Assembly: GCA_965214095.1 (NCBI GenBank)
Contig: OZ243938.1
Span: forward strand, 4,576,001 to 4,640,000
Direction of reading: 5' to 3'
DNA from: Candidatus Poribacteria bacterium
GTDB lineage: Bacteria > Poribacteria > WGA-4E > WGA-3G
DNA length: 64,000 nucleotides
Part shown: one piece after another, positions 1 to 64,000 of the stretch
How positions within the stretch are numbered: the first letter of the stretch is position 1
Layout of the letters: each line of letters opens with the position of its first letter
The notes under the pieces: model-generated
What the model was told of the DNA's origin: nothing
What the model saw: only the letters and a program-made list of their open reading frames with translations
Databases searched by the model: none
Position numbers and translations under genes: made by a program

Positions 1-1131
1 AACTCCACCAATGAGCACACTAATCCGTTTGTCAACTGCTATAAGAAGTGCAGCTGCAAGGATGGTAAGTACTGGATATAGAATCAACAGATGACGTATG
101 AAGGAGACCTTAAACGTTCCAATAAAGAGTAGATACGGAACTACAAAAGCAAGGATAAAGAATCCTGTGCGAATTTTTTCGTTTGATTTTGACAGTTCTT
201 TGTAAGAAAGTATCAACTTTACTATAGCAAACACTATAGCAATAGATATAAGTAATGCAAGTGGTAAACCCACACCCCACTTCAAGAGTGTCCACAAATA
301 TAGAAATCGATCTATCCATCCTGTATCACCCGTTGCGAACAATCCGAAATGTCCGCTATGATAGTGTTTGGATTCATACCAAAAGTCTTCAAAGAAATGA
401 TTCCATTCGGACGACAGTATGTCAATCAACCAATACGGACAAACAACCGTAAATGTCAAGGCACAAACAGCGATTATTGCGACAAACTTCCGATAAAAGT
501 GTTCTGTCCGAATAAAAATGACAAGAGATAGAAGGACAAAGACAGTTGGGAACTTCACAGCGATACATATCCCACTCACAATCCCAAGCCATATACAGGT
601 TCGGAAAGTCAGACCAGAATCTCTGGCAGCGAACCACAGGAACAGTGTCACACAGAAAGTGGCTGGAATGTCAACAAGTGCAAAACGGGATTCATTCGTC
701 GCGTGCAACATAGCCACCGTCAAGAAAGCCGCAGCAATCTGACCGACCCGTTTATTATAACACCTTGTACTGAGACAATATGTTAGCCAGATAGTGCTGG
801 TGGATAGAACAACATTGATGAACCGTGCTAACCAAATCACACGTGTTTCTGTTATATCCAATCCGAAGATTGAAAGCACTTTCCCAACGAATGTAATCAG
901 ATAGAACCATGCAGTTCCGGGCCAATTATATATTTCTGGAGGCGCGGAGAAATTGATAAGATTTATGATGTCTTCTGCAATCAGGACTTCACGTGGATCG
1001 GGGGTATCGGGTAGCCCCACACCTATTCCAAGAACGCGTATTACAAAACCGACAACAAGAATAGTAGGCATCAAGAGAATAGATAGGTAGGATGTGTAAT
1101 TCCTTAGCAGGTTAGGCGTTTTTATATTCAT
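1..1131 (-). CDS. GT-C fold membrane glycosyltransferase (GT39/ArnT/PMT-like), 3' end outside window
   Basis: Manual translation from ATG at 1131 (MNIKTPNLL...). Many TM segments; GLPDTPDPRE loop after TM1, LARFINV, SRFALVDIP, AVKFP motifs. Starts 2 nt after the GNAT stop. Confidence 0.75.
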   Translation of the reverse strand, partial: MNIKTPNLLRNYTSYLSILLMPTILVVGFVIRVLGIGVGLPDTPDPREVLIAEDIINLINFSAPPEIYNWPGTAWFYLITFVGKVLSIFGLDITETRVIWLARFINVVLSTSTIWLTYCLSTRCYNKRVGQIAAAFLTVAMLHATNESRFALVDIPATFCVTLFLWFAARDSGLTFRTCIWLGIVSGICIAVKFPTVFVLLSLVIFIRTEHFYRKFVAIIAVCALTFTVVCPYWLIDILSSEWNHFFEDFWYESKHYHSGHFGLFATGDTGWIDRFLYLWTLLKWGVGLPLALLISIAIVFAIVKLILSYKELSKSNEKIRTGFFILAFVVPYLLFIGTFKVSFIRHLLILYPVLTILAAALLIAVDKRISVLIGGV

Positions 1132-1133
1132 CG

Positions 1134-1730
1134 CTAACGCGAGACTTTTGCCCACAATTCAATTGGCAACAGTTCTTGGACTTGTGAAATTTGATCAGTA
1201 ATATGTGGGAGTTTAAGTGTTTTAAAGATGCCTTGCCATCGTTGTGTTTGAGTTTCGTCTACATAGACAGGTATAAATCCTAAATTGAGATAAGTCTTGA
1301 TTGCGGGGAGACGAAAATCGTCTGTATCAAGCATAGAACAAGTAAACCCATTCTCTTTAAAATAGAATAGGACAGCAAGCGATGCCCATTTACCGAGTTT
1401 TATCCGTGTGTGTGCACCTACAACACCAACCATGTGGACGTATCCAACATCTGTTTCATCAACAGACTGTCTCCATGCACAGGCAGTGGCGATAGGTATA
1501 TCTTGGTGTGTAATAAAATAGAGTCCATCAGGAGCAAATACGTCACGATTGGTAATTTCGTTTTGTGTGTCTTGTGCCGTTCGTGGTCTACCACCGAATG
1601 AATCACTAATGATGTTTGCCCAATGTATCTCATCCCCTTCTCGGTAAGTTCGCAGATGGTATCCTGAGGGTAGTTCTAATTTCGGTAAATCATTGAGGTC
1701 GGGTCTGACCATTCTGAGCTGTCGTGCCAT
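1134..1730 (-). CDS. GNAT family N-acetyltransferase
   Basis: VHMVGVVGAHTRIKLG motif A and AIKTYLNLGF motif B. Confidence 0.8.
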   Translation of the reverse strand: MARQLRMVRPDLNDLPKLELPSGYHLRTYREGDEIHWANIISDSFGGRPRTAQDTQNEITNRDVFAPDGLYFITHQDIPIATACAWRQSVDETDVGYVHMVGVVGAHTRIKLGKWASLAVLFYFKENGFTCSMLDTDDFRLPAIKTYLNLGFIPVYVDETQTQRWQGIFKTLKLPHITDQISQVQELLPIELWAKVSR

Positions 1731-1790
1731 CTTCTAATACCATTTGATATTGTCATAATTGCAGTTGTTTGAGTTGTCTTAACTTTCTTC

Positions 1791-1819
1791 AGTATATTAG
1801 ATAGCAGAATTAGTGTCAA
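1791..1819 (-). promoter_or_regulatory. sigma70-type promoter for GNAT-GT39
   Basis: Minus strand reads TTGACA-N17-TATACT. Confidence 0.65.
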
Positions 1820-1850
1820 GTGAATAGGACTAAATACATATCATAAAGTC

Positions 1851-1879
1851 TTGACATTTTCACTGAAACTTGATATACT
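1851..1879 (+). promoter_or_regulatory. sigma70-type promoter with extended -10, facing an ORF-less region
   Basis: TTGACA(1851)-N17-TATACT(1874), with TG at the extended -10 position. Confidence 0.7.
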
Positions 1880-1886
1880 CTTTTTT

Positions 1887-2199
1887 GCAGTCGGCATTGG
1901 TTCTGATTGATGCGGTGGTAGACCGCTTGGCAGTGAAACAATTAGGTCCAAGTCTTGCAATTCAATACTGCTAAAGTTTTCAAAAACATCTATTGCACGT
2001 TTAGGGTAGACGCATTGAAAAACGCTCACCCGTTTGAAAATCACGTGTCAAAAACAAATAGTTGCCTTCGGGCAAGTGGTTGGCTTAGCAACCACTGTGG
2101 TGACGGATTAAGACGTAGCTCTGATCAGCACTGTCTGTGAAGCACTAGTCCCAACCTTTAGGTTGTGGGTCACTATGACCTCAATATTCATATTATTTT
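1887..2199 (+). ncRNA. Candidate structured RNA / non-autonomous IS200/IS605 derivative with TnpB omega-RNA-like 3' end
   Basis: Successive hairpins GCGGT-ggtag-ACCGC, TTGCC-ttcg-GGCAA, GTGGTT..AACCAC and CCCAACC-ttta-GGTTgtGGG. The layout CTGTGG..TAAGAC..TGAAGCA..hairpin..TCAC/TGAC resembles tnpB right ends. No credible ORF. Confidence 0.5.
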
Positions 2200-2278
2200 G
2201 TAGGTCGGGTAGAAGCGATAGCGAAACCCGACTTTTTATAGTGTCATGTCGGGTTTCGTAAACTCTACCCGACCTACA
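2199..2278. repeat. GTAG-family REP doublet (REPIN-like inverted pair)
   Basis: TGTAGGTCGGGTAGA..CGAAACCCGAC / GTCGGGTTTCG..TCTACCCGACCTACA long inverted repeat. Confidence 0.8.
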
Positions 2279-2312
2279 ATCTATTATGACGGTTTTTTAA
2301 TTAGATATGGTA

Positions 2313-3359
2313 TTATACTGCAAGTTCAGACAACTTGATCGACTGTCCTCCAGTTTCTGCTGACCTATCAGCGGCAAAAACGACGCGGTGTGTTTCAAAT
2401 GCCGTATCAAAATCTGTCAACGGCATCGGTTCGTTTCGTCCGATGCTATCTATGAATGCTTGGAACTGCGGTTCATACGGGTGATCACTCACATCACCGG
2501 AGTCAATGAGTGATGTTTCAAGTGTGCTCCACTTACTTTTGTCCATTCCTTTTAGTTTTGCTGAATAGATTCGGTTATCAAGCAAACTTCCTTCACTTCC
2601 AACAAGGTGAATGTGGAAATAATATGGTTGCAGGCAATCTACACAAGAGGTAACTTTACCGATTTTCTGTCCTCCCTCAAACTTTAGCAGACTGACACTG
2701 GTAGTTTTGTATTCGTAAGGTTGAAATGCTTCACCTATGGATTTTGTATGATAACTGGTTACTTCTTCAACATTGCCATCCATAAAGAAGAGTAGTGCAT
2801 CAAGTGCATGACACCCCGCAGTGAGCAATGTACTTCCGCCGAAGTCCTTTTTGATATTCCATTCATATTGTCCATACCAAGGTCCAATGCCGTGGTAGTA
2901 ATCCACCTCTGCGTAATGTAGTTCTCCGAGTAGACCATTGTCAATTACGGAACGGATCATTGTGAAATGTGCACTATAACGGCACTCAAAACAGACACAT
3001 ACATTGACCCCTGTTGATTTTATAGCATCACGGATTGCCAAAGCATCTTGATATGTGAGACATATCGGTTTTTCAATGATAAGGTGTTTTCCTGCTTTTG
3101 CAGCAGCGATTGCCTGTTCAGCATGAAAAGGATGCGGTGTGCAAATATCAATTATGTGTATGTCAGGATCGGCAATCATCTTATCATAATCGGTATATGC
3201 TTTTAGCGGTGTGCCATAGGTTTCAGTTAATACAGATTCATCATGTTCGCGTCGTGAACAGATAGCGGTAACATCTGCCCCATCAACCGCTTTGAATGCT
3301 TCAATATGTGCACCTGCGACCCAACCAAGTCCAACAATTCCAACGTTTAGGTTTCCCAT
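2313..3359 (-). CDS. Gfo/Idh/MocA family oxidoreductase
   Basis: GIVGLGWVA Rossmann motif, [30 protein letters not shown]. Confidence 0.9.
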
Positions 3360-3423
3360 TACTAACTCCTTAAATTGTTTTTACGATATTTTAGCACAGT
3401 TGCAATTGTTTTGGAAAAGATAC

Positions 3424-3581
3424 TGTAGAATCACAGGTTTTTTTCGGATGACGCGGATAAACGTTTGGTATTTTTGAGTTCCGTTTTTAAGAAAGACGGT
3501 TAGCATATGTGAATGGTAAATTGATGGGTTAAAACCTTGTCCGTGCATTCCGTGTAATCCGTTTTAATTTGAGATTCAGAA
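3424..3581. repeat. Degenerate inverted-repeat element (CGGAT-tACaCGGA type)
   Basis: Left arm gaatcacag..cggatgacgcggataaacg imperfectly matches the reverse complement of the right arm, gaatctcaa..cggattacacggaatgcacgg. Confidence 0.35.
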
Positions 3582-3630
3582 AACACGGAAGTTCTACAGT
3601 TGAATTTCTCCGATTCATGTTCAAATTATT

Positions 3631-3659
3631 TTGACATAAAAACGATAATATGCTATAAT
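3631..3659 (+). promoter_or_regulatory. Consensus sigma70 promoter of guaB-like gene
   Basis: TTGACA-N17-TATAAT with extended TG. Confidence 0.8.
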
Positions 3660-3732
3660 TTAAAATAGTTGGCAAGCATTTTTTAGAAAAAGAATAGCGA
3701 ACCATTCTCACCCACCATAATCTATTAAATAG

Positions 3733-5250
<1,518 letters not shown>

Positions 5251-5285
5251 GATTATACTGAATTCTTCAGAAAGGAATATCGTTT

Positions 5286-5834
5286 ATGAAAGTTAACGAA
5301 GAGATGTCATTTTGGGATAGACTCTATATCCCAGCATTGCTTAAGGGGATGTTCACAACGTTAAAGCACATCCCGAAGAAGAAACTAACCGTCCAATATC
5401 CTGAAGATCCGCGAAGCGTCAATGAACGTAATGATCGCTATCGGGGTATCCACAAATTAACCACTACAGAAAAAGATGAAATCAAGTGTGTGGCATGTTT
5501 TTTATGTGCGACTGCGTGTCCAGCTGATTGCATTACAATACAGGCAGCACCTGCCCCAGAAGGTTGGACAACCAAAGAAGGTTACCAACGTGAAAAATAT
5601 CCTGATGTGTTTGAAATCAATATGCTCCGATGCATATTCTGCGGTTATTGTGTAGAGGCATGCCCAGAAGACGCTATACGTATGACAGGACTGACGTTAC
5701 CACAATACTTCAGAGAGCAACAAACTGAAGGTGAGAAACTTGGTGGTAAACGTAGTGATTTCATATTTGATCGTGATATGTTAGTCGCAAACAATGACAT
5801 TGCTCAGGAAGGATTAAGTGTTGACGCAAAGTAG
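5286..5834 (+). CDS. nuoI: NADH-quinone oxidoreductase subunit I (2x[4Fe-4S])
   Basis: TVQYPE, RYRGIH, CVACFLCATACP, FEINMLRCIFCGYCVEACP. Confidence 0.85.
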   Translation: MKVNEEMSFWDRLYIPALLKGMFTTLKHIPKKKLTVQYPEDPRSVNERNDRYRGIHKLTTTEKDEIKCVACFLCATACPADCITIQAAPAPEGWTTKEGYQREKYPDVFEINMLRCIFCGYCVEACPEDAIRMTGLTLPQYFREQQTEGEKLGGKRSDFIFDRDMLVANNDIAQEGLSVDAK

Positions 5835-5873
5835 CATATAAGATCGTATTCTGATAACGTGCTACAATCGCGC

Positions 5874-5902
5874 TTGTAATTTGGGTAATACTGTTGTATA
5901 AT
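5874..5902 (+). promoter_or_regulatory. Possible sigma70 promoter of MT-A70 gene
   Basis: TTGTAA-N17-TATAAT. Confidence 0.5.
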
Positions 5903-5930
5903 ATTATAAAGTTTAGTCTGTTAACTTAAT

Positions 5931-6509
5931 ATGAATTCGCACCCGCCATTCCCGAAGAAAAAATATCAAATACTCTACGCAGATCCACCCTGGGACTACA
6001 AAGGTCAACTGCAACACACAGGTTCAGGTGGAAAAGATAGTGGTGGAGCCATACGTCATTATCCGACCCTTTCTGTTGATGAAATGGCTAATTGGAATAT
6101 TGCATCCATTACTTCAGATAACTGCCTGCTTTTCATGTGGAGTACATCACCGCATCTCGACCAAGCCATACGGTTAGGTAAAGCCTGGGGATTTCGTTGG
6201 GCTACAGTTGCATTTGTATGGGATAAATGCCGCGTAAACCCTGGATTCTATACAATGAGCCAATGTGAATTGTGTCTTGTATTCAAACATGGAACAATTC
6301 CTCAACCGAGAGGGTTGCGTAATATTAGACAACTTGTGCAATCACAACGTAACCAACATTCAGAAAAACCTGATGAGGTACGCAAAAGGATTGATGAGAT
6401 GTTTCCTCAACAGAATAAACTTGAACTTTTTGCACGTAAGAAAGTTAAAGGTTGGGATGTGTGGGGACTTGAAATTGAGAACGAATTGAATATGAAAAAT
6501 ATCACCTGA
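5931..6509 (+). CDS. MT-A70 family N6-adenine methyltransferase
   Basis: YADPPW catalytic motif, LFMW, FVWDK, HSEKP, KLELFAR, GWDVWG. Confidence 0.9.
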   Translation: MNSHPPFPKKKYQILYADPPWDYKGQLQHTGSGGKDSGGAIRHYPTLSVDEMANWNIASITSDNCLLFMWSTSPHLDQAIRLGKAWGFRWATVAFVWDKCRVNPGFYTMSQCELCLVFKHGTIPQPRGLRNIRQLVQSQRNQHSEKPDEVRKRIDEMFPQQNKLELFARKKVKGWDVWGLEIENELNMKNIT

Positions 6510-6595
6510 AGTTTTCTCAGCAGAGACGAACTTCAGATAGTTTGTAAATTCTAATCTGCGAAGTAACTACATAGTATTTCGTATGATTAAAGCTG

Positions 6596-9379
6596 ATGTG
6601 GAGGGCATGTTTAATTGACGCAATGAATGATATATCACTTGATTTAAACGCTGACTCACTCTTTACATTAACCGATAAAATCAAAGCTGGTCTGGAAGGA
6701 CGAATAAGTTGGGGTGATACTTTTGGATTAGCACTCGGCAGTAAGAACAAACAACATTTGATCATTTGGACACCGAAGGTGACATCCGAAAACGCAATTC
6801 TGCCCGGGTTTGATTCAAAAGACGGTAATCTAACTCTAAAAATAAAATATCGTCCAGGGGCATGGATATCCTGGATTGATGAGGAAAAGGTACAAGCCGA
6901 TGCAATTGACGATTATGACCGCGTTCACAAGAGTGTTCAGGAGTTAGAACGTAATACACGGCAAATCACTGATTTTGCTGATGGTGTTATTACTAATATC
7001 ACTGTTCAACACTTGGGAAAATCGTTGGCTCTTACCGAACTGACAGAAGAAGTCTTACAAGTACGTTTGTCATTACCTAACAATATTAAAACAGGAGGGT
7101 ACATACTTTCAAAGTCAGGAAATATTGATAGGAATACAGCAAAGGTTATAATTCCTGAACAGACACACATTAATAGAGTGCATCTCAACGAAGATGAAGT
7201 GGTTAGAGAAATTGAGAAAGAAGGATACGATACTGCTTTGGTTGTCATACGTACGCTCAATAAACAGTATCCAGATCTCCTTGATTTAGAATACACTTTA
7301 GCTTTACATTCACGATTTGTTGAAGAATCAGAAGATGAATCGGATAGCCAAGTGAGAATTCTTCCTACTGCAGCAGTTCTCAATTCACTTGAACCCAACG
7401 CCATCAAGTTGCGACCAATTGAATTCAAGGCATCAAAAAAAGAAATTGAAGACGCAATTGCTAAGTGTACAGAAACAATCGATAATTATATGGTCAAAGC
7501 AAATCCCCATGCATATCAATTGATAATGCAATATCAACAAGGGGTTGAGACTCGACTGAAAGCTCTCATGCTGAATCGAGGTCAACAAATTCATAATAAA
7601 GTTTGGGATGACCTCGTTACTCGTGAATTGTCGAATACATTGAATACGTTTTGTGATTTCTTTGCAGAATATCTGGATGAACATTTTGTGGAAGATGCTT
7701 CAAGAGAGACATCGCAATTTCTTAGAGACAAAATCGAACCGATAATAGAGTTTTGGCAGCTACAAGAGAATGAACAACTGACCTTTAACCAGATGATTCA
7801 GTCAACTTATACCCTAACGAATCAGGTTGTTGAACATGCCAACGCACTATTCCATGATCTTGTTTTTGAAACAGAGCTTATCGCTTCCGGGCTTATTAAT
7901 TCGGTTGATTTAAAGGTATATTCCAATGATGTATTACAAGAAATAATACCTTTGCCAGAATGGACATCAGGAACTGTACGTGAAAAAATGACACGTTTAG
8001 TTTTACGGTCAAACTTCTATCCACAGCAAATTGAAAGGCTGCGAAGTTTCATGTTAAATCTTCTTGAGATAGCAAACTTTGCATATCGGCACAACCAGGA
8101 GTTTGAGCAAGTTATTGAACCGATTGAGTCTATACTATTGTCATCTAAATCTTCATCTAACCAGCGTAATAACCACTCAACACGCCAAAAAACGAAATTC
8201 CCTGGATTTGAAATTAGTGATGCAGAACTTGAGGGTATTGTTGGTCAGATTGAAAACTATGATGCCATTATTGAAATGTGGATTGAGAATGTACCTACTG
8301 AAACTGAAAAACTGAGTGTATATTATGCGACTTTGTGGAGTTTAATCCTTAATGGAAAAACACGTGAGAAATTATTATCGGCATTTAAGCCTACATGCGA
8401 CATCAATATCAGTGTGCCTGAACAGACAAAACGTCTGATGAATCTTACCTTAAATAGCCAATTGGTCGTAGGAAATGAAAAGGATCGCAAGAATCTGGAA
8501 CGTAACTTGAATAAAGTTGTTATGTCAAAAACTGGACATAACTTACAGGATATTACGACTACAGAGAAACTTGCAATCCATGGCGACGTTACGCTTTCAC
8601 TTCTACGAGAAGAATTGGTACGATATGATGAGACTCTTGCGAAGCGTGCGAGCCGGTTTACGAGTCCACAACGAAAGGACAAAAAACGGAATGCAGTTAA
8701 TTCCAAAAACAACGGGCAAGTAACCTTTGAAACGATTCAGGCAGAACAGAAAAAAGTTGCTGATATGATCTCGTTCTTGAAACCTTATAGTGAATCAGAT
8801 GTCATCAGTAAACTGGCAAATGCTGGACTCAAAAGAAATGGTTCTGAAATTGAAGATTTTCGAAAACAACAAGTCCTAAGTTTCGATCTTAATGATCTCC
8901 CTACTATCGGTGATACTTGGCTAACAGAAGTCAAGACTTTGGATGATTATCCAAATCTGCGGGTATTTCTTTTACAGAATAAACTGCCAATTTCCACAAC
9001 TGGTCGGATATTAATGGAACTTCGTAAAATACTAACCGATGATCTCTTCAATCAAGTTTTAGGATTAATTCAAGAGGTGAAAGAACTGCAGCAAAGTAGT
9101 TATCAAGGTGAAGTATTAGATAAATTTACATCTTATATATCTGAAAAAGTGTGGCGTTGGGAATTAACTCAGATTACCACTGAGGAACTACCCATTGTCG
9201 TAAAGGAAAAGGTGTTAACTTCTGCTGTATGCTATGAAAAAGAGGTAGAAAACTTGATGGAATATGTTGACCGATATGACGAATTACTTGAGACTAAACT
9301 TGTTGCAGAATCGGAGATGGATGTGCAACGTGAAAATCTTGAATCTCGGTTTCAAGAGATTGTTGATACACTTTTATAG
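6596..9379 (+). CDS. Large hypothetical, mostly alpha-helical protein (start may be 6623)
   Basis: 927-aa open frame; no recognised motif, signal peptide or TM segment. Confidence 0.75.
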   Translation: MWRACLIDAMNDISLDLNADSLFTLTDKIKAGLEGRISWGDTFGLALGSKNKQHLIIWTPKVTSENAILPGFDSKDGNLTLKIKYRPGAWISWIDEEKVQADAIDDYDRVHKSVQELERNTRQITDFADGVITNITVQHLGKSLALTELTEEVLQVRLSLPNNIKTGGYILSKSGNIDRNTAKVIIPEQTHINRVHLNEDEVVREIEKEGYDTALVVIRTLNKQYPDLLDLEYTLALHSRFVEESEDESDSQVRILPTAAVLNSLEPNAIKLRPIEFKASKKEIEDAIAKCTETIDNYMVKANPHAYQLIMQYQQGVETRLKALMLNRGQQIHNKVWDDLVTRELSNTLNTFCDFFAEYLDEHFVEDASRETSQFLRDKIEPIIEFWQLQENEQLTFNQMIQSTYTLTNQVVEHANALFHDLVFETELIASGLINSVDLKVYSNDVLQEIIPLPEWTSGTVREKMTRLVLRSNFYPQQIERLRSFMLNLLEIANFAYRHNQEFEQVIEPIESILLSSKSSSNQRNNHSTRQKTKFPGFEISDAELEGIVGQIENYDAIIEMWIENVPTETEKLSVYYATLWSLILNGKTREKLLSAFKPTCDINISVPEQTKRLMNLTLNSQLVVGNEKDRKNLERNLNKVVMSKTGHNLQDITTTEKLAIHGDVTLSLLREELVRYDETLAKRASRFTSPQRKDKKRNAVNSKNNGQVTFETIQAEQKKVADMISFLKPYSESDVISKLANAGLKRNGSEIEDFRKQQVLSFDLNDLPTIGDTWLTEVKTLDDYPNLRVFLLQNKLPISTTGRILMELRKILTDDLFNQVLGLIQEVKELQQSSYQGEVLDKFTSYISEKVWRWELTQITTEELPIVVKEKVLTSAVCYEKEVENLMEYVDRYDELLETKLVAESEMDVQRENLESRFQEIVDTLL

Positions 9380-9390
9380 GAACATGCAGT

Positions 9391-10311
9391 ATGAAAATAT
9401 CATTGATAGGAAACAACCATTTAGCACTTTCAGTTGCTTGGGGTATCTCTCAAAATGAGTTGGCACAGCAAATAGTCATGTTTACAGGTTCCGAGGCAGG
9501 AATTAAACATGTCAACCGGAGTACATCAAATCGGAAGACAATTGCTGATGGCATTGAAGACCTCACTATAGCAGCTGCAGTGAGTCCCAGTGACACACAA
9601 ATAAGTATGGCAAACTCCTCAGAGGAACTATCCGATTCACAAGTAGTTGTCCTGCTGCCTGCGTCCTTGCCCTTTGGTTTTCACGCTGCACACGCTTTAA
9701 AAACAACCAATCTTGCCATTACTCGCCAAATTTGTCAAAATATTCAAGATAGTCTCCAGAATGCAATTGTATTGATAGCAATGCCTTATGCAAACCACAT
9801 TGCTGCATGGATACATCAAACACAAGACTTGAATAACATCATTGGAATTGCTAATGGAGTCTCTACAGCACATCTAAAAGCTGAAATAGCAAACCGACTC
9901 GCTCTCTCTGTTAATGATATTTCTGCTTTGGCTATTGGTAATGACGAAGTCACTTATCCGTTACCCCAAAATTGTAGGGTCAATGGCATTCCGTTATCAC
10001 AATTGATGGATGAATCTGACATACAAGAAATATCGGAACTCGTTTCAAAACGATGTCCCTATACTTCGGCAAGTGAGTACACATTAGCAAGTCATATTCT
10101 ACAAGTTCTTTCTGCTATCAGTCTGGACAAGAAACGTGTTATGAGTGTTGGCACATTAATTTCTACTGATACGACTTCTGTTTTCCTAAACGTTCCATCA
10201 AAAATCGGCAGCAACGGTATAGAGTCAATTATCCCATTAGACCTAACGGATTCACAGCGAGAACAGTTTAAACAACTCGTCGCGCAAAGTGCATCACAAA
10301 ACTTTAGTTGA
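9391..10311 (+). CDS. Malate/lactate dehydrogenase-fold protein lacking catalytic residues
   Basis: Colinear with MDH (MKISLIG, DSQVVV, IIGIA, VNGIPL, LDKKRVMSV, VPSKIGSNGIE), but GxGxxG, the substrate Arg residues, DxxR and the GxHG His are absent. Confidence 0.7.
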   Translation: MKISLIGNNHLALSVAWGISQNELAQQIVMFTGSEAGIKHVNRSTSNRKTIADGIEDLTIAAAVSPSDTQISMANSSEELSDSQVVVLLPASLPFGFHAAHALKTTNLAITRQICQNIQDSLQNAIVLIAMPYANHIAAWIHQTQDLNNIIGIANGVSTAHLKAEIANRLALSVNDISALAIGNDEVTYPLPQNCRVNGIPLSQLMDESDIQEISELVSKRCPYTSASEYTLASHILQVLSAISLDKKRVMSVGTLISTDTTSVFLNVPSKIGSNGIESIIPLDLTDSQREQFKQLVAQSASQNFS

Positions 10312-10373
10312 CACCGATAAATTTCCATTCTTGACGATTTCTCCGTAATGTTCTACAAACAGTGAGATAACTG

Positions 10374-11474
10374 GTGCGGGAAATATATCAAAAAATCCCA
10401 GAATTAATCGGATCCGATCAGGTTAGTGCCTACTGTACTGTGGTTGAAACGAAAGGCTCTACACCACAAAAACCGGGGGCAAAACTGCTGATTCTCCCCG
10501 ATTTACGTAATATTGGCACACTCGGAGGCGGATGTGTTGAAGCCGAAGCACGGCGACAAGCTATTGGATTGATGCAAGATGGCACGCCTCGTCTCTTGGA
10601 GTTTCAACTGGATAGTGATTACGGTTGGGATGATGGACTCATCTGTGGAGGAAATATGAAGATCTTCATTGATGTACCTAAAACTCGTTCAGAGGCAGAC
10701 ATATTTACACGTCTAAAGGAATTAAATGCCGCAAAGGTACCCCTTGTCTGTGCAACGGTTGTCAAAAGCAATCAGCAAAACTCAAATGTCGGAATGAAGA
10801 TGATTTTCGCATCTAACGGTGAACGAATTGGCACATTAGGAAATCCTCTATTAGAATCGGATGTTGAAGATCAGATGACCGACATCCTTACAAAAAATAA
10901 TGCAGACATCTTTAATCAGAATGATAACACATCCATCTTTCTTGAACCTCTTCAACCCAGACCTACGTTGCTCATTGCAGGAGCAGGCCATGTCGGACAG
11001 GCACTATGCCATATCGGCAACTGGTTAGATTTTGACATTGTTATCATTGATGATAGGGCAGATTTTGCTTCATCTGAACGATTGCCTGAAGCAGACGAAA
11101 TTATTATTGGTGATATCGCTGAAGAACTCAAAAAATATCCAAAAAATCATTTGACTTATGTAGTTATTGTTACCAGAGGACATCAACACGATGAATCTGC
11201 TCTCCACAGTGTCGTGGAATCGGATGCCCGTTATATCGGATTAATTGGCAGCAGGAGGAAAATAAAGCTTATATTTGATGATCTGCTTGAAATCGGAATA
11301 CCGAAAGAAAGATTGCAACGCGTTTATGCACCAATTGGACTGGATATAAACTCCAAAACTGTTCCTGAAATTGCTGTTAGTATCGCATCACAACTCATAA
11401 AAATACGCAATAGTGTAAATAGTGGAGAAGCTTATGATGCAAGACCTGAAAAAATGCCTACCATTAAAATATGA
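10374..11474 (+). CDS. xdhC: XdhC/CoxI family molybdoenzyme maturation factor
   Basis: GSTPQKPGAK, GTLGGGCVE, GLICGG, AGAGHVG, VTRGHQHD, YIGLIGSRRK, APIGLDI. Confidence 0.9.
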   Translation: MREIYQKIPELIGSDQVSAYCTVVETKGSTPQKPGAKLLILPDLRNIGTLGGGCVEAEARRQAIGLMQDGTPRLLEFQLDSDYGWDDGLICGGNMKIFIDVPKTRSEADIFTRLKELNAAKVPLVCATVVKSNQQNSNVGMKMIFASNGERIGTLGNPLLESDVEDQMTDILTKNNADIFNQNDNTSIFLEPLQPRPTLLIAGAGHVGQALCHIGNWLDFDIVIIDDRADFASSERLPEADEIIIGDIAEELKKYPKNHLTYVVIVTRGHQHDESALHSVVESDARYIGLIGSRRKIKLIFDDLLEIGIPKERLQRVYAPIGLDINSKTVPEIAVSIASQLIKIRNSVNSGEAYDARPEKMPTIKI

Positions 11475-11827
11475 GGAATGAGAAAATGAATCACGTTAAA
11501 TTGGAAGAAAACAAAAACTATACCCTTGCAGAAGTGGTAGAGATAGTCCAGGACACTTTGGAAGTTGTCAAGGAAAATTCTGAACATTGTCATTTGCAAT
11601 TTTCTCCTATTGATATTTATTGGTTGCTGCACAATATGCTTTCGTATGTAAATAGAAATGTTCCGGGTGAATTTGCCCTTCGACGGAATCATAAAGGTTC
11701 ATATAGGATTCGATATAGAACAGAAGAAGCAGAAAAAATACGCGCTGCAAAGAAAATCAAAGAAAATGTAAAAAAATCCGCAGATTATTTAGAAGAATTA
11801 ACTGGTAACAGACCCTCTTGGGGATAA
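11471..11827 (+). CDS. Hypothetical protein
   Basis: 118-aa ORF overlapping the xdhC stop (ATGA); alternative start at 11486. Confidence 0.55.
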   Translation: MRNEKMNHVKLEENKNYTLAEVVEIVQDTLEVVKENSEHCHLQFSPIDIYWLLHNMLSYVNRNVPGEFALRRNHKGSYRIRYRTEEAEKIRAAKKIKENVKKSADYLEELTGNRPSWG

Positions 11828-11862
11828 TCTGTGATTTCAATTAGAGTGGGTTATCAGACTAT

Positions 11863-11955
11863 TATACCAAATTTACGAGGTTGTCCTGTTTTTGATGCTG
11901 AGAACACGGACGGGCAGGGGAACCCTGCCCCTACGATTTAGGTTAATTTGGTACT
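11863..11955. repeat. MITE-like element: TACCAAATT/AATTTGGTA inverted ends enclosing a GTAG-family REP hairpin
   Basis: GGGCAGGG-gaa-CCCTGCCC followed by CTAC at 11912-11934, between inverted 9-bp ends. Confidence 0.55.
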
Positions 11956-11990
11956 ACATAACTTGGATTGATACAATTGAGGAGTGTTTT

Positions 11991-12887
11991 ATGAATCAAG
12001 ATCAAACGATAAACATTGAAGACATAGAAATGTCGGTTGACAATTTAGATTTTCAGAAAGCAGCTGATATATTTGATCAGCACGGATGTCTTGTCGTGCG
12101 TGGTCTGATGAATCCCTATATCAAAGAAATACATAAAGATATTGAAGCTGCAGCAGCAGAATCTTTGGCACTTCTTGATCAAGCACAGCAGATAACTGAA
12201 GGATGGCGAACGCCAAACGGCACTCTCTTCATCCCTGCTCCACAAGGATATGATCGTGACAAACAGATTATGGTCCTCTCAATCAATTATCAGACAAGTG
12301 CAGCTTTTTTCCGAGCTGCTTTTGATGAAAATGCTATTGGAATCGTTGAAGCGATTTTAGGTCAGAACGTTGAGATATTTGGAAATGGACAGTGTCTGTA
12401 TAAAGAACCTGTTGGTGGACATCCCAAACACCTACATCAAGACTCAGCTTATTTTGAACATCGCTTTCAAGGACCCGTTGGTATTCTGAATTATGTAGTG
12501 GATACTGACCTTGTGAATGGTGCGTTGTATGTAGTTCCTGGCTCACATCAACTTGGTCAATTGAAACATGTGGATACATTTTCACATCTTGGTTTAGAGG
12601 AGGATGAATGGCCTTGGGAAAGTGCACTGCCTGTTGTTGGTAATGCAGGAGACTCTATATTCTTCAATGTTAAGACAGTACACGGATCTAAACAGAACAT
12701 GTCAGATAAACCGCGTCCGGTATTTATCAACCGTTATCGACGGACAGATGACTTTGTAATAATTGGTGGCACTACCACCACAAATCGTGCAGAGGCAGAG
12801 AAACGCGCAGCTGCCGCTGAAGAAGCAAAGAAATCCAATTCTGACCGCGGTTTGATGGTACGTGGTTTTCGCCCCTTCAAAGCATAG
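11991..12887 (+). CDS. Phytanoyl-CoA dioxygenase (PhyH) family Fe(II)/2OG oxygenase
   Basis: LHQDSAYF, NGALYVVPGSH, VHGS; start placed after the GAGGAG RBS. Confidence 0.88.
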   Translation: MNQDQTINIEDIEMSVDNLDFQKAADIFDQHGCLVVRGLMNPYIKEIHKDIEAAAAESLALLDQAQQITEGWRTPNGTLFIPAPQGYDRDKQIMVLSINYQTSAAFFRAAFDENAIGIVEAILGQNVEIFGNGQCLYKEPVGGHPKHLHQDSAYFEHRFQGPVGILNYVVDTDLVNGALYVVPGSHQLGQLKHVDTFSHLGLEEDEWPWESALPVVGNAGDSIFFNVKTVHGSKQNMSDKPRPVFINRYRRTDDFVIIGGTTTTNRAEAEKRAAAAEEAKKSNSDRGLMVRGFRPFKA

Positions 12888-12935
12888 ACAGGACAATAAC
12901 AGGTACAACCTACCTAAATAGGAATTACAATCATT

Positions 12936-13763
12936 ATGCAACTTCCAGAAACACAACTTGCACAATTCAGAGAAAATGGTTATATCGTATTTGAAGACTT
13001 TTTCTCAACAACTGAGGCTGATGCACTGCGGCTTGAATTAGAACGTATATACAATACTGAACTTGAAAAAGGCACAGGAATCAACTGTGCTATTCAAGAA
13101 GATGGAACGAAACGCAACAATGAAGGTGAACGACAGAACCTACAAGTTATTCCACTAAACAACCGCAGCGATCTACACAAAGCATTGCCTTTTCATCCTA
13201 AAGTTGTCTCCGTTGTCAAGCAACTTATTGGTGATGAATTTATGCTGGAACTCGACCAAGCATTTTGGAAACCACCCAAAGTTGGTATAGGTACGAGTTG
13301 GCATCAGGATAATGCATATTTCAAAATAGCTGACCCACTACGCGGTACTGCTATGTGGATTGCTATTCACGACGCAAACATTCAAAATGGATGTTTACAT
13401 GTTATCCCCGGCAGCCACCGCGAATCTTACGAACACTACCGCGACCCACTAAGCGATCATCATATCCGATGCGATCCACCGGAAGAACGCGCCGTTCCTA
13501 TTGAGTTAAAGGCAGGTGGCGTGTTATTCTTCTGCTACGGGGTTGCACATTGCACAAGACAAAATCTATCTGACAAAGAACGCGCAGGCGTAGCACTCCA
13601 TTTCCTACATAATGATTTCGGTGGAAAAGATATCTGGGAACGAAATAATGCTACCAAACCGATGATTTCAGGTTCTTTGTCAACCGGTGGAGAGAAAGAA
13701 TTCGGTCAGAAGTTTGAAGGTAGGTGGCAAGAATTAATGGATAGTGTACTCGCTTCTTCCTAA
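12936..13763 (+). CDS. PhyH family Fe(II)/2OG oxygenase
   Basis: FRENGY, WHQDNAYF, NGCLHVIPGSH, AHCTRQN..R. Confidence 0.9.
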   Translation: MQLPETQLAQFRENGYIVFEDFFSTTEADALRLELERIYNTELEKGTGINCAIQEDGTKRNNEGERQNLQVIPLNNRSDLHKALPFHPKVVSVVKQLIGDEFMLELDQAFWKPPKVGIGTSWHQDNAYFKIADPLRGTAMWIAIHDANIQNGCLHVIPGSHRESYEHYRDPLSDHHIRCDPPEERAVPIELKAGGVLFFCYGVAHCTRQNLSDKERAGVALHFLHNDFGGKDIWERNNATKPMISGSLSTGGEKEFGQKFEGRWQELMDSVLASS

Positions 13764-13828
13764 TCAAGTTGTCCGTTATTTTTTAGTAAACTAACCAATT
13801 ATATCTACACACCTTCTCAGCGTGTGTA

Positions 13829-13933
13829 TTATAGTAGATTTTGAAATTACTTGAACACTCTGCATCGGCGAGGTTAGGAAACCTCGCCTACCGTGGGTCG
13901 AAAGTGTCAACTTATATTTATAATTCACTATAA
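13829..13933. mobile_element. 105-bp MITE-like element (TTATAGT...ACTATAA ends) carrying a REP hairpin
   Basis: Imperfect ~31-bp TIRs; internal GGCGAGGTT-agga-AACCTCGCC-TACC; near-identical copy at 55981. Confidence 0.75.
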
Positions 13934-14167
13934 AGATTAAAATACATCCACATTATTTCATTGATTAAGATCAAACAATAGTCACGCTGTGTTTGCGCAT
14001 TGATAATTCTGTCATCAATGAAATCTACTCCATAAGAATTGTGTTCGTTGTAAAATCCATAACTCCGATTTGTATATAGAATGTTGATCTTTTGATTAAA
14101 CTCAAGAATGGACAAATGAATTTGGATACTTTATACTATTGTATATAGGTTCTACACGGAGGTATTA

Positions 14168-17100
14168 ATGTTTAAAAGAATAAACATTTCATATTTCACA
14201 TGCGTTCTGTGTCTGATATTTGCACTCTCCTTAATCCCAATTTTCTCTTTCGCTCAGCAATCAGCAAACGATGAGAGCATCATAGCACGTTATAAACAGA
14301 TACTGCTTGGCAAGCCAAAAGAAGGAAGTACTTTTGACCGCCTCTATCAGTTCTATCTTGAAGGGGATGGCTTAGAAGCAATGCTCAACGAATATCAAAC
14401 CGAAGCACAAAATGAACCTAACAATCCAAATCTCCAACTCATCTTGGGGCATCTTTACAAAAGGCTTGGAAAAGACACACAAGCCATCACTTCCTATCAA
14501 CGCGCTGTTGAACTGTCACCAGATAACTATTACTCACATTTTGCTTTAGGAAAGTTATATAAAACGCTACGCAAACATGAAGAAGCTATAAAGGAATTGA
14601 GAGAAGCAGCCGATCTGTCAGAGAAAGTCCAGGATGTTCCTCCAGATGAACTGACATCAATATATCAAGCTCTCGGATACTCGTTTTTCCATCGTGATAG
14701 AGTAGATGAAGCAATTCAGACATGGCAAAAAATCGCTGAGCTCGATCCAATGGACATCTTTGCACGCATTGAACTCGCTGAACTTTTCCGTGAACAAGAA
14801 CTATATCAACAGGCTATCGCACAACATGAAGATATAATAAAATTGAAGAAAGACGACCCATATAGAGTCTGTTTGAGCCACAGAGAAATCGGGAATATCC
14901 TTGAAATTAAAGGTGACATTCAAGACGCTGTGAAAAGATATGACACTGCACTTGAAATTACCGCGCAAGGTAACTGGTTACGGAAAGACATACAACACCG
15001 TATCATCGGTATCTTCGCTTCAGATAGCAATTGGGATGGATTGATAAACTATTACAAAGAGAAACTTGATGATAATCCGAATGACCCTGAACTTCTCAGT
15101 TTGATCGCAGCTGCATACATTGAGAATCAGCAACTTGATGAAGGAATCAAGACATACCACAAAGGATTAGAACTTGCACCCACTGACACCAATCTACGAC
15201 TAAATCTCATTGCCTCACTCCGATATGCAGAAAAGTTTGATGAGGCAGCTACAGAATATGAAACTCTCAACAAACAAGATCCTGACAATATCGGTATATA
15301 CAGAGAACTCGGTGAACTCTATCATCAACTTGGCGACCGTGAAAAAGCAGAACAGGTTTATCAACGTTTGATTGACCAATCCCCTGACAATCCAAGCACT
15401 TACCTAACCTTGGCTGAAATATATACTGGACACGAATGGATTGAAGAAGCCACATCACATTATGAAAAGGCATTATCTCTTGTCCCAAACAATCTGGATT
15501 ATATTGAGTATTTTGGTGATTTTTATCTTAGACAAGGGAATCGTGAGAAGGCACTTGAGACTTGGAACAGAATGGTTACTGAAGACAAAGCAAATGCTGT
15601 CAACTATGATCGTCTTGCGAAGTTACTAAAAACCAAACATTTCAAAAAGGAATCAATCGCAGCTATACGAAAAGCTGCTGAGTTGATGCCAGAAGAATAT
15701 AGTTATAGAGAAACATTAGCAAAATACCTTACAGAGAACGAAGAATATGACAAAGCACTTGTTGAATACCACGTGGCGATGCAACTTGCGCCAAATCAAT
15801 TTTTTGCTGATAAAATGAATGATAGAGCGATTGAACTCTATCGCAGACAAGGAACACTCACAGAGAAGATTAAAGAAATAGAAACAGAACTTGAAAATAC
15901 TGCACTATCTGAAACTGAACGTTTCGCACATCAGAAGCAGCTCGTAAAGATGTATCTGAAGATGGGAAACATTAGTTATGCGATGGAAGTATTGTTACAG
16001 ACTAAAGAGATGATGCCAGATGACATCACCATAAACCGTTGGCTTGCAAACGTATACTATCGTCAAGGTAGACGCGATGCAGCAAATTATATCTACACAA
16101 ACCTTATTGAGATAGACAGTGCAAATGCTCGCGAATATTATACTAAAATTGCTAAGTCACATCTGAATATCTTTGATTTTGATTCCGCTACAGATACTGC
16201 AAAACAGGTCATCGCAAATAGTCCACGCAATCCCGATGGACATCAACTCCTCGCACAAATTGCTGTCCAATCAGAAAACTATGACTCCGCAATTGATAGT
16301 CTAAAAAATGCAATTAGATTACGACCTGAGGAAATAAAAACACGAATTGAATTGGCAAAGGTTTATTTGCTTGCAGAAAAACCGCAACACGCTTTGGCAC
16401 AATATTGGAGATGTTGGAATCTCAGCGATAGTGTCAATGACAAACTTGATTTGATAAAACCACTCTCAGAAATATATGACGACCTTGGTCGACCGGAAGA
16501 ATTAAGAACAAAACTCAAGAAATTAGCAAGATCAAATACTACTTGGGTTGCGGCTGTTCTGGCACTATCTGAACTTCAACGGATGAAAGGTAATATAGAA
16601 GGTGCGCGATTTCAATTGGCACAAGCGTTGAACAGACAAAGAGATAATCCTGCATTGTTATACCACTTAGTAAATATCACCTTAGAGATGGATGAAATAC
16701 AGGAAGCACTAACATATCAACAACAGCTTGTCAAAGTTCAACCAAATTCTGATAACCAGCAGCAGCTTGGGAAAATACTGTTTGATCTTGGACGTGAACA
16801 AGAAGCAATACAAGTCTGGACAAAACTACTGCATGCAAAAAACCAGACGCTTGAGGCAGAAGTAAAACTTGCATCTTTATTGCTACGCAACGGTCTGCAA
16901 GAACAAGCATTCATCGTCCTTGAACGCGCAGCTGAAAAAATCAGTGGCACTGATGCACACCTCCCACTCTATCAAGTTGGTGCAATGTTAGTGGCTATCT
17001 ATGAAAAAGAACGTGCAATCCCTTATTTCCATGCCATCCTAAACATGTCTGAAAATACAGATAGTTTAACTCAGATAGCAGCCGATCAATCCGCAACAAA

Positions 17101-20100
17101 CACAAACATTATAAATCACAATTATTTCACTGTATCACGCAGTACTATCTCAGATATTCAGAGTAAGCCAACCACAGGAACAGGTAGAGTCCGATGGAGA
17201 CCTAAGACATTAGACGATGCAAAAGTTGGTGCACTGGTACAACTGACAACAATTGCACAGCAACAAGCAAAAGTGAATGATCTCGTCAATAAATTGCAAG
17301 ATGCTGCCGATGCAAATCCTACTGATGTCAATGCACACGTAACCTTAGCAAGATTATATAATCTACTTCAGTATAATGATAAGACAGACGAAGTTGTTGA
17401 TAAGTTGATTGATATCACATCTAACGATACTGCATACCGATACTTACGACTTCAACGTGTGCTGAACGAAGAACTAACACCTGATAAGTTCAAAGATAGA
17501 ATTTCGGAATTACCTTCAATTACGTCTGATGATCGCTTGCAATTTATGGCAAAATATGCAGAATCACTGTTTCGTAAAGGAGATGAAGACGAAGCCAATA
17601 AACTCCTAAGTGAAATTGAAAGTGAAAAATCCTCAAATTTTGATACCGTCTATGCATTTGTCATGGCGTTTATACGTGCAGAAAAGACTGATGTAGCACA
17701 AAAACACCTCATGAGGCTTGCTCCGCCACCGCCATCACAAAGTCTATATAATTATGAATACTTATTTAAACATCTCATTAAAACTTACCTTGACAAAGGA
17801 GAACCTGAAAAGGCAATTGATACCTTCTGGGTATTCTTTGAGAAAACAAAACCCAAATCTGTAAACCCAAGACGAATATCCTTACTTTCACAGTCCTCAT
17901 TTACAAGTGGGTATAGTTCATTACCAACAAACTTTCCACCACAATCAGCATACTTCAACCAAGACCGATTAGACTTCCTTGAATACAATTTCCGTGAGTT
18001 CTGGATACATAATCAAGCAAATGGCTTATATTCAAAACTCCAAAATGTGTTTGATACAACCGAAGGTAACAACAGTCTTTATCCGAGTTTAGCACTCTCA
18101 TACTGCTATTGGTGGGATGGCAAACAACAGAATGCTAAAGATATTCTTGTTTCACTACAGAATGAATTCCCTGATGACCTCATTCTCAAGCACAATATTG
18201 CAGCTCTCTATATTCAGACTGGAAATGTACGCGAAGCAATGAATATTGTTGAAAAACTTACACAGGTAGATGCAAGTAAACAACTTCAATACTACGAATT
18301 GATGTTGGAACTTGCTACACAATTGGGGGATATGGATAAATTACGAGAGTTAATTCCAAAAATACTAAATTCTTCATATAGTGCCGATGTATTATACCAG
18401 TTTTCTAATATGCTTGATGACCGTGGTTTTACACAGCAGGCAATTACATTTGCATTAAAAGCCAAGTCAATAGTTATGAAACAGAGAAACACCTCTCTCT
18501 TGACAAATTTAGCTTACCATCTCAACTCACTTGGTAGAGCAAAAGATAGTCAAGAACTTTATACTCGCGCAATGCAATTCTCTAACAATTCCAATAGAAG
18601 TGGAAGAGCAGCATCATCACGGAATATCTCTCAATCCGCAAATTCATACCGCACATCACAAGATAGAGAGAATAATGAAAGGAAATTAGTCCAAGATGCA
18701 CAGAACAAACCTGACTCATTTCAAGCACAAATTAAATTGGCTGTCCACTATGAACGTTTGAATCAAATTGATAAAGCAACAAAAGCTTATGAGTCAGCAC
18801 TTGCCTTACGACCAAAGGACAATAATACCAGACTACAATACGTCAGAATGTTAGAACAAAACGGTAAAGCTACAGATGCAATTTCAGATTACGCCATTCT
18901 CTTGAAGAGTAATTCCAGTGTGTTAGACTACGAACATGACATCGCAATAGATGCATTCGTTGAAGCTGAAAAATTGGATGAACTGATTTCAATCACAAAT
19001 GACATTATCATGCCTGTTGGACAATATGCTGGCAGCGAATTCACCGTTGTTGTCGCACGCAGATGTCTCACTGAAAATAGAACTGAAGATGCTATCAAGT
19101 TATTTGAGAAGATTATCAAGACACATCCAAGTTGGACAGCACTCCACCAAGAATTGGCATCCATCTATGTCAACGCAGGTCACCCTGAGACAGCAATTCA
19201 GTTTCTAACTGAAAAGCAGAAAAGTGATAGATCATCTCTATCAGATACAGGGTTCATTGTCAAAATTGCTGAAATCTATCTGTCATCGGGTAATTCTGAG
19301 AAAGCAGTCAATTACTTGAAAGATAAAATCAATGAACAAGAACAATCAAAATCAACCATTCCTCTTGTTCTAAAACTTGCTGATATATATAAAAATAGCG
19401 TTGAATTACACAACTTAATTGACGAATACCAAGCTAAACTCGCTGAAAATCCGACTGATACAGACCTTCTCTATGTCATAACTTCTATGAAGTTAAAAAC
19501 TGATGATACTGAAGGTGTAAAAGACTTTGTTGATCAAGTGACTGAAAAAGTAAACACGTCTATCTCTACGCAATGGTTATATGATCTGTCGGATGCTTGT
19601 AGAGACAAAGAACTGCCCGAACTACAGTTCCGTCTCCTTGAAGCCGCTGTAGAAAAATTGGAAAACACTAACTCATGGCAACTTGAGAGGGGTTATCAAA
19701 AACTTGCAGAGGAACATCTGAAAAAAGGTGACATAGAAAAAGCACAAATCGCAACACGAAAGATGGGAAAACTCATATCAATGTCAGATGGATGGGGCAG
19801 AATATATGACAAGAGAAAACTCGCAACCACTTATATGCAATATCAAATGTGGGACGATGCACTAACACTCTATTCAGAAATAATCAACAATCTTGGGGCA
19901 TCAAGTTATGAAAGAAGTAATTCTCAAGAAAAGTATTTGGATATAAAACAACGACGTGGTGATCTTGATGTTATAACTGATGCGGAAATAAAACAACTGC
20001 CAATCAGTTTGCAGCAAGACTATGCAGATGAATTTGAATACATAGGTAAAATTGATAAGACAATTCAGATATACAACCGTATCATCAAAACCACACCAGA

Positions 20101-23100
20101 AGATTTTTACACCCGCGAACAACTTGCTGATCTCTATACACGCATCGGTCAACACGATAAGTCCCAACAAATATGGACAGAACTGCTTGAATTAGACCCA
20201 GGAAACACATTATACCAAGATGGACTTGTCCAATGTCTTCAATCTGCTGACAAACTCAACGATGCTTATGAACTTGCACAGAAATACATACAGGAAGAAC
20301 CTGAAGTTGGCGCACACTACCTAAGACTTGCCGGACTATATGCCGATGAAAATCGAATTGATGACGCAATAGTAAACTATGAGAAAGTAAATGAATTGGC
20401 ACCAGGAAACCAATCTACTTATCTCAATCTGGCAAATATGTACCTACGCGCTGATAATTTTGTCAAGGCAGAAGATGCTTTCAACAATGCACTTCAACAC
20501 ACTACATCAAGCTACCAAAGAAATGATATTGAAGACCAGATACTAAACATATATCGTTATCAAGGTAAATTAGAAGAAAAGTTTAAGGATATAGAAGCAA
20601 AGGGTATGCTGACATCGGATAAGCAGGCACAAATTGCACGACATCTGCTGAATACAGGTAACACAGAAAAATCTGTGGCAGCGTTTAAGAAAGCCATTGA
20701 TATGACTACAGATTCATATCAAAAGAATAGGTTGTCAAATGAATTACTTGAGGTATATGTTGAAAATGATCAAACCGAATTAGCAACACAACTTTATGAT
20801 AAAATCGCTCTACGTGCTGATTCCAGAAGAAGTACCTCTTACGGAACAACAAGTATCACTGTCTCATCAAATGCAAAAAGGGCACGTGAAACGCTGATCC
20901 GTACCTATAGAAATCAGAATAAACTTGAGAAGCTGAAGACAATATACGAAGCCAAACTCAAAGAAAATCCTAACAAGGTGGACTATCTTGAAACACTTGC
21001 AGAGATCCATTGGGATAGCGAAGATTACAAAAAATCTGCTGAAGTTTACCAAACACTAAACAAAATTCAACCTTACAACTTACGGAATTATTTCTACGCT
21101 GCCGCAGCTACGAAAAAGAGTGGACATCCGGTTAAAGCTCAAGAGATTATAGATAAGGCTGAAACTGCATTCACATCAAGTCCAGAAACAGACGATATAT
21201 GGATACTCAGTCATATCGCTTCTATTTGTCTCCAGAACGACATGAACGATTTAGCACTCAAATACGCACAAACTGCTCTTGAGTTAAACCGTAGCTATGG
21301 CAATAGCATAGTTCAGGAAACATTGTGGGCAATGCTTGGGGAAATATACAAAAACAAAGAACAATACGAAGATGCTGTCAATATGTATCGGCAGGTCGTA
21401 ATAACTACCGACTATGATTATGATAGAAGAAATGCTGAGAGTGCAATTCTCGAGATTACGCAGCAAGGTAAACTCTATGAAAAATGGATTCCTAAACAAC
21501 TTGAAACCGTAGAAAATCGTCCGGATGATATAAACGCACGTTTACTGCTTGCTGAGAATTATGAACTGGCAAAAGAGTTCAAAAATGCAGTCGAACAGTA
21601 TGAAGCCATAAAGGAACTTCAACCCAATAATCCCAAATGGTATAAGAAACTTGCGGAACTCTGTAATAACCTACCAGATGAAAGACAAGAAACAGGTGAA
21701 GTGATAGATGGAACTGCACTCTCACTTGATGGCAATGGAAGTTATGTTGAAATCAATGACAGTGAGATTTTAAACAATATGTCGGATCAGTTAACGGTAT
21801 CAGTATGGTATAAATGCAATGAATATCCAAAAGATTATTCTCCGATTGTTACCAAGACAAATACATGGGATACAGAATTCAAAAATAGAAGCTATCTACT
21901 AAACCTTAAGAATGACGGGACAATTGAGTTTGCAGCATCTCCTAACGGTGAAAGTCATGTAAGCCTTTTTCCATCAAATTATATAATCCAACCCAACACA
22001 TGGACACATCTAACAGGCGTTATTGACGGCAAAAGCAACACAATAAAATTGATTGTTGATGGGAATGAAATTGCAAGAGATGGATTCAAAGGTGTGAATC
22101 AGATATTCAGCAGCAAACTCCCACTCCGAATTGGGTGGACACAAGAGATATTCTCGGGTCATAACTATGTCAACGGATACATTGATGAAGTGCGCGTATG
22201 GAACGTAGCACGATCTACAGAAGATATACGTGCTGATATGAATAAGCAACTCACTGGAGATGAACCCGGTTTAATCGGATACTGGAAATTTGATTCGCAA
22301 CAAGATGATAAGATATTTGATTCTTCACCGAACAAGAACCATGGCACTCTAATCGGAGATGCAAAACTGGAGAAATACCAGCGTCCTATTTTTGAAAGCA
22401 CACGAAATGACAATCTGGCAAAATCGAAAACTTATTATGAAAGATCATTAGAGCTTGAACCCGCATCATACCAGAACTATGACAGATTAGCCAAATTCTA
22501 TCTGCGGACAAACGACAAAGCAAATGCTGAAACATTATATCTTCAAGCATTAGAAGCACCACTGTCACAAAGTGATTATGAATCTGCTATCCAAGCTATC
22601 TCAAAACTATATGCAGTTGAAGGACAGGAACAGGAACACCTTGCTATCCTTGAAAAATTCAAACACAAAATGGCGAGAAGTGCTGATTTTCAAGACCAAT
22701 TGGCTAATCTATACAGAAAAATTGGAGAGGCAGAAAAAGCCGAAGATGCAAACGAAAAATGGTTGAAAATACGGCAGGGAGCGGCAAACAGTAGAAATTA
22801 TGCATCAAGCTACCGGTTGTTTGCAGAGGAATTACTTGCTAAAGGAATCTTCCCTGAAATAGCACTCATGAATGCAAAACTTGCTGTGCATGATTACACA
22901 GGAACAAGTTATTTATACACCACAACACTTGGCAAAGCGTGTATTGCAAACGGAAAAGTTGATGAGGCATTAAGACATTTCAAACAAGCATTAGGTTATA
23001 TTACATCCAATTATTCATACAATTCGTTTTGGAATACTGTCGCAGATACAATTGAGAAAGTTGAGGACAAAGAGGGTTACATACAAAGACTTGACGAATT

Positions 23101-24349
23101 AGTAAATATAATTCCAACTACCAATTGGGCAAATCGGGCAAATGCATATCGTTTAATCGCACAATATCTCAGTAAAAACGACACCACCGAAAACACAGAA
23201 AACTATATCATGACAAAATCTGGGTTCGTCCCTGAATCGCGGTGGATTACATTAGGACCCTTCAAAAGCATTGATTCAATTGGCACAGAATATGCCTATA
23301 TTCTTGAAGAAACGACCCAAATTGACCCAACAGCAGAATACTATGGAAGAGACGGACTTATCAGTTGGGAGAAGGCTGAATATCAACTATTAGATGGACA
23401 TTACAATTTTGTTCCCGAAAACGATGAGTGGAGTGCAGCGTATGTCTGGACTATTGTCTCCTCACCTAAGGAACAGGATATTGTTCTGCGTTTTGATAGT
23501 GATGACCAAGGCTTTATATGGTTGAACGGAGAAAAGGTCTATAGTCATTATAGGACAAGTGGTGTCATGATTGATCGTTATACAATTCCAGTTACATTGA
23601 GGAAGGGAGAGAATACTATCCTTATAAAGGTATGTAATTCAAGCATGGCTTGGGATTTTTATCTTCGTCTCACTGATGATGACGGTAATCCAATACAAGG
23701 TCTTACATATAAATCTACAGATGAACTACTCAACGCACAACCGCCAGAACAGACCAATCATGTTAATCAACACCTTGGATTAGCTGAATACTATCACAAA
23801 CAGAATATGCCAGAACAAGCATTAGAAGAAATGAGGCTAACAGGTATCATACATGAATACTCTTGGCACACACTCGGTCCATTTGATAATAAGGACAACA
23901 TTGGCTATAATACGGCTTACATTCAGGAAGACACCATGCAGATTGACTATGATGCAGAATATGAAGGACTAAATGGTCAAGTAAAATGGGTTCTGCATTC
24001 TGACGACGTGTTTGATGGATTTGTTGATTTCGGTAGGAATAATAATTCCTCTACTGCTTATGCTTGGGTGGTTGTTAACTCTCCTGATGAACGAGATGTC
24101 CAATTCCGATTTGGTTGTGATGACACAGGGAAAATTTGGCTCAATGGCAAAGAGATACTTACGAAACCAGAAATTGGATGGGCAGTCTTTGACAAACACC
24201 TAACGCAAACCAAGCTCAATCAAGGCAAAAACACGATACTCGTAAAGATTGGCAACGCTGAACTCAGTTGGGGATTCTTCCTCAGAATCACCGACACTGA
24301 TGGCAAACCATTTCCTGACTTAAATCTTATGGATTTGCCTGAAAAATAA
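14168..24349 (+). CDS. Giant secreted TPR protein with LamG domain and two C-terminal PA14/galactose-binding-like beta-sandwiches
   Basis: Signal peptide (..IFSFA-QQ); dozens of TPR units; LamG motifs ALSLDG, WTHL, GYIDEVRVWN, LIGYWKFD; twice W.TLGPF..DD.G.IWLNG..G.NTIL.K. Confidence 0.85.
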   Translation: MFKRINISYFTCVLCLIFALSLIPIFSFAQQSANDESIIARYKQILLGKPKEGSTFDRLYQFYLEGDGLEAMLNEYQTEAQNEPNNPNLQLILGHLYKRLGKDTQAITSYQRAVELSPDNYYSHFALGKLYKTLRKHEEAIKELREAADLSEKVQDVPPDELTSIYQALGYSFFHRDRVDEAIQTWQKIAELDPMDIFARIELAELFREQELYQQAIAQHEDIIKLKKDDPYRVCLSHREIGNILEIKGDIQDAVKRYDTALEITAQGNWLRKDIQHRIIGIFASDSNWDGLINYYKEKLDDNPNDPELLSLIAAAYIENQQLDEGIKTYHKGLELAPTDTNLRLNLIASLRYAEKFDEAATEYETLNKQDPDNIGIYRELGELYHQLGDREKAEQVYQRLIDQSPDNPSTYLTLAEIYTGHEWIEEATSHYEKALSLVPNNLDYIEYFGDFYLRQGNREKALETWNRMVTEDKANAVNYDRLAKLLKTKHFKKESIAAIRKAAELMPEEYSYRETLAKYLTENEEYDKALVEYHVAMQLAPNQFFADKMNDRAIELYRRQGTLTEKIKEIETELENTALSETERFAHQKQLVKMYLKMGNISYAMEVLLQTKEMMPDDITINRWLANVYYRQGRRDAANYIYTNLIEIDSANAREYYTKIAKSHLNIFDFDSATDTAKQVIANSPRNPDGHQLLAQIAVQSENYDSAIDSLKNAIRLRPEEIKTRIELAKVYLLAEKPQHALAQYWRCWNLSDSVNDKLDLIKPLSEIYDDLGRPEELRTKLKKLARSNTTWVAAVLALSELQRMKGNIEGARFQLAQALNRQRDNPALLYHLVNITLEMDEIQEALTYQQQLVKVQPNSDNQQQLGKILFDLGREQEAIQVWTKLLHAKNQTLEAEVKLASLLLRNGLQEQAFIVLERAAEKISGTDAHLPLYQVGAMLVAIYEKERAIPYFHAILNMSENTDSLTQIAADQSATNTNIINHNYFTVSRSTISDIQSKPTTGTGRVRWRPKTLDDAKVGALVQLTTIAQQQAKVNDLVNKLQDAADANPTDVNAHVTLARLYNLLQYNDKTDEVVDKLIDITSNDTAYRYLRLQRVLNEELTPDKFKDRISELPSITSDDRLQFMAKYAESLFRKGDEDEANKLLSEIESEKSSNFDTVYAFVMAFIRAEKTDVAQKHLMRLAPPPPSQSLYNYEYLFKHLIKTYLDKGEPEKAIDTFWVFFEKTKPKSVNPRRISLLSQSSFTSGYSSLPTNFPPQSAYFNQDRLDFLEYNFREFWIHNQANGLYSKLQNVFDTTEGNNSLYPSLALSYCYWWDGKQQNAKDILVSLQNEFPDDLILKHNIAALYIQTGNVREAMNIVEKLTQVDASKQLQYYELMLELATQLGDMDKLRELIPKILNSSYSADVLYQFSNMLDDRGFTQQAITFALKAKSIVMKQRNTSLLTNLAYHLNSLGRAKDSQELYTRAMQFSNNSNRSGRAASSRNISQSANSYRTSQDRENNERKLVQDAQNKPDSFQAQIKLAVHYERLNQIDKATKAYESALALRPKDNNTRLQYVRMLEQNGKATDAISDYAILLKSNSSVLDYEHDIAIDAFVEAEKLDELISITNDIIMPVGQYAGSEFTVVVARRCLTENRTEDAIKLFEKIIKTHPSWTALHQELASIYVNAGHPETAIQFLTEKQKSDRSSLSDTGFIVKIAEIYLSSGNSEKAVNYLKDKINEQEQSKSTIPLVLKLADIYKNSVELHNLIDEYQAKLAENPTDTDLLYVITSMKLKTDDTEGVKDFVDQVTEKVNTSISTQWLYDLSDACRDKELPELQFRLLEAAVEKLENTNSWQLERGYQKLAEEHLKKGDIEKAQIATRKMGKLISMSDGWGRIYDKRKLATTYMQYQMWDDALTLYSEIINNLGASSYERSNSQEKYLDIKQRRGDLDVITDAEIKQLPISLQQDYADEFEYIGKIDKTIQIYNRIIKTTPEDFYTREQLADLYTRIGQHDKSQQIWTELLELDPGNTLYQDGLVQCLQSADKLNDAYELAQKYIQEEPEVGAHYLRLAGLYADENRIDDAIVNYEKVNELAPGNQSTYLNLANMYLRADNFVKAEDAFNNALQHTTSSYQRNDIEDQILNIYRYQGKLEEKFKDIEAKGMLTSDKQAQIARHLLNTGNTEKSVAAFKKAIDMTTDSYQKNRLSNELLEVYVENDQTELATQLYDKIALRADSRRSTSYGTTSITVSSNAKRARETLIRTYRNQNKLEKLKTIYEAKLKENPNKVDYLETLAEIHWDSEDYKKSAEVYQTLNKIQPYNLRNYFYAAAATKKSGHPVKAQEIIDKAETAFTSSPETDDIWILSHIASICLQNDMNDLALKYAQTALELNRSYGNSIVQETLWAMLGEIYKNKEQYEDAVNMYRQVVITTDYDYDRRNAESAILEITQQGKLYEKWIPKQLETVENRPDDINARLLLAENYELAKEFKNAVEQYEAIKELQPNNPKWYKKLAELCNNLPDERQETGEVIDGTALSLDGNGSYVEINDSEILNNMSDQLTVSVWYKCNEYPKDYSPIVTKTNTWDTEFKNRSYLLNLKNDGTIEFAASPNGESHVSLFPSNYIIQPNTWTHLTGVIDGKSNTIKLIVDGNEIARDGFKGVNQIFSSKLPLRIGWTQEIFSGHNYVNGYIDEVRVWNVARSTEDIRADMNKQLTGDEPGLIGYWKFDSQQDDKIFDSSPNKNHGTLIGDAKLEKYQRPIFESTRNDNLAKSKTYYERSLELEPASYQNYDRLAKFYLRTNDKANAETLYLQALEAPLSQSDYESAIQAISKLYAVEGQEQEHLAILEKFKHKMARSADFQDQLANLYRKIGEAEKAEDANEKWLKIRQGAANSRNYASSYRLFAEELLAKGIFPEIALMNAKLAVHDYTGTSYLYTTTLGKACIANGKVDEALRHFKQALGYITSNYSYNSFWNTVADTIEKVEDKEGYIQRLDELVNIIPTTNWANRANAYRLIAQYLSKNDTTENTENYIMTKSGFVPESRWITLGPFKSIDSIGTEYAYILEETTQIDPTAEYYGRDGLISWEKAEYQLLDGHYNFVPENDEWSAAYVWTIVSSPKEQDIVLRFDSDDQGFIWLNGEKVYSHYRTSGVMIDRYTIPVTLRKGENTILIKVCNSSMAWDFYLRLTDDDGNPIQGLTYKSTDELLNAQPPEQTNHVNQHLGLAEYYHKQNMPEQALEEMRLTGIIHEYSWHTLGPFDNKDNIGYNTAYIQEDTMQIDYDAEYEGLNGQVKWVLHSDDVFDGFVDFGRNNNSSTAYAWVVVNSPDERDVQFRFGCDDTGKIWLNGKEILTKPEIGWAVFDKHLTQTKLNQGKNTILVKIGNAELSWGFFLRITDTDGKPFPDLNLMDLPEK

Positions 24350-24379
24350 TACCGTTGGTCAGATTATTCTAAAAAGGTT

Positions 24380-24753
24380 GAGGGACTTCTTGTTGAAGTT
24401 CCACAAAGCGGTTATAATTCACTAAGTTCGGAAAAGTCCACTGCAAGTAGCACCGGACGTATTTTTCATAATAAGCTTTTAATGTTCGATAATCGCTTTG
24501 ATGAAAAGGATAAGGATCGTCATCACCTCACCAGGATGTAGAGTGCGCGGACGACCTCGCGTTTCAAGGGGGCGATCCGCTGGCAGTTGTTGAGATACTT
24601 TATATTTTTTATACACATTAAAAAAGTCGTTAATATTACAGAAAAGTGATATGATAAACATCAGAGAACTCCTTTTGTATTGGATAATGATTTCATTATA
24701 TCAAAAGGGTTCTCTAAATACCACAAACTCGGACTTTATTTCCGAACTTACGT
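24380..24753 (-). mobile_element. IS982-family remnant: left end plus frameshifted, truncated transposase 5' part
   Basis: LFCNINDFF..RGRPRTLHPGEVMTILILF, then shifted frame HQSDYRTLKAYYEKYV..FPNLVNYNRFVEL; terminal ACGTAAGTTCGGAAATAA at 24753. Confidence 0.75.
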
Positions 24754-24789
24754 TAAATAGTTACAATATTACCGAAATTGAGGCAAATA

Positions 24790-25914
24790 ATGGCACAGGC
24801 ATATACACCCGGACTGAAAGTCACTGAAGGGATGAAAATACAGAAAATACGTAGACTTCCGCTTGAAGGGGACGTGATTGTAGAATCTGGCATGAAGGTT
24901 AAGGCTGAAGATGTCGTTGCAAAGTCAGAATTACCTGGCAATGTTCAGTTGTTAAACCTTGCTAATCTCCTTAGTGTCCCTCCAGATGAGATTGAAGAAA
25001 ACTTACTCATACCTGTGGGTAATGGCGTATCCAAAGATGAGATCTTTGCATCAACAAAAGGACTATTCGGTCTTTTCAAATCGCAAGTGCGTTCACCAAT
25101 TGATGGCACTATTGAATCCATATCTGATGTCACGGGACAGGTAATCCTTCGTGAAGCACCAGTTCCTGTAGAAGTTAAAGCTTATGCTGATGGAATTGTA
25201 ATTGATACCGTACCAAATGAAGGTGTCATCGTTGAAACTTTTGGTACTTACATTCAAGGAATATTCGGCGTTGGTGGAGAAACAGTGGGTTCCTTAACAA
25301 TCGTGTCAGATAGTACAAGTGATAAACTTACTGCAGAACAGATTATACCCGAATACAAGGAACAAATACTTGTGGGTGGTTCACTTGTTTCAACCGATGC
25401 CATTCAGAAAGCAACAGAGATTGGCGTAAAAGGTATCATCGCAGGCGGCATTGATGATGCAGATTTACGTGAACTTCTCGGATATGAATTGGGTGTGGCA
25501 ATTACAGGTTCAGAACAACTTGGTATAACGCTGGTCATTACTGAAGGCTTTGGAAGCATATCTATGGCAGAACGCACTTTTAGTCTACTGAAGAAAAGAG
25601 AAGGTATGAAAACATCTATCAACGGTGCCACACAAATTCGTGCAGGTGTTGTCCGACCTGAAATACTCATACCTTTGGTATCTGAAGATGTAGACACAGA
25701 CAGTGAAGCACAGATGGGCATGTTGGAAATTGGCAGTCCAGTACGAGTTATTCGTGAACCACATTTTGGCAGATTGGGACACATATCTGAATTACCCGTT
25801 GAACTTCAGCAGTTGGAAACCGAAGCACATGTGCGCGTATTGCAGGTGGAATTTGATGGTGGTGAAAAGGTCACACTTCCCCGAGCAAACGTTGAAGCGA
25901 TAGAAGAAAGATAA
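24790..25914 (+). CDS. Conserved hypothetical protein with lipoyl/RnfC-N-like hairpins and C-terminal KOW-like motif
   Basis: GDVIVESGMKVKAEDVVA, RSPIDGTIESIS, IQGIFGVGGE, LVITEGFG, GSPVRVIREPHFGRLGHI. Confidence 0.65.
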   Translation: MAQAYTPGLKVTEGMKIQKIRRLPLEGDVIVESGMKVKAEDVVAKSELPGNVQLLNLANLLSVPPDEIEENLLIPVGNGVSKDEIFASTKGLFGLFKSQVRSPIDGTIESISDVTGQVILREAPVPVEVKAYADGIVIDTVPNEGVIVETFGTYIQGIFGVGGETVGSLTIVSDSTSDKLTAEQIIPEYKEQILVGGSLVSTDAIQKATEIGVKGIIAGGIDDADLRELLGYELGVAITGSEQLGITLVITEGFGSISMAERTFSLLKKREGMKTSINGATQIRAGVVRPEILIPLVSEDVDTDSEAQMGMLEIGSPVRVIREPHFGRLGHISELPVELQQLETEAHVRVLQVEFDGGEKVTLPRANVEAIEER

Positions 25915-25959
25915 AATCGTTAGGCTCATTATGCACTAACCATTATCAAAAAGAATATA

Positions 25960-26517
25960 TCACTCAGTCGTTTCCTCTATCGCCATATTTATTACCACAC
26001 CTTTTACACTGACAGGCTCATTAGAGACGTGTATGATTTGTCCACCTGAAACATAGTGCTGATGATAAACTCCTTTCGTATCCCACCAATATAGATATGG
26101 GATAGATGATCCGTACGTACCATCATCCTGCACAACTTCATCTGTTACCATTTTGTCATGATCAACAGAGAAACCGGGTCGTCTATATTCACCGCTTGCC
26201 CCAACCACGATAGATGTAGGTGAAAGACGTTTTCCACTACTCGTCACCTTTCCTCGCACTGTGGAGTAGATAATCGTCTGTCCACTGTATGCAGAGATCA
26301 CGTATAGATGTTTGATACTGCCGACTTCGTTATCCATGATCAACCTATCACGAATATTCTGCTGTTCCACCGTGATACCTTCAGCATTTACTGGGACTTC
26401 TACCTGAGTAGGTTTAACACCAGAACTCGCAACAGGTTCACGTCTTTTTGTATCACATCCACTCATAACACATAAACCACATATTATCAGTGATAGTAAG
26501 AATGTATTCCATTTCAT
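25960..26517 (-). CDS. Predicted lipoprotein
   Basis: Lipobox MSG-C; VRGKVTSSGKRL and DDGTYGSS motifs; 7 nt after the upstream lipoprotein gene. Confidence 0.7.
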   Translation of the reverse strand: MKWNTFLLSLIICGLCVMSGCDTKRREPVASSGVKPTQVEVPVNAEGITVEQQNIRDRLIMDNEVGSIKHLYVISAYSGQTIIYSTVRGKVTSSGKRLSPTSIVVGASGEYRRPGFSVDHDKMVTDEVVQDDGTYGSSIPYLYWWDTKGVYHQHYVSGGQIIHVSNEPVSVKGVVINMAIEETTE

Positions 26518-26524
26518 TTTAGAT

Positions 26525-26968
26525 TTATTCCTCCTGATAGGGTTTGAAATCACGTGGCAAAGGGGTTTCAGCACCTTTGGGTAACTCACCTACATTCGTG
26601 AATCGCCAGTTAATCTTTGACATTTGAGAGTTGTACTCTGCAGCAAGTGTATTGTAGCTTGCCTTAATGCCTGCCACTTCTGATTGCCAAAGGTTGTATT
26701 GCTCTCTATCTTCACGCGGCCATTTGTTCCGTGGCAAATCAACATAATCTTTCGACATTGTGGTAATACGTTTTTGGTATACTTTTATGTCCGCTTGTTT
26801 CTTATCAAGTTGACTTGATGCGTTTTTGAACCATTCATATTTTCGTAATAGTTCCTTGGGACCAAGTTCTTCTTGTGCTACTTGTTTTGATTCACGGAAC
26901 CAGTCGCATCCAGAAAGCAGGATGACTGTGAGAAGCACAACATAACTCAATTTAACAGATTTTTTCAT
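26525..26968 (-). CDS. Predicted helical/coiled-coil lipoprotein
   Basis: Lipobox LSG-C; KYEWFK..AAEYNSQM helical body; GGAG RBS. Confidence 0.7.
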   Translation of the reverse strand: MKKSVKLSYVVLLTVILLSGCDWFRESKQVAQEELGPKELLRKYEWFKNASSQLDKKQADIKVYQKRITTMSKDYVDLPRNKWPREDREQYNLWQSEVAGIKASYNTLAAEYNSQMSKINWRFTNVGELPKGAETPLPRDFKPYQEE

Positions 26969-27062
26969 TTCTTCTCTCCAATAGTTTTATCATTATAGTG
27001 TTACCTAAGTAAGAGACATCACTCTCAAAAAAGATAGAAAAATTCTGCTCAACTTTTCATTT

Positions 27063-27350
27063 TCAATTTGCTAAGGAATCAGCATGTTCTGCGAATTGAA
27101 AGTCCAATTCTGTGATTCCATCAGCATCATGTGTACTCATGTCAATTGTCACACGATTATATACATTGAACCATTCTGGGTGGTGGTTCATAGATTCAGC
27201 AATTAGAGCGAGTTGTGTCATAAATCCGAATGCTGAAACGAAGTTGTCAAACTGAAACTGTTTGTGCAGTTTACCCTCTTCAACTGTCCATCCATCAAGG
27301 TTGTCCAAGTTTTTCTGAATTTCTACTTCTGAAAGTTTAGTGCGAGCCAT
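27063..27350 (-). CDS. phhB: Pterin-4-alpha-carbinolamine dehydratase
   Basis: AESMNHHPEWFNVYNRV, STHDADGITELD. Confidence 0.92.
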   Translation of the reverse strand: MARTKLSEVEIQKNLDNLDGWTVEEGKLHKQFQFDNFVSAFGFMTQLALIAESMNHHPEWFNVYNRVTIDMSTHDADGITELDFQFAEHADSLAN

Positions 27351-27469
27351 TTTATCCTCCGTTAGTAAAATAAATTTTGTGGAATATTACATCAAATTAC
27401 GTTAAAATTGTAGTTGAAACAGTAGATATAATCAAGAAAAAACATTACACTTCAACTAAGGAGACTTTA

Positions 27470-28696
27470 ATGGCACTTGCGACAACACTATATTTTCCAG
27501 AGGTTGGACCTCAATGGGAAGACTGGGTACAGGTTATCAATGTAGGTAATGAACAAGCACGCGTTACAGGCATAGCAAGGCACGCAGGGAACGGTCAACC
27601 CACTTGGACAGAGGAGCGTGAGATTGGTCCATTTGAATGTTGGACACCAAACGTCGAAGCGATAAAAGAGAATTCCTCTATGCAACTCACATCGGATCAA
27701 CCGATTGTAGCTGAACGGCACATGCACAACAAGACAAATGTACTTGATTTTGTAGGTGCTGCAGAAGAATACGAAACTGTGGGACTACGATTGTTTTTTC
27801 CTGAATTAGTTGCTGGAGCACTCGATTGGTTCAGATTTCTGAATGTAGGTGAAGCGGATGCATTGGTCAACATCATCATCCGTAATCGGCGTGGGGATAT
27901 TGTAAATCAGCGTCACCGCTCAATCAAACCGTATTGCTGTTGGGATTTAGCGGAAGGATTGATGGGAAATGTGAATGGCACAGTTGAGGTACAGAGTTCA
28001 CAACCAATCGTTGGAGAACGGCACCTACACTATCAGGGCGGCAAAACATGTGTTGGACAGTATGGTCAAGTCATCTCTGATGCACCACGAACCCTCTATT
28101 TTCCAGAAGTAGGACCTGCGTGGCAAGATTGGTCAATCATTGTGAATGTGGGTAGAGAGACAGGAAAGGTTACATTAATTGCACATGAAGATGGCACTGG
28201 CAATCCGGTTGCTACAATGGAACGAGACTTGAATCCATTTGAATGTTGGATGCCGAAGATGGAGGACATTAAAATCAAGTCGTCTATCATGATACGTTGT
28301 GATCAACCGATTGTTGCTGAACGCCACATGCATAGCGGCACTGCGGTCATTGACCTACCGGGTGCGTCAGAAGAAGGCGGACATGTTGGAATAAGGTTGT
28401 TTTTCCCTGAAATTGCAAGTGGTGCAAAAGACTGGTTTCGTTTTCTAAATGTTGGTGAAGCAGATGCGTTAGTCAATATCATTGTCCGGAACAAGAAAGG
28501 TGAAGTTAAACGTAGTCTCCATCGTAGGATAAAACCGAGATGTTGTGCGGATGTAGATGAAGGCGCGATGGGTAATGTGCGTGGTTCGGTTGAAGCACAA
28601 AGTTCACAACCAATAGTTGGGGAAAGACATCTCCATTATCAATCAGGTCATAAAGGAGCAGTCGTTGGTGAATACGGAGTTGTAATAGGTGAATAA
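27470..28696 (+). CDS. Four-repeat (ABAB) beta-sandwich protein of unknown function
   Basis: Four ~100-aa repeats L(Y/F)FPE..DW..NVG..QPIV(A/G)ERH(M/L)H; start after the AAGGAG RBS. Confidence 0.75.
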   Translation: MALATTLYFPEVGPQWEDWVQVINVGNEQARVTGIARHAGNGQPTWTEEREIGPFECWTPNVEAIKENSSMQLTSDQPIVAERHMHNKTNVLDFVGAAEEYETVGLRLFFPELVAGALDWFRFLNVGEADALVNIIIRNRRGDIVNQRHRSIKPYCCWDLAEGLMGNVNGTVEVQSSQPIVGERHLHYQGGKTCVGQYGQVISDAPRTLYFPEVGPAWQDWSIIVNVGRETGKVTLIAHEDGTGNPVATMERDLNPFECWMPKMEDIKIKSSIMIRCDQPIVAERHMHSGTAVIDLPGASEEGGHVGIRLFFPEIASGAKDWFRFLNVGEADALVNIIVRNKKGEVKRSLHRRIKPRCCADVDEGAMGNVRGSVEAQSSQPIVGERHLHYQSGHKGAVVGEYGVVIGE

Positions 28697-28699
28697 ACG

Positions 28700-29446
28700 A
28701 TGGATTTAACAGGTAAAAAAGCTATAGTTACGGGTGCAGGACAAGGAATCGGGAAAGCGATTGCACTTAGGCTTGCCAATGCTGGTGCGGATGTTGCTAT
28801 TCTGGATTTGAACCTATCTTCTGCTGAGGAAGTTGCAGAAGAGATAGAAGCACATGGTAGACAAGCAATTCCGATTCCAACAGATGTTTCTTATGCTGAT
28901 GATGTTAATGCTTCTGTAGACAAAGTGCTTACTGAATTTGGATGTGTAGATATTCTCGTGAACAATGCCGGCATTGCTGGGAGAACTTTGCCTTTGACAG
29001 ATTTGGAAGAATCGGATTGGAATTCTGTCATTGGTGTAAATCTCACAGGTGTATTTCTGTGCTGTAAAGCGGTTATAGGTCCAATGATTGAGCAGGATTA
29101 TGGTAGGATTGTGAACATTGCATCCATTGCTGGTAAGGAAGGCAATCCGACACTAATACCGTATTCAGTATCAAAAGCAGGTGTTATCTGCTTGACAAAG
29201 GCATTGGCTAAAGAGGTCACAGACTATAATATCCGTGTGAATGCAGTATCTCCTGCAGTTATTGAAACGCCAATTATGGATGGCATGGCACAGTCAACGA
29301 TTGACTATATGATCAACAAGATTCCGTTGGGTCGCATTGGAAAACCTGAAGAAGTTGCAGCAGTTGTCAACTTCTTGGCATCCGATGAAGTAAGTTTTGT
29401 GACTGGACAATGTTATGACGTAAGCGGTGGACGGGCTACTTATTAG
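28700..29446 (+). CDS. SDR family oxidoreductase (FabG-like)
   Basis: TGAGQGIG, NNAG, S..YSVSK, VNAVSP. Confidence 0.92.
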   Translation: MDLTGKKAIVTGAGQGIGKAIALRLANAGADVAILDLNLSSAEEVAEEIEAHGRQAIPIPTDVSYADDVNASVDKVLTEFGCVDILVNNAGIAGRTLPLTDLEESDWNSVIGVNLTGVFLCCKAVIGPMIEQDYGRIVNIASIAGKEGNPTLIPYSVSKAGVICLTKALAKEVTDYNIRVNAVSPAVIETPIMDGMAQSTIDYMINKIPLGRIGKPEEVAAVVNFLASDEVSFVTGQCYDVSGGRATY

Positions 29447-29470
29447 GTTTACTTATGCGATCAAAGTGAT

Positions 29471-29494
29471 AAGGCGGGTTCAAAACCCGCCTTT
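29471..29494. terminator. Hairpin between convergent genes, probable bidirectional terminator
   Basis: AAGGCGGGTT-caa-AACCCGCCTT. Confidence 0.65.
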
Positions 29495-29514
29495 ACAGAT
29501 TTAACAACAATTGA

Positions 29515-30933
29515 TTACTCAGCGATGCAATAGAGATATTGTGTTCCACGCAGGAATAACTCTGACCCGACGAAAACAGGTGATGCGTTAAAACTATCAT
29601 CCAATTTGTTTTCTGCTAATACTTCATACTCAGGTCCATCTTTAATGACTGTTACCGTGCCGTTTCGACTTGCAACATAGACACGTTCGGCTGCCCCAGC
29701 AATGGACGAATAAACCCCACCAATACCTGCTACCCTTTCAGGTCCGTAATGTATTGATCCAGTGTTTCTATCAATTGCTGAAAGAATACCATTGTTTCCC
29801 TTTAGGAAGTAGATAATATCTCCACTCAACATAGGTGATGGTACATACGGAGTATCACGGTTATATTCCCACACGACTGCATCTGTACCAGTAATATCCC
29901 CATCAGCGATATCAAGGTTTATCGCTTGCAAGGAGCTGCCACGAAATCCGCTAATGACATAGGCATGTCCATCAGTATATACAGGAGAAGGTATTACGTT
30001 GCGTGTCATACCACCACATTCCCATAACACATCACCATTTGCCAAGTTATAGCTCCGTGTACGGTTTGTTGCAGGTACGATAATCTGTGATGTTCCATTG
30101 TGTTCAACGACAATGGGTGATGTCCATGTTGTACGTTCATCTCGTTCCATTTTCCATATTTCGTCTCCAGTTCGCTTGTCAAGTGCGACAATAGAGGATT
30201 GACCTTCTTGATCTTGCAAAATCACAATTTTGTCTTCATGGATAATTGGACAACTCCCTTCACCAAAAGTACCAGCTTTACGCATATCACCAAGGTCTTT
30301 TTCCCAAATAAGATCTCCTGTCAAATCCAAGCAGTATAATCCACGCGAACCAAAATATGCATAGATGTGTTCACCATCGGTTACAGGTGAGTTTGAAGCA
30401 TAACTTGAGTCATTATGCATGCCTTCATGTGGTACTTCCTCTCTTAGCGTTTTTTCCCATAGAATACTGCCATCACTGCGGTTGTAAGTAATGAGTCTGA
30501 ACTGATATGGGTCAATATTTCGGTTGCCTCCACGGTCACGATTACCTTGTTCTTGCGGAAAAAAACCACTGAATGGATTTTCATCCACCGATTCAGCTTC
30601 ATTGGTGTTTTCAGTTTCTTCTTCCTCGGTTTTCTCAACCTTAATTGCTGTTTGAATAAATATTTTATCTTCCCAGATTATTGGTGTTGCATGTCCAAGA
30701 CCGGGGATAGGCACTTTCCAACGGATATTTTCTGATTCGCTCCAAGTGACTGGAGGATTGGCATTGACAGCAGTACCGTTTGCAAGTGGTCCACGCCAAT
30801 GATGCCAATTGTTATATATATTGGAATTCTGGTCTGTCTTAGCCGCATGTTGATCTGCTATTGTTTGTAAAGTCAGCAAGGCAAGTATTGCCAAGACAGA
30901 AACACTTATTGTCAAGAATGTTGTTTTTTTCAT
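29515..30933 (-). CDS. Secreted PQQ-binding-like (BamB-like) beta-propeller protein
   Basis: Signal peptide, WHHWRGP, repeated G...W docking motifs, LFLRG..LYCI C-terminus. Confidence 0.85.
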   Translation of the reverse strand: MKKTTFLTISVSVLAILALLTLQTIADQHAAKTDQNSNIYNNWHHWRGPLANGTAVNANPPVTWSESENIRWKVPIPGLGHATPIIWEDKIFIQTAIKVEKTEEEETENTNEAESVDENPFSGFFPQEQGNRDRGGNRNIDPYQFRLITYNRSDGSILWEKTLREEVPHEGMHNDSSYASNSPVTDGEHIYAYFGSRGLYCLDLTGDLIWEKDLGDMRKAGTFGEGSCPIIHEDKIVILQDQEGQSSIVALDKRTGDEIWKMERDERTTWTSPIVVEHNGTSQIIVPATNRTRSYNLANGDVLWECGGMTRNVIPSPVYTDGHAYVISGFRGSSLQAINLDIADGDITGTDAVVWEYNRDTPYVPSPMLSGDIIYFLKGNNGILSAIDRNTGSIHYGPERVAGIGGVYSSIAGAAERVYVASRNGTVTVIKDGPEYEVLAENKLDDSFNASPVFVGSELFLRGTQYLYCIAE

Positions 30934-30970
30934 GATATAAAGTCCTTTCATAGATAACAGTTAAATGTGT

Positions 30971-32347
30971 TTATTCTGCGATACAGTATAGATGATTAGT
31001 GCCACGCAGATATAATTCTGAACCAACGATTGCAGGTGATGCGTTAAAACTTTCGTCAAGGCGGTTTACTGCTAACACCTTAAGGGGCGGTCCATCTTCT
31101 AAAATTGCAACAGAACCGTTCCGGTCAGCAATATATATTCTACCAGCTGCTCCAACAATTGATGCATACACATTTGAGATTCCTTGAACCCTATGTGGAC
31201 CATAGATTACCTCTCCACTACTTATTTCAATAGCAGTGAGTATATTATCATTTCTTTTTAGGAAATAGATAATATTACCGCTCAGTAGTGCAGATGGCAC
31301 ATAGGGTGTATCTCTGTCATATTGCCAATCAACAGCCTCTGTTCCAGTAATATCACCAGAAGCGAGTTCAAGGTTTATGGATTGTATTGAGAATCCACCG
31401 TGTCCACTCATAACATAGACGTGTCCATTCTTATAGATGGGTGATGGAATAATATTTCTTGTTAAACCGCCACATTCCCAGACCAAATCACCATTTGTTA
31501 TATTGTAACTTCTGGTACGATTGGATGCAGGAACGATTACTTGTGAGATGCCGTTGTAATCAACAACGATTGGAGATGTCCATGTTGTTGGTTCATCCCT
31601 ATCCATCTTCCATATTTCATCACCTGTGTGCTTATTAAGAGCAATTATGAAAGATTGTCCTTCATGGTCTTGTAGAATAACGATTGTATCTCCATGGATA
31701 ATTGGACAACTACCCTCTCCGAAGGTGTTTCTCTTATTCATGATCCCAATATGTTTTTCCCACTTGATATTGCCTTTAAAATCTAAACAGTAAAGACCGC
31801 GTGAACCGAAATATGCATAGATATGTTCACCATCTGTCACAGGAGAATTAGATGCGAAACTTGCATCGTTATGTATACCTTCGTGGGGTTTTGATTGGTT
31901 CAATGTCTTTTGCCATTTAATGCTGCCATCACTTCGGTTTAACACAAGAAGGTCAAACTTGAATATAGGCAGGGGTCTATTTCTTCTCCTGCCTCGTCTC
32001 CTTTCAGGCTGAGAGTCATCCGTTGCGTCATCAGTTTCAGACATCTCAACTGGAACTGCAGTCTGAATAAATATCATATCTTCCCAGATAATTGGTGTTG
32101 CATGACCCATTCCAGGAATAGGTGCTTTCCAACGGACATTTTCAGATTCACTCCATTCTGTAGGCGGGTTTGCATTCACTGCTGCACCAGTTGTAAGAGG
32201 ACCACGCCAATGATGCCAGTTTTCTTGAAACTTATCCGTGCTTTCAGTCTTATCAACATGTTGATAAGCAATTGTGTTTGTCGTCCAGACTGTGATAACG
32301 GTTAACACACAGATACACATTATCAAAATTGCAATTCTTTTGTACAT
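30971..32347 (-). CDS. Secreted PQQ-binding-like beta-propeller protein, close paralogue of neighbour
   Basis: Shares WHHWRGP, SNSPVTDGEHIYAYFGSRGLYCLD and FGEGSCPIIH blocks with 29515-30933. Confidence 0.85.
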   Translation of the reverse strand: MYKRIAILIMCICVLTVITVWTTNTIAYQHVDKTESTDKFQENWHHWRGPLTTGAAVNANPPTEWSESENVRWKAPIPGMGHATPIIWEDMIFIQTAVPVEMSETDDATDDSQPERRRGRRRNRPLPIFKFDLLVLNRSDGSIKWQKTLNQSKPHEGIHNDASFASNSPVTDGEHIYAYFGSRGLYCLDFKGNIKWEKHIGIMNKRNTFGEGSCPIIHGDTIVILQDHEGQSFIIALNKHTGDEIWKMDRDEPTTWTSPIVVDYNGISQVIVPASNRTRSYNITNGDLVWECGGLTRNIIPSPIYKNGHVYVMSGHGGFSIQSINLELASGDITGTEAVDWQYDRDTPYVPSALLSGNIIYFLKRNDNILTAIEISSGEVIYGPHRVQGISNVYASIVGAAGRIYIADRNGSVAILEDGPPLKVLAVNRLDESFNASPAIVGSELYLRGTNHLYCIAE

Positions 32348-32384
32348 AATTATTCCTATTGTTAAGAATGGTTACAGTTTTACT

Positions 32385-32524
32385 TTATAGTGAAATGTAA
32401 AAATATGTGCACACTCTCTGGTAGATGTGGTTTCCGAACCGCATCTAAGCGACTGAACAAACACCGGTTCGGTTAGGAAACCGAACCTACCGTAGTGTGA
32501 AAATAATTATAGTTTTTACTATAA
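32385..32524. mobile_element. 140-bp MITE-like element (TTATAGT...ACTATAA ends) carrying an inverted REP pair
   Basis: Same TTATAGT..CACT / AGTG..ACTATAA ends as 13829; internal GGTAGATGTGGTTTCCGAACCGCATC and GGTTCGGTT-agga-AACCGAACC-TACC. Confidence 0.7.
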
Positions 32525-32606
32525 ATTGTTGCACCCATTGCGTATTATTTGATGGTTTTGATTCATCCACTGTATCAAGTTAACCTAAGCTGCTGCTTGC
32601 TTTCAA

Positions 32607-32630
32607 TCGGGGTTTCAAACCCCTCCAACA
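32607..32630. terminator. Short hairpin downstream of M16 gene (terminator or REP)
   Basis: GGGGTTT-c-AAACCCC. Confidence 0.35.
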
Positions 32631-32651
32631 AAGAATAGGTAGTAACTTCTG

Positions 32652-35600
32652 TTAGGTTAATATATCCTCAATAGCAAGGGGTTTCTCTAATTCTTGATTT
32701 TCCTCTTCAAGTTTTTCACGACTGGAGACAACACAGACAGCTGCATTATCAAGATTTTCCTCAAAAAGCTGTACAAGTGCGCGCTTCACTTCATCAGGTG
32801 TTGCCCTCCGAAGTTGTTTGTAACGTTCCTCTCGTATTTCTCTCGTTATGCCCCCGATGTGATGCCATTGCGCGTTACTTATTGCTTGACTTGGACGAAT
32901 TGGTTTTTCAGCATCTTTCGCCGATGAGATGATTGCATGGTCAATATCCGTTTGTGTCCATTCAACTTGCTTGATGTAGTCAATAGTCTGTTCAAACACA
33001 TTAATTGTTCGTGCTACATGCGGATCCCTGAACGAGGATTGATACAGTGCTCCATCAAAAGAACTATAAGAAAGTCCTGCACCGTAAGCATTACCTTTAA
33101 ATCGAATTTCACTCAATATGTAATCCATACGCACAAGATGTGTACCTATAGAGATCAAGATTGAATCTGGATGTGAATAGTGTGGTGCAGACATTACGTG
33201 TGCACAATGTGCAATCTGAATCGGTCCTGCTAAACCCTCACGTGTCGGAGTATCGTAGGGTTGAAATGCCATTGGGTCTGTATTGATTGCTTCATCTCGC
33301 ATAGAATCCAGCCATTCTCCAAGTTTAGTCCGTGTTGTTTGGTAAACAGAGTCAGTTCCGACAAACCCAGCAGTCACACGTTGACGATTTAGGAAGAAAT
33401 CACGGATCTCTTCTATATGACACATGAGATCAGCGTTTAGTTCGTCAAAACTGTTGAGTAAGGTTTCGCTTTGTCTGAGTTGTGGGAGACCGTATACAAT
33501 TTCTGAGAGATGTGCTTGTAATGAAAATCCACGGGCAGCATGGTGAATTGCTGTGTTTGAACCGTTTTGGACCATATCTGTGCGATATTTTGCGACAGTC
33601 TGTACCATTACGTCGAGAAGACGTTCTTTATCTCGTGGGTTCACAGAAAAGACTAAATCATGGAGGACATCAAGTGCAGCATCCATTTTGCCATCAAGTG
33701 CTTTAAGATGGAAGTATGCGTTTTGCAGTGAACGGTCTTGATCAAGTGCATGCGTACGAAATCCTACACCACAACTGATTCCGCCAGTAACTGCCGACTT
33801 TCGTCGTGCCAATTCCGTAAAGTCCATTTCTGCTGCACCGAGTTTACGAATAGCGTTCAAATACTGCGGCATATATGTCCAGAGGTGTTCCGGTAACCCG
33901 CGTATATCAAAATCCAAAACAAAATAGTTAACCCCGTTTGCAAAAACATCGCTTTTAAGAAAATCTTGTCCACCAACTTTTTCTACAGTAGTGGGTATAT
34001 GTTTCGGTTTATCGGGTAAATCCTTTATGCTGAGTTGTGGTAATTTCGCCAATGCTTCAGGTGGATTTGGTTCACCGTTCATGCGTTCCAATTCAGCGGC
34101 ATCAGCAGCAATCTTTAATACCTGATCATCGGTAAGTTGTGTTCTGATTTCCTTAGTTCGTTCTTCCAATTCAGCATCAAGTTTTTTCTGCATGTTTGGA
34201 TCTGGGTAAAGAACACTTGTCAATCGATGTGGATTATCAAGCAAACGTTCCTTAATCAGATCGTTAAAGATAGAGGGATTTTCTTCCCAACGTTTATGAA
34301 TAACAGCCAAACTCTCTCCCATTCTTAGGAAAGTATCCGAATCTTTATCATATATCCACGGTTCAATAACGCGGAACAGTATACGAAGTGGGAACATCGG
34401 GGCTACCTCTTGATAGTGATAAGTTGACTGTTGGAAAGCAGCCTCTACCAATTCACTATCAAAAGTGTTGTTTGCAAGTTCGGTGAGTGTGTCGGTTATA
34501 AGATTGGTGAAAGCTTCTGTTCGTTCCTTCTCACTACCTTTAATGCCGACATAGAATGAACTGTTTGGACCAATGGAACTTGCACCGGAATAAATAATAT
34601 CTGTTCCCAACTTTGAGTCGATAATTGCTTTCTTCAGCGGTGCAGCTTCATTACCGAAAAGTATCAGACTTAGAATATGGCACATGGCAACATCTTCTGG
34701 GTCAGTCGCATCACCGATGAGCCAACTCAGCATTAAGTACGTCTTCTCAGTCAACGACTCATCTGGTGCGACGGGGTATGTGTTAATTACAGATTGATGT
34801 GAATCCCATCTCGGTTGATGTGTGACATTTTTATTCAGCGGATTTAATGAGCCAGTAGTATTGTTTTTGGGTATATTGTCAAGTTTGTCAGAAAGGAATG
34901 CAAGATAGTCAGCTGTTGGAATATCTCCATAAAGAAAAAAGAAGCCATTACTTGGGTGGTAATAAGTTCCATGAAAGTCTTTCAGCTGCTGATATGTCAA
35001 GTCTGGAATTGCATCAGGGTCACCACCTGATTCTTTGGCATATAATGTGTCAGGCAATAGACGACTTGTCATGGATCGATATAATCTTGATTCTGGATCC
35101 GAGAAAACACCTTTCATTTCATTGTAGACAATGCCGGTAATCTTAATATCACCAGTGGGATTTTCTGGATCAACAGGTGCAAGATGGTGTCCTTCCCGTT
35201 TGAAAGTCTCCTCAGTCAGTAGCGGGTGAAAGACTGCATCAAAATAGACTTCTGCTAAGTTGAATAGGTCTTTCTTGACATTGCTCGCGACTGGATAATA
35301 GGTGTGGTCTGAACTTGTCATGGCGTTGATAAAGGTTGCCATACTCATCTTTATCATTTCAAAAAACGGTTCTTTGACAGGAAATTTCTGTGAACCAGCT
35401 AAGACTGCATGTTCCAGAATATGTGGAACACCAGTATCGTTTGTAGGTGGTGTGGGGAAATTAATAGAGAAGAGATTTTCTGAATCATCGGTATACAAAT
35501 GTAGTATACGTGCTCCACTGTTCGGATGTGTCAATTCTATAGTTACTGCACGTAGTTCATCAATCTGTGTGATGTTTTTAACCTCAAATCCGTGAAGTTG

Positions 35601-35681
35601 TTGACCTTTTTGTAGGTCAACGGGTGGGTGAGGTGTCCCACCCTTAGCAATCGCGAGTTTGGAATCCAATTTAACCTCCAT
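32652..35681 (-). CDS. M16C metallopeptidase (presequence protease/insulinase family)
   Basis: GVPHILEH inverted zinc motif, FINAMT, GIVYNEMKG, SGGDP, IRFKGNAYG, SFRDP. Confidence 0.92.
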   Translation of the reverse strand: MEVKLDSKLAIAKGGTPHPPVDLQKGQQLHGFEVKNITQIDELRAVTIELTHPNSGARILHLYTDDSENLFSINFPTPPTNDTGVPHILEHAVLAGSQKFPVKEPFFEMIKMSMATFINAMTSSDHTYYPVASNVKKDLFNLAEVYFDAVFHPLLTEETFKREGHHLAPVDPENPTGDIKITGIVYNEMKGVFSDPESRLYRSMTSRLLPDTLYAKESGGDPDAIPDLTYQQLKDFHGTYYHPSNGFFFLYGDIPTADYLAFLSDKLDNIPKNNTTGSLNPLNKNVTHQPRWDSHQSVINTYPVAPDESLTEKTYLMLSWLIGDATDPEDVAMCHILSLILFGNEAAPLKKAIIDSKLGTDIIYSGASSIGPNSSFYVGIKGSEKERTEAFTNLITDTLTELANNTFDSELVEAAFQQSTYHYQEVAPMFPLRILFRVIEPWIYDKDSDTFLRMGESLAVIHKRWEENPSIFNDLIKERLLDNPHRLTSVLYPDPNMQKKLDAELEERTKEIRTQLTDDQVLKIAADAAELERMNGEPNPPEALAKLPQLSIKDLPDKPKHIPTTVEKVGGQDFLKSDVFANGVNYFVLDFDIRGLPEHLWTYMPQYLNAIRKLGAAEMDFTELARRKSAVTGGISCGVGFRTHALDQDRSLQNAYFHLKALDGKMDAALDVLHDLVFSVNPRDKERLLDVMVQTVAKYRTDMVQNGSNTAIHHAARGFSLQAHLSEIVYGLPQLRQSETLLNSFDELNADLMCHIEEIRDFFLNRQRVTAGFVGTDSVYQTTRTKLGEWLDSMRDEAINTDPMAFQPYDTPTREGLAGPIQIAHCAHVMSAPHYSHPDSILISIGTHLVRMDYILSEIRFKGNAYGAGLSYSSFDGALYQSSFRDPHVARTINVFEQTIDYIKQVEWTQTDIDHAIISSAKDAEKPIRPSQAISNAQWHHIGGITREIREERYKQLRRATPDEVKRALVQLFEENLDNAAVCVVSSREKLEEENQELEKPLAIEDILT

Positions 35682-35693
35682 AATTTTGCATTC

Positions 35694-36998
35694 TTATTTT
35701 TTTGAAAGATCAGCGCACACAAGTTCTTCGCCGTTTCTTGCAAATACATGCTTATATGCATAAGCAGGATGTGCCCAAGTCACCCCTACTCCTCTGCGGT
35801 TCAATTGATCAACAGTCGGTTTAATTAATTTTGCACGACTGATGATATTTAGTCCTTCTGGTGATAGGACTGTGATGAGGAGTTCACCGCGTTCATTAAA
35901 CATCCAAATCTTGTCTTCATTTTGTGTTAAATGTATTGTACTCCACCGTGCTTTTGGCACAGCAGTAAGGTCTTCCCATATACGATCACCCGTTTCAGCC
36001 TTAATGCAACGGAGTTCTCCAAAACTGTCAACACCATATATATGATTCCCTATCCATACAGGTGTTGACATCGTAGTTTGAATGGCATCAGTATTTCTCT
36101 CATTTTCGCCTCTTCTATGCCAACCAAGTTCAAAATCCAATTTCTTGTTAGATAATTTCAATAGTGCTGCACCTTCATAGAAATTAGTGACGAACAGTTG
36201 ATTATTGTTATGAATTGGCGTTGCGACTCCTATCTCCCAATTTGTTGGTGGAATCGGATATTTCCAATGCAATTCACCTGTCTGCGGGTCAATAGCGGTT
36301 ACATTCCATCCTGTCCAACAAATTAAGACTCTTTTCCCTGCTTGTTCAATGATGATTGGTGCTGAATACGAAGCATTGTCCTCTAAGGCAGTCCACTTTT
36401 CTTCACCCGAAATTCTATCAAATGCAACAATACATGCCTCCGGTTTTCCACCTATTTGAACGATAAGAAGATTATCTTCTACAAGTGGAGCACATGCAAT
36501 TCCCCAGATTGGCATTTCAATGTTATATTCTGAATTAAGGTCTTTTTTCCATTTGATTTCACCAGTTGCTGCATCAAAACAGTGTAGATGTCCCATTGCC
36601 CCTAAGGCATAGGCAAGACCTTGATGTACTGTAACATTTGCTCGTGGTCCTACAGGATATTGAATCCTATAGATACAATCATACGTATAAGACCAGATTT
36701 CGTCACCATTTTGCCAATCAAAGCAGTGAACGCGTTCAACCTGTTTCGGTTTTGTCAGTCTGTCTGTAATATAAACGCGACCCTCTGCAACAGTTGGACC
36801 ACTGTACCCACTTCCTATAGGTACACTCCATTTTATAGGTATTTCCTCACCATCAAATTTCTCAATGATACCGGTTTCCTTCCATACGCCATCTCTGTTA
36901 GGACCTCGCCATTGGGGCCAATCATCAGCAGAAACATAGTAAAGATTTAAGGAAAAGACAGTAATGAAAACAGTAAGTAAAAGAGTAATGCGTTTCAT
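35694..36998 (-). CDS. Secreted PQQ-binding-like beta-propeller protein
   Basis: Signal peptide then DDWPQWRGPNRDG, GYSGP, TGEIKW, WAHPA; start reset to MKRITLLL. Confidence 0.85.
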   Translation of the reverse strand: MKRITLLLTVFITVFSLNLYYVSADDWPQWRGPNRDGVWKETGIIEKFDGEEIPIKWSVPIGSGYSGPTVAEGRVYITDRLTKPKQVERVHCFDWQNGDEIWSYTYDCIYRIQYPVGPRANVTVHQGLAYALGAMGHLHCFDAATGEIKWKKDLNSEYNIEMPIWGIACAPLVEDNLLIVQIGGKPEACIVAFDRISGEEKWTALEDNASYSAPIIIEQAGKRVLICWTGWNVTAIDPQTGELHWKYPIPPTNWEIGVATPIHNNNQLFVTNFYEGAALLKLSNKKLDFELGWHRRGENERNTDAIQTTMSTPVWIGNHIYGVDSFGELRCIKAETGDRIWEDLTAVPKARWSTIHLTQNEDKIWMFNERGELLITVLSPEGLNIISRAKLIKPTVDQLNRRGVGVTWAHPAYAYKHVFARNGEELVCADLSKK

Positions 36999-37179
36999 AA
37001 ATATGAATAAACTCCTTGATAAAATAACGATCTTTTCCAGAACATAATTATTGTTCGCGTTATATCTTTTTTTAATTTGGATTTGCTCAAGTCTTGCTAT
37101 TTTATATTTTTTCTCTTTCTTTGTCAATTGAAAATCAGAAATCCTAAAACTAAATCGCCCTGCTGACATCTTAAGTTTC

Positions 37180-37208
37180 TTGACAATAAAGTAATCAAGA
37201 GGTATAAT
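37180..37208 (+). promoter_or_regulatory. Perfect consensus sigma70 promoter of hen1-pnkp
   Basis: TTGACA-N17-TATAAT. Confidence 0.8.
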
Positions 37209-37250
37209 TTCAACATCAGTTCTTTATTCTTTAATCTTTTCCTTCAAGCA

Positions 37251-38636
37251 ATGTTATTAACAATCACCACATCTTATTCTCCTGCGACCGATCTTGGATA
37301 TCTATTACATAAACATCCTGACCGTCTACAGACTTTTGATCTTGCCTTCGGACGTGTCCATATCTTTTATCCTGAAGCGGACAACGAAAGATGTACAGCT
37401 GCATTGCTGCTTGATGTAGATTCAGTCGGACTTGTGCGGAGAGGCTATGGACAACATCGTGAGAATTTTGCGCTTGCTGAATACGTCAATGATCGTCCTT
37501 ATGTCGCATCTTCATTTATGAGTGTTGCGATTGCGAAGGTCTATAGCAGTGCATTGTCAGGTAAATGTAAAGACCGTCCCGATCTTGTTCAAACACCTAT
37601 TCCTTTAACTGCGAAGTTGTCTATACTACCTTGTCGTGGAGGCGATAAGTTCTTGAGACGATTGTTTGAACCGCTTGGATATTCTGTCATTTCTGAACGA
37701 CATATTTTAGACTCAAGTTTTCAAGAGTGGAGAGACAGTCGTTACTATACAGTCACACTTGAAAAACAGTGTTTGTTAAGCGAGATGTTAAGACATCTTT
37801 ATGTTTTAATTCCTGTACTTGATGATGAAAAGCACTACTGGGTTGCAGAAGCGGAGATAGAGAAACTCCTAAGACACGGAGAAGATTGGTTGTCCGAACA
37901 TCCAGAACAGGAAGCGATTGTCAGTCGTTATCTTAAACATCAACGTAGACTTACACGTCAGGCACTGACACAATTAGGTGATGATGCTGAAGAGGAAGAG
38001 ATTGCTGGACGTTGCGAAACAGAGATAGAAGAACATATTGGACTAAACGAAGTTAGACTAACAAAGACCACAGAGATTATCAAGGAGTCTGGAGCAAAAC
38101 GTGTTTTGGATTTAGGATGTGGTGAAGGAAAACTGTTACGAAAATTGATGCGAGACAAGCAGTTTGAAGAAGTCGTTGGCATGGATGTCTCACATCAATC
38201 GTTGAAAATCGCACAGCAACGATTGCATTATGATCGTTTATCAGAAAAGGAACAGGAACGACTGTCATTTATACAAGGATCGTTATGTTATCGGGATAGT
38301 CGTTTATCGGGATATGATGCTGCAGCTGTGATAGAGGTGATTGAACACTTAGATAAACCGCGCCTTGCTGCATTTGAACGTGTTGTATTTGAATATGCTT
38401 GTCCTAAAATGGTAGCATTGACAACACCTAATGTAGAATATAATGTCAAATTTGAGAACTTGCCAGCGGGTAAATTTCGGCATAGAGACCATCGTTTTGA
38501 ATGGACACGGCGTGAATTTGAATCTTGGGCATCGGATGTTGCCAAACGGTTTGGATATACTGTTATGTATTATCCTATCGGAGAAGAAGATTCCGTTGTT
38601 GGTTCACCTACCCAGATGGCGGTGTTTACGCAATAA
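37251..38636 (+). CDS. hen1: 3'-terminal RNA ribose 2'-O-methyltransferase Hen1
   Basis: MLLTIT..PATDLGYLLHKHPD, YVNDRPY, VLDLGCGEG, EVIEH, TTPN.EYN, RHRDHRFEWTR. Confidence 0.95.
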   Translation: MLLTITTSYSPATDLGYLLHKHPDRLQTFDLAFGRVHIFYPEADNERCTAALLLDVDSVGLVRRGYGQHRENFALAEYVNDRPYVASSFMSVAIAKVYSSALSGKCKDRPDLVQTPIPLTAKLSILPCRGGDKFLRRLFEPLGYSVISERHILDSSFQEWRDSRYYTVTLEKQCLLSEMLRHLYVLIPVLDDEKHYWVAEAEIEKLLRHGEDWLSEHPEQEAIVSRYLKHQRRLTRQALTQLGDDAEEEEIAGRCETEIEEHIGLNEVRLTKTTEIIKESGAKRVLDLGCGEGKLLRKLMRDKQFEEVVGMDVSHQSLKIAQQRLHYDRLSEKEQERLSFIQGSLCYRDSRLSGYDAAAVIEVIEHLDKPRLAAFERVVFEYACPKMVALTTPNVEYNVKFENLPAGKFRHRDHRFEWTRREFESWASDVAKRFGYTVMYYPIGEEDSVVGSPTQMAVFTQ

Positions 38637-38650
38637 ATAGAAATGAAATT

Positions 38651-41215
38651 ATGCAGATCAATATTCCAGATCAATCACTTGTAGTGCTTATTGGAGCATC
38701 AGGTTCGGGCAAATCAACTTTTGCTAAGAAGCACTTTAAACCGACAGAGATTCTTTCATCCGATTTCTGTAGAGGACTTGTTTCTGACGATGAAAATGAC
38801 CAAAATGCAACAAAAGATGCGTTTGAAGTTCTACATTACATTGCTGCCAAACGTCTTGCTGCAGGTAAGTTAACTGTCGTTGATGCAACCAATGTTCAGC
38901 ATGAGGCAAGGAAACCGTTGCTTGAATTGGCTCGGAAATATCACTATCTATCAGTTGCAATTGTCTTGAATATTCCTGCTAAATTCTGTCAGGAAAGAAA
39001 CGAAACCCGACCTGACCGAAATTTCAAACCGCATGTTGTTCGTAATCAGACAAGTCAACTCCGTAGATCATTACGTTCATTGAAACGCGAAGGGTTTCGG
39101 AACTTTCTATATGTTTTGTCTTCACCAGAGGAAGTTGAGTCTGCACAGATTGAACGTCAACCGATGTGGACAAATCGGATGGATGAAACTGGACCGTTTG
39201 ATATTATTGGTGATATACACGGTTGTTATGATGAGCTTGTTGAATTGCTGATGAGGCTTGGATATGAAGTAACTACAAAAGATGGTGATGTGCCTGTTAT
39301 CGTATCTCCACGGGATAGAAAAGTCCTATTTGTTGGTGATTATGTTGACCGAGGACCTAAAGTCGTTGAAGTGCTACGATTGGTTATGGAGATGCACAGA
39401 AATGGGATTGCCTTATGTGTGCCGGGGAATCATGATGTAAAACTAGCACGTGCTCTTAGAGGAAAAAACGTAGCACAGACACATGGTTTAGCAGAATCGC
39501 TTACGCAATTAGAAAATGAAACACCAGAATTTAGGGAGAAAGTTGGCGATTTCATAGAAGGATTGGTGAGTCACTATGTTTTGGATGAAGGTAAATTGGT
39601 TGTTGCACACGCGGGAATGAAGCAAGAATATCAAGGTCGTGCATCGGGACGTGTTCGTCAATTTGCTCTATATGGTGAGACTACTGGAGAAACAGATGAA
39701 TTCGGTTTGCCTATTAGATTGAATTGGGCAGAAGAGTATCGGGGACAAGCTACTGTTGTCTATGGTCATACATCGGTTGCAGAACCTGAATGGATGAATC
39801 GCACAATAAACATTGATACGGGTTGTGTTTACGGAGGCAAGTTAACTGCTTTACGTTATCCCGAAAAGGAATATGTTTCTGTTCCTGCAAAGAAGATATA
39901 TTATGAACCTGCTAAACCATTGAATGAAACAACGGAAGCAGAAAGGTCTAAAGGGAATCAGAAAGATGATGGTATCCTTGATATAAATGATGTAATAGGT
40001 AAGAGAATAATCAGCACACGCCTAAATCACAATGTTACAATTCGTGAAGAGAATACTATCAATGCCTTGGAAGTCATGAGTCGGTTTGCCATTGACCCGA
40101 AATGGTTAATCTATCTTCCACCGACTATGTCTCCGACTGAGACATCAACAAGAGAGGGTCTTCTTGAGCATCCTGCTGAAGGATTTACTTACTATCGCAA
40201 TCAAGGAGTTTCCAAAGTTGTATGGCAAGAGAAACACATGGGTTCGCGTGCAATTGTTATTGTATGTAAAGATCCGGAAGCTGCTCGTAAACGGTTTGGT
40301 GCATCAGGTGATACAATTGGTGTTTGTTATACACGTACTGGCAGACCATTTTTTGATGATGCTACAATGGAAAATGCCCTGCTAAGTTCCGTAAAGCAGG
40401 TAGTCGATGATGCAGGATTGTGGGAGACTTTGGACACAGATTGGCTTTGTCTTGATTGTGAGTTAATGCCGTGGTCAGTAAAAGCACAAGCATTATTACG
40501 TCAACAATATGCACCTGTCGGTACATCTGCGCGTGCTGCCTTGGCAGATGCAGTTGCATCATTAGAAACTACTGGTAATCGAGGTATTGAAGTTGAGGAG
40601 TTATTGGGTAGTTATCAGAAACGTTCAGATACTATAAGCGGGTATGTTGATGCATATCGGAAATATTGTTGGTCAGTGGATTCTGTATCTGACTTAAAAC
40701 TTGCGCCATTTCATCTATTGGCATCGGAAGGGAAAGTATATGTTGACAAGGATCATTTGTGGCACATGGAAATGCTTTCAAAATTATGTAATAGTTCCAA
40801 GAATAGTGTGATATTCAGCACATCCTATGGATTGGTTGATTTGAAAGACGAGAATAGTGTTAACTTGGCAATTCAACATTGGGAGGAACTTACTTCTCAA
40901 GGTGGGGAAGGTATTGTTATCAAACCCTTTGATTTTGTTGTGAAGGGTAAGCGTGGACTTGTACAACCTGCAGTAAAATGTCGTGGTAGAGAGTATCTAC
41001 GTATTATCTATGGACCTGAATATACGTTACAGAAGAATTTAGAGCGGCTTCGTGCAAGAGGATTATCGCACAAACGTTCCCTGGCAATCAGAGAATTTGC
41101 ATTAGGAGTGGAGGCACTTGAGCGATTTGTCAATCGTGAACCGTTGTCTAAAGTTCATGAATGTGTATTCGGAGTATTGGCACTTGAAAGTGAATCAGTT
41201 GACCCAAGGCTGTGA
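38651..41215 (+). CDS. pnkp: Polynucleotide kinase-phosphatase-ligase Pnkp
   Basis: P-loop GASGSGKST; metallophosphoesterase GDIHG/GDYVDRG/GNHD; ligase EKHMGSR, EGIVIKP, KCRGREYLRIIYG; DPRL end. Confidence 0.95.
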   Translation: MQINIPDQSLVVLIGASGSGKSTFAKKHFKPTEILSSDFCRGLVSDDENDQNATKDAFEVLHYIAAKRLAAGKLTVVDATNVQHEARKPLLELARKYHYLSVAIVLNIPAKFCQERNETRPDRNFKPHVVRNQTSQLRRSLRSLKREGFRNFLYVLSSPEEVESAQIERQPMWTNRMDETGPFDIIGDIHGCYDELVELLMRLGYEVTTKDGDVPVIVSPRDRKVLFVGDYVDRGPKVVEVLRLVMEMHRNGIALCVPGNHDVKLARALRGKNVAQTHGLAESLTQLENETPEFREKVGDFIEGLVSHYVLDEGKLVVAHAGMKQEYQGRASGRVRQFALYGETTGETDEFGLPIRLNWAEEYRGQATVVYGHTSVAEPEWMNRTINIDTGCVYGGKLTALRYPEKEYVSVPAKKIYYEPAKPLNETTEAERSKGNQKDDGILDINDVIGKRIISTRLNHNVTIREENTINALEVMSRFAIDPKWLIYLPPTMSPTETSTREGLLEHPAEGFTYYRNQGVSKVVWQEKHMGSRAIVIVCKDPEAARKRFGASGDTIGVCYTRTGRPFFDDATMENALLSSVKQVVDDAGLWETLDTDWLCLDCELMPWSVKAQALLRQQYAPVGTSARAALADAVASLETTGNRGIEVEELLGSYQKRSDTISGYVDAYRKYCWSVDSVSDLKLAPFHLLASEGKVYVDKDHLWHMEMLSKLCNSSKNSVIFSTSYGLVDLKDENSVNLAIQHWEELTSQGGEGIVIKPFDFVVKGKRGLVQPAVKCRGREYLRIIYGPEYTLQKNLERLRARGLSHKRSLAIREFALGVEALERFVNREPLSKVHECVFGVLALESESVDPRL

Positions 41216-41271
41216 AATATATTCCCATATTTTTATGAATTTTTGAAGATTCAGGGACAACAAACACTGAT

Positions 41272-42174
41272 ATGAAGTATAAACATCTATCAATATTTTT
41301 ATGTGTAATTTTTTATAGTCTTAGTATTTTCCTTTGTGGATGTCAGGACCCTTCTCCGATAACTAATGGAATTACTGAGGAGAATGAAGTAGTTTTTAAT
41401 GATTATCAACTTACTGAGGATGAAACATGGTTGCCTGAAAACACCTATGTAGTGAAAGGCACATTAGTAGTGCCGGCAGATATAGTACTTGAGATTATGC
41501 CGGGAACGGTTGTTAAATTTGATCGGGATGCACAAATAATGGTCACTGGTCTGAGAGCTTTACTAAAAGTTGGAACATCTCTGTTAGAGGAAAGATTAGA
41601 TGAACCTGTGACTTTTACATCAGATAGTTCAAATCCACAACCTGGGGATTGGAAAGGAATCTTTTTTGACTTTACAAAAGATGCAGATAGTTTTCTAAGA
41701 GGATTAGTCATAGAATACGCAGAGGTAGCCGTTGACATCAGATCCACTTCTCCTACATTGATAGATTGCACGCTGCAGAATAACGAAACTGCAATAGCGT
41801 TGAATGGCAGTGATTCAATAATCAGATACAATAAAATACTCAATAATGAAATAGGTATTAGTACAATTGAACGGCAGAATAGACCACAAATTGAGTCCAA
41901 TGTAATAAGAGAAAATGAGACTGGTATTTTCTGTGAGAACGTACAATCGATTATCCAGTTCAACAACTTAGAAACCAATGAATTCTCATTAAGACTAAAT
42001 GTAAAATTTGATCTACTAATTTCAAACAATTGGTGGGGGACAATTGATAGTGATAAAATTGACCAGATGATACTGGATTCTGCTGATGTAGAATTGGTGA
42101 CAAAACAATTGGGAACTGTGAATTATTTTCCGATTGCAGAAACAAGGTTCACGGAGGCTGGACCAAGGGAGTGA
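41272..42174 (+). CDS. Lipoprotein with right-handed parallel beta-helix
   Basis: Lipobox LCG-C; LEIMPGTVVKF, PVTFTS, PGDWKGI, Asn-ladder repeats, NNWWG. Confidence 0.75.
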   Translation: MKYKHLSIFLCVIFYSLSIFLCGCQDPSPITNGITEENEVVFNDYQLTEDETWLPENTYVVKGTLVVPADIVLEIMPGTVVKFDRDAQIMVTGLRALLKVGTSLLEERLDEPVTFTSDSSNPQPGDWKGIFFDFTKDADSFLRGLVIEYAEVAVDIRSTSPTLIDCTLQNNETAIALNGSDSIIRYNKILNNEIGISTIERQNRPQIESNVIRENETGIFCENVQSIIQFNNLETNEFSLRLNVKFDLLISNNWWGTIDSDKIDQMILDSADVELVTKQLGTVNYFPIAETRFTEAGPRE

Positions 42175-42180
42175 TAGGCA

Positions 42181-43383
42181 ATGTTGACCATTTTGAATAT
42201 CTCTCAGAATCATTTTGTTCGTGGTGGATCCGACCGTTATTTCTTCACTATGGCTGAGGTATTACAGAAAAATGGTCACAAGGTGATTCCGTTCACTGCT
42301 GCACATCCTAAAAATGAACCGACCGAATGGGATGAGTATTTTCCGCGGGCAGCAGATTTTGAAAATCCTGGACCAATTGATCTTTTACGTTTTATTTATT
42401 CTCGTGATGCTTCCAAATCCATTCAACGTTTATTGAAAAATACTGATATTGATATTGCACACTTTCATATATATTACGGTAAGTTAACGGCTTCAATTTT
42501 AGGTCATCTCAAAGAAGCTGGTATTCCATTGATTCAAACTCTGCATGAATACAAAATTACTTGTCCTGTATATAGTCATTTGTCAAACGATGAGATTTGT
42601 GAAGATTGCGAAGGAAAACACTTTTGGCGTGCATTACCTAAAAGGTGTAATAGAAGATCTCTGACACGTACTACATTGAGTGTGGTAGAGTCTTATGTAT
42701 CTCGCTATCTCGGTTCTGTTGATAAGTTTGACCATTTCATATCGGTTTCTCACTTTTTACGCAAAAAGATGATCCAGTATGGCGTGCCGGAAGATAAGAT
42801 TTCAACGGTACACAACTTTACTGACGTTACGAACTTTACACCGAATTATGATGAAGGGGATTATATACTCTACTTCGGGAGAGTGCATCGTAGTAAAGGG
42901 ATTTTTACTCTTATTGAAGCAGCCGCACCCCTAAAACATGTTCCGTTTTATATTGTTGGGGATGGAGAAGCAATGACTGAAGTGAAACAGTTTATAGAGG
43001 AAAATGGATGTGATCATATACAACTTTTAGGGTTTAAGAAGGGAGACGAACTCAAAGAACTGATTCAAGGGAGTATCTGTACTGTATTGCCATCGGAATG
43101 GTATGAAAATTGTCCTATGTCGGTCTTAGAATCTTATGCTTATGGTAAACCTGTAATCGGTGCTGACATTGGTGGAATCCCTGAGTTAATTGTTGATGGT
43201 GAGGATGGATTCCTTGTTCCGTCTGCTGCAACTGATTCATTGCGTGAGAAATTGCTGTGGATGGGTGAACATAAAACTGAGGCAGTAGAGATGGGGAGAA
43301 TTGGTAGAACGAAAATGGAAAGAGAATTTAATGCTGATATACACTATCAAAAGATATGTCACATTTATGAAAAAGTTTTGTAA
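42181..43383 (+). CDS. Glycosyltransferase family 4
   Basis: GGSDRY, TLHEY, FGRVHRSKG, PSEWYENCPMSVLE, IGGIPE. Confidence 0.92.
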   Translation: MLTILNISQNHFVRGGSDRYFFTMAEVLQKNGHKVIPFTAAHPKNEPTEWDEYFPRAADFENPGPIDLLRFIYSRDASKSIQRLLKNTDIDIAHFHIYYGKLTASILGHLKEAGIPLIQTLHEYKITCPVYSHLSNDEICEDCEGKHFWRALPKRCNRRSLTRTTLSVVESYVSRYLGSVDKFDHFISVSHFLRKKMIQYGVPEDKISTVHNFTDVTNFTPNYDEGDYILYFGRVHRSKGIFTLIEAAAPLKHVPFYIVGDGEAMTEVKQFIEENGCDHIQLLGFKKGDELKELIQGSICTVLPSEWYENCPMSVLESYAYGKPVIGADIGGIPELIVDGEDGFLVPSAATDSLREKLLWMGEHKTEAVEMGRIGRTKMEREFNADIHYQKICHIYEKVL

Positions 43384-43517
43384 TAATTAGAATGTATATT
43401 GTGTTGCATCAATTTCCATTATTTTGTAAAATGGGATTATATGATACTATGGATAAGTGCTTATGTTATACTAATAGCTGAGAATAAATTTATTAAAATT
43501 ATTTTATGGAGGATAAT

Positions 43518-44141
43518 ATGAAAAAAATACAAATTACATTGATATTTGTCTTGATTTGCTCATCATTAATTATGTCATGTGAGTACGCTTCAGATGTGCT
43601 GCATCCTGTTGCACCTGAAACGGACACCATGGGTCCACCAGAAGTGACAGATCCTGGGGAAATGACGGAAGTGATGGGTATGTTAGAAGGATCTCCAGTC
43701 GTTATTAATGAACTCATGGCGGATAATGATAACATTGCTATGGATCCGCAAGGGGACAACGACGATTGGGTTGAATTATTTAACCGTACTGACAGTTCTA
43801 TTGATCTTACTGGAATGTATCTTAGTGATAAAGTGGACAATCCAACTAAATGGCAATTTCCGGATGGTACAGAGATTGCTGCCAATGGATATCTCATTGT
43901 ATGGTGTGATGAAGATCATGATAATGAAGATGCTACTGAGGGTTTACATTCTAACTTCAAACTATCTAAAAGTGGTGAAACGGTCTTGTTGGTAGATACT
44001 GATGCGAATGATAATATGGTGTTGGATAGCGTTGTATTTGGTGAGCAGGAAACGGATGTTGCTATCGGTCGTATTCCAAATGGAACTGGCGATTTCCAAA
44101 TCGTACACCCCACACCCGAAGCAGAAAATACAGAAAATTAA
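43518..44141 (+). CDS. Lamin-tail-domain (LTD) lipoprotein
   Basis: Lipobox IMS-C; VVINELMA, DWVELFN, IDLTGMYLSD, FKLSKSGE, PTP. Confidence 0.82.
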   Translation: MKKIQITLIFVLICSSLIMSCEYASDVLHPVAPETDTMGPPEVTDPGEMTEVMGMLEGSPVVINELMADNDNIAMDPQGDNDDWVELFNRTDSSIDLTGMYLSDKVDNPTKWQFPDGTEIAANGYLIVWCDEDHDNEDATEGLHSNFKLSKSGETVLLVDTDANDNMVLDSVVFGEQETDVAIGRIPNGTGDFQIVHPTPEAENTEN

Positions 44142-44217
44142 GATTCATACTGCCAAATCGTACTTTAGTAAAATTCATTTCTGTTTCCCCTTAGTGAAAA
44201 TCTAAGAATATAGAAAG

Positions 44218-44277
44218 GGAAGACTGAATGAAATTGTAAGACAACTTACTCCTTCTGTTTTTATCATTCAGTCTTCC
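44218..44277. repeat. 14-bp perfect inverted repeat with inner hairpin
   Basis: GGAAGACTGAATGA ... TCATTCAGTCTTCC; loop contains GTAAG-acaa-CTTAC. Confidence 0.6.
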
Positions 44278-44315
44278 TCAATTTGTTCAAGTCTTAATAT
44301 AATTATGGATCATAA

Positions 44316-46400
44316 ATGCTAATGAAACTTTTTAATTCAACTCTGTCATCACGTTATCCTTATGAAAGACAAACCCATACATTTGCTATCATCATTCACC
44401 TAATCTTCTTGGTCTGTATGCAGTTCATTTTTTTGATTCAAGTTGCATCTGCACAGGCTGTAAACATACCTGATCCTGCTCTTCGTTCAGCTCTTGAGTT
44501 AGTATTAGGTAAACAAGTTGGTGAAGACATTACTCAAGGAGATATGGCAAGTCTATTAGTGTTTGATGCATTTGAATCTGGTATTCGCAATATTAGTGGT
44601 CTTGAGTTTGCTGTAAATCTGAATGAATTGCATCTTGGTCTTAACCGAATATCTGATATAACACCATTGAAAAGTTTGAAAAAACTTACTGTCCTAGATT
44701 TGCATCGGAACAGTAATATTTCAGATGTTTCTCCCCTCAAAGATTTAACAAATCTGACTTGGCTCTCCCTTCGAGGCAATAGAATATCAGATATGTCTTC
44801 GCTAAAGGATTTGGTAAATCTTACATACTTACATGTTGCTTATAACCGAATTTCGACTGTATCACCTTTTCAATCGTTGACAAACTTAACATTCTTGGAT
44901 ATTGAGGTGAATCGAATATCAGATTTAACACCACTCAGTGGGTTAACAAACTTGACATATCTTGATTTTGACAGCACACAAGTCTCAGATTTGACACCGC
45001 TTGAGTCATTAACAGAACTTAATGAATTAGATGCATCTGATAATCAGATTACGGATATAACAACACTGAAACATCTAACGAAACTGAAATATCTGGATCT
45101 TGATGACAATCAAATAACAGATATATCAGTACTAAGTGAGTTGACAAAGATGATGATACTGGATCTTGATGACAACCAGATATTAGATATTTCTCCACTT
45201 GAAGGTCTGACAAGACTAACCTGGCTGGATATTGATCACAGTCGGATTACAGATGTTTCACCACTAAGAAATATGGTGTTCCTAAAATATTTAGATCTTA
45301 ATGACAACATGATTACGGATTTGAGACCACTTAAGAATTTGATTAACCTTACAGAATTAGATCTTGATAGCAATATTATATCAGACATTTCGGCACTTAG
45401 AGGTTTGACTAAACTCAAAATACTAGATCTACATGGCAATAATATAAAAGACATATCACCACTGAAAAACATGAAAAATTTAACAGAATTAGATCTGGAC
45501 GATAATGAGATTATAGATATTACACCACTCAAGGACATGATACAACTCACAGTATTGGACCTTGACGGTAACAGAATAATAGATGTAACTCCACTAAAAG
45601 AGATGACAAACCTTATCGTTTTGGACTTGCATGACAACCATATATCAGATTTCTCACCGATTGAAGAATTGATTGGAAATCTAATGGACTACGATGCGAG
45701 TGGTCAAACGGATCCTCCTCCGGACCTAATTGTGGAACCTACAGTCAATTTAGCAGATGTAAACCGAGATGGTGTTGTGAATATCACAGACCTTGTTGTG
45801 ATTGCATCTAACTTTCATGATCCTGACTTAGAAACTCTCGCTGAGTCTAACATATTTCCTGATGTCAACGAGGATGGTAATGTTGATATTATAGACCTAT
45901 TAATTGTTGCATCGGAAATGAGTGCAGATGCTGATGCTCCAACACTTGACATGAAAATAGTTGAATTTTCTGATATGACAACAAAAAATCTATCACAGTG
46001 GATTTCGCACGCTAAGCAGCTTGATTTGGATGATCCACAATTGCAAAAAGGCATTGCCTTTTTAGTGCAAGTGTTAGAGGTCCTTTCTCTCGGAAATGAC
46101 CTTCCGAATAAGACAGCAATATTATTGAATTACCCAAATCCGTTTAATCCTGAGACTTGGCTACCATATCAGTTAGCGAAACCCGCAGAAGTAAGTATCT
46201 ACATTTATACTGCTGATGGAAAACTCGTACGGTCACTACATTTCGGAAATAAGTCTATTGGTATCTATCGTAGTAAATCCCGTGCAGCTTATTGGGATGG
46301 TCGGAACAACTTTGGTGAGTTAGTTGCAAGTGGGATTTATTTATATATCTTTACTGCCGATGATTTCACTGCAACTGGTAAAATGCTTCTGCGTAAGTAA
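44316..46400 (+). CDS. Secreted internalin-like LRR protein with dockerin-like EF-hand pair and FlgD-Ig/T9SS-A-like C-terminal domain
   Basis: IPDPALR cap, 22-aa LRRs, DVNRDGVVNITDL/DVNEDGNVDIIDL, NYPNPFNPETW..YWDGRN. Confidence 0.88.
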   Translation: MLMKLFNSTLSSRYPYERQTHTFAIIIHLIFLVCMQFIFLIQVASAQAVNIPDPALRSALELVLGKQVGEDITQGDMASLLVFDAFESGIRNISGLEFAVNLNELHLGLNRISDITPLKSLKKLTVLDLHRNSNISDVSPLKDLTNLTWLSLRGNRISDMSSLKDLVNLTYLHVAYNRISTVSPFQSLTNLTFLDIEVNRISDLTPLSGLTNLTYLDFDSTQVSDLTPLESLTELNELDASDNQITDITTLKHLTKLKYLDLDDNQITDISVLSELTKMMILDLDDNQILDISPLEGLTRLTWLDIDHSRITDVSPLRNMVFLKYLDLNDNMITDLRPLKNLINLTELDLDSNIISDISALRGLTKLKILDLHGNNIKDISPLKNMKNLTELDLDDNEIIDITPLKDMIQLTVLDLDGNRIIDVTPLKEMTNLIVLDLHDNHISDFSPIEELIGNLMDYDASGQTDPPPDLIVEPTVNLADVNRDGVVNITDLVVIASNFHDPDLETLAESNIFPDVNEDGNVDIIDLLIVASEMSADADAPTLDMKIVEFSDMTTKNLSQWISHAKQLDLDDPQLQKGIAFLVQVLEVLSLGNDLPNKTAILLNYPNPFNPETWLPYQLAKPAEVSIYIYTADGKLVRSLHFGNKSIGIYRSKSRAAYWDGRNNFGELVASGIYLYIFTADDFTATGKMLLRK

Positions 46401-46426
46401 ACCAATGTATTATAGGAGTCTATCAA

Positions 46427-47656
46427 TTGATACTTTTTACTTGTGATGTCTCAAGTGGTGCACGTTTCGCCGTCGAAAAACTAAGACTTAGTCAAATCCT
46501 CGTCCTTATTTTCACTGTCTGTGCACTTTTCTTAACACAGTGCCAGATAGCAAACGCGCAGACCATCAATATTCCTGATCCAAAACTGCGTGCAGTTCTT
46601 GAGTTGGCTCTCAACAAAGAAGTCGGTGAGGACATCACACAAGCTGATATGGCAAAGTTAGAATCTCTTGATGCATTTGAAGTTGGCATCACTGATTTAA
46701 CAGGACTTGAGTATGCTAGAAATTTGAAAGTAATGCATTTTGGTCTAAATCAGATTTCGAATTTGTCTCCACTCAAAGGATTGAATAAACTCACACTGTT
46801 AGATCTTCATCGAAATGGGAATATAGCGGATATATCACCACTCAAGGATTTGTCAAATCTAGCTTGGCTCTCACTTAGAGGAAACAGGATAGTAGACATG
46901 AAACCTCTTAAAGATTTGAAAAATCTAACATATTTACATATTGGATACAACCGCATATCGGATGTATCGCCCCTCAAAGATCTAAAACTATTAACATTCT
47001 TGAATCTTGATGAAAACCGTATATTGGATTTTTCACCTCTCAGTGTCTTAACAAATCTGAGATACTTAGCACTTGACGACAATAAAATTTCGAATTTGTC
47101 CCCACTTAGTGTTTTAACAAATCTAAGATATTTAAATCTTAACGATAATCAGATATCGGATATATCGCCCCTTCGTGTTCTGGTAAAGTTGGTTTTCATT
47201 GATCTTCATGGTAACCAGGTGTCAGATTTGTCCCCACTTAAGAATATGAGAGAAATGACAAACTTAAGACTTCAAGAAAATCATATAACCGATATATCAC
47301 CACTTAAAGATATGACAAAACTCATAAGGTTAGTTCTTCATGACAATCATATATTTGATTTCGCACCGATTTCTGGTGTGATTAATAATCTCATAGAATA
47401 TGACAATAGTAATCAAACTGCACCTCCTCCGCACTTGATAACAGAACTTACTTTCAACAAGGCGGATGTAAACCGCGATGGTGTTGTAAATATTACAGAT
47501 ATGGTTTTAGTTGCATCTAACTTTCGTGATTTTGACTTAGATGCTCTAGCAGAGATGAACATCTATCCAGATGTCAACAGTGATGATGATGTTGATATTA
47601 TTGATTTGCTCATAGTAGCTACTGAAATAGAGTCTACCAATGATAAAACACGATAG
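46427..47656 (+). CDS. LRR plus dockerin-like protein lacking the C-terminal domain (start uncertain)
   Basis: Paralogue of 44316; stops just after the second EF-hand. Confidence 0.8.
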   Translation: MILFTCDVSSGARFAVEKLRLSQILVLIFTVCALFLTQCQIANAQTINIPDPKLRAVLELALNKEVGEDITQADMAKLESLDAFEVGITDLTGLEYARNLKVMHFGLNQISNLSPLKGLNKLTLLDLHRNGNIADISPLKDLSNLAWLSLRGNRIVDMKPLKDLKNLTYLHIGYNRISDVSPLKDLKLLTFLNLDENRILDFSPLSVLTNLRYLALDDNKISNLSPLSVLTNLRYLNLNDNQISDISPLRVLVKLVFIDLHGNQVSDLSPLKNMREMTNLRLQENHITDISPLKDMTKLIRLVLHDNHIFDFAPISGVINNLIEYDNSNQTAPPPHLITELTFNKADVNRDGVVNITDMVLVASNFRDFDLDALAEMNIYPDVNSDDDVDIIDLLIVATEIESTNDKTR

Positions 47657-47972
47657 TTTCCAATAGATTGTCTAGTATTTCTTGTTTCACCGATTGTTAT
47701 CTAATACTATATTATAGTTGACAAGAACCTTGAAGCGTAAGCACAACAATTGTAAAAAAGTATCACCGTTTTCCCCTAGAGATTGAACTCCAAGAATTGT
47801 CTACAGCAAAATTAGAGCACTCTATCCACATAGTGTGAAGGTTATTATTGAAGTTTCTGAATCAATTAGCAATGTAGTTTATATTGAACCTTAAGTCCTG
47901 ATGAATTATTGTCATTCCGTAATAGACATTTTACTTTATCAACACACAGATATTAGAATAAGGAATATATAT

Positions 47973-50660
47973 ATGCCTAAAATCTCAAGTATTATATTTA
48001 TTATACTTTATGGAATAATTTGTAACTTATTACCATCTTCTGCCGATATCCAATTTGAAGATGTATCGCATCAGGCAGGAATCACGCGAATTGGAGAGAG
48101 TTGGGGAAATGCATGGGGTGATTTTGATGGAGATGGTTATCTCGACTTATGGGCAACTAACTACAAGCACAAACCAAGTCTTTACAGGAACAATCGTGAT
48201 GGGACTTTTACAGATATTATTGACCAAGTATGGGATGCATATCACTTCGCAGACACGCATGGTGTTGCATGGGCAGATTTTGACAATGATGGTGACCAAG
48301 ATTTGATCGTCTTATGTGGAGCTGGAGGTGCGACGAATCGGATAAACCAAACTCATTATAATCATTTCTATATCAATGAGAAAAATAAACTAATTGAGCG
48401 TGCAGTTGAATTCGGTATTGACATGCCTTTACTGCGAGGTAGGGCTCCATTGTGGTTTGATTGGAACAAAGATGGACTCCTTGATCTCTTGGTAACTGGA
48501 AAAACCCAAACTGACCAGACTGGTAATCTTGTATCATCAACAATTTTTGAGCAAACTCAAACAGGATTTGAGAATGTAAATACAGAATCAGGATGTCATA
48601 TTGAAAAAGATTCCGCATTAGCCCAACTTGCTGATGTTACTGGTGATGGTGTTATGGAAATTTTTGTAGATGGTAATCTCTACCCCGCACATATATATGA
48701 TACATCATTTACACCCTTTAATGATATTTTAGCTGCTTTCAATTTCCCTAGAGTCTATAGTGTGCAAGATGCAGCGTTTGCCGATTTCAACGGTGATTTA
48801 GTTCCAGATGTGTTTGTAGCACGTGGTGTGTATAGATCTTTCATTGATGTATCAGGAGCAAATAATGTAAGAAACGCAGGTGATCTCACTGATCTAGAAA
48901 CAAATTCTTACATGATAAGAGTCAATGTAAAAGCTAATATCGGTGAAAAAGGTTTTAGTTTTAAGACAGAAGGACTTGTCAAATTTGAGGTGCATTCCGA
49001 TTGGGCATCGCAACTTCACCATTTGGTAATCGGCAAAAATGGAAATAATGTGTTTTCATTTGATGGAGAATTTGTACCAACGGATCGTGAGCGAAATGTT
49101 TCATCATTTACTGTTGTACTTGATCCTACTGACCCGAGAGTCGTTGGGTTGGCTGATCGGCCTGAAAACGAAAAATGGAGAACATACATTGGATATGAGC
49201 CAGAATCAAACCGATGGACAGTCTTATACCATACGAATCCACCTATTGATACAAATTGGACAGGATTTGAAGCTGTTATATCTTCGGTAAATTCGATAGT
49301 TGAAGTTGAAACAATTAATTTCAGTGGTTTAGATCTTTTCTATGTACCCAAGTCAATACTTTTTGTAACAGAACCACCCAATAATTTTTTGAGAAATGAT
49401 TTCTCTGAGTCAGTTGAAGCTCGTTCTGTGGTAGCAGGGGATTTTGACAATGATATGGATATTGACCTTTATATTGTTCGTTCTAATAGTGCAGCAAATC
49501 TTCCTAACCAACTCTATGAGAATCAAGGAGATGGTTCTTTTATTCAAGTGCCTGACGCTGGTGGTGCCGAAGCAAACACTCCAGGAAAGGGAATGAGTGT
49601 TACGATGGCGGACTATGACTTAGATGGTAATTTAGACTTATTTGTTACAAATGGTAGAGGAGTCTATCCATTTAACAATGGACCGGATCAACTTTTCCGT
49701 AACTTAGGGAGTGGTAACAATTGGCTTCAAATAGATTTACAAGGGACAGTATCAAATAGGGATGGGATTGGTGCGCGTCTTTTTGCTACCACACCTGATG
49801 GCAAGAAACAACTTCGTGAACGCAACGGGGGCATACATTGGGCACAACAAGATCAGAAACGTATACACTTTGGATTAGCTCAAAACGAGAAAGTCAGTGA
49901 ATTAGAAATTCATTGGCCAAGTGGAATCTTACAGAAGTTGACCGATGTTGAAGTAAACCAAGTATTGAAAGTTGTTGAAGAAGGAAAGCAACCACCGCGT
50001 GGTGATGTGAATCTGGATGGTAACATTGATATACTTGACCTTCTTATTATCGTTGCTCATTTTGGAGAAAGTTCAACATCAAACCCACGATTTGATGTAA
50101 ATAGAGATGGAAAAATAGATCTTGATGATGTCATCTATGTTATCAAAAGTATTGAAGAAAACCAAGATACTGCAGCACCAACTCTTGCTGAACAGACTTT
50201 ACCGACATCTGGAATAAAGTTAACTAACCATACTGCATTATCAGAAGTAGAAATTGCATTGCTTTTATCCTTTTATGAAAATATTGAAGAATTGTCAGAT
50301 GATACTACACAAATTGCAATTGTAAAACGATTCTTAGAAAAACTCTTGATACCGGTTAAAGTTCCAATGAAAACTAAACTACATGCAAACTATCCAAACC
50401 CGTTTAACCCTGAAACATGGATTCCTTATCAACTGGCTGAAGATTCTAACATCACAATTCGAATATATGATTCCTCTGGGAAAATCGTAAGGAAAATCCA
50501 TTCAGGACTTCAGAATTCAGGTTATTATATTAGTCGTGATAAAGCTGCCTATTGGAATGGATTAAATGAATCAGGAGAAAAAGTTGCAAGTGGAATCTAC
50601 TTTTACGAGTTAGCAACACCAACATTTAAACAGACGAGAAGATTAGTTATCAAAAAGTAA
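47973..50660 (+). CDS. CRTAC1/ASPIC-UnbV FG-GAP protein with dockerin-like and FlgD-Ig/T9SS-A-like C-terminal domain
   Basis: GDFDGDGYLDL-type repeats, NRDGIGAR..IHFGL..IHWPSG, DVNLDGNIDILDL, NYPNPFNPETW. Confidence 0.88.
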   Translation: MPKISSIIFIILYGIICNLLPSSADIQFEDVSHQAGITRIGESWGNAWGDFDGDGYLDLWATNYKHKPSLYRNNRDGTFTDIIDQVWDAYHFADTHGVAWADFDNDGDQDLIVLCGAGGATNRINQTHYNHFYINEKNKLIERAVEFGIDMPLLRGRAPLWFDWNKDGLLDLLVTGKTQTDQTGNLVSSTIFEQTQTGFENVNTESGCHIEKDSALAQLADVTGDGVMEIFVDGNLYPAHIYDTSFTPFNDILAAFNFPRVYSVQDAAFADFNGDLVPDVFVARGVYRSFIDVSGANNVRNAGDLTDLETNSYMIRVNVKANIGEKGFSFKTEGLVKFEVHSDWASQLHHLVIGKNGNNVFSFDGEFVPTDRERNVSSFTVVLDPTDPRVVGLADRPENEKWRTYIGYEPESNRWTVLYHTNPPIDTNWTGFEAVISSVNSIVEVETINFSGLDLFYVPKSILFVTEPPNNFLRNDFSESVEARSVVAGDFDNDMDIDLYIVRSNSAANLPNQLYENQGDGSFIQVPDAGGAEANTPGKGMSVTMADYDLDGNLDLFVTNGRGVYPFNNGPDQLFRNLGSGNNWLQIDLQGTVSNRDGIGARLFATTPDGKKQLRERNGGIHWAQQDQKRIHFGLAQNEKVSELEIHWPSGILQKLTDVEVNQVLKVVEEGKQPPRGDVNLDGNIDILDLLIIVAHFGESSTSNPRFDVNRDGKIDLDDVIYVIKSIEENQDTAAPTLAEQTLPTSGIKLTNHTALSEVEIALLLSFYENIEELSDDTTQIAIVKRFLEKLLIPVKVPMKTKLHANYPNPFNPETWIPYQLAEDSNITIRIYDSSGKIVRKIHSGLQNSGYYISRDKAAYWNGLNESGEKVASGIYFYELATPTFKQTRRLVIKK

Positions 50661-50698
50661 CCAATTTCCTGTATACGTTTTTTATTTTATTTACAATA

Positions 50699-52912
50699 TT
50701 GGAGCATAGAATGAGAATCATGCGATTGTATAAGAAATCGTTATACTTGCTTTTCTCATACCAGAACAGAGTATTTTCTCATATTCTCGTTTTGGTTACG
50801 ATATCTTACATGCTCTTAGCCATTTCACAGCAAATAGCAGCTGCACAAGCTGTCCATATTCCGGATCCTAGCCTCCGTGAAGCAATTGCGTTAGCATTGG
50901 GTAAAGAAGTAGGAGACAAAATTGCTCAGACAGATATGGCAAGAATACATTCGCTTGATGCCAGTAGATGCCTAGTTGAGGGATCAGACCCAAAGCCGAT
51001 TTCATCAATGCAACGGATCTGTAGGAAACCCGATGTTTTTGCGACTACTACTGGAATTCGAGATCTTACCGGCTTGGAGTTTGCAGTCAATTTAAAGGAG
51101 CTACATCTGGATCGTAATCAGATATCTGATGTGTCTCCACTAAAAAACTTGAAAAATCTGACATACCTAAGTCTTGGATATAACTGGTTGTCTGATGTGT
51201 CTCCACTTGAAGAATTAACGAAACTTACGCACCTTGGCCTTGGGTTCAACTATAGGATATCCGATGTGTCAACACTCAGACATTTGACAAATTTGATGTT
51301 CCTCGATCTAGAAAGTAATATGGTATCTGATGTGTCTCCCCTGAAAAATATGACAAAGTTGATAAAATTGGATGTTGATTGCAATCAGATATCAGACATT
51401 TTACCACTGAGAGAAATGACAAAGCTGAAATCGTTGGATATTTCTGACAATCTCATATTAGATGTGTCTTCACTCAAAAATATGAATTCTATGATAGCCT
51501 TAGATCTTGACAATAACCAGATATCTGATGTGTCACCTCTCAAAGATATGAAGAATCTATTGCGATTGGATTGCCATATCAATCGGATATCAGATGTATC
51601 TCCTCTTAGAAGTCTGACTAATCTAGAGGTTCTAGCACTTCACAAGAACCAGATATCTGATGTGTCTCCACTTGCTGATATGAAAAACCTAGAAATGCTT
51701 GATCTTGATGGGAATCGGATATCTGATGTGTACGCACTCTATAATTTAATCAATTTAAGAGAGTTGGATCTTGATGAAAACAGAATTTCGGATGTGGCCC
51801 CACTCAAAGGTTTAACAAGTTTAGAAGTCCTTGATTTACATGACAATGAAATATCTGATGTGTCTCCGTTAAGAGATTTGATTAGTCTAACATTCTTAGA
51901 TCTTGACGACAATAAAATTTCAGATGTATCACCACTCAGTAGGATGGTAAGTTTAACTGAGTTGGATCTTGATGGAAATAAGATATCCGATTTGACACCA
52001 CTCAGTAGGATGGTAAGTTTAACTGACTTAGATCTTGATGGAAATATGATTTCGAATCTGTCTCCGATTCAAAACTTGGTAAACATTAGAATATTAGACC
52101 TTCACGACAATGACATTTCAGATGTATCACCACTCAGTGGATTGATAAACCTTGTAGAGTTGGATCTTAGTAGTAATCAAATCTATGATTTCTCTCCACT
52201 TGAGAGTTTGGTATCAAATTTAGACATGTATGATATTAGTAATCAAAGAACACCAATCTACAAACCAGAGGATGTAAATAGAGATAGTGTCGTAAATATC
52301 AAAGATCTTGTTGTAATAGCAACTTATTTCGGTTCAACAGAGCTAGACGTTCTTGAACAGATGGACATATACCCAGATGTTAACATAGATAATAAAGTAG
52401 ATATAATTGATATGCTTCTTGTCGCTGCTGCAATGTCTACAGCTGCTGCACCATCACTCAGTAAGAATAGTGTTGAATCGACTGGATTCATACACAAAAA
52501 CCTTGCAGCGTGGATAGCACAGGGAAAGCAACTTAATGTTGAGGACCCAATCATACTAAATGGAATTGTTAAATTGGAGATACTCCTGGCGTTTCTTAAT
52601 TCCTATGTTGAAAATCCTACATCTACAAAACTACTGCAAAACTATCCAAACCCCTTCAATCCGGAGACTTGGATTCCCTTTCAACTCTCAGAACCGACAA
52701 ATGTATCCGTATTCATATATTCTACAAATGGAATACTTGTAAGACAAATTGTATTAGGACACTTAGCTACAGGAACCTATAAGGATCAAACCAAAGCAGT
52801 CTATTGGGATGGAAGAAATGATCTTGGTGAATCTGTAGCAAGTGGTATATATTATATTACATTCACAGCAGGTGAATTTATTACCACGAGAAAGATTCTT
52901 CTTCTGAAATAA
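50699..52912 (+). CDS. Secreted LRR protein with dockerin-like and FlgD-Ig/T9SS-A-like C-terminal domain
   Basis: IPDPSLR cap, N.ISDVSPL repeats, DVNRD/DVNID, NYPNPFNPETW. Confidence 0.88.
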   Translation: MEHRMRIMRLYKKSLYLLFSYQNRVFSHILVLVTISYMLLAISQQIAAAQAVHIPDPSLREAIALALGKEVGDKIAQTDMARIHSLDASRCLVEGSDPKPISSMQRICRKPDVFATTTGIRDLTGLEFAVNLKELHLDRNQISDVSPLKNLKNLTYLSLGYNWLSDVSPLEELTKLTHLGLGFNYRISDVSTLRHLTNLMFLDLESNMVSDVSPLKNMTKLIKLDVDCNQISDILPLREMTKLKSLDISDNLILDVSSLKNMNSMIALDLDNNQISDVSPLKDMKNLLRLDCHINRISDVSPLRSLTNLEVLALHKNQISDVSPLADMKNLEMLDLDGNRISDVYALYNLINLRELDLDENRISDVAPLKGLTSLEVLDLHDNEISDVSPLRDLISLTFLDLDDNKISDVSPLSRMVSLTELDLDGNKISDLTPLSRMVSLTDLDLDGNMISNLSPIQNLVNIRILDLHDNDISDVSPLSGLINLVELDLSSNQIYDFSPLESLVSNLDMYDISNQRTPIYKPEDVNRDSVVNIKDLVVIATYFGSTELDVLEQMDIYPDVNIDNKVDIIDMLLVAAAMSTAAAPSLSKNSVESTGFIHKNLAAWIAQGKQLNVEDPIILNGIVKLEILLAFLNSYVENPTSTKLLQNYPNPFNPETWIPFQLSEPTNVSVFIYSTNGILVRQIVLGHLATGTYKDQTKAVYWDGRNDLGESVASGIYYITFTAGEFITTRKILLLK

Positions 52913-53204
52913 ATCTCTATAGTTACAATTCTTATCTTTCAATATTATTATATTGAATATACCTTATAATGAATTAAAACCTACAATTTTTCAACTAATC
53001 AATAATACATTATCAGGTTGAAATGATTACTTACTTCGTTGATATCAACTAAAATGTACGAATTATAAATCTCTCAAGAAAGTTAGTCATCATCAAATAG
53101 AGCGTATTTTGGAAACCTTATGAAGGACACCACGCTAAATTCAATAGGATAGAAGACTATCAGAAAGATACAAAGAGTTTACCTGGCTGTAAAAAGGAAT
53201 AGAA

Positions 53205-54200
53205 ATGCAAATCTTAGTACTTGACATTGGTTGTTCATTTACAAAAGGATATCTGTTCAATACTTCAATTGAGATCGTAGAAGAATATAAGATTCCAACA
53301 GATATGTCAACACCCGATTCTTTTGAGGAAGGAGTTAGAGAGGTCATATCACATTTTGATAACTACACCTATCAAGCGATCTTTCCGCTCAGTTTTGGAG
53401 AAGGTGTAATCTATAACAATACTGCTTATCAACCAACTCACAATAAATCCTTTCAGACTGAAGATCATTATTGTCAAGTAGGAACAGCGACCGATGTTGA
53501 GCGAGATATTGGTTCAGCGTTTCAAACATTATTGACATTTAAGACTTATACAGAAGGTCCAGCGTTGCCTGTATCAACATATATTGCTTCTCGCCTTGTT
53601 AACAAAGAGATTTATACTTGGGAATTGACACACGCAGGCAATAGTGGTATGCTTAACATTTCTCAACGTCAATGGGCAGTAGAAATACTAAAAAAATACC
53701 GATGTGAACCGTTACCCTTCTCTACAGAATTTATGAGTTCTGCTACTATTGTTGGAAAAACAGAAAAAGGGGTTTATGTCTTTGGTGGTGGACACGATCA
53801 TAGTTGTATTTCTGTGTTTAACCCCAAACCAATTATTATTGCGGGAACGTGGGTTGTGATAAGTCATCCAGAAATTGCCTTTCTTCCAAGACCAGATGAA
53901 AAAGCCAAGGGAATACGTTGGACTATTACTGCAAACGGGAGTTTTCATAAGCAACTTGTAAAAAGGGTTTCAAATCCAATTTCACTTCAAGATATGAAAT
54001 ATATCATCTCGATCCTTGAGTTGATGCAAGTTTGCTATCAATCTGAGGTGTTAGTAATTGGTGGATATGGTGAAAAACTTGCTCCGGAACTGAATGAACT
54101 GGAGACTCCATTCAACTTCGTGGCTCCACCTGATGCAGAGGTCTATCAACATAAACAAACAGCAAAGTATGCATTTAGAGCATTGGAACTGCAAACGTGA
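53205..54200 (+). CDS. Compact FGGY-like carbohydrate kinase
   Basis: LDIGCSFTK phosphate-1 motif, THAGNSGMLN..W, GGHDHSC, AGTW, IGG. Confidence 0.65.
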   Translation: MQILVLDIGCSFTKGYLFNTSIEIVEEYKIPTDMSTPDSFEEGVREVISHFDNYTYQAIFPLSFGEGVIYNNTAYQPTHNKSFQTEDHYCQVGTATDVERDIGSAFQTLLTFKTYTEGPALPVSTYIASRLVNKEIYTWELTHAGNSGMLNISQRQWAVEILKKYRCEPLPFSTEFMSSATIVGKTEKGVYVFGGGHDHSCISVFNPKPIIIAGTWVVISHPEIAFLPRPDEKAKGIRWTITANGSFHKQLVKRVSNPISLQDMKYIISILELMQVCYQSEVLVIGGYGEKLAPELNELETPFNFVAPPDAEVYQHKQTAKYAFRALELQT

Positions 54201-54598
54201 AAACAGTGTTAGTTACGGGTTGTTTTGACCTTTTTCATTATGGACATTTGAAATTCTTTGAAGCAGCGGCAGCTTGTGGAGATCGTCTTGTGGTAGGTGT
54301 TGCCGAGGATGATACAGTTCGTCGCGTAAAAGGTGAAAATAGACCTATCTATCCGCTTGAACACCGTATTGCTCTGATAGAAGCATGTCGGCATGTGGAT
54401 GCAGTGGAAGTGTTTTCTTTAGAATCCCAATTGGATTTAGTTGCAGAAGTTGCCCCTGATGTATGTGTTGAAGGTGCTGATGGGAATGCCAGATTAAGAG
54501 AAATACTTCAAGAATTAGGGATAGATACACCTGTTCAGACTGTATATACTGACTATATTCATACTACTGATATTGTTGAGAAGATTCGAAAGAGATGA
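54197..54598 (+). CDS. Cytidylyl/adenylyltransferase (TagD/RfaE-II-like)
   Basis: GCFDLFHYGH, LVVGV, KGENRPI, HTTDIVEKI; GTGA overlap with the kinase stop. Confidence 0.88.
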   Translation: MKTVLVTGCFDLFHYGHLKFFEAAAACGDRLVVGVAEDDTVRRVKGENRPIYPLEHRIALIEACRHVDAVEVFSLESQLDLVAEVAPDVCVEGADGNARLREILQELGIDTPVQTVYTDYIHTTDIVEKIRKR

Positions 54599-54623
54599 GT
54601 TGTTCTGAAAGAGCGAGTAAAAC

Positions 54624-55967
54624 TTGATCAAAAATGCTTTGAAATTACTGGTAAAGCTGAGACCTACTCCATCCCATTGGGTAATGTTCATTACCGCAAT
54701 AGGAATGGGATTGAGTCTCTTATTTCATGTATTTATTCCCAGATATCTCGGCATAAATGAAACAGCAGATGCCTTAATTGCTTCTCTGAAAGTTGTTCTG
54801 ATAGTTGATACGATAATACGAGAAGGGGCAAAATTTAGTCTTGTCCCCCTATTTATCAACGAAGCTAATGTAAAGAGCAGAACAGACTTTCAAGCTTTCT
54901 CATACGGAATCTTGAATTTTTCGCTTTGCGTCAGTTTGGTCTTCATGCTGTTGATTGAAGTATTTGCAACGCAAATTGCAGGATTTACATTAGCAAGTAG
55001 TTCTGCTGATGCCCATGCTACCATGGCAACGCTATTACGTATAAGTGCACCTATTATCATCTTTGGAACAGGAAGTACAGTTCTCGGTGCATTATTAAAC
55101 AGCCAGAGTCGGTTTAAATCTGTTGCTATTCGGAATGCCCTTCCTCCCGCCATCGCAACCGCATGTTTCATATTCCTTCCTGGAGAGATACACCTTGTTC
55201 AATATATTGCAATAGCATATACATCTGGTTTTGTAGTATACTATTGTTGGTTGTGTACAAGAATATATCAAATTGGATACGGATATCGTTTTTCTTGGAT
55301 AACTTATGGAGAGTTGCGTACTTTGAAAGATACTATTTCATACCCAACACTCGGTTTTGCAATCCGTCAAATCACTGCACGTATATTGGTTGAAATTATT
55401 TTGGTTGGAAAAATTGCGAGTGGAGCAATAACGCTATACAATAGTGCATTCAAGATATTCTCTGCGATTCAGACATTAATTGGGATTAGCATCGCTACGA
55501 CTGGTTTGCCTGAAATGACAGCAAATAGTATTGAAGAAAACAAACAGAAACTGAAACAAACACTGTTAAGAAACATTCGTGCTGTCATCCTTATTGCTAT
55601 ACCTGTAACATTCCTACTGCTTTTGAGTGCTTCATATATCACACAACTCCTATTTGGTGGTGGAAAGTTTGATCAACAATCACTTCAAACTATCGGGAGA
55701 GTCCTTATTTGGCTTAGTGTCGGCACAGTATTTTCATGTCTTATTCCTGTGCTAAATGCGGGACTATATGCACAGAAAGCATTCAAGTTGATATTTAGAA
55801 ATATGCTGACGATGGCAGTTATTAACTTCGTCGCTGCATACATGCTTGTAACCGTATGGGAACTAAATGGAATCGCAATAACAGTGTCTGTTACAGCATT
55901 CCTCGCCGTTGGTAATCTGATATTTCTGCTAAGAAAAACTGGTGTGTCTTTGTATTCAAAATCTTGA
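54624..55967 (+). CDS. MurJ/MviN-like (MOP) flippase
   Basis: About 12 TM; LGINETADA, REGA..LVPLF, IGISIATTGLP, LFGGGKFD. Confidence 0.8.
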   Translation: MIKNALKLLVKLRPTPSHWVMFITAIGMGLSLLFHVFIPRYLGINETADALIASLKVVLIVDTIIREGAKFSLVPLFINEANVKSRTDFQAFSYGILNFSLCVSLVFMLLIEVFATQIAGFTLASSSADAHATMATLLRISAPIIIFGTGSTVLGALLNSQSRFKSVAIRNALPPAIATACFIFLPGEIHLVQYIAIAYTSGFVVYYCWLCTRIYQIGYGYRFSWITYGELRTLKDTISYPTLGFAIRQITARILVEIILVGKIASGAITLYNSAFKIFSAIQTLIGISIATTGLPEMTANSIEENKQKLKQTLLRNIRAVILIAIPVTFLLLLSASYITQLLFGGGKFDQQSLQTIGRVLIWLSVGTVFSCLIPVLNAGLYAQKAFKLIFRNMLTMAVINFVAAYMLVTVWELNGIAITVSVTAFLAVGNLIFLLRKTGVSLYSKS

Positions 55968-55980
55968 GTAATTCAGATAG

Positions 55981-56081
55981 ATAGTAGATTTTGAAATTAC
56001 TTGAACACTCTGTCTCGGCGAGGTTAGGAAACCTCGCCTACCATGGGACGAAAGTGTCAACTTATATTTATAATTCAGATA
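55981..56081. mobile_element. Second copy of REP-carrying MITE-like element
   Basis: 55981-56077 matches 13831-13927 with 4 mismatches by eye. Confidence 0.8.
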
Positions 56082-56120
56082 TAATAAGGTATATGCATTT
56101 TATTAAGCATTGTCTAAAAG

Positions 56121-57110
56121 ATGGAATCTTCAAATAAACTGGTCAGTGAGTATCAATATCTGATTATTGGTGGGACAACAAAAGCAGCCACGACATCTCT
56201 GTATTCATATCTTGGAGATCACCCATCTATCTGTGCTGCTTCATATAAGGAAACACGATTCTTTCTCAGTTCTGACTATCCATTGCCTTCAAAATATCGA
56301 TATAATGGTGATGTTGAGGAATACAATTTACTATTTTCAGAATGTCCGGATAATCAAATCAGGCTTGAATCAACACCAGACTATCTGTATTGTTCATCAG
56401 CACTTAATAATATTGGTGAATTATTACCATATGCTAAACTGGTTTTTAGTCTGCGAGAACCGATTTCCAGGATAATATCGTGGTATCGTTTCGCAGTACA
56501 GATTGGAAGGTTACCAAATAGTCTGAGTATAGATGAATATGTAGAACAACTTTTTGAGATTGCTGAGGGAATGCAGAACGATAATACTACTCAAGAAGTT
56601 GATGCGAATTCCAAAGAAGATATAGAGCATGCACAGTTTATGCAGGTGCTACCGCAAGGACGATATGCTGTATATCTAAGAGATTATATTGATCATATTG
56701 GGAAAGATCGTATACAGACAATATTTTATGAAGATCTGTCAAAAAATCTATCAAATGTTATGAAGGACTTATGTCATTTTGCTGAGTTAGATTCGACGTT
56801 TTTTGATGATTACACATTTCAGGTTACTAATCGGACTGAAACCATGCGAAACCCAGATTTTCACCAGAAATATAGGTCATTCAGATTTCAAGTGCGCCGA
56901 TGGACTCATAACAAACCGCTTATTCATAAGACTCTACGTGCAATGAGGAGAGGGTTTGAGCCGATTTATATGCGATTAAACACTCGATCTGCTGAGAGAG
57001 TCACCCTATCAGAGAATATACAGAAACGATTAGTGGATTATTACAAACAAGATGTAGATGAGTTATCAAAACTCTTAGGTAAACAACCACCATGGGAACC
57101 TTTTACTTAG
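56121..57110 (+). CDS. PAPS-dependent sulfotransferase (heparan-sulfate-ST-like motif set)
   Basis: 5'PSB GTTKAATTSL, KETRFF, ESTPDY, 3'PB LREPISRIIS. Confidence 0.88.
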   Translation: MESSNKLVSEYQYLIIGGTTKAATTSLYSYLGDHPSICAASYKETRFFLSSDYPLPSKYRYNGDVEEYNLLFSECPDNQIRLESTPDYLYCSSALNNIGELLPYAKLVFSLREPISRIISWYRFAVQIGRLPNSLSIDEYVEQLFEIAEGMQNDNTTQEVDANSKEDIEHAQFMQVLPQGRYAVYLRDYIDHIGKDRIQTIFYEDLSKNLSNVMKDLCHFAELDSTFFDDYTFQVTNRTETMRNPDFHQKYRSFRFQVRRWTHNKPLIHKTLRAMRRGFEPIYMRLNTRSAERVTLSENIQKRLVDYYKQDVDELSKLLGKQPPWEPFT

Positions 57111-57124
57111 GGTGATTTAATCAG

Positions 57125-58030
57125 ATGGACAAAACTGACAAGAACAAGATACATTTGATGATTGTAGGTGCACAGAAAGCTGGCACATCATCCCTACTAC
57201 GTTACTTAGGTCAGCATCCTGATATTTTTGCACATCCTCAACCTGAAATGACCTACTTTCTGCAAGACCACGAGTATGACAAAGGGTACGATTCGGCTTA
57301 TGCAAAGTATTATTCAAAATGTCCAGATAACCAAAGCATCATAGCTAAGAATGTAATGGTAATGTGTTCTACTGAAAAAATGCAAAGGATATTTGAACAC
57401 AATCCAGAAATGAACCTTGTTGTCCTATTACGAGAACCGGTTTCACGTGCATATTCAGCATATTGGTGGGCGCGTCGTAGAGGATGGGAGAATATAAAAA
57501 CATTTGAAGATGCACTTGATGCTGAAGAAAAACGACATAACGAGGACTGGTTTAAATGGCGACAGTGTCTATACAAATTTAACAGCACTTATTATCCTCA
57601 TATCAACGATCTCATCTCTATGTTTGGAGAAGAACAGGTACACTGTTATTTGACAGATACGTTAACTACTGGTGCTAATTCCATCTGTCAACAAATATTC
57701 TCAATAATGGGAGTTAACTCAGAATTTGAACCAACAGTTGGGAAAAAGTTCAACCAAGCAGCGATGCCTCGGTCAGATAGATTTGGGTATTTGTTTACAC
57801 AGTTCCTTGCTTCTCGAAATCCTTTGAGACGTGCGATACGTAAACTTGTTCCAGATTCAGCGGCGTATAAACTTAGAAAAACAGTCTTAGACTTAAACGA
57901 AAAACCATTTACTCCACCTAAGATAAATCCGAATACATCTATGGAATTAAGTAAGTATTTCAATCCATACAATAAGAAATTATCAGAGTTACTAAAACAA
58001 GACCTTACACATTGGCAAAATCTCAATTGA
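57125..58030 (+). CDS. PAPS-dependent sulfotransferase
   Basis: GAQKAGTSSL..LGQHPDI, LREPVSRAYSAY, YFNPYNKKL. Confidence 0.9.
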   Translation: MDKTDKNKIHLMIVGAQKAGTSSLLRYLGQHPDIFAHPQPEMTYFLQDHEYDKGYDSAYAKYYSKCPDNQSIIAKNVMVMCSTEKMQRIFEHNPEMNLVVLLREPVSRAYSAYWWARRRGWENIKTFEDALDAEEKRHNEDWFKWRQCLYKFNSTYYPHINDLISMFGEEQVHCYLTDTLTTGANSICQQIFSIMGVNSEFEPTVGKKFNQAAMPRSDRFGYLFTQFLASRNPLRRAIRKLVPDSAAYKLRKTVLDLNEKPFTPPKINPNTSMELSKYFNPYNKKLSELLKQDLTHWQNLN

Positions 58031-58048
58031 TTTTACTCATCTAAAAAA

Positions 58049-59398
58049 ATGTCTATCATCTATTTTCTCACTGGTTACTTTGCATTTGAAGAATTTGTGC
58101 TGAAGTTCCTACCTGTGAGTGATTCTGTTTATTCATATCTACGATTTTTAGGAGAAATCCTAATCTATGCCGCGTTTGGTAGACTTGTTCTGCACAAACT
58201 TTATCGAGGCATACCTTTTGTCAAGACTCCTATTGATTTACCTGTAATAGGTTTCTATATAGTTGTTTTTCTTTCAATGGTAATCAACCGATCACCCCTT
58301 ATCGGAAGTCTTTATAACATTCGTCCGCTTGCGCGTTATATCGTCTTGTTCTATCTTGTGGTAAATTCACCGATTTCAAAGCAACGTATTGATACACTCT
58401 TAAGAATCATTTTATGTATTGGTGTTGCTCAGATTTGTGTTGGCGTGGTTCAATGGCTGGGCGGTCCTACACTGTATGATCTCTTCTTACCGCGTGCATC
58501 AACACTTGAAGTGGCAGGATTTACAAAAGAATATAGATTGCTTGAACTTGGAAGAGAGATAGGTAGCATTTATGGCACATTGGGTGATACGGTAATATAT
58601 GGCGTTTTCATGATTGTTATACTTGCTATATTTTTATCGCGTATAAAGCGACTTGAATATATGAATCTCCTCGGTATCGGTATTCTGCTATTGTTTATTG
58701 CGCGTTCTTATTCTCGTGCAGCAACCTTTTCCGCCATGCTCGCATGTGTTATCTGGTATTTCTTTCAATATGGGTGGAAAAAGACACTACGTTTATCACT
58801 AATTGTATTATTGGTATTTAGTGTTATATTGGCTATTGTAAATCCGTTTGACTTGGAATATGTCAATCCAAGGAAGGCAAAGGTTGGACTTACAGGCAAT
58901 ATTACCGGTGTCTTTTCTGGTTCCTATGTTAAAGTTGCACAGAAACAACGTCTCGGAGCACTTATCGGGAATGTTCCGACTGTAATTGCTAACAAGCCAT
59001 TACTGGGATACGGTGCCGATCAAAACACCACGATAGATAGGCTTAATCAAAGTAAACGATCTTTCCTATTAAAAATACTCAGCAAGAAGGGATTTAAGGA
59101 TGTATATTGGGTTGCAATTTTGTGTTTCTATGGATTGTTAGGATTAGGATTATTCATGTTGATATTTTACAAGCTATTCACCGCTTCTTTAAGTCTATAT
59201 AAGAATACGGTTAGCAAATATACAAAGGAAATGGCATTAGTAATGCTTTGTCTTGTGGTCGTTACAGTTTTCCTTTTATTTTTTAATAGAACTCTTGAAT
59301 TTAGAGGTTACGGCTTTTACTTTTGGATGTGTGCTGCATTAATGTTTGTAAGTGATACAGCAATGCAGACATATAAACCACTAAGGATTACGTTATGA
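58049..59398 (+). CDS. Wzy/O-antigen ligase-like membrane polymerase
   Basis: About 11-12 TM; GTLG, SYSRAA, large loop then PLLGYG, GLLGLGLF. Confidence 0.78.
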   Translation: MSIIYFLTGYFAFEEFVLKFLPVSDSVYSYLRFLGEILIYAAFGRLVLHKLYRGIPFVKTPIDLPVIGFYIVVFLSMVINRSPLIGSLYNIRPLARYIVLFYLVVNSPISKQRIDTLLRIILCIGVAQICVGVVQWLGGPTLYDLFLPRASTLEVAGFTKEYRLLELGREIGSIYGTLGDTVIYGVFMIVILAIFLSRIKRLEYMNLLGIGILLLFIARSYSRAATFSAMLACVIWYFFQYGWKKTLRLSLIVLLVFSVILAIVNPFDLEYVNPRKAKVGLTGNITGVFSGSYVKVAQKQRLGALIGNVPTVIANKPLLGYGADQNTTIDRLNQSKRSFLLKILSKKGFKDVYWVAILCFYGLLGLGLFMLIFYKLFTASLSLYKNTVSKYTKEMALVMLCLVVVTVFLLFFNRTLEFRGYGFYFWMCAALMFVSDTAMQTYKPLRITL

Positions 59399-61020
59399 AC
59401 GTTCTTGTAAACCTAATGCAAAGGATCTGGAATTCAAAATTAGCAAGACTTATATTTGTCTCTGCGATTTTGCTATTGGGTCTCTTACTCTACACAATGG
59501 TTCTTGATCGCGATATGCCAGAATATCCTATGAATTCACTACAGATAAAAATAGATACTCAATCAAGCACTCCGCTAAGGAAAGAACTCTACGGATTTAA
59601 TTCAAACATGATGAGTGGTGATTACGGTTATCTTGATGAGGACTTTGTTGCGTTGACGAAAGCATTACGACCAAAGACATTAAGATTCCCTGGTGGCACA
59701 GTTGGTAATTTCTATCATTGGGATATTTCTGGGTTCCGTCAAGATGAAATGAATTCAACACTCAGCACTCAACTGAATAGACGAAATAAAGCGAATTTTA
59801 CAAAACTTGAGAAACGTCGTGATGGTATCATCTCTTTTGACGATTTTATGAAACTCTGTAATGATTTGGATATTACGCCTGTTGTTGTAGTCAATCTCTG
59901 GACAGGTAATCCAGAAGAGAGTGCTGCATGGGTTCGTTATACAATAGAGAAAGGGTACAATGTCAATTATTGGGAACTTGGTAATGAGTACTACTTACCA
60001 CATTATGTAAAGAAATTTCGCACTGCAGAAATTTATATGAATGAAGCAAAGAAACATGCATTAGCAATGAAAAAAGTCAATCCGAATATAAAAGTATCTG
60101 TCAGTGCAACACCTGTAGCATTTCATAGGGAAGGATTCTTAATCAAGAGAGTACAACGCAAATGGGATGAGCAACTCGCAAATTATTCGGCACCTTCGTC
60201 AACAAATTGGTTTGATGCTTTTTCCGTGCATGTGTATGCATACAAAGGGGTAAAAAATGTTGAAATAGATGTGATGCGTCGTTACCTATTCGGTTGGATT
60301 CACTATGAGTGTGAAGAGGCAATGTCTTATTATCAACAGTTATTTCCAGACAAAGAGATGTGGATCACAGAATGGAATATAGCCAATCCCGGAAATCGTG
60401 TGGCAAATACACAACTGCATGCAATGTATGTTGGAGACTTTTTTCTAAAATTGCTGAGTTATCCAAAAATCACACATGCAAATTTTCATGTCTTAGCAGG
60501 ACCTGGGAAAGGATTTCCAGTGTTTTCACGGATCACACCAGTTTCTACAAAAACATTTTGGAAATATGGAGGAGAACCTGAATCAGATTACGGTGATACT
60601 ATTCGACGCACTGTTTATTCTTCATTTCAGTTAATTGGGGAAGTATTTTCAGAATCGGATATTCAATACGCTGTCTCAACTGATAGCTTGCCAGAACTTT
60701 CAGGCAAATTAGATTATGAGAACAAACAAATTCCTGGTGTTCAGATTCAGGCAATTGGGAATAGTCATACAGTTTTTCTTATGGTAAGTAATCGCACTGC
60801 AAATGGCCTCATGCTAAACCTACTCATAGATGGAAAAAAAATAAAGAAAGATGTCGTATTCCGTCATGTTTCAAATGATAGATTATCCGCAACGAATGGT
60901 GGGAATGCTGAGATGGAAGGTTCTGGTAAAATTGAAGTTGAAATCCAGGAATGGAGCGGGAGGATTAAAAAACTTGCAATACCTAAAAACAGCTTTGGAA
61001 TAATTGAGGTAAGTCTGTGA
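59395..61020 (+). CDS. Membrane-anchored clan GH-A glycoside hydrolase (GH79/GH51/GH39-like)
   Basis: N-terminal TM; LRFPGG, YWELGNE (acid/base), WITEWN (nucleophile). Confidence 0.78.
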   Translation: MNVLVNLMQRIWNSKLARLIFVSAILLLGLLLYTMVLDRDMPEYPMNSLQIKIDTQSSTPLRKELYGFNSNMMSGDYGYLDEDFVALTKALRPKTLRFPGGTVGNFYHWDISGFRQDEMNSTLSTQLNRRNKANFTKLEKRRDGIISFDDFMKLCNDLDITPVVVVNLWTGNPEESAAWVRYTIEKGYNVNYWELGNEYYLPHYVKKFRTAEIYMNEAKKHALAMKKVNPNIKVSVSATPVAFHREGFLIKRVQRKWDEQLANYSAPSSTNWFDAFSVHVYAYKGVKNVEIDVMRRYLFGWIHYECEEAMSYYQQLFPDKEMWITEWNIANPGNRVANTQLHAMYVGDFFLKLLSYPKITHANFHVLAGPGKGFPVFSRITPVSTKTFWKYGGEPESDYGDTIRRTVYSSFQLIGEVFSESDIQYAVSTDSLPELSGKLDYENKQIPGVQIQAIGNSHTVFLMVSNRTANGLMLNLLIDGKKIKKDVVFRHVSNDRLSATNGGNAEMEGSGKIEVEIQEWSGRIKKLAIPKNSFGIIEVSL

Positions 61021-62042
61021 ATCTTGAAAAAAAGTTGTTTGTTGTTGGTAACAGTCGTAGTGGAACAACAATGATGGGACGCATTTTGGGAAAGCACAGA
61101 GATGTGTTTACCTTCGGAGAACTTCATTTTTTTGGACAGTTATGGTCGCCAGCGCACTCATTAGACTTGAACGAATCAGATGCAATTGAATTGGCTTCAA
61201 GACTTCTTTGTGTTCAACGAATAGGGTATCGTAAACAAGGGGATGCACAGAAATATAAGGAAGATGCACAGAAACTTTGTACAGACTTTACTGGGATTCC
61301 AATTTCACCCACTGAACTTTTTTCAACATTTCTTCAATATGAGGCAAACCTGAATGGTAAATCAATTCCTTGTGATCAGACACCACGAAATGTGTTCTAT
61401 ATTGATGAAATACTCAAAGTTTATCCGCAAGCAAAGATAATAAACATGATACGTGACCCGCGCGATGTGTTGTTGTCTCAGAAACGGAAATGGAAACGTA
61501 GATTCTTGGGTGGTTCAGACTTACCACTATTAGAATCATTACGTGATTGGGTTAACTACCATCCAATTACAATTAGTAGGATATGGCATACTGCGGTAAA
61601 AGCAGCAGATCAATTTGCTGAACATGATAGAGTCCATACAGTTTATTTTGAACAACTACTTGATTCACCTGAAAAAACAGTTGAAGTTCTATGTAAGTTT
61701 GCAGACATAGAATATACACCCTCCATGCTCCAAGTGCCGCAAGTGGGTTCTTCCGTAGATACAGATAAACCGACAACAACCGGTATCAATCCCAATAGAG
61801 CAGGAAATTGGAGTGCAAATAATCTTCCGGGAGGAAAACTGAATTCATCAGAAATATATATAAATCAGAAACTGAATAGAAAATTGATGGAAAAGCACAA
61901 CTACGAAACAGTTAGGATTAGACCGAACATTTTTTGTTTGCTGTTAGACATCATTACATTTCCGATTAAAATGGTGTTAGCATTTCTATGCAATCTTGAC
62001 AGAATAAAAAACATTAGAGAAACGATACGAAGACGATTGTAG
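61017..62042 (+). CDS. Sulfotransferase (Sulfotransfer_3-like)
   Basis: GNSRSGTT, DQTP, IRDPRDV..S, FEQL..PE. Confidence 0.88.
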   Translation: MNLEKKLFVVGNSRSGTTMMGRILGKHRDVFTFGELHFFGQLWSPAHSLDLNESDAIELASRLLCVQRIGYRKQGDAQKYKEDAQKLCTDFTGIPISPTELFSTFLQYEANLNGKSIPCDQTPRNVFYIDEILKVYPQAKIINMIRDPRDVLLSQKRKWKRRFLGGSDLPLLESLRDWVNYHPITISRIWHTAVKAADQFAEHDRVHTVYFEQLLDSPEKTVEVLCKFADIEYTPSMLQVPQVGSSVDTDKPTTTGINPNRAGNWSANNLPGGKLNSSEIYINQKLNRKLMEKHNYETVRIRPNIFCLLLDIITFPIKMVLAFLCNLDRIKNIRETIRRRL

Positions 62043-62065
62043 TTAGAATTGCATTTAGTATAGCT

Positions 62066-62120
62066 TATACCAATTCTAATAATTTTCATACCTCTACCCG
62101 ACCGACGATAAAATGGTATA
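62066..62120. repeat. Degenerate TATACCA/TGGTATA-ended element containing a REP fragment
   Basis: CTCTACCCGACCGAC matches the REP arm at 2263-2277 (1 mismatch); ends resemble those at 11863. Confidence 0.4.
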
Positions 62121-62157
62121 TTATTAATCAGAAATGGTATTATGTCTTAGGAAGAAT

Positions 62158-63159
62158 ATGATAGCCCAGTTAAATTCAAATTACATCAGAACTCGTCCCA
62201 TGAAAGCATTAACTCGTTTGATTAGTTATGCTTTTTTTGAAGGACGACCAGCAACTACAAAAGGTCGTTGGATCAATCCTTTTGTATTGTCACTTCTAAA
62301 AAGCATTGCCAATAGTAAAAGACAATTTAAATCGATAGAGAAACCAATATTTATCTTAGGCATAGGACGCAGCGGGACAACAATTCTTGGATTGGTGCTT
62401 TCAATGCATAAAGATGTCGGTTACCTCAATGAACCGAAAGCAATATGGCATCTCATTCACCCTCAGGAAGATGTCATCGGTAGTTATAGTCAAGACGAAG
62501 GTCTTTTTCAACTCACATCAGAAGATGCAAACAGTAATATTTGTCATCAGGCAAAACAAATATTTGGGGCATACTTGTCAAGTACCTTTTCACGACGGCT
62601 TGTAGATAAGTATCCTGAACTAATATTTAGGGTAGATTTTGTCAAGACACTTTTTCCGGATGCACGATTTCTCCTTCTCATTAGAAATGGTTGGGATACT
62701 TGTCAATCAATTGCATCATGGTCGGAACGAAATGGTGTCTATAGGAATGATGAAACACATGACTGGTGGGGTATCAACAATAGAAAATGGGAGTTGTTAG
62801 TCGAACAATTAGTTTATACCGATACTGATTTTCAAAAAGTCGCTGCGGAAGTTGGCAATTTTGATCGGCATTTGGACAGAGCAGTTGTTGAATGGGTGGT
62901 AACAATGCGTGAAGGAATAAGATTATTGGAGACAAGATCTGAATGTATATATAAGGTGCGTTTTGAGGAACTTACTTCAAATCCTGATGAGGTATTGCCG
63001 AAATTATGTGAGTTCTGTGATTTGCATTTGGATACAACTTTTTTGGATTATGCGAGAGATACTTTACGACCTGTACCACCGCGGGAACATTTTGATTTAC
63101 ATCATAGTATTGCACCAATTTTCCATGACACGATGACAAGATTAGGGTATAATACATAG
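62158..63159 (+). CDS. Sulfotransferase (Sulfotransfer_3-like)
   Basis: PIFILGIGRSGTT, NEP, DKYP, FPDARF..IRNG..S, RFEEL. Confidence 0.88.
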   Translation: MIAQLNSNYIRTRPMKALTRLISYAFFEGRPATTKGRWINPFVLSLLKSIANSKRQFKSIEKPIFILGIGRSGTTILGLVLSMHKDVGYLNEPKAIWHLIHPQEDVIGSYSQDEGLFQLTSEDANSNICHQAKQIFGAYLSSTFSRRLVDKYPELIFRVDFVKTLFPDARFLLLIRNGWDTCQSIASWSERNGVYRNDETHDWWGINNRKWELLVEQLVYTDTDFQKVAAEVGNFDRHLDRAVVEWVVTMREGIRLLETRSECIYKVRFEELTSNPDEVLPKLCEFCDLHLDTTFLDYARDTLRPVPPREHFDLHHSIAPIFHDTMTRLGYNT

Positions 63160-63195
63160 AAATTGATAATAACAAATTGGATTAGATAAAGGTAA

Positions 63196-64000
63196 ATGGA
63201 AAACAATTCAACGAAACAATCTCCTAAATATGCTAAACACGACCACTCCATCTCCAGACGTGATTTCATTTCAACAAGTTTGAAGGCAGGTGCAGCTGCT
63301 TTCACAACAGGTCTTTTACCAAATCTCAACATTGCTGCAAAAGGACAACATAATGTCCTTTTCATCATGGTAGATGATTTACGTCCATTGCTTGGATGTT
63401 ATGGTCATACTGAAATGCATACACCAAATATTGATAGGATTGCCGAGAGAGGTACTGTCTTCAATCGCGCATATTGTCAATGGCCTTTATGTAGTCCTTC
63501 TCGCACATCGTATTTAACAGGACTTCGTCCTGATACGACGGGTGTAACAAATAACAGATATTTTTTTCGGGACACAGTACCAAATGTAGTTACACTCCCA
63601 CAACATTTCAAAACCAATGGTTATCATTCTCAATCCGTTGGCAGAGTATTTCATCTTCCAGATTATCAAGACGATGAGAATTCTTGGAGTGTTCCTTCAT
63701 GGAGACCCACCTGGACTCGCATTGACTACGAGACAACCCCATCATGGCAAGCACTTGATATTGATGACGATGCATTAAGAGATGGTAAAACAGCAGTACG
63801 CGCAGTTCAGGTTTTGAACCAGATAAAAGACAAACAATTCTTTCTTGCTGTTGGATTTTATAAACCACACTTACCATTTAAAGCACCAAAAAAGTACTTT
63901 GAGTTGTACGAAAATACATCCTTTAATCTTCCCTACCTATCTGGTGAAGAAACTTCTGATATTAATCCTCCACATTGGAATGAAGCGAGACCTTATGAAG
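63196..64000 (+). CDS. Tat-exported formylglycine sulfatase (iduronate-2-sulfatase/choline-sulfatase-like), runs off window
   Basis: Manual translation: SRRDFI Tat motif, NVLFIMVDDLRP, TPNID, CSPSR..LTG, AVGFYKPHLPF. Confidence 0.88.
   Translation, partial: MENNSTKQSPKYAKHDHSISRRDFISTSLKAGAAAFTTGLLPNLNIAAKGQHNVLFIMVDDLRPLLGCYGHTEMHTPNIDRIAERGTVFNRAYCQWPLCSPSRTSYLTGLRPDTTGVTNNRYFFRDTVPNVVTLPQHFKTNGYHSQSVGRVFHLPDYQDDENSWSVPSWRPTWTRIDYETTPSWQALDIDDDALRDGKTAVRAVQVLNQIKDKQFFLAVGFYKPHLPFKAPKKYFELYENTSFNLPYLSGEETSDINPPHWNEARPYE

What the first reader, a model, noticed from the sequence alone, without database searches (positions are those of the whole stretch)
1851..2278. Promoter-driven, protein-free RNA resembling a TnpB omega-RNA, with a ~20-nt guide-like segment capped by a REP hairpin
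Seen: a TTGACA-N17-TATACT promoter points into ~300 nt with no credible ORF but at least five hairpins, including a cUUCGg tetraloop. GACGG(2102) can pair with CTGTC(2131), and GTGA(2137) with TCAC(2170). TTGAT sits directly before the first GCGGT/ACCGC hairpin. The structured part ends at TCAC(2173) or TGAC(2179), followed by 20-26 unstructured nt and then a REP doublet. Known: IS200/IS605 right ends encode the TnpB scaffold and use flanking DNA as guide; TTGAT is the ISDra2 TAM. Inference: an internally deleted IS200/IS605 element that still expresses a guide RNA for TnpB or a TnpB-derived regulator in trans, with the REP hairpin possibly fixing its 3' end.
Basis: partly seen in the sequence, partly recalled or inferred. 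Interest (0 to 1): 0.7.

Follow-up and report, generated by a model that had tools for sequence, protein, structure and literature searches.

The report
Truncated gene-less TnpB guide-RNA mini-transposon
This stretch is a copy of a small protein-less jumping element that has lost its left end but keeps a strong promoter and the folded guide-RNA part used by the TnpB nucleases of this sponge-symbiont genome, a known kind of selfish DNA that here carries an extra, well-conserved RNA domain of unknown role.

Summary
Window 2072-2179 is homologous to the right end that follows five tnpB genes in the same genome. All 16 copies stop at the same base (2179), and the fold is supported by compensatory changes.

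In sister genomes of the same Candidatus Poribacteria genus, the whole of 1850-2179 is the body of a roughly 405-nt gene-less IS200/IS605 mini-element (PATE / stand-alone omega-RNA type). These elements occur in several copies with different flanks. Each has a left-end hairpin, an invariant TTGACA-17-TATACT promoter, a 178-nt structured 'A' domain and the omega-RNA scaffold.

The window copy lacks the left-end hairpin. It begins at about 1836, exactly where synteny with the nearest relatives breaks, so it should no longer be able to move. It still keeps the promoter and every predicted base pair (47 of 47).

Its 3' flank has no second TAM-adjacent match in the genome. The family's TAM is TTAAC-like, not TTGAT, which lies inside a conserved helix. 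The locus is not conserved in relatives, so this is not a domesticated regulator.

Gene-less elements that encode omega-RNAs are already in print. What is new is the A domain: it is found only in gene-less elements, in two genera, and is more conserved than the element ends. Expression of this locus is not shown.

The parts
1836..1849 (+). Last bases of the left-end spacer. The rest of the left end (about 57 nt with the subterminal hairpin and the TAM junction) is missing.
   Evidence: Homology of the left flank to G051 (90%), G021 (87%), G005 and G001 stops at 1835. Similarity to full copies is weak here (about 10 of 15 bases) and unambiguous from 1850 onward.
1851..1879 (+). Sigma-70-type promoter: TTGACA, 17-nt spacer, TATACT, with a TG before the -10. 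The start site is expected at about 1886-1887.
   Evidence: 11 of 12 consensus positions. Both hexamers are invariant in 9 of 9 aligned copies while the spacer varies. Promoter hexamers are also present in other subfamilies. The start site is inferred from the usual spacing.
1884..2061 (+). 'A' domain: a 178-nt structured RNA domain between the promoter and the omega-RNA scaffold.
   Evidence: Alignment A5 and model R1. It has 28 pairs, 12 with compensatory changes; 97.7% of cells are paired against 24-43% when partners are slid; 0 of 500 shuffles reach the observed value. The window keeps 28 of 28 pairs. The model matches the window at 1884-2061.
2062..2075 (+). Connector hairpin with a UUCG tetraloop.
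   Evidence: Read from the sequence. It is kept in type-1 copies and replaced by a different hairpin at the same place in other subfamilies.
2072..2179 (+). 'B' domain: TnpB omega-RNA scaffold and transposon right end, ending ...ACTATGAC. Helices: 2079-2082/2089-2092; 2097-2099/2143-2145; 2102-2105/2132-2135; subterminal hairpin 2149-2155/2161-2169.
   Evidence: The nhmmer profile hit covers 2072-2179. Alignment A1 of 14 copies, 5 of them tnpB-linked, gives 19 pairs, 7 with compensatory change. The window keeps 19 of 19 pairs.
2180..2195 (+). Guide-position flank. Bases 2180-2192 are unique sequence; from 2193 it is already the REP unit.
   Evidence: Every copy diverges after 2179. There is no second exact match in the genome. 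The only 1-mismatch match lacks a TAM. No match with 2 or fewer mismatches sits behind a TT[ATC][ACG]C motif.
2193..2279 (.). REP-like palindromic doublet, an independent repeat family. The two closest copies extend to 2315. Its first arm (2204-2232) is followed by a T run at 2233-2237, which looks like a + strand terminator.
   Evidence: 95 BLAST pieces at about 60 loci in the genome; most start at 2193-2199 and end at 2278-2283. It is also abundant in all 40 genomes of the genus searched. The terminator reading comes from the sequence only and was not found by the scan, whose loop limit is 8.

Best explanation
Window 1836-2179 is a 5'-truncated, no longer mobile copy of a roughly 405-nt gene-less IS200/IS605-family mini-transposon (PATE / stand-alone omega-RNA type). 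It derives from the tnpB-only (IS1341-type) elements of this Candidatus Poribacteria lineage.

A full copy has, in order: a TTAAC-like target motif, a left-end hairpin, a consensus sigma-70 promoter, a 178-nt structured A domain, a small connector hairpin, and a roughly 110-nt omega-RNA scaffold that ends at the transposon right end. The neighbouring DNA then serves as the guide.

Inferred life cycle of the family:
- A Y1 TnpA made elsewhere excises and inserts the element.
- The element's own promoter makes a roughly 300-nt RNA.
- A TnpB made by a full-length element binds the 3' scaffold, probably after trimming the 5' part.
- That complex cuts the emptied TTAAC-plus-flank site, so the element is copied back.

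The window copy lost the left-end hairpin at a rearrangement junction. It therefore cannot be excised, and its guide has no cleavable target. It is most likely a relic that is still transcribed and can still load TnpB, with no function of its own.

Shown: the homology, the boundaries, the covarying fold, the conserved promoter, the missing left end, the absence of synteny, and the absence of a second target. Inferred: transcription of this copy, TnpB loading, and the homing role.
For: Right-end homology:
- 2139-2179 is 95% identical to the ends following three tnpB genes.
- The profile search finds 16 copies, 5 of them tnpB-linked, all ending at the same base with unrelated DNA beyond.

Structure:
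- Scaffold: 19 pairs, 7 compensatory; 91.1% of cells paired against 30-44% when slid.
- A domain: 28 pairs, 12 compensatory.

Full mobile copies in congeners:
- G022 has 5 copies, G003 has 4, G006 has 3, and G013 and G002 have 1 each, at 75-85% identity over all 330 bases.
- Nine aligned copies show a left end like that of the tnpB elements and different DNA on both sides.

Compatible nuclease:
- The 370-aa protein hits PF07282 and PF01385, and matches ISDra2 TnpB (8bf8) at E = 8.5e-38.
- All 5 related proteins keep the three acidic RuvC motifs (the motif positions are recalled, not tested).
- 5 Y1 transposase matches are present in the genome.

Truncation and lack of synteny:
- The left flank is conserved only up to 1835. 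The right flank is conserved only from 2313.
- The two flanking genes lie on different contigs in G051 and 1.26 Mb apart in G021.

Other support:
- No conserved ORF and no Rfam family.
- Print: PATEs 'often encode omega-RNAs' acted on in trans (PMC10055086, passages read).
- Stand-alone mobilised omega-RNAs work in trans (PMC10691335, passage read).
- The subterminal hairpin lies within 10 nt of the scaffold end, and processed omega-RNAs range from 79 to 466 nt (PMC10278001, section 13 read).
Against: - Transcription of this locus is not shown. The contigs from RNA libraries that match are only 90-95% identical, carry other flanks, and so come from relatives' copies. Such libraries can also contain DNA.
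- Every one of the 47 predicted pairs and both promoter hexamers are intact despite 15-18% divergence from the nearest full copies. A long-dead relic might be expected to show damage. That divergence may, however, predate the truncation.
- The A domain has no explanation under a plain 'deleted IS' model.
- Compatibility of the resident TnpA and TnpB with this scaffold was not tested. The internal stem at 2107-2130 differs from that of the tnpB-linked copies.
Confidence: 0.85

Rival explanations
1. The locus is a domesticated, host-serving guide RNA. The RNA made from 1886 onward directs a TnpB, or a nuclease-dead TnpB-like repressor, to a chromosomal site in trans.
For: - The promoter and all 47 pairs are intact although the element can no longer move.
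- Several intact TnpBs are present in the genome.
- TnpB-derived RNA-guided repressors exist (PMC10705468 and PMC13622181, abstracts seen in the listings).
Against: - The locus is not syntenic. The nearest relatives (G051, G021, G005, G001) have other DNA after 1835 and before 2313.
- No TAM-adjacent match to the 16-nt guide with 2 or fewer mismatches exists. The 3 TAM-adjacent hits among 102 three-mismatch matches compare with about 1 expected from a TAM frequency of 1%.
- The guide position is partly occupied by a REP unit from base 14.
- The five related TnpBs keep their catalytic motifs.
Confidence: 0.06
2. The A domain is the functional part: a stand-alone regulatory or catalytic RNA that uses the mini-transposon only as a vehicle. 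On this view the window copy is an sRNA gene.
For: - A is the best-conserved part of the element. Mean column identity is 79% across four end types.
- It is 74% identical between two subfamilies whose other parts are not detectably similar by BLAST.
- Covariation is strong.
- It was found in 49 of 151 genomes of the order, in two genera.
Against: - In all 36 distinct places examined, A sits inside a mini-element between a left end (or its remnant) and a right end. It never stands alone.
- It has no complementarity elsewhere in the genome.
- No Rfam family or ribozyme model matches.
Confidence: 0.07
3. Read-through from the promoter acts as an antisense RNA against the convergent oxidoreductase gene (2313-3359, - strand).
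For: The two are arranged convergently with no gene between them. The closest paralogous copy (C1:3131649) also faces the 3' end of an oxidoreductase gene of the same broad type.
Against: - A terminator-like hairpin with a T run (2204-2237) and the long REP palindrome lie between them.
- The arrangement is not conserved in relatives.
- The two oxidoreductases are not close paralogues, judged by eye.
Confidence: 0.02

Closest known systems
PATEs (palindrome-associated transposable elements) of IS200/IS605 that encode omega-RNAs, as noted for Geobacillus stearothermophilus (Meers et al. 2023 preprint, PMC10055086; passages read)
   Same: They are gene-less. Their left and right ends resemble those of co-resident tnpB elements. 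The omega-RNA scaffold lies at the right end, the flank serves as guide, and both TnpA and TnpB must act in trans.
   Different: Here the element carries its own consensus promoter and an extra 178-nt covarying RNA domain. The passages I read make no mention of either. The window copy also lacks the left end. I could not see that paper's Extended Data figures.
Stand-alone, mobilised omega-RNAs lacking an effector (introduction of Altae-Tran et al. 2023, PMC10691335; passage read)
   Same: An omega-RNA locus without a nuclease or transposase gene, in a genome that also holds effector-bearing loci. These are reported to work in trans.
   Different: The original description is in a paper I did not read. 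Whether those loci carry extra 5' domains is unknown to me.
ISDra2 TnpB with its omega-RNA (PDB 8bf8, 8exa, 8h1j)
   Same: The resident 370-aa protein matches at E = 8.5e-38 over residues 18-369. The scaffold overlaps the last codons of tnpB and ends at the right end with a subterminal hairpin, and the guide follows.
   Different: The TAM here is TTAAC-like, not TTGAT. No sequence similarity to the ISDra2 RNA was tested. The window has no tnpB gene.
TldR (nuclease-dead TnpB-like repressor) guide RNAs
   Same: An immobile guide-RNA locus derived from a transposon right end.
   Different: There is no dead TnpB next to it, no conserved synteny and no target match.

Membership tests
IS200/IS605 gene-less derivative (PATE / stand-alone omega-RNA element) | A right end with a subterminal hairpin and a sharp boundary shared with tnpB-bearing copies | tested here: met
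   16 copies end at the same base. The hairpin at 2149-2169 ends 10 nt before the boundary.
IS200/IS605 gene-less derivative (PATE / stand-alone omega-RNA element) | A left end with a subterminal hairpin directly after the target motif | tested here: not met
   It is absent in the window copy, where homology starts at about 1836-1850. It is present in 8 of 8 aligned full copies of congeners and in g9 copies. The window therefore holds a truncated member.
IS200/IS605 gene-less derivative (PATE / stand-alone omega-RNA element) | No protein-coding gene inside | tested here: met
   The longest frame is 61 aa and is broken in 8 of 8 relatives.
IS200/IS605 gene-less derivative (PATE / stand-alone omega-RNA element) | Several copies with unrelated flanks (evidence of mobility) | tested here: met
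   Shown for the family: 14 full copies in 5 congeners, with differing flanks in 8 aligned copies. In the window's own genome the A+B type has only this copy and one decayed copy.
IS200/IS605 gene-less derivative (PATE / stand-alone omega-RNA element) | A Y1 TnpA in the genome able to act on these ends | tested here: inconclusive
   5 PF01797 matches are present. Their end specificity was not examined.
TnpB omega-RNA | A scaffold homologous to the 3' end of tnpB plus the right end, with a conserved fold | tested here: met
   In the tnpB-linked copies the tnpB stop codon lies within the first scaffold hairpin.
TnpB omega-RNA | Transcribed, with its 3' part reaching into the flank | tested here: inconclusive
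   Contigs from RNA libraries cover relatives' copies from 1839 or 1889 through the right end into other flanks. They are not from this locus, they are contigs only, and DNA carry-over is possible.
TnpB omega-RNA | Bound by TnpB and directing TAM-dependent cleavage | not testable with these tools
   This needs RIP and interference assays.
TldR-type domesticated guide RNA | A nuclease-dead TnpB homologue, fixed synteny, and a guide matching a promoter region | tested here: not met
   no synteny; catalytic motifs kept in the 5 related TnpBs; no target. The other 17 TnpB-like matches were not inspected.
Any Rfam family | A score at or near the gathering threshold | tested here: not met
   Window 1-6000 gave one chance-level match on the REP palindrome (23.6 bits against 116.6 required; E = 0.72). 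There were 0 matches in 5 related loci.

The most novel reading that the evidence does not exclude
The A domain is an RNA module that evolved in, and is confined to, gene-less 'parasites of the parasite'. On this reading it lets the mini-element's transcript be made, matured or loaded onto TnpB in trans, in competition with the nuclease's own mRNA-borne omega-RNA. That would explain why it is more conserved than the transposon ends and is shared by mini-elements with at least four different end types in two genera. It would be a new functional RNA class tied to RNA-guided nucleases.
Probability: 0.2. Interest if true: 0.7.

Novelty: new variant of a known kind. Interest (0 to 1): 0.38.

Why it matters
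Gene-less elements that keep only a promoter and a TnpB guide scaffold show that guide RNA and nuclease are separable parts of these transposons. That is the same split seen in CRISPR systems.

This family adds a long, strongly covarying 5' RNA domain that appears only when the nuclease gene is absent. If that domain helps a guide RNA win access to a nuclease made elsewhere, it would be a natural example of RNA-level competition for an RNA-guided enzyme. It could also be a useful handle for engineering TnpB guides.

The window copy itself is an ordinary relic. It does mark a genome rearrangement junction in a sponge symbiont lineage that is heavily loaded with tnpB: 22 to 97 matches per genome in those checked.

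Tried and rejected
- **Rfam:** window 1-6000 at E up to 1 and five related loci gave nothing usable.
- **TTGAT as TAM:** rejected. It is internal, invariant and partly base-paired.
- **Decayed left end at 1775-1835:** I first read this stretch that way. Rejected, because it is conserved in relatives that lack the element and holds the - strand promoter of the neighbouring gene.
- **Element spanning C1:4997916-4999223:** I took the left-part and right-part matches there for one 1.3-kb element. Rejected: the left part is a different mini-element split by an IS5-type insertion, with a - strand ORF between.
- **Empty site in relatives:** not obtainable, because both flanks lie at a synteny break.
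- **Guide target search:** nothing beyond chance.
- **A domain inside or beside tnpB genes:**
  - None in the own genome.
  - None between A and a right end in 39 loci, which are 36 distinct places including the window.
  - The one neighbouring tnpB (G017) lies beyond the element's own end and a tRNA-Phe gene.
  - In one search, 122 of the TnpB matches were not listed, so adjacency in those five genomes was checked only against the listed rows.
- **A-to-B intermolecular pairing by duplexfold:** long, unspecific duplexes only. A short match between the 5' end of A and one scaffold strand is not kept across subfamilies. Dropped.
- **RNA runs:** the small shares of words in X1-X11 are no evidence of habitat. 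Parts of the stretch without cover mean nothing.
- **Earlier scan notes by place and by sequence:** nothing found.
- **Literature:** no paper in the library holds both 'Poribacteria' and 'TnpB'. Searches turned up no description of an extra 5' domain in such mini-elements, but I read only passages, and supplements were closed.

Full report
**1. What is at the coordinates**

The intergenic stretch 1731-2312 lies between two - strand genes. One is an acetyltransferase-like ORF at 1134-1730. The other is a Gfo/Idh/MocA-type oxidoreductase ORF at 2313-3359 (the names are my reading of the translations and were not searched).

The promoter TTGACA-17-TATACT is at 1851-1879. It matches 11 of 12 consensus positions and has a TG before the -10. 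The scan found 4 promoter-like sites where shuffles give 2.7 +/- 1.7, so the motif alone is not significant.

Rfam gave only a chance-level match on the REP palindrome. Both strands of 1886-2280 fold better than shuffles, with z = -4.86 and -6.25. The palindrome contributes to both values.

**2. The 3' part is a tnpB right end**

BLAST and a profile search of the whole genome (5.25 Mb, 4 contigs) show that the stretch is a mosaic of repeats.
- Window 2072-2179 has 15 further copies, and all of them stop at the base equivalent to 2179 (...ACTATGAC).
- Beyond that base every copy has unrelated DNA.
- Five copies sit directly after tnpB genes. Three of these are 370-aa genes, 95% identical to the window over 2139-2179. 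The others are one 373-aa gene and one N-terminally shortened 323-aa gene.
- In these five copies the tnpB stop codon lies in the first scaffold hairpin. This is the layout known for ISDra2-type omega-RNAs.

The 370-aa protein carries PF07282 and PF01385, and matches ISDra2 TnpB structures at E = 8.5e-38. All five proteins keep the acidic RuvC motifs (the motif identity is recalled).

On an alignment of 14 copies, RNAalifold predicts 19 pairs, 7 of them with compensatory changes.

- 91.1% of cells are paired, against 30-44% when partners are slid.
- 0 of 500 shuffles reach the observed covariation score.

**3. The whole of 1850-2179 is the body of a mini-transposon**

In the window's own genome, the 5' part (1850-2053) matched only three near-identical roughly 440-nt elements, at 74% identity. 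The left and right ends of those elements match a different tnpB element, the 391-aa type. One of the three is split by an IS5-type insertion.

Sister genomes settle the matter. 16 of 41 relatives searched have matches, counting the window's own genome. That is 15 of 24 in the same genus and 0 of 16 in three other families. Full-length matches to all 330 bases occur 5 times in G022, 4 times in G003, 3 times in G006, and once each in G013 and G002.

Aligned with flanks, the eight full copies share the following, in order:
- a TTAAC-like motif;
- a left end nearly identical to that of the window genome's 370-aa tnpB elements;
- the promoter, with CTTGACA and TTGATAT..T invariant in 9 of 9 and a variable spacer;
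- the A domain;
- the scaffold.

DNA on both sides differs from copy to copy. That is the signature of a mobile, gene-less IS200/IS605 derivative of about 405 nt.

A second such family in the window's genome has four near-identical roughly 400-nt copies. It also has a left-end hairpin and a TTGACA-17-TAAAAT promoter.

**4. The window copy is truncated and sits at a rearrangement junction**

- The left flank is conserved in 36 of 40 genomes of the genus, counting the window's own. In the four closest (G051 at 90%, G021 at 87%, G005 and G001 at 83%) the match stops at window 1828-1836, at 1835 in the two nearest.
- A contig from an RNA library diverges at the same base.
- The right flank is conserved in 40 of 40, but only from 2313, the stop codon of the oxidoreductase gene.
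- In G051 the two flanking genes are on different contigs. In G021 they lie 1.26 Mb apart. What follows the oxidoreductase gene there is a different gene.

The window therefore has about 15 bases of left-end spacer, then the promoter. The left-end hairpin and TAM junction, roughly 57 nt, are missing.

By the established IS608 mechanism, TnpA needs both subterminal hairpins, so this copy should not be excisable. This is an inference.

The stretch 1775-1835, which I first took for a decayed left end, is conserved in element-free relatives. It carries a second 11-of-12 promoter on the - strand (1819-1791), facing the acetyltransferase-like gene.

**5. The guide position**

- After 2179 come 13 unique bases. 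A REP-like unit follows from 2193. That unit has about 60 loci in this genome and is abundant throughout the genus.
- The 16-nt guide-position sequence has no second exact match in the genome. It has one 1-mismatch match, where I estimate about 0.5 is expected by chance, and that match has no TAM.
- There is no match with 2 or fewer mismatches behind TT[ATC][ACG]C.
- 3 of the 102 three-mismatch matches carry that motif, which occurs at 1% of positions.

The TAM itself was read from 18 left-end junctions. Mostly it is TTAAC, with TTTAC, TTCAC and TTAGC variants. This is my reading of the alignments, not an assay.

TTGAT (1907-1911) is invariant in 14 of 14 A domains, and its first three bases pair within helix 1902-1909/1939-1946.

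**6. The A domain**

Fourteen A domains from elements with four different end types align at 79% mean column identity.
- RNAalifold gives 28 pairs, 12 of them with compensatory changes.
- 97.7% of cells pair, against 24-43% when partners are slid. 0 of 500 shuffles reach the count of covarying pairs or the covariation score.
- Several invariant G-U pairs fit the + strand only.

A covariance model (R1) finds the domain in 49 of 151 genomes of the order, counting the window's own. It occurs only in the window's family: genus g1 in 18 of 37 and genus g9 in 30 of 60. It was found in 0 genomes of the 15 other genera searched, including 0 of 47 genomes in the three other families.

Nine g9 copies have the same order of parts: left end, A domain, scaffold.

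In the own genome the profile finds five places, all gene-less elements. One of them, at C1:3131768-3131969, is decayed.

Of 39 loci holding A (36 distinct places, including the window), none has tnpB between A and the right end. The single neighbouring tnpB, in G017, lies beyond the element's own right end and a tRNA-Phe gene.

No Rfam model matches. The window copy keeps 28 of 28 A pairs and 19 of 19 scaffold pairs.

The function of A is unknown. Processed TnpB omega-RNAs of 79-466 nt have been reported, and TnpB trims the 5' side of its own transcript (PMC10278001, abstract and sections 12-13 read). A roughly 300-nt precursor is therefore not out of range.

**7. Expression**

One search of public runs and one lay were allowed.

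Contigs from RNA libraries match at 90-95% identity and continue into other flanks. They therefore represent related copies, not this locus.
- Runs X1 and X6 are labelled sponge metagenome and X2 is labelled metagenome. X2 and X6 give identical contigs and may be one data set.
- A 364-nt contig at depth 47 covers 1889-2170 and runs on past the right end. Its other side joins 28 unrelated letters exactly at 1889, three bases from the expected start.
- Another contig covers 1839-2170.

These are hints that family members are transcribed from the predicted promoter. They are no more than that, because contigs cannot show ends and DNA can be present in such libraries.

**8. Comparison with what is known**

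Two papers already describe this kind of element.
- The Meers et al. preprint states that PATE elements 'often encode omega-RNAs' that must be acted on in trans (PMC10055086, passages read).
- Altae-Tran et al. state that stand-alone mobilised omega-RNAs occur beside effector-bearing loci and work in trans (PMC10691335, passage read).

Earlier reports of this scan describe similar promoter-plus-scaffold mini-elements in other genomes and filed them as a known kind. I did not test those reports.

The kind is therefore known. Two things are particular here: the truncated, junction-located state of this copy, and the A domain.

I found no paper holding both 'Poribacteria' and 'TnpB'. The passages I read contain no description of such a 5' domain. 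Supplements and Extended Data could not be seen and may bear on this.

**9. Verdict**

The best explanation is an immobilised relic of a promoter-bearing omega-RNA mini-transposon (confidence 0.85). A host-serving guide RNA is unlikely (0.06).

Novelty is a new variant of a known kind, because of the A domain. Interest is 0.38.

Noticed in passing
window 2193-2279 (to 2315): A REP-like palindromic doublet family with about 60 loci in this genome and hundreds of matches across all 40 genomes of the genus. One short Y1-transposase-like match (C1:2666075-2666299, open frame 115 aa) could be a RAYT-type partner, but it was not examined.
   Followed up: partly
window 1791-1819 (- strand) and 1851-1879 (+ strand): Two back-to-back promoters, each matching 11 of 12 consensus positions, lie 31 bases apart. 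The - strand one faces the acetyltransferase-like gene and is conserved in relatives that lack the element.
   Followed up: partly
window 1835/1836 and 2312/2313: A synteny break. The two flanking genes are on different contigs in G051 and 1.26 Mb apart in G021. Each relative has different DNA after the base equivalent to 1835, so this point may be a recurrent insertion or rearrangement site.
   Followed up: partly
G000:C1:781030-781434, 959174-959580, 3279134-3279540, 5082160-5082566 (approximate left ends): Four near-identical roughly 400-nt gene-less elements with a left-end hairpin, a TTGACA-17-TAAAAT promoter and the same scaffold family. They look recently mobile.
   Followed up: partly
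L005 564-1483 (G000:C1:4996979-4997898): An IS5-type element (ORFs of 143 and 149 aa) is inserted into the promoter region of another mini-element, separating its left end from the rest.
   Followed up: partly
L041 about 400-545 and L038 about 390-530 (G000:C1:1048100-1048250, 3142290-3142440): Two tnpB-less scaffold copies are preceded by a shared GC-rich stretch of about 150 nt. It is unlike the A domain and has no Rfam match.
   Followed up: no
L050 1305-1379 and 5-1006 (G017): A short A-bearing mini-element, a tRNA-Phe gene and a 370-aa-type tnpB element are packed within 1.6 kb. This looks like a tRNA-adjacent insertion hotspot.
   Followed up: partly
G000 contig C2 (32,066 bases): This contig has 64% G+C, against 41% for the main chromosome. 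It may be foreign DNA or a mis-binned contig.
   Followed up: no
genomes G003, G022, G051, G135: The tnpB load is very high: 97, 51, 50 and 55 matches to the TnpB zinc-ribbon domain, against 22 in the window's genome.
   Followed up: no
runs X2 and X6, contig covering 1889-2170: The 28 letters joined at 1889 look like eukaryotic 5.8S rRNA (recalled resemblance, not searched). The contig may therefore be a chimera formed at an RNA 5' end.
   Followed up: no
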